Source: Catajapyx aquilonaris
Lineage: Eukaryota
DNA: 20,823 nucleotides
NCBI GenBank assembly: GCA_000934665.2
Contig: JYFJ02001471.1
Span: forward strand, 62,001-82,823
Reading direction: 5' to 3'
Shown here: piece by piece, positions 1 through 20,823 of the stretch
Layout of the letters: the number at the start of each line of letters is the position of its first letter
Position numbering within the stretch: the first letter of the stretch is position 1
Program-made: the position numbers and the translations under genes
Notes under the pieces: generated by a model
What the model was told of the DNA's origin: nothing
Database searches by the model: none
What the model saw: the letters and a program-made list of their open reading frames with translations, nothing else

Positions 1-1633
1 ATGGCATATTTAGAAAATGGGTCAGGATAACCTCCTCAAACCTGGGCTTGTGTCGTCTCTTGCTGAAAAACCTGGAACATAATGTTAGCTATTTGCTCCT
101 ATTTGACTTAAAACGACTCGCACAATGCACAGTAGTAGACAAACACAAATCAACTTTGCTAGTAACACATTTATTGGTATTGGTATAAATTAATTTACAA
201 ATAGTGATTTCACTCAATATGTAAGCTCAATGAAATGTGATACTTTCAACGAAGTTAATTATATATTTCAGTCTACTCGTTGCACCTTCACTTGTAATGC
301 CACACCACAATTATTGTACCCGTGGTCTTCACACCTTCGCCATCAAATTGAGTCCGATTGGTTCATTTCTGCAGGACCACGACACTTCTTGCTCTTACCA
401 ATCGCGATGCTACAAGCTGACCTCAGGAGTTAATGCGCCAAGCCACTGACTTGCAGGTCTCTAAACTTCTGGGAGGGAAATTCTTACACGAGGCGTCTGG
501 TCGAGTCCTTTATAAGCAACACCCCCAACCCAGCCTGACTTTCCCCTCGACGTACCCACGCTGCCTTTTGTCTTAACAGCAGGTAGTGAAGCTGTAGAAA
601 GAGCCGGCAACTGCGGATTTTTTTGCGTCATAGTGTTCCCGCCCATTGGGTACAATAATAACCTCGGGCTCTTTCCTGCTGGAGATATGTTTGTTATATC
701 GCAGGGTGGCGTAAAATACCCTTTGTTAAGACATGGCTGCTGCATGTGCTTGAAGGATGGCTATCACCAATGCCTCATAGCGGGTGTTATGTCATAGTTA
801 TAGCACTCTATTCCCGGAAGCTAAATATGTTGATATAGTGCGGAGGAGATGCGGTATTGTGCCCCCAGGAGAAATGAGTCAGCTAGACAGGTTCAGGTCG
901 ATAATATTCATGGCGCCACTTTAACATTATTAAATGATATTATGCGATAGTTATGTCTTCATTGGCAGTATTTCATGAAAGCTAATAAGCATGTTTGTAT
1001 GTTTGCGCTTAATTAAGTCTGTGATATTGAAGATTCGAATAGTGGTTTATCAAAATCCGTCCCTGGCCCCCTATCAGATATGCCAGTTTCAACAGCAAAA
1101 GGGTTTAAAAACACAGATAATGCCGTCTTGGCATTGTGATAATGCCAGTGCAGTTATCATTGAGGTGGAGTAGTTGAGGGACGTTAACACGATTATTATG
1201 TAATAATATTGGCACCTAGGTATTTCAAGTTAAGTGGCACTTTTGATAAAAAATATTGGATCATTGTGTTATGTCGGGTATCAGCCACAACTATGCCGAT
1301 GAAAAATAACAATAAATGGACATTCGGACCAATTATTGGGGGTACTCCTTTGGTGCCTTTCCACTACCTACAAAGTTTCAGGGACACACCCAAATACACA
1401 CTACTGACCCTGCGTGTTTTTGGCATTCACTTGCTCCGGCCCTACTGTTGGAGCCGTTTGAAGTGTATATCAGGACTTGGACATCTAATTGGGATAAGAA
1501 GTAGGATACACTGATAATAGACCTGCACACTACCGATATTTCGTCAGCCGGAGATGGCGTGTACTTTGCACCTTCGCATCCCGCACAAAACTTGGGACCA
1601 CCCGACGTACATCGAATAGCGGTGTGCCCTAGA

Positions 1634-1686
1634 ATGCGGGTAATCCAAGTGTTACGTATATTACGTAACATTTGGATTACCCGCAT
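1634..1686. repeat. Near-perfect 25-bp inverted repeat (hairpin)
   Basis: ATGCGGGTAATCCAAGTGTTACGTA (1634-1658), loop TAT, then TACGTAACATTTGGATTACCCGCAT (1662-1686). One mismatch, which is G.U on the + strand. Confidence 0.9.
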
Positions 1687-2543
1687 CGACGCAACCGCGC
1701 TAACCACAATGCCGCAATTCCGGATACAGGTGGGCGTTAATATCTGAATTCACATTGCGAATATTTGACACCAAATATGTATAGAATAAGAGGTGACCTA
1801 CCGGGGTGCCCTGACCGATCCGTACCGGCGGTTGAGCAGCCCCGACGCCAGTGCAGTGCACCGAAGGTGTGCTCGTGCCACCTAATATAGGCTGTGGCGC
1901 CGGCGCCCTTGCAAGAATTGCGCCAATCGATCCTTCAGCTCTCGCCAGGCCACCAGCGCACCACGTGCACACATGTGGTGGGGTCCCTCAACCCCACCGT
2001 CCCCACCGACACCCACAATTTACTTACATACAAAATAGTGGAGAGAAGGACATATTGCTGATGACCTCAGTTGTTGGAAAGGAAACAACAGCAGGGGGGA
2101 ATTGTCGCCACAGTTGTGTCACGTGATGCGTATGGTGCCATCGAATATATGTATGCTACTGTTAGTGCAGATTCTGGCATGAAAATCTGGAATCGGTACT
2201 GTGTGGGTGATGTACAGACGTACAGTATTAGCATACTATATTGGGAAGTGGAAAATTCAATGTTGTTCTTGATGTGACGGATTAAAATATCGGAGAATGT
2301 GACATTAATTGTCGGAGCTACACACGTCAGGAATTAATAGCATTTCGACCTTGTTCAGCAGCAGGTGAACAAACATGAGTAACAAGCGCTTATCTGGTTA
2401 GTGGTACAGTCACGTTGCAGTCACAACATAATCAAACTTCCTTGTGTGCACAAGACCGCAAAGTTAGGAGTTGTGCATTTGGAAGGTTTAATGCCTGCAT
2501 CTTCACAATTAATTTCATAAGGAGGACCTACCCAATCCACTTG

Positions 2544-2570
2544 CCCCCCCCCNNNNNCCACCCCCCCCCC
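2544..2570. other. Assembly gap (5 N at 2553-2557) embedded in a poly-C run
   Basis: Directly visible: ccccccccc nnnnn cca cccccccccc. Confidence 0.95.
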
Positions 2571-2849
2571 GGGCTCCTTTATTCAAATGTAAGGCAACTG
2601 CTGCTTGAGCTGTGCATTTTGGAATCATATTTGCTTATACTATACCACAGTATGTAATTACGCTTTCAACCCATACTGGACTTTCTCATGGTTGGAGTTG
2701 CAGGTGTCATAGCTTTGCATTATCATCACCTTGCATTCACCGGAATTTAAACGTCACTCGCGATGTGTAAACGCGGGGCCTTTCCTTCATAACAGTGTTG
2801 TTACTCACCATGACACCTGGTTGACCTCCTGTCCTCTGTGTCTTTTCAG

Positions 2850-3034
2850 ATGCCTGCTTGCGTTGCCAGGCTGAACACAAGGTGGACAGTCGGTCCGGAC
2901 GGCAGGACTGCGTGGTGGTATGGGGAGAGTGCAACCACTCCTTCCATCACTGCTGTATGAGCCTCTGGGTTAAGCAAAACAACCGATGTCCCCTCTGCCA
3001 GCAGGAGTGGTCCGTGCAGCGAATGGGAAAATAG
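2850..3034 (+). CDS. RNF7: RING-box protein 2 (Rbx2/SAG/Roc2), last coding exon; upstream exon(s) not found in the window
   Basis: Polypyrimidine tract and ttttcAG acceptor at 2848-2849 (phase 1). The exon reads (D)ACLRCQAEHKVDSRSGRQDCVVVWGECNHSFHHCCMSLWVKQNNRCPLCQQEWSVQRMGK* with TAG at 3032-3034. This is the RING-H2 C-terminus of Rbx2 as I recall it, including the insect Roc2-type 'GRQDCVVVWGECNHSFHHCCMSLW' stretch. Not in the ORF track because the exon has no early start codon. Confidence 0.95.
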
Positions 3035-3263
3035 GACACTACTTATGTTTTGTAATTATCAGCTGATTGCTTGGAGGGTGGAAATAAGAAGCTTTTTTTT
3101 TTGCATGTGGATTCATATCCCTTTCAGTTGATGCTGCAAGGAGAGAGTGTTGCCCATGATCCTTGTGATGAGTGGACGTTGCTCTGTGTGATTGCGTCCG
3201 TGCATAGACCTGATGCTGCTCCAGGACTAGTTTTTGAGCAGTCATCCCAAGTATGTACATAGG

Positions 3264-3269
3264 AATAAA
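3264..3269 (+). promoter_or_regulatory. Candidate polyadenylation signal (AATAAA) for RNF7
   Basis: First canonical AATAAA I found after the stop, ~230 nt downstream. Others lie near 4278 and 5433, so the true 3' end is uncertain. Confidence 0.35.
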
Positions 3270-6115
3270 TGGGATGCACATGACGTGCCGGTGTACCGTC
3301 GATGAGTGTGAAGATACCTTTGCCCATATAATTGTGTTAGTAATACCAATACTTGTATGACCTCAAAATGTGTATTTCAACATGTCCGAACAAGCTGTCA
3401 ATTAAATGTGTGGGTACTTTTTTTTGGCTGCATATTTCTATTTTTCATTTTAATATTAGTCTGCGTATTGGGTATCACTGTGACACACTTGTGTACTGTG
3501 TTTTTTTTTTTTTTTTTGCAACAGATTGATCATGGTACATTTCACAGTATTTATATGGTGTTGATCAAATCATATCTGGTGATATATTTAAACTTGCTTC
3601 ATATTGTAGGGCAAGCATCAGCGTACGTCCATCGATGCAAAATAGTAATCATCAACGTACGTAAGCCTTGTTTCACCACTTATAGTAGATTATCTGTCTA
3701 GACCCTAGCGTTTTACAGATGCTATTATTTGTTGGTAAGTTGTCACCAACACAACTATTACTCCTCAAAATGCTTGGTCATCAGTTTACCTTCAGGGGTG
3801 CAACCTGGCTACTAATGCAACCTCTGTAGGTGGTATGTCAGACATGTCTGGATATTTTAAAGAAGATACATTGTAAATATATTGCATACATTGTTGACAG
3901 TGACGGTCAGAGACATGGTGCCACTAGTTATGTGAGGGATGATCTGATGACCTTCATTGTCGCCATGGTTGACTTGACTGACGAAACACCAGTTCATTTC
4001 AGTGACCCAAGGATGTGGGGTCATATTATGGAGATACTACCAAAGAGGCAAGTGGAAGTAACATGGAGCGTGTGCAAATGGAAGTAATTCTAGTGCAACA
4101 CACTCATTTGATGGATTTTTGTGGAATATACAGTATAAGGCGGGTTGTGTGTATTAACTCAAATTAAGTACCTCGAAATCTCCTATTTTTACATTAGTCT
4201 CGATACGAGTCAGAATATTGAAAGTATCAGAATGACTGTAACGTAATTATAATTGTTGCGTCTTATACGATCACTTTCAATAAAATGATGAACTCATAAT
4301 ATCAGGAGCGTGAAATCATAGTGAAGATAGCTGATGAGCGATATTCAAGGTCGTAGCGTACTGCCGTGAAGGTCGATTATCTTGTCACCATCAACATATC
4401 TGGTTTGATTAAGTTGAGTTTCATTGAAATTTGACATTTTTGTTTCCTGGTGCAATAATTCAATAGCAAGGAAGTTTTGGTGTTCCAATGCATTTTGCGC
4501 AAGGAGAGTATGGAATGTATTATTTTGGAATAGAAAGTAGGTGTATAATAGTAAATATGAACCATGGCAGCGGGGTGTACTTACAAAGTCGTAAAAAAAT
4601 TACCAAACTGGGGCCTGGTTTATCATTAATGTCAGAAGTCGGAAGTGAGGATTATTTTCCATTCTCGGAAAATACCAGTAAATTGTTCACACTTGCAATA
4701 TGTGAACCAGATGACCTGTTAAGTACTGCAAACCTGTAGAGGGTATTATGTCAATTGGCAGTGTCACTGTCATTTTTATGTAGTGTTGTTATTGATCGAT
4801 TAGATAATGTTCTGATCAAATGGGATACGAATCGGTTTGGATTCCGATTTTGTGACCTACATTACCTATAGGGAGCACACTGAGAGTGTAGTCAGCACTT
4901 ACACTACCATAACACCTAATGATGAAAGTGTTTTGTTGTCATAATACCCGTTTGTTGGCTTCAACTTCATGCCAATAGTACAGTACCATGGACAGGCTTC
5001 AATATAATGGGAAATAGCTTGGTTTATTCCACCGTCTCCAAGTGAATGTCATTTCGTAATGAATGGCCTGGGGGCATATGTCGCAAAAAGTCGCAACTGA
5101 CAGTATTGTGTAACTAATTCCAGAGAGCTAATGCAGCGTTGTTTTTCACTTAGTGGACTCATTCAAAACAGGGTACGTCAGTACTTGCCTACTTGACAAT
5201 AGGACTTTGATCGCTTTGATAAGGAAAGTCCCTGACTAACTAGTCGTTTGTAAACAAGAATCGGCCACTGCTATTGACAACTGGGGTTGTAAGGTAATAT
5301 TATAAGGGAGTGATTAGAGTTTGGACCTACAGCCAGGAAGCTTGGTTAATTGTCGTAGAGAGCATCGTTTTAATTGGTCTGTAGTTGTTTTTATGGGTCA
5401 CCATGCAGTTTACTTGGTAAGAGGTTCTTCGCAATAAAATTTAGGCACAGGGTAGGTGTAAAAGCACATTTTGTAATGTTAACAATGCTGATTTAATTGC
5501 AACTTTGCGAGGTAACCTCGAATTGTGGGTTTTTTCAGTCAGCTATTGGGTGTTGCATAATGTAATATCGACACTCAAGATGACCTGTTGATGATTCATG
5601 TGTTAATCATTGGGCAAAAGGCAAACGCTTCTTACAACACTGTATTCAGTATGCACTGTAACACGCAGACGATAACTAAGATTTTTTTTTTTTTTTGCTA
5701 GATATCTGTGTAACAACAATGATGTTGTTACATGATATGAAATATCTGGCGTATTTAAGTGGCTAGTTTTTAAAATGCGGACTTGTAGTTGATATTAATT
5801 ATAATCACAATTTATAGAACATAATAACCGGTTATAAGACAATCACAGACAATTCAATTACAGATTGAGTATTGCATAAATATTGAATGAGCTTGGAAGT
5901 CTTTTTGCTTCTTATAAAGGATACTAAATGGTGACGCACTCTGCGGTAGTTGCAAGGCTGATTCGTGCTGTTATCCTGGATGTGCCGCAACCCTCAAACT
6001 CTAATATTTGCGCAGGAGGTGCAGCAAACAAAGATAACACGCCACCAAAGTTGTGGTTGGACATCTGCTTGTAGTGAGAGATATGAGTGGTAGCACACTT
6101 GGGTTTTTGAATTGT

Positions 6116-6121
6116 TTTATT
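6116..6121 (-). promoter_or_regulatory. Candidate polyadenylation signal for paralog A
   Basis: TTTATT on + (AATAAA on -), ~240 nt after the stop codon. Confidence 0.35.
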
Positions 6122-6358
6122 GCGAAATTGATACATAATTTGTGAATGTTACTCTGCAAGAAATATGCGACGACAAAAAATCAAGTTAATTAATAATGTA
6201 TCCGTAGGATCATACACTTCATTCATTCTTCTAATTCAGCTCTCAACAGCATACTTATTTCTAGTACCATAACACAGCTTGCATCAACATAAAAGGCAAA
6301 AATGTTTATATAAAGTCACACATTCACTATGCATTACAGTTGCATGGCATGTACTGCC

Positions 6359-9300
6359 TTAGGATCTGAAGTACATGAGCACCAGAAGTGCCGTGGCCAA
6401 CAGCAATGCCGATGTTTGAAGACCCATTGCGTTATTGCATTCCATACCTCTGTGGGAAACTAGGAAGGTGGCTTGGGTAGGCAGGCGGCACAGTATTCGA
6501 ACTGTAATAAACATCAGTTAGGTGATCAGCATCGATAAAAATTGTACTACATGGTACTATGGTACTGTACATACAGCATAAGATGTTGCGAATTGCAATT
6601 TTTTTTAACATCTTAGAGCTGAACAGTATACTTACGATTTGACCGCCTAGTGTCTTGGCAGATATTGTCGCCTGCAGTGGTGCTTGCTACTTGCTGCACA
6701 GAGAAGTAGATTGGCTTACATCGAGTCCAGTCGTCACCATCACACAGGTTTCCAAAGGAAAAGTCCAGATTCACATTGCCTGCCTTGGAATCCTTGCAGT
6801 TGTTGGCGTTGCCTTCAAATGCCAAGGGTTTGTCGCGAGAAGTGCACACCTTCAGGCCCGTGCTTTTGCCTGTAAACTGTTACAGAGCAGATATAATTAA
6901 TTTCTGTGCAATGAGGGGTAAAAGTGTGGTTTAATTACTGTAATAGTCATGGAAGTCGTGGTGTAAAAGTTGGTGGGATGGTAACTGTACAGGTTAGCTG
7001 ACATTGGAGAGACGCTGTCGGTGAAAGTGTATGTACTCTCGTCAGGTTTGGTAGTCATGCGGAGAGTATTGCAAACTCTGTAAAACAATCGGCGTGGAAC
7101 TGAAGAAAAAGAACACAGGCTGTATAAGAATTTCGGTTCAACCATTTGTTGTCGAGGTAATGATAACTTACTTTGGGCCATGACTTCCATTGCAATTGTT
7201 CGACCGGCAGGTCCAGGAGGCGAATATTTAGATGGAGACAAGATGTCTCGATTCACATCCATTACAAAGTCATTGTAGTCGGGCCGAGATGTGTAGAACA
7301 AGATTCGCGTTTCTGCAGAGAAGCGCAAAGTGCTGTTCATCGTGCAACATTAATCGGAGTAAGACGTCTTACCAGGGAGATACATTCGGAAATTCCATAT
7401 CATTTGGTTGATTCTGGTTTTATCCGCAGGAGGGTACACATCTCCTGTTGCCATGAAGAGGATGACCTTCGTGTTGGCCCCGTTGTATTTGGTAACTCTT
7501 TGCTCGTCCAGCCTTATCTCGTCGTACAAGAACTGGAGCGTCTCCAGGAAACTCTTTGATGTTGTCTTTTCTAGTTAATGGACAAACAATACGGTACATT
7601 ACGAAAAAACCTCCACTTAAGTAAATTAATATTGCACTTACGGTAGTACAGATCGTTGATCCTCTCTGCGATTTCTGCACCATTGGAGGAATAGTTGAAA
7701 GGCATTATGTAGCTGTTGTTCTGCGTGGATATCACCGACATTTTACTTGTCCACGGCGAAATGTCCAGATTTTGGGCCAGAGATCTTGACATGCAGTGAG
7801 AAGTGAGCATGATCATTTCTCTAAGGGTAAGAGGATTGTGACCAGACTTACGCAAGAAGATTTCTTTGATCGTCGAAAGAATAGGAGCTGAAGTCCATAA
7901 CCGCATATAAGTCGATGTTGGGGGCGTAGACGGGGTCATTGTTGCCAGGCGAATTTACGGCATGTGAGCATTTCTCTTGAGTTGGGATTTGGTACGAAGC
8001 TGTGAATACAATAACAGTTAAACGTTTGTTGCAGACTAAGCAGTGTCGTACTCTCGCATAATTTGCTCTGTTAACCGAAGCCCTTTCCACGGGAATGTCA
8101 AATGTCAGAACTTACTGACGAAGGCTTTCACCGCACTCAGAGAATCCTTGAATAGATTCCGGCTTGCATTTCCGCCGATGATGTTACTGTAGTTGGTGTT
8201 GAGAGGATCCATGAAACTGACTCCCTGAAATAATGAAATATTTATAAGTTGGATGACCGCAATTATAATAGTCTGTGAAATTTGGTCTTACACTATCTAT
8301 CAATGGGTTACTATCAATTTTCTGCAAATTGGCGAATCGATCACATGACCTGATGGTAGGATCACGATTCATTCCTATTTCAGAGTAGTACATGTCCAGG
8401 ACTTGAGACAAAGTAAAAGTTGTTCCTTGATTCCATTCCCGTAACTTCAAACCCAGAAGCAATCCTGAAATGCAAGGAAGGAATTAACGAGAATGGAAAA
8501 ATATCATTCTCCCTGATTATGATACTATACAGGGTGTATCTGAACTCAGTGCCCCGACGTATATGACTGCCTTCCTAGCCACCAGAGGATCGATTTAAGT
8601 ATAGGAATCATTATGTTTGGCCGCCGCATTACGGAGATAATTGGCCGCAAACATGTAGTACAAAATATCCTGTCGGTTAGGCCACCCATCGAACCCGCCC
8701 CCAGTCAGAAGGCTCTGGAAGGTCTGGGGGCCGGACTTCGTTGGTTTGTTGCCCACAGGTGGTAAGGCCTCTTTGGCTAGTTACACCAGAAAATTCTATT
8801 TAAAAGTCAGAAGGAGCGATTAGGCAAAAATCGCTAAAGAGTGTATCTCAGTAATGAGGCTGCCCAGACATATGATTCCTATACTTAAATCGATCCTCTG
8901 GTGGCTAGGAAGGCAGTCATACACGTCGGGGCACTGAGTTCAGATACACCCTGTATATGATTCATTAATTTATTCATATTATATTATACAGGGTGTTTCA
9001 CTGTATAATCCCATCAAGGAGTGGGAAGGAATGCATGTTAGTTGGTCCTTCGGAGAGACCCCTTATTAATACTGTAAATGTGATGGCTTACCGTCAATAG
9101 CCCCCCTGATCCTGGCTGTAGTCATATGGCTATGAATTTGTGTATTCAAGTGGTAATCGCGAGGTATGGCCAACCCGTACGTGTTGGTGGCATTCCACCA
9201 TCCTCTGCTTCCGATGATAGGTCTCAATCCATCATCCAAGCTCTCCTCCAGGATGGCGTATTGAGCCAGTTCACCTGAAACGTGAAAATTATTGCTCTAA

Positions 9301-10821
9301 ATTGGGCCTTTCCATTGTAAAGATGTATCGTAAGTACCTCCTAAAGAAGCCGTGTACAAATTGTCCGCCCCTCTATAGTACCCCTGCATGTTGTTAAAAG
9401 TGGCCAATGCTGCGATGACATTTCCAGCGGCGACTGCTCCCCAAGGAGTGTATACAACTCCTGCTTCCATTGGGCACATACTCAGGTTCGGGTCGGTTGT
9501 CGGACTGGCCCGTATAAGCCTCCTACAGCGCACACGGAGAAGGGTACAGCGTACATCAAAATGATCTTATTTTTTGATGATGAACAGTAATCAACATGTG
9601 GAAGAAAATTCTTACAGTTCCCTCTTCATCCTTTGGTAATTTGGAGGGGTGCAACTCTCGCTGAATCCGCTTCTTGTCAGGTTTACATTGTATGACAGCA
9701 TCCAGTACAGCGAACACTAGAATGTTATAATTATGCTAGGCATATGTTACATGGCTTTTATGACATTGTTGATGATTTTATAAATTACCTCTTCTGCTTG
9801 CGTGAAGATGTTGTTTTGGAAAGATGTGCTGGGTCGAGGGATCATATCTTTGATCATTTGGGACTTCTGGAAATCGTAACCCGTCGGGTGCAGTGGCATC
9901 CTGCCTTTAGCACGGTCTGCTGTTGGATCGTAATACATTCCATCAACACGATACCTGGAGTGATAACAGAGAATGAAGGCAGTGCATGGCAGGAGAGTTG
10001 TGGGACAATATTATCTTTTGTGATTGTGATTTACTTGTGGATTAACATGGCTGCGTTGGTGGCCAAGTCCATGTTCCCTCCGTTGCTGAGCTCGTATTTC
10101 CGAATGAGTCCGATCAGATTCTGCATGGTCATGGGGGATCGGGTGGACGGGTCGAAATTGGTCAGGTTGTAGTAGCACATGTCCAGGAGCCTCTGTGGCC
10201 ATGCTGATAACTTTTCGGACTGACTCACTGCAACTGGTTTCATGTGTGAACATGATTATTTGTGGTGTTTCTTTTGCAGGGGAGGTAAGACTCTACTTTG
10301 TTGATTTCCGACACAATTAATAATGAGTAAGTTTTTGAAATATGCTGGTCGTTGTGGTAGAACATTGTTTTTGATAGAACCTGCATGGCTAGACGTAGGA
10401 ATCAATAGATTTACTTGATTTTGTCAACTCCAGAGTAACTCGGCTAACCCCCCTTAACCGTCTTACATTGTAATGTTTTATGTGGCAACTTCTTCAAATG
10501 TGTGGGTGTAAGGTCTTCCCCTGCGATTTTTAACGGGTATAACATGCCTGATATCTGGGAGTTTGTTTGTAACTCAGTTTATCTATGGCTGTAGACAGGA
10601 GATAGCGATATAGGTACATGAAATAGTTTTAGCGTTGCATTTTATCCACGCTTCTCCATTGTGCATTAGCAGCGAATAAAATTAATAGGAACAACGCAAA
10701 TGCACATTAGTACCAGCTACAAAGTAATCATGTATTACCATGTAAGGTAATCTGTATACATACCCGACGCAACGTTGAACAGGATGTACAGGGAAAGTAC
10801 AAACACGGCCTTTGTCCTCAT
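6359..10821 (-). CDS. Uncharacterised ~780-aa cell-surface protein, paralog A: signal peptide + PGLYRP2-N-terminal-like domain + vWA-like domain + Cys-rich region + predicted GPI signal
   Basis: Manually spliced 15 coding exons, all GT-AG with consistent phases: 10821-10764, 10227-10035, 9954-9789, 9716-9616, 9522-9338, 9274-9092, 8464-8292, 8224-8116, 7999-7852, 7784-7642, 7570-7373, 7312-7172, 7099-6939, 6876-6636, 6501-6359 (2343 nt = 780 aa + stop). N-terminus MRTKAVFVLSLYILFNVASV is signal-peptide-like. C-terminus is MECNNAMGLQTSALLLATALLVLMYFRS*. Splice sites from exon 6 onward are independently confirmed by paralog B. Confidence 0.9.
8530..8953. mobile_element. Tc1/mariner-type MITE (424 bp) in intron 6 of paralog A
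   Basis: Ends are TA-CAGGGTGTATCTGAACTCAGTGCCCCGACG... and ...CGTCGGGGCACTGAGTTCAGATACACCCTG-TA. TIRs are ~110 bp, the outer ~80 bp differing at one position. TA target-site duplication at 8528-8529 and 8954-8955. No transposase ORF. Absent from the homologous intron of paralog B. Confidence 0.93.
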
Positions 10822-12201
10822 CTTTCACCTGAAAATGGGTTTGAACTGATAAAGCACCTTTCTAATCGTCTACCTGCAATATTTCAGTTGAGATTTTTGC
10901 TTCTAACATGTTTTGGGAAAATGAACCCGCTTTTTCAGTTGTGATTGTTGCGAATCAATTGCAATAAAATACAAGAAGCAAGACTAGAAGTGTCTGATTT
11001 TTTCAAAATTTGACTTGGTTCTAAGGCACCATTACTACATCGAAAACTACGCATAAGTCATTTATAATTTGAAAATTTTAATGCCAATTGCATGAAATAG
11101 GAATGACTCGGATTCTATATATTTCGTATAGGCATTTTTCAGTGAAATTTTTCAGGATCATAGCAAAATCAATCTTCAGCAGGCCTAGCCTTGGAATTTT
11201 AGTAATAGGTCTGTGATCACTTTGTGAAACTCTTGTTCGTGAACAAAGGCTAATACAATGAGAGTAAATCTTACTTGAAATTGCAGCTTGAAGGTGTATC
11301 ATGCCACGGCGTCTCCTAATTTTTGGTTCACAATACTCAAGTTCACAAGTTCTAATATGGGTACTTCCACGCTGCAGATATATGGCTGGTCTACACTACG
11401 CCTAGGTGACTGAAAGCCAACGCCAGGTTAATCACTGGAACAGAATTAGAAGCCATCTCATTGGTTGGGGGTACTTGAGGGGCGAAATACCTGTCGGGAA
11501 AGCAGCGATAACAAGAGTGCGTACCGATAACGACACTCATCTCTGAATTCTAGACGAATGATTCATTTTCCGGAAGATTCGTCATACGTGATATGCTCTT
11601 CTTTTTACATGCAAATACGTATCAGTATGCGCTCCGATATATGTTTGAAAATTACTTTTGCTAACCACCATAAGAAATTATGGATATTTCTGACGGGCGA
11701 GGAAATTAGTATCCGGCATTTTTCTCACTTGTTTCTACAAGAAGTTCATGATTTGATTTGACAGTTAACCAGTTAAGCTCATATGTTCGACCAAATTTTT
11801 GTTGGAATGGGCCTCCCTGGCTTGCTTTATCAACATTTTGAAGGTTTCGGTAATCTAATCTCGTCGCGTTTGCTACATTATCTTCTGGATGGGCTTTTGT
11901 CGAGAGTTACTATTTTAATTTTGCCAGCACATTATTACATAAATAGATGTGTTGCCATTTCTTACACTCATACACAGCAAGAGCACTAAGGCATTAATTG
12001 AAATTAGGCACGCCGATAGTGGCAAGAAATTTTAGACCTTGAACAATGCACGTGCATTTTGTGAGGCAATATTATTGTTATCAATAACCGATAACGCTTC
12101 TCACATCTGCCACCAAACGCGCACTATTTTAGAAAATATAAGTGGGAACCATAAGTAATCTAGCAGACAAAAACGAACGTAAATAGAATTATTCACAGCT
12201 G

Positions 12202-12207
12202 TTTATT
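12202..12207 (-). promoter_or_regulatory. Likely polyadenylation signal of the ZDHHC gene
   Basis: AATAAA on - about 50 nt after the TGA stop, in an AT-rich context. Confidence 0.55.
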
Positions 12208-12259
12208 CATAAAAAATTAAAAAGAAACTTAGATTAAGCTTTTGTAAATATTTATAACC

Positions 12260-13256
12260 TCAGGGTGTGACATCGAATTCATCCTCCAGGCCGCAGAAAC
12301 CTGAGGACTTATCCTCATCATCACTCGGAGAAACGTTCCTTTTCCTCTTGCGACACCTAAAAAGGTCTCTAATTATCGGTGCTTCAGCCTGGCCTTCAAT
12401 AAATTCCTGCGTCGTGTATCCAGATCGCACCATAGCCGCGTGGAAGAGCAGAAGAAAAGCCAGAGCGGCCGCTACCAACAGAGATCCAGGGATTGCCAGC
12501 AGGATCAACAGCAACATGAACATCAACCCGGGTGCATAGGTCAGGAATATTGCCACTCGGTAGCTTTCTGAGGAATTGCCGATGACCAGACCGGTCTGGT
12601 CGCCCTTGAGGTACCACGACAGCTCGACCGATGTCAGGACCAGGAAGTAGACGGAGGCCAGAAAGCCTGTGAACACGCACCAGAGGAACACTTTGTAGTT
12701 ACGCTTTCCCACGCAAATGTTGAGGAACACACAGTGGTGGTCAAAGCCTTCGACGCAGTGGTTGCAAGAGCGGCAGTGACGTGTACGAGGACTGGATATC
12801 TCAATCAAGCATATTCTGGAAATGTACAATTACATTGGACAATTTGTAAAATGGTTGTCGAAATACTCGTTACCTGCATTCTCCATTGTGTATGATTGGA
12901 CGTCGTGGTCCTTTGTACAGGCCTAGTGGCTTCTTGTAGATGTCAGAAGGGACGTTAGGATCGGCGGTTTTGATGAAGAAGATGGCGATGTGGAGGACCA
13001 GGTGCAGGGCCAGGATGAGTCCCAGGGGCAGGAGAAGGGGCAGCTGGTAGTATGGTCGCAGAGGAGGGACCAGGATGCCCCAGGTGAAGACGTTGAAGGT
13101 GGCGAGGATGATCCAGGTCGTGACCTGGTAGGTGTTCAGGGGCAGCTGGAGGGCGTGTCTGCGGGGGTAGAGTCTGGGGACGAAGTAGCCGTCCTTGCTT
13201 TGGGTTGACACCACGGAGCACAGGTCATCGCGTGCTAGAGTGCCGGTGCTGCTCAT
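12260..13256 (-). CDS. DHHC palmitoyltransferase, ZDHHC1/ZDHHC11-like (~312 aa, 2 coding exons)
   Basis: Exons 13256-12874 and 12815-12260, joined by a 58-nt GT-AG phase-2 intron (939 nt total). Intact Cys-rich domain [43 protein letters not shown], four hydrophobic segments and a TTxE motif (GYTTQEF). N-terminal RRHALQLPLNTYQVTTW resembles the ZDHHC1/11 'R-x-NG-W-S-x-P-x-H-x-x-Q-x-V-x-W' signature. Start taken as the first in-frame ATG. Confidence 0.9.
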
Positions 13257-13500
13257 TCGAACTGGGGTTGAGGCCACCGCACATCATGTCTACTGCAGAG
13301 GCTCTTATTTGTTTGGCATTGCTAAGATACGCACTACTTGCCCTACATTATTGCACCAATTGCACATTTGCACGGTGTGCTGGGTGTGCTCTGCAGTTGC
13401 ATATATTTTTGAGTATTTCATATGAGAGACAAGACACAGTATACCTAATGAATGCGACAAACTTATGGGCCTGGAAAAAAAGGTCACGAGAGAGGGACAT

Positions 13501-13526
13501 CCCCCCCCCCCCACACACACACACAC
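13501..13526. repeat. C12 + (AC)7 simple repeat
   Basis: Directly visible: cccccccccccc acacacacacacac. Confidence 0.9.
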
Positions 13527-14035
13527 AAGATGGTGGGTGGAATGTTGCAGTGACATGCCAATGCATTGAAATAGTAAATTAATTTTTACAGTGAAATTAT
13601 TGTATTCATACAGTACATTGTATGTAGCCTATACAGTGTAGGACAGTACTGTACAACACTGCATAGTGATATTGCTTTGGTGCATCTTCGTACTGGCAGG
13701 GCATATAATTCAGACCAGAAGGAAAACAGTGCAGTTAGTTACAGCATCTTAGGACATATCATCATCATCATTATTCCTGGCTAGAGTTACCCTGGACTTC
13801 TAACAGTAAGTGGCTAAAAAACAGAAAAAGATCGGTAATAGTAGGCTATAATAATATATATGTTATACTCTATTAGATTTGCAGAGTGGAAAGTTGTGGC
13901 GCAATGCTGGGAAGACTTTCTTCTTTAGACCAATTAGACTCAGGTCGTACTTGACCTCTCGAAGTTTTTTGGTATGTACTTGTACGATGCATGTATACTA
14001 AGCATGTGTGCTTGGTTGGCTGTCAGAAGGACTAC

Positions 14036-14050
14036 CTGATCTGGTGGGAT
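14036..14050 (-). other. Putative 15-nt Fas2 micro-exon (D-P-T-R-S)
   Basis: Long pyrimidine tract ...ttctttatttctgtctctttctcttgcAG, then ATCCCACCAGATCAG, then GTagtc. Phase 1-1 and compatible with the phase-1 donor at 14480. Confidence 0.55.
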
Positions 14051-14480
14051 CTGCAAGAGAAAGAGACAGAAATAAAGAAGGTACAGGTCAAACACTACCC
14101 ATAGAAAATTTACAACACCGACAGAAAGGGATGGGGTACAAGGTTGGAGTGCAATCAAGACAATGCAAAAAGACAAGAACAGAACAGGTCAAGAATATAT
14201 ACTACCTGTAACAAATCATTAGATATACCATGGTATGGAGACAATACCACTGATGAGACTTGAAAAGTACCTGTATAGTATTTAAAAAGTGAACAAATTA
14301 ATAACAAAAGTTGATGGCAGACCAGGTCCAAGGTATATTCTGTACCTGCAGATTATCTAATAACTATACTTGAAGTAAAATCTGATTCCATTTCAGAGGT
14401 AAGTGATAGTTTGGAAGCTAAATGTGCACATGTGGTGAAGGAAGGTTTATATCATAATTATGATTTAAGCGGATGCATAC

Positions 14481-15550
14481 CCCTCGCTGTCTTCACTATG
14501 ACCTCTCCTGGAATGCTGTATCCAATGAGGTTGTGAGCCCTAAGCTCCACCTTGTAGTGAGTCTCAGGCTTCAGATTGTTCAACTCGTAAGCAACAGTCC
14601 CAGGCTGCAACACTTCTACCTCGATCCACTGCCCCCTTGGCTGCCACACTCCAGAAATGTTCTTCACCTGCAAACCCAAGGGAATTAATATACTTTGGAC
14701 CAATCATCCCAAAAGCAAGGGGGCCAGACACTCACTGGACAGTATCCGATTAAGAACTTGTCAATAGGTTCTCCATTGTCAGGTGGGATAGTCCACCGGA
14801 GGTCATACTTGTCTGGGTATGGGGTGATGACCACCCCAGAAATGGAAGTGTGGTGCAGTATGGTGGGCTGTGCTGGTGAAGACTTCTTCGGCATTGTTCT
14901 AGACTGCTCCAGGTCCCAAGGGCCAAAGCCCACGTCATTTTCTGCCGCAAACCGGAATGTATATGTCCAAGTCGGTTCCAATCCCTCAAGAATGTAGGGG
15001 ACGTCTTCAAAGAAATGCCTCTAGGTTACTACAGTACTATATGCACGCTACTCTATTAGGATAAGGTAACAAAACACATGGACTTGATTTAAAGCTACCA
15101 ATTTATTAAATAATGATAAATACCAACCAAGTATACTGTGTGTATATTCGCATATATTATAACTTATTATAATATATGCGAATATAGAGAGTGGATATAA
15201 TTTCTGACTGAATGAATTAAAAGTTGCTGCTCAAGCCTTCTTTCTCCTTCGTGAAATGTGCGAGTCAACTATCACACCATATCACACTTTGACCGTGACT
15301 TACCCAAAGGCCACACTTTCCTCTTAGCATCTTCCCAGATCGCCCAATCCTCCTTGAACTCAACTCCATAGGCTGTGAGTGGGAGTCCACCAGTGTCATC
15401 AGGTCCAAAGAATTCAAAAGTGATGGTGGTTGGTGTCACCATGTCAAACCTGACTTGCAGCACAGAGCTGGGAGGACGAGTCTCCTTCAGACTCAAGTAG
15501 TACTTGGCCTCTCCAAACTCGTTGGTAGCTATCCACGTGTATAGATATTG
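14481..15550 (-). pseudogene. Fas2: Fasciclin-2 (NCAM family) fragment: end of Ig5 + two FN3 domains; probably a partial, degenerate duplicate
   Basis: Three in-frame exons, ~15550-15304, 15004-14736 and 14667-14481, read YTWIATNEFGEAKYYLSLKETRPP...GPDDTGGLPLTAYGVEFKE...PYILEGLEPTWTYTFRFAAENDVGFGPW...PYPDKYDLRWTIPPDNGEPIDKFLIGYCPVKNISGVW...YKVELRAHNLIGYSIPGEVIVKTARG. This closely matches insect Fas2 as I recall it. Homology is strong; pseudogene status is less sure. It rests on YxC changed to YTW, in-frame stops just upstream of 15550, and no Ig1-4 or TM/GPI exons found before the flanking same-strand genes. Confidence 0.7.
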
Positions 15551-15741
15551 CTTGAAAGGTTAACAATGTCACGTACTGCCCCTCCCTCCGCCTCAGACCT
15601 GTTTCTATTAAAGTGTCATGTACTGTACGTACCTTGTAAAATGAATGAAAGGAAGATCACTGGTAAAAGCATAATGTATGTTGCCTGCACCTGCGATACC
15701 AGTAAAAGAAGCACAAGATTACCGTTTTTATGATAGTGCAT

Positions 15742-15782
15742 TATCCCATTATGTGTTTGGGACCTTCACACATAATGGGATA
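15742..15782. repeat. Perfect 15-bp inverted repeat
   Basis: TATCCCATTATGTGT (15742-15756), 11-nt loop, ACACATAATGGGATA (15768-15782). Confidence 0.85.
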
Positions 15783-15934
15783 TTAAATACATTAATTTAT
15801 TCCATACAATCAGCTATGGAATTTTTGTCTACTATTAAATGATTAGGGTCAAAATATGCCATCGTGCCACAAACTATTTGGACCTTACCTCACTATAGTT
15901 GAATTATAAAGGCGCAGGAATTTTATGAGAATGC

Positions 15935-16760
15935 GGTAGGGGAAGGTGCCACAGAGTGACTCTCGGAGCAAAGTGAAACACCCAACTTTAATCGAGTGCT
16001 ACATGTGCCATCATGCCTGGCCGTTGTTCAGATAAGACAGTTAAGTATGTTGGGATGCATTCAGTGTACTTGGCACTCTACTACCTCAATCTGATGCTTA
16101 ACCAGACTAGGGTGCACTGTTTCCGGACCAGCTGATACACTTTCCCGGGCCTGCAAAATAAGATATGGCAAGCCACATGAGCTACTGTATTAATTTAACA
16201 ATCGCAATACATTTTTGTGTCTAAAGATTTTTGTGGGACTAAAGAAATACCGGTAGTTGGATTCAGAAAAGGGACATTTGGGGCAGAATTTGAACAGTTC
16301 AGAAATAAACTCACAAAAAGTGAAAACATTTGCATCATAGATGATTTGTATGTAATTATGTGACCTGTGCAAGTTAGTTTCCCCTATAGGTTCAATGTTT
16401 TGCAAAAAGATAACTTGAAAATATTCAGATACAATAAAGACCTAAAGTGGCACTGAATCAGTACAGTAGTTAAGAGGCTATTGCCTCCAAGATATTACTG
16501 ATAAAAAAACTTGAAGATATGGTCATTATAATGTTAAATATTGCCTCGTCAGGCTGTTCCACTTTGCCCTATACCTATGGAACAAAGTGGAGTAACAGTT
16601 GCGGGTATATGTTGATAAATTGCTTCTCTGTGGATAATTAAGAAATGCAGAGAATTTAAAAATATGCGATGTGACAGAACTTATAAGTAGGTCTATACAA
16701 CTTTGTACTATTTGTAATTAATTTTCATCAGTTTGCGAAACATCCTACTTTGCCCCTACC
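15935..16760. mobile_element. Probable degenerate non-autonomous DNA transposon
   Basis: Imperfect terminal inverted repeats GGTAGGGGAAGGTG and ACTTTGCCCCTACC. Related internal motifs (GAGCAAAGTGAAAC ~15967, GTTCCACTTTGCCC ~16556, GAACAAAGTGGAG ~16580). Inverted pair ATTCAGTGTACTT (~16059) and AAGTGGCACTGAAT (~16445). No clear target-site duplication and no transposase. Confidence 0.4.
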
Positions 16761-17422
16761 TCTGAAATTATTGAGATAACAATAAATTATTTGTTGGGCT
16801 ACTTTCATGCAGTATTTTTTAGTTTTGTAAATTTTTATTCTCAGGTATCACTATGCTTTATGCCATAATTAGTACTATTATTTGCATTGATCTTGTGAGG
16901 CTTTCCGTTTTTTGCCACTTCTAATTTTGAGCCTTCCTGAGGCAAAGAAAAACAGGGAGGAAGACTGGTGATTTGTTACCGTAGTAGAAAGTATTACACA
17001 GCAAGCCTTCGCATGTTACAATGAAAAATATTCGCATGAAATATAATTATACTGGAGAAGTTAGGAAGATATGTTATGGCGATATGTTTTGTATACCTAT
17101 TTCGCTTTGTGATTAGTTATTTGATTATTTTTTAAATACAATATCTTTTGTTCAGAGATGGGCAGAGAGGCAAATAAATACCAACACTATTATGATGGTT
17201 TAAATACTGTATGTAACTGATTAGTCGTAGGACACTGCAGCATATTGCTTTGATCTATATATTTACCTTTGGTGCAGTAATTTTTTCATAACGAAAAACC
17301 AACGAAAACTAGAAACGTTAAAAATCACATATAATAACCCAAAAAATGCGGTATCCCACTTTTTTGAACTTTCAAAATGATCCGCTAAAGGGGGGAAAAA
17401 ACTTCCATAGAGCAAGTGTCAC

Positions 17423-17428
17423 TTTATT
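17423..17428 (-). promoter_or_regulatory. Candidate polyadenylation signal for paralog B
   Basis: AATAAA on - about 220 nt after the TAG stop. Confidence 0.35.
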
Positions 17429-17650
17429 AGCAGCGGCTACACAAGCAACTACGCGTACATATTGTATTATGGAATAACGACAGTGATGCAACATGCTTAA
17501 GGGATGGATTAGTGGCATCATATTATTATTATCGAACTAATTTTTGAATTAATATTTAATGTTGTTATTGTTGGTGTCATTCACTCTATAGCACATTGAC
17601 TTACACAACGTTGAGGGTAACATTATATGGTTATTGGCTAATTAGCTGAT

Positions 17651-20600
17651 CTAGTTGCGATCAAATTTGGCACGAACATGAAGGTGCATGTCTATGTCTA
17701 TGTCGACGTCAATGTCGATGTAGTCCCCGGTCGTCGGTTCTGTTCCAGGAGTGGTTTTTGTTAGCCCTGTTGTTCCTGTTGACCACGTCTGCGTAATAGT
17801 AGTCCAGTTGCTAATGCCACATTCCATGCCTTTGTGGGTCACGACGAATGTGGCCTGTGTCGGAAATCGGCACTTGATTCGAACTGAAATCAGAGATATT
17901 AAATAATATCCACTAGATTAATATACCGTGACCAGAACATACAGTTTTTAACATTCAGACAAATTCAGGCAGTTCGGATCACAATCATGAAATCAGGACC
18001 AGCATCATACTCTATACGGTATAGTCTGTATACTTACGATCTGGGTGTTTGGTGTCTTGGCAGATATTGTCTCCTGTTGCGGTGTTGCTTGCTACTTGCT
18101 GCACAGAGAAGTAGATTGGCTTGCATCGAGTCCAGTCGTCACCGTCACACAGGTTTACAAAGGAAAAGTCCAGGTTCACATTGGCTTCCAGGGATTCCTT
18201 GCATTTGTTGGGGTTGCCTTCAAATGCCAAGGGTTTGACACGAGAAGTGCACACCTTCAGGCCAGTGCTTTTGCCTGTGAACTATTGGGAAGCAGATACA
18301 ATTAATTTCTGTGCAATGAGGGGCAAAAGTGTGGTTTAATTACTGTAATCGTCATGGAATCCGAGGTGTAAAAATTGATGGGATGGTAACGGTACAGGTT
18401 CGCCGACATTGGAGAGACGCTGTCGGCGAAAGTGTATGTACTCTCGTTATATTTGGTGTCACATTGTCTGTAAAACAACCGGCGTGGAACTGGAAAAAAA
18501 AATAACTGAGACTTTACACGAGTCCGGGTTATTTCATTTGTTGTCGAGGTATTGATGCACTTACTTTGGGCCATGACTTCCATTGCAATTGTTCGACCGG
18601 CAGGTCCTGGAGGCGAATATTTAGAAGGAGACAAGATGTCTCGATTCACATCCATTACAAAGTCATTGTAGTCGGGCCGAGATGTGTAGAACAAGATTCG
18701 CGTTTCTGCAGAGAAGCGCAAAGTGCTGTTCATCGTGCAATATTAATCGGAGTAAGACGTCTTACCAGGGAGATACATTCGGAAATTCCATATCATTCGG
18801 TTGATCCTGGTTTTATCCGCAGGAGGGTACACATCTCCTGTTGCCATGAAGAGGATGACCTTCGTGTTGGCCCCGTTGTATTTGGTAACTCTTTGCTCGT
18901 CCAGCCTTATCTCGTCGTACAAGAACTGCAGCGTATCCAGGAAACTCTTTGATGTTGTCTTTTCTAGTTAATGGACAAACAATACGGTACATTACGGAAA
19001 AACCTCGACTTAAAAATTGATCTTGCACTTACGGTAGTACAGATCATAGATCCTTTCTGCAATTTCGGCACCATTGGAGGAGTAGTTAAAAGGCATTATG
19101 TAGCTGTTGTTCTGTGTGGATATCACCGACATTTTACTTGTCCACGGCGATATGTCTAGGTTTTGAGCCAGGGATCTGTTCATGTAATGAGAGCACAGTG
19201 TCATCATTTCTCTCAAAGAACAAAGATTATGGCCAGACTTACGCAAGAAGATTTCTTTGATCGTCGAAAGAATAGGCGCTGAAATCCATGACCGCATATA
19301 AGTCGATGTTGGGGGCGTAGACGGGGTCATTGTTGCCAGGAGAATTTACGTCATGTGTGCATTTCTCTTGAGTTGGGATTTGGTACGCAGCTGTGAACAC
19401 AATAATGGTTAGAGCTTTCGTTGCAGACCAATTCGCACTCTAGCATAATATATTATTTTACTCGGGAATTGTGCAATCGAGTCAAACTTGCCGAAGTCGA
19501 TGTTTTGTTCGAACAATTACGGTCTCCTTGAAATAATTTTGCTCCAATAAATTACGCGTGTGAAATTATGAAATCTTAAATTATTAAGTTTATTTTAATC
19601 TTGATATCATGCATTTTTCGACTCAAATGACTTTACTTATTAGTTCTTAATTTTAGTGATTGACATCTAACAATCATGACAGTCGGCAACCGTAACAAAT
19701 AGAAATACTTTACCTGCGGAGGTGTTAGGAATCAGCGGGGCATAAACCGAAGCTCTACCACGGGAAAGTAAATATCAAACTTACTGACGAAGGCTTTCAT
19801 CGCTCTCAGAGAATCCTTGAATAGATTCCGGCTTGCATTTCCGTCGATGATGTTACTGTAGTTGGTGTTGAGAGGATCCATGAAACTGACTCCCTGAAAT
19901 AATAAAATATTTATAAGTTGGATGACCGCAATTATAATAGTCTGTGAAATTTGGTCTTACACTATCTATCAATGGGTTAGTAACAATTTTCTGCAAATTG
20001 GTGAAACGATCACATGACCTGATGGTAGGATCACGATTCATTCCTATTTCAGAATAGTACATGTCCAGGACTTGAGACAAAGTAAAAGTTGTTCCTTGAT
20101 TCCATTCCCGTAACTTCAACCCCAGAAGCAATCCTGAAATGCAAGGAAGGAATTAACGAGTACTGAAATTATTATTCCTCTGACGTCTCTGAGTGATTAT
20201 GAATGATTTTTAAATACGATTCATTTATTAAATCTAATAATAATAATTCATACCCCGTTATCAGCCATCGGCTCTTTAGGGGGGAAGTTTGTTTTGGCTG
20301 GAACTCTTTGCTTTCATTTTACTGTGCTCATTGGGATAGGATAGGGACGGAAGGAAGCGGCTGTGGCCTATTAATTACGGAAGCAACTCCGGAATTTCCC
20401 TGGAAGGACCTTGGGAAACCACAGAAAACCACGGTCAGAGTTGCCGGTCCCGGGATTCGAACCCAGGACCTCCCGATTAGCAGTCGGACGCCTTATCCAC
20501 TATGCCAACCTGCTTCGGTCATTTATTAAATATTAGTATTAGACCTACATTAATACTTGGAATGTGACATCTTACCATCAATCGCCCCCCTGATCCTGGC

Positions 20601-20823
20601 TAGACTCAAATGGCTATACACTTGTGTGTTCAAATGGTAATCTCGAGGTATGGCCAACCCGTATGCGTTGGTTGCATTCCACCATCCTCTGCTTCCGATT
20701 AGAGGTATCAATCCACGAACCAAGGCCTCCTCCAGGATGGCGTATTCAGCCAGTTCACCTGAAACGTGAAAATTATTGTTCTAAATTGGGCCTTTCCATT
20801 GTAAATATGTATCGTAAGCACCT
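17651..20823 (-). CDS. Paralog B of the 6359-10821 gene (5'-partial, runs off the window), with a non-GPI C-terminus
   Basis: Exons >20823-20822, 20758-20576, 20133-19961, 19893-19785, 19390-19243, 19175-19033, 18963-18766, 18705-18565, 18489-18344, 18281-18038, 17883-17651. All GT-AG with the same phases as paralog A. Internal length differences are only multiples of 3 (-15 nt, +3 nt) and I saw no stops. Last exon reads LRIKCRFPTQATFVVTHKGMECGISNWTTITQTWSTGTTGLTKTTPGTEPTTGDYIDIDVDIDIDMHLHVRAKFDRN*. Confidence 0.9.
20234..20518 (-). mobile_element. tRNA-derived SINE (~285 bp), full length, in an intron of paralog B
   Basis: On -: Pol III A box TGGCATAGTGG, B box GGTTCGAATCC, central GGTTTTCTGTGGTTTCCC...AGGCCACAGCCGCTTCCTTCC segment and a (TTA)n-type tail. 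The central segment resembles my recollection of insect SINEs such as Talua. Perfect 13-bp target-site duplication TCATTTATTAAAT at 20221-20233 and 20519-20531. Absent from paralog A. Confidence 0.92.

Follow-up and report, generated by a model that had tools for sequence, protein, structure and literature searches.

The closest described relatives of the locus reported here are the Met-TelC proteins of Burroughs, Nicastro and Aravind (eLife 2025; PMC12419801). In that paper, arthropod Met-TelC domains are fused to vWA and Ig domains and a membrane helix, chordates fuse Met-TelC to an amidase, and a receptor role is proposed for Met-TelC proteins, most of which are predicted to be inactive. 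The family hallmark given there is a pair of residues, a conserved Arg of the C-terminal helical extension and an Asp located six positions past the canonical active site of H4, and TelC itself is described as a type VII-secreted lipid II phosphatase toxin. The window analyzed here, a stretch of 20,823 nucleotides from Catajapyx aquilonaris (contig JYFJ02001471.1, positions 62,001 to 82,823), contains a gene, copy A, whose product we regard, with a probability of roughly 0.88, as an arthropod Met-TelC-vWA-Ig family protein in both identity and architecture. Since the relationship and the domain architecture were published in 2025 (PMC12419801), the locus is a further member of a known family. 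The receptor idea and the arthropod architecture were likewise in print before a preliminary description of this DNA proposed an amidase-free receptor carrying the N-terminal domain of PGLYRP2, and the placement of the module in the TelC/Lipocone fold goes beyond that description.

The coding region of copy A is located on the minus strand (6359..10821, stop included) and comprises 15 coding exons that encode 782 amino acids. Exons 1-5 are at 10821-10764, 10233-10035, 9954-9789, 9716-9616 and 9522-9338; exons 6-10 at 9274-9092, 8464-8292, 8224-8116, 7999-7852 and 7784-7642; and exons 11-15 at 7570-7373, 7312-7172, 7099-6939, 6876-6636 and 6501-6359, the last including the stop. Every intron of this model is bounded by GT-AG, and 13 of the 14 coding introns are found as joints in spliced contigs of the public run X1, the remaining one (7570/7642) being represented by loose ends only. 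The joints around exons 5-8, at positions given after the cut shifts stated by the tool, are 9522/9616, 9274/9338, 8464/9092, 8224/8292 and 7999/8116. X1 is the sole run found to contain the stretch; its library type is unrecorded and no run is listed as RNA, and we infer its RNA origin from the fact that its contigs are spliced. The four exons on which the preliminary description was built (exons 5-8, 8116..9522) are thus reproduced on the minus strand with AG/GT boundaries, and the translations quoted for them are recovered on splicing as residues 175-392 of the 782 amino acids. Copy A is an intact, transcribed gene; a pseudogene reading was rejected on account of the open frame, the canonical splice sites and the spliced contigs.

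The 5′ end of the gene can also be followed in X1. Residues 1-19 (10765..10821, minus strand) form a predicted signal peptide, an ATG followed by a hydrophobic stretch that, scored over 15 residues, ranks in the top two of the protein. The exon 10821-10764 has a phase 1 end and connects to the acceptor at 10233. This acceptor is used by an X1 contig of 683 letters that covers 10032-10233 and in which 166 letters remain to be placed. The depth in bins 10656-10849 and 11238-11431 fits about 63 and about 103 letters of this contig. A probable 5′ UTR exon is therefore placed on the minus strand at 11238..11431 from contig depth, with no joint shown, and these coordinates are bin limits that do not fix its ends. 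An alternative signal-peptide exon, the hydrophobic ORF at 10706-10632, was rejected: it lacks an ATG, its phase is wrong, and 10821-10764 agrees with the contig depth instead. Also rejected was the acceptor at 7821 for exon 10, which would leave an intron of only 31 nt where the contig joint is 7784/7852.

It is evident from several searches that the product belongs with arthropod proteins. A query of exons 5-6, translated through the 63-nt intron between them, which is in frame, with its stop written as X, gave 51 matches at E ≤ 1e-3 among 1.84 billion representatives. After discounting P0004, P0018, P0031 and P0052 as many-stretch repeat proteins (two of the four were checked with Pfam), these two exons alone bring back about 47 arthropod proteins, among them P0005 (E = 7.5e-10), P0008 (1.5e-8) and P0010 (1.5e-7). 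The spliced protein of copy A matches a profile of 25 relatives with 409.9 bits over positions 20-834 of 837, and in tblastn four relatives align in colinear order between 10234 and 6655 of the minus strand, with E values of 1e-16 to 1e-18. Among 91 family-conserved columns, copy A is identical in 70. The relatives include P0010 (KAF5294475.1, Abscondita terminalis), P0086 (KFB47520.1, AGAP011476-like, Anopheles sinensis) and the P0056 cluster with XP_039432471.1, and all three accessions are rows of Met-TelC.tsv in the supplement of PMC12419801. Such proteins have the architecture of copy A, are colinear with it from end to end, and share its hallmark Asp and Arg residues, its conserved cysteines and its hydrophobic C-terminal tail. 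The hallmark is without exception in the family, the column of Asp290 being Asp in 44 of 44 relatives and that of Arg333 being Arg in 39 of 39. The preliminary description had also anticipated uncharacterized homologs in insects; 298 matches were obtained, and all of the 120 listed are insects. Copy A differs from these relatives in being only 35-40% identical to the best of them in exons 5-6, none closer being present in the libraries searched.

Other searches returned less. Exon 6, searched by word index against longer proteins, yielded 39 candidates, none of them significant; phmmer with exons 5-6 against PDB gave 0 matches at E ≤ 10; and neither an Atlas search with exon 5 alone nor an Atlas feature search for named clusters with residues 30-400 of P0010 gave a usable match. 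Pfam reported nothing relevant in 12 single-exon ORFs. Several family members that lack an amidase are named ‘N-acetylmuramoyl-L-alanine amidase’ in databases, so BLAST-level similarity to PGLYRP2 has already been picked up by annotation pipelines. This naming is a database error, and a proteomics table even lists one amidase-less member under ‘amidase activity’. The occurrence of a mosquito ortholog in a midgut proteome table is the only experimental trace found.

Coding exons 2-8 (8116..10233, minus strand; residues ~20-392) encode the Met-TelC (Lipocone) domain and the helical extension at its C-terminus. The limits of P0010 in the supplement of PMC12419801, the profile alignment and the models agree on a domain start in coding exon 2 (~10233), and in the models of relatives the region is one compact unit. 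The module had first been confined to exons 5-8, a limit that does not hold, since these exons are its last two thirds. We have observed the likeness to TelC, whose fold is a capped cone of four helices, in a model of the barnacle relative P0021 (pLDDT 81.6, pTM 0.83), for which TelC (5ukh_A) is the best of 48,161 chains (Z 6.4, a value below 8 and middling by the tool's own scale; rmsd 5.8 Å over 189 residues), the next chain having Z 2.8. For this test and the comparison with chordate PGRP proteins given below, the models were those of relatives with 33-40% identity to the copy A protein. Foldseek of the domain model against PDB gave no match (best E 3.5), and the profile of 25 relatives against PDB gave nothing for the N-terminal domain, TelC included, at E ≤ 10. 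Copy A and TelC of Streptococcus intermedius (PDB 5UKH) share an Asp six residues after the canonical last-helix position, but they have no sequence similarity by profile search and no Foldseek match, the canonical acidic residue is Arg in copy A, and TelC is a bacterial toxin whereas copy A would encode an animal surface protein. These results suggest a distant relationship between the Met-TelC domain of copy A and TelC, the lipid II phosphatase toxin of bacteria.

Downstream of this domain, coding exons 9-12 (7172..7999, minus strand; residues ~392-602) encode a module with a vWA fold, which in copy A is colinear with family profile positions 475-640. The vWA-like module of the preliminary description is thereby borne out, by Foldseek on the model of a relative and not by Pfam. 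In the P0010 model the region matches the integrin alpha-1 I domain (E = 2e-5, TM 0.66, 207 columns) and has 90 PDB matches at E ≤ 1e-3, vWA domains being most of those listed. The profile of 25 relatives against PDB gave a weak integrin I-domain match (E = 0.17), and neither the ORFs of the window nor 27 relatives had a Pfam VWA match. The MIDAS motif of vWA domains is DxSxS; residues 419-423 of copy A read D-F-S-S-Y and the family consensus is D-T-x-W, so the canonical motif is absent. Exons 13-15 (6419..7099, minus strand; residues ~602-763) encode a predicted cysteine-bearing, Ig-like beta-sandwich, in which copy A retains four family-conserved Cys columns. Residues 650-776 of the P0010 model are all-beta, and alignments of this model with ANTXR2, which has a vWA plus an Ig-like domain, span 332-336 columns. 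The protein ends in a hydrophobic tail (6362..6418, minus strand) that stops two residues before the stop codon and in which, at residue 766, hydrophobicity over 15 residues is higher than anywhere else in the protein; a hydrophobic tail ending within six residues of the C-terminus is also found in 26 of 29 full-length relatives. The copy A tail looks like a GPI-anchor signal or a membrane helix without a cytoplasmic tail, and it most likely directs GPI anchoring. Copy A resembles ANTXR2/CMG2-type receptors and integrin I domains in its vWA fold with a beta-sandwich and then a membrane anchor behind it; unlike them it has no DxSxS MIDAS, no Pfam VWA match and no cytoplasmic tail, and a Met-TelC domain precedes the vWA.

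The lack of an amidase, as put forward in the preliminary description, is confirmed: Pfam found no Amidase_2 in 12 exon ORFs (E ≤ 1) or in 27 relatives (E ≤ 0.01), and the copy A protein has no room for one because its profile match runs from end to end. Its order of parts (secreted, Met-TelC, vWA, Ig, hydrophobic helix) is that published for arthropods, the vWA and Ig folds being taken from the P0010 model.

In contrast to the arthropod relatives, this gene is tandemly duplicated. The paralogue, copy B (17651..20823, minus strand), is represented by exons 6-15 only, the remainder lying past the end of the window. The two copies show 88-96% nucleotide identity in blocks, GT-AG boundaries are retained in copy B, and 466 of 539 aligned residues are identical, with dN/dS of 0.33 overall and 0.51 in exons 6-8. 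The last exon of copy B, as read here, apparently lacks the hydrophobic tail. Intron 6 of copy A contains a MITE-like inverted-repeat element (8526..8957, no strand assigned) with arms of 114 nt at 8526-8639 and 8844-8957 that are 91% complementary; its depth in X1 is about 10 times that of the flanking exons.

We propose that copy A encodes a secreted, membrane-anchored protein consisting of a signal peptide, a Met-TelC domain, a vWA module without MIDAS, an Ig-like beta-sandwich and a hydrophobic tail. Its Met-TelC domain would act as a binding module rather than an enzyme. In line with the proposal in PMC12419801, the ligand would be either bacterial envelope intermediates linked to polyprenyl-pyrophosphate or a lipid-linked glycan of a related kind, and the role of the vWA and Ig modules would be to keep the domain at the cell surface or to bind partners. 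A role as an immune pattern-receptor is put forward tentatively, at somewhat less than even odds. It is possible, at slightly lower odds, that copy A instead serves in development or structure, as a protein of cell adhesion or of the matrix whose Met-TelC domain is only a scaffold or binds an endogenous ligand without any immune role. The vWA and Ig-like parts are classic adhesion modules, the family spans many insect orders among the 120 matches listed, and the purifying selection on the paralogues, overall as well as in exons 6-8, is unlike an arms race. However, the only homologous module of known context sits in the antibacterial amidase PGLYRP2, the fold relative TelC is an antibacterial toxin, and the vWA lacks the MIDAS motif that adhesion vWA domains use. 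Tandem duplication together with changed pocket residues also fits lineage-specific diversification.

The changed residues are located on the helices of the Met-TelC domain. The motif of the last core helix (H4; 9092..9142, minus strand) includes the invariant Asp290-Gly291 with Arg284 six residues upstream. The position six before the hallmark Asp is Glu in 41 of 44 relatives, and it is Arg in both copy A and copy B, so that neither copy has the acidic residue found at the canonical H4 active-site position of the prokaryotic TelC lipid II phosphatases. Further near-invariant polar residues of the family are a His (36 of 37) and, in the G-D-L-A-E helix, an Asp (42 of 45) and a Glu (40 of 45); the His and the D/E helix are assigned to canonical positions by helix order, not by superposition. 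Copy A has Tyr144 for the His, Glu236 and Gln239 in the G-D-L-A-E helix, and Arg284, and thus differs from the arthropod relatives in carrying Tyr, Gln and Arg for near-invariant His, Glu and Glu. A binding role was assigned to its Met-TelC domain because the acidic Glu of H4 is replaced by Arg and two near-invariant polar residues are changed, and we infer from these substitutions that the pocket is probably no longer catalytic.

It is improbable that the domain is still an enzyme, namely a secreted or anchored phosphoesterase that cuts the polyprenyl-pyrophosphate head groups of bacterial lipid II-like molecules as TelC does. The arthropod family at large does retain the near-invariant His, Asp, Glu and last-helix Glu, and by the rule given in PMC12419801 the Glu at −6 is the canonical last-helix active-site position, so typical members could be active; against this stand the substitutions in copy A and the Arg at −6 in copy B, the prediction in the same source that most Met-TelC proteins are inactive, and the reliance of the His and D/E assignments on helix order. 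A bolder idea, which we consider unlikely, is that typical arthropod members are active His/Glu/Glu surface enzymes directed against bacterial lipid-linked precursors, and that this lineage has turned them into a binding-only tandem pair, one GPI-anchored and one soluble, that would serve as sensor and decoy (or opsonin).

The binding module that we favor for copy A also has a counterpart in vertebrates. The preliminary description held that exons 5-8 are homologous to the N-terminus of PGLYRP2, and this is upheld by two lines of evidence: vertebrate PGLYRP2 N-termini and the arthropod relatives are both filed by accession in Met-TelC.tsv (supplement of PMC12419801), and a chordate cluster matches residues 43-400 of P0010, in its Atlas model, with TM 0.54 over 244 residues. 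All members (100%) of that cluster carry Amidase_2, and no Pfam family covers the part that was aligned. This chordate PGRP cluster ranks third in the structure search, after two arthropod clusters, with TM falling to 0.34 in the next, unrelated row. When proteins of 149-706 amino acids were searched with a profile built from six short members, eight arthropod matches were obtained, none with Amidase_2; the prefilter of this search probably never offered PGLYRP2. Among the six PGLYRP2 motifs named in the preliminary description, five are visible in the vertebrate rows of the supplement, and the sixth (YY...RDP...RS) falls past the supplied domain end. The PGLYRP2 N-terminal region and copy A share the motif order E-x-GVV, L-x-G-(D/E)-L, G-x-W and an x-x-DG helix, and both products are secreted. 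Copy A differs in having vWA, Ig-like and anchor modules instead of Amidase_2/PGRP and in lacking the long low-complexity insert of the mammalian rows, and it is not a PGLYRP2 ortholog. These results support the view, based on the published family listing and the P0010 structure search, that the Met-TelC domain and the N-terminal region of vertebrate PGLYRP2 are one and the same ancient module. That the resemblance is a chance set of short motifs in unrelated domains is highly improbable: Pfam has no model for the Met-TelC region and the likeness is known through family listing and structure, but an independent published analysis puts both in one family (PMC12419801), the structural match stands well apart from the next row, and annotation pipelines give the PGLYRP2 name to arthropod members.

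The amidase-free versions in arthropods that are genetically tractable offer a route to study, apart from the amidase, the large and functionally poorly understood N-terminal part of PGLYRP2. This point has been in print since 2025, so the window adds little to the concept. What it does add is a verified, transcribed gene model in a lineage without a close database relative, and, within that lineage, a tandem paralogue pair, substituted putative pocket residues and a GPI-like tail.

The gene under study, copy A, lies on the minus strand, where it spans 10821 to 6359 in 15 coding exons and encodes a product of 782 amino acids. Its exons were derived from open frames, tblastn searches with relatives and inspection of splice sites, and every intron has GT-AG borders. 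Coding exons 5 to 8 (9522-9338, 9274-9092, 8464-8292 and 8224-8116, minus strand) encode residues 175 to 392. A preliminary description had placed these exons at 8116..9522, which matches the spliced model exactly, and all the strings it quoted are present in their translation; its observation on this region is confirmed. The protein starts with a signal peptide of the typical kind, and its final 15-19 residues are its most hydrophobic stretch, with the stop two residues beyond. Of the 14 coding introns, 13 are absent, at the exact model boundaries, from contigs of run X1, a single public run of unrecorded library type; at the other (7570/7642) only loose contig ends were found. One contig extends 166 letters upstream of 10233, with depth bins compatible with a 63-nt start-codon exon (start 10821) and a 5′ UTR exon lying within 11238-11431 (minus strand). 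Intron 6 carries a MITE-like element (8526-8957), whose 114-nt inverted arms show 91% complementarity. Run X1 covers this element about ten times more deeply than the exons on either side, which marks it as multi-copy.

Pfam searches with single exons of copy A gave no match. Exons 5 and 6 were then used as one query, read through the in-frame 63-nt intron with the stop replaced by X, which yielded 51 matches at E<=1e-3 among 1.84 billion representatives. Four were discounted as repeat proteins; the others align to residues 10-144 of the query, and those that are full-length have 765-916 amino acids. Ten nearer relatives identified by look-up are wasp, mayfly, thrips, planthopper, beetle and barnacle proteins. 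Two barnacle models with neighbouring gene numbers, P0021 (the first, with the Met-TelC domain only) and P0202, are apparently one gene split in two, and over 40% of P0021 the two sequences are fully identical. A profile built from 25 relatives (A1) finds 298 proteins, of which all 120 listed are from insects, as had been guessed for uncharacterised homologs; these are named "uncharacterized protein", "VWFA domain-containing protein" or, in some cases, "N-acetylmuramoyl-L-alanine amidase". The spliced copy A protein aligns to positions 20 to 834 of the 837 in A1 (409.9 bits) and is identical at 70 of the 91 well-conserved family columns. The top relatives share just 35-40% identity with it in exons 5 and 6, so the libraries searched hold no near relative of copy A.

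According to PMC12419801 (Burroughs, Nicastro and Aravind, eLife 2025), the Met-TelC clade was taken up from bacteria before cnidarians diverged; in arthropods the domain is joined to vWA and Ig domains and a membrane helix, and the chordate form is PGLYRP2, fused to an amidase. The supplement Met-TelC.tsv includes rows for KAF5294475.1, KFB47520.1 and XP_039432471.1; exact look-up shows that the first two are our relatives P0010 and P0086, and that the third falls in the cluster of P0056. Five of the six PGLYRP2 motifs listed in the preliminary description are found in the mammalian, frog and fish rows of that file. The paper's network file links prokaryotic TelC to Met-TelC by HHalign (probability 77, E 5.5e-4). 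Amidase_2 was absent from the single exons, and a Pfam scan of 27 relatives returned zero domains, neither VWA nor Amidase_2, in agreement with the claim that the amidase is missing.

Structural tests used models of P0021 and P0010 in place of the window's spliced protein. The P0021 model (403 aa) is good (pLDDT 81.6, pTM 0.83). Foldseek found no match for it in the PDB, and an exhaustive aligner placed TelC of Streptococcus intermedius (5ukh_A) at the top of 48,161 chains (Z 6.4, rmsd 5.8 Å, 189 residues aligned; runner-up Z 2.8). The Z score is middling, yet TelC is an isolated hit for this model and has the fold predicted in PMC12419801. A search with the Atlas model of P0010 (residues 43-400) ranks two arthropod clusters first, then a chordate cluster (TM 0.54 over 244 residues) in which every member has Amidase_2. 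The region aligned there belongs to no Pfam family, and TM drops to 0.34 in the row below. In the full-length P0010 model (pLDDT 83.5), the module after the Met-TelC domain matches integrin I domains and ANTXR2 by Foldseek (E 2e-5, TM 0.66-0.70), so the term "vWA-like" was correct at fold level. A canonical MIDAS motif was not found in the window protein.

The published domain on P0010 begins at residue 68, and in the models of P0021 and P0010 the stretch between residues 25 and 395, approximately, makes up a single compact unit. These limits correspond to coding exons 2-8 (minus strand), so that exons 5-8, earlier taken as the whole module, are only its last two thirds. Conservation extends upstream of exon 5, and a helix matching the family motif L-I-x-L-I-R-K-x-E also opens the vertebrate rows of Met-TelC.tsv.

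Copy A keeps the family hallmark, Asp290 and Gly291, with Arg333 in the C-terminal extension. The canonical active-site position of the last helix, six residues before the hallmark Asp (PMC12419801), is occupied by Glu in 41 of 44 relatives and by Arg284 in copy A. Similarly, copy A has Tyr144 in place of a near-invariant His (36 of 37) and Gln239 in place of the Glu in the G-D-L-A-E helix (40 of 45). Helix order would place the His and Glu at canonical positions. From its sequence, we infer that the copy A protein is non-catalytic, and typical arthropod members retain more polar residues than the label "inactive" suggests. In 26 of 29 full-length relatives a hydrophobic 15-mer ends at most six residues from the C-terminus, often preceded by small residues. 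This pattern resembles a GPI signal more closely than a membrane-spanning helix followed by a tail; PMC12419801 describes the segment as a TM helix.

A tandem paralogue, copy B (17651-20823, minus strand), has exons 6-15 in the window and its 5′ exons beyond the window end. Its splice sites are intact, and 466 of 539 aligned residues are identical to copy A (86%). The overall dN/dS between the copies is 0.33; exons 6-8 give 0.51 and exons 9-14 give 0.23. As read from the genomic sequence, the final exon of copy B encodes a Thr-rich, acidic tail lacking a hydrophobic end, and copy B might therefore be a soluble form. Between the copies, on the minus strand, lie a DHHC palmitoyltransferase gene (12260-13283; Pfam DHHC, E 3.7e-28) and fibronectin type III repeat exons (14458-15559; fn3, E 2.8e-6), which also match DSCAM-type Fn3 weakly. 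A RING-H2 finger exon of the RBX1/ANAPC11 type is found at 2825-3034 on the plus strand (zf-rbx1, E 1.8e-16; zf-ANAPC11, E 8.7e-9). Five N at about 2520-2560, showing as XX in translated frames, are probably a small assembly gap.

Seven amidase-less relatives (P0079, P0087, P0096, P0105, P0126, P0019 and P0179) carry the database name "N-acetylmuramoyl-L-alanine amidase", and the one listing of the mosquito orthologue, in a table of the midgut proteome, gives it "amidase activity" (PMC5941458). This naming is a misannotation propagated from PGLYRP2. Our literature search found no paper other than PMC12419801 on the relationship of the arthropod family to PGLYRP2. The interpretation of the region as an amidase-free module homologous to the PGLYRP2 N-terminal region is supported, and both homology and architecture were already published in 2025. 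The copy A locus adds a divergent, duplicated new member to this known family, whose mostly inactive domains are proposed in PMC12419801 as possible receptors for polyisoprenoid-pyrophosphate-linked bacterial intermediates.
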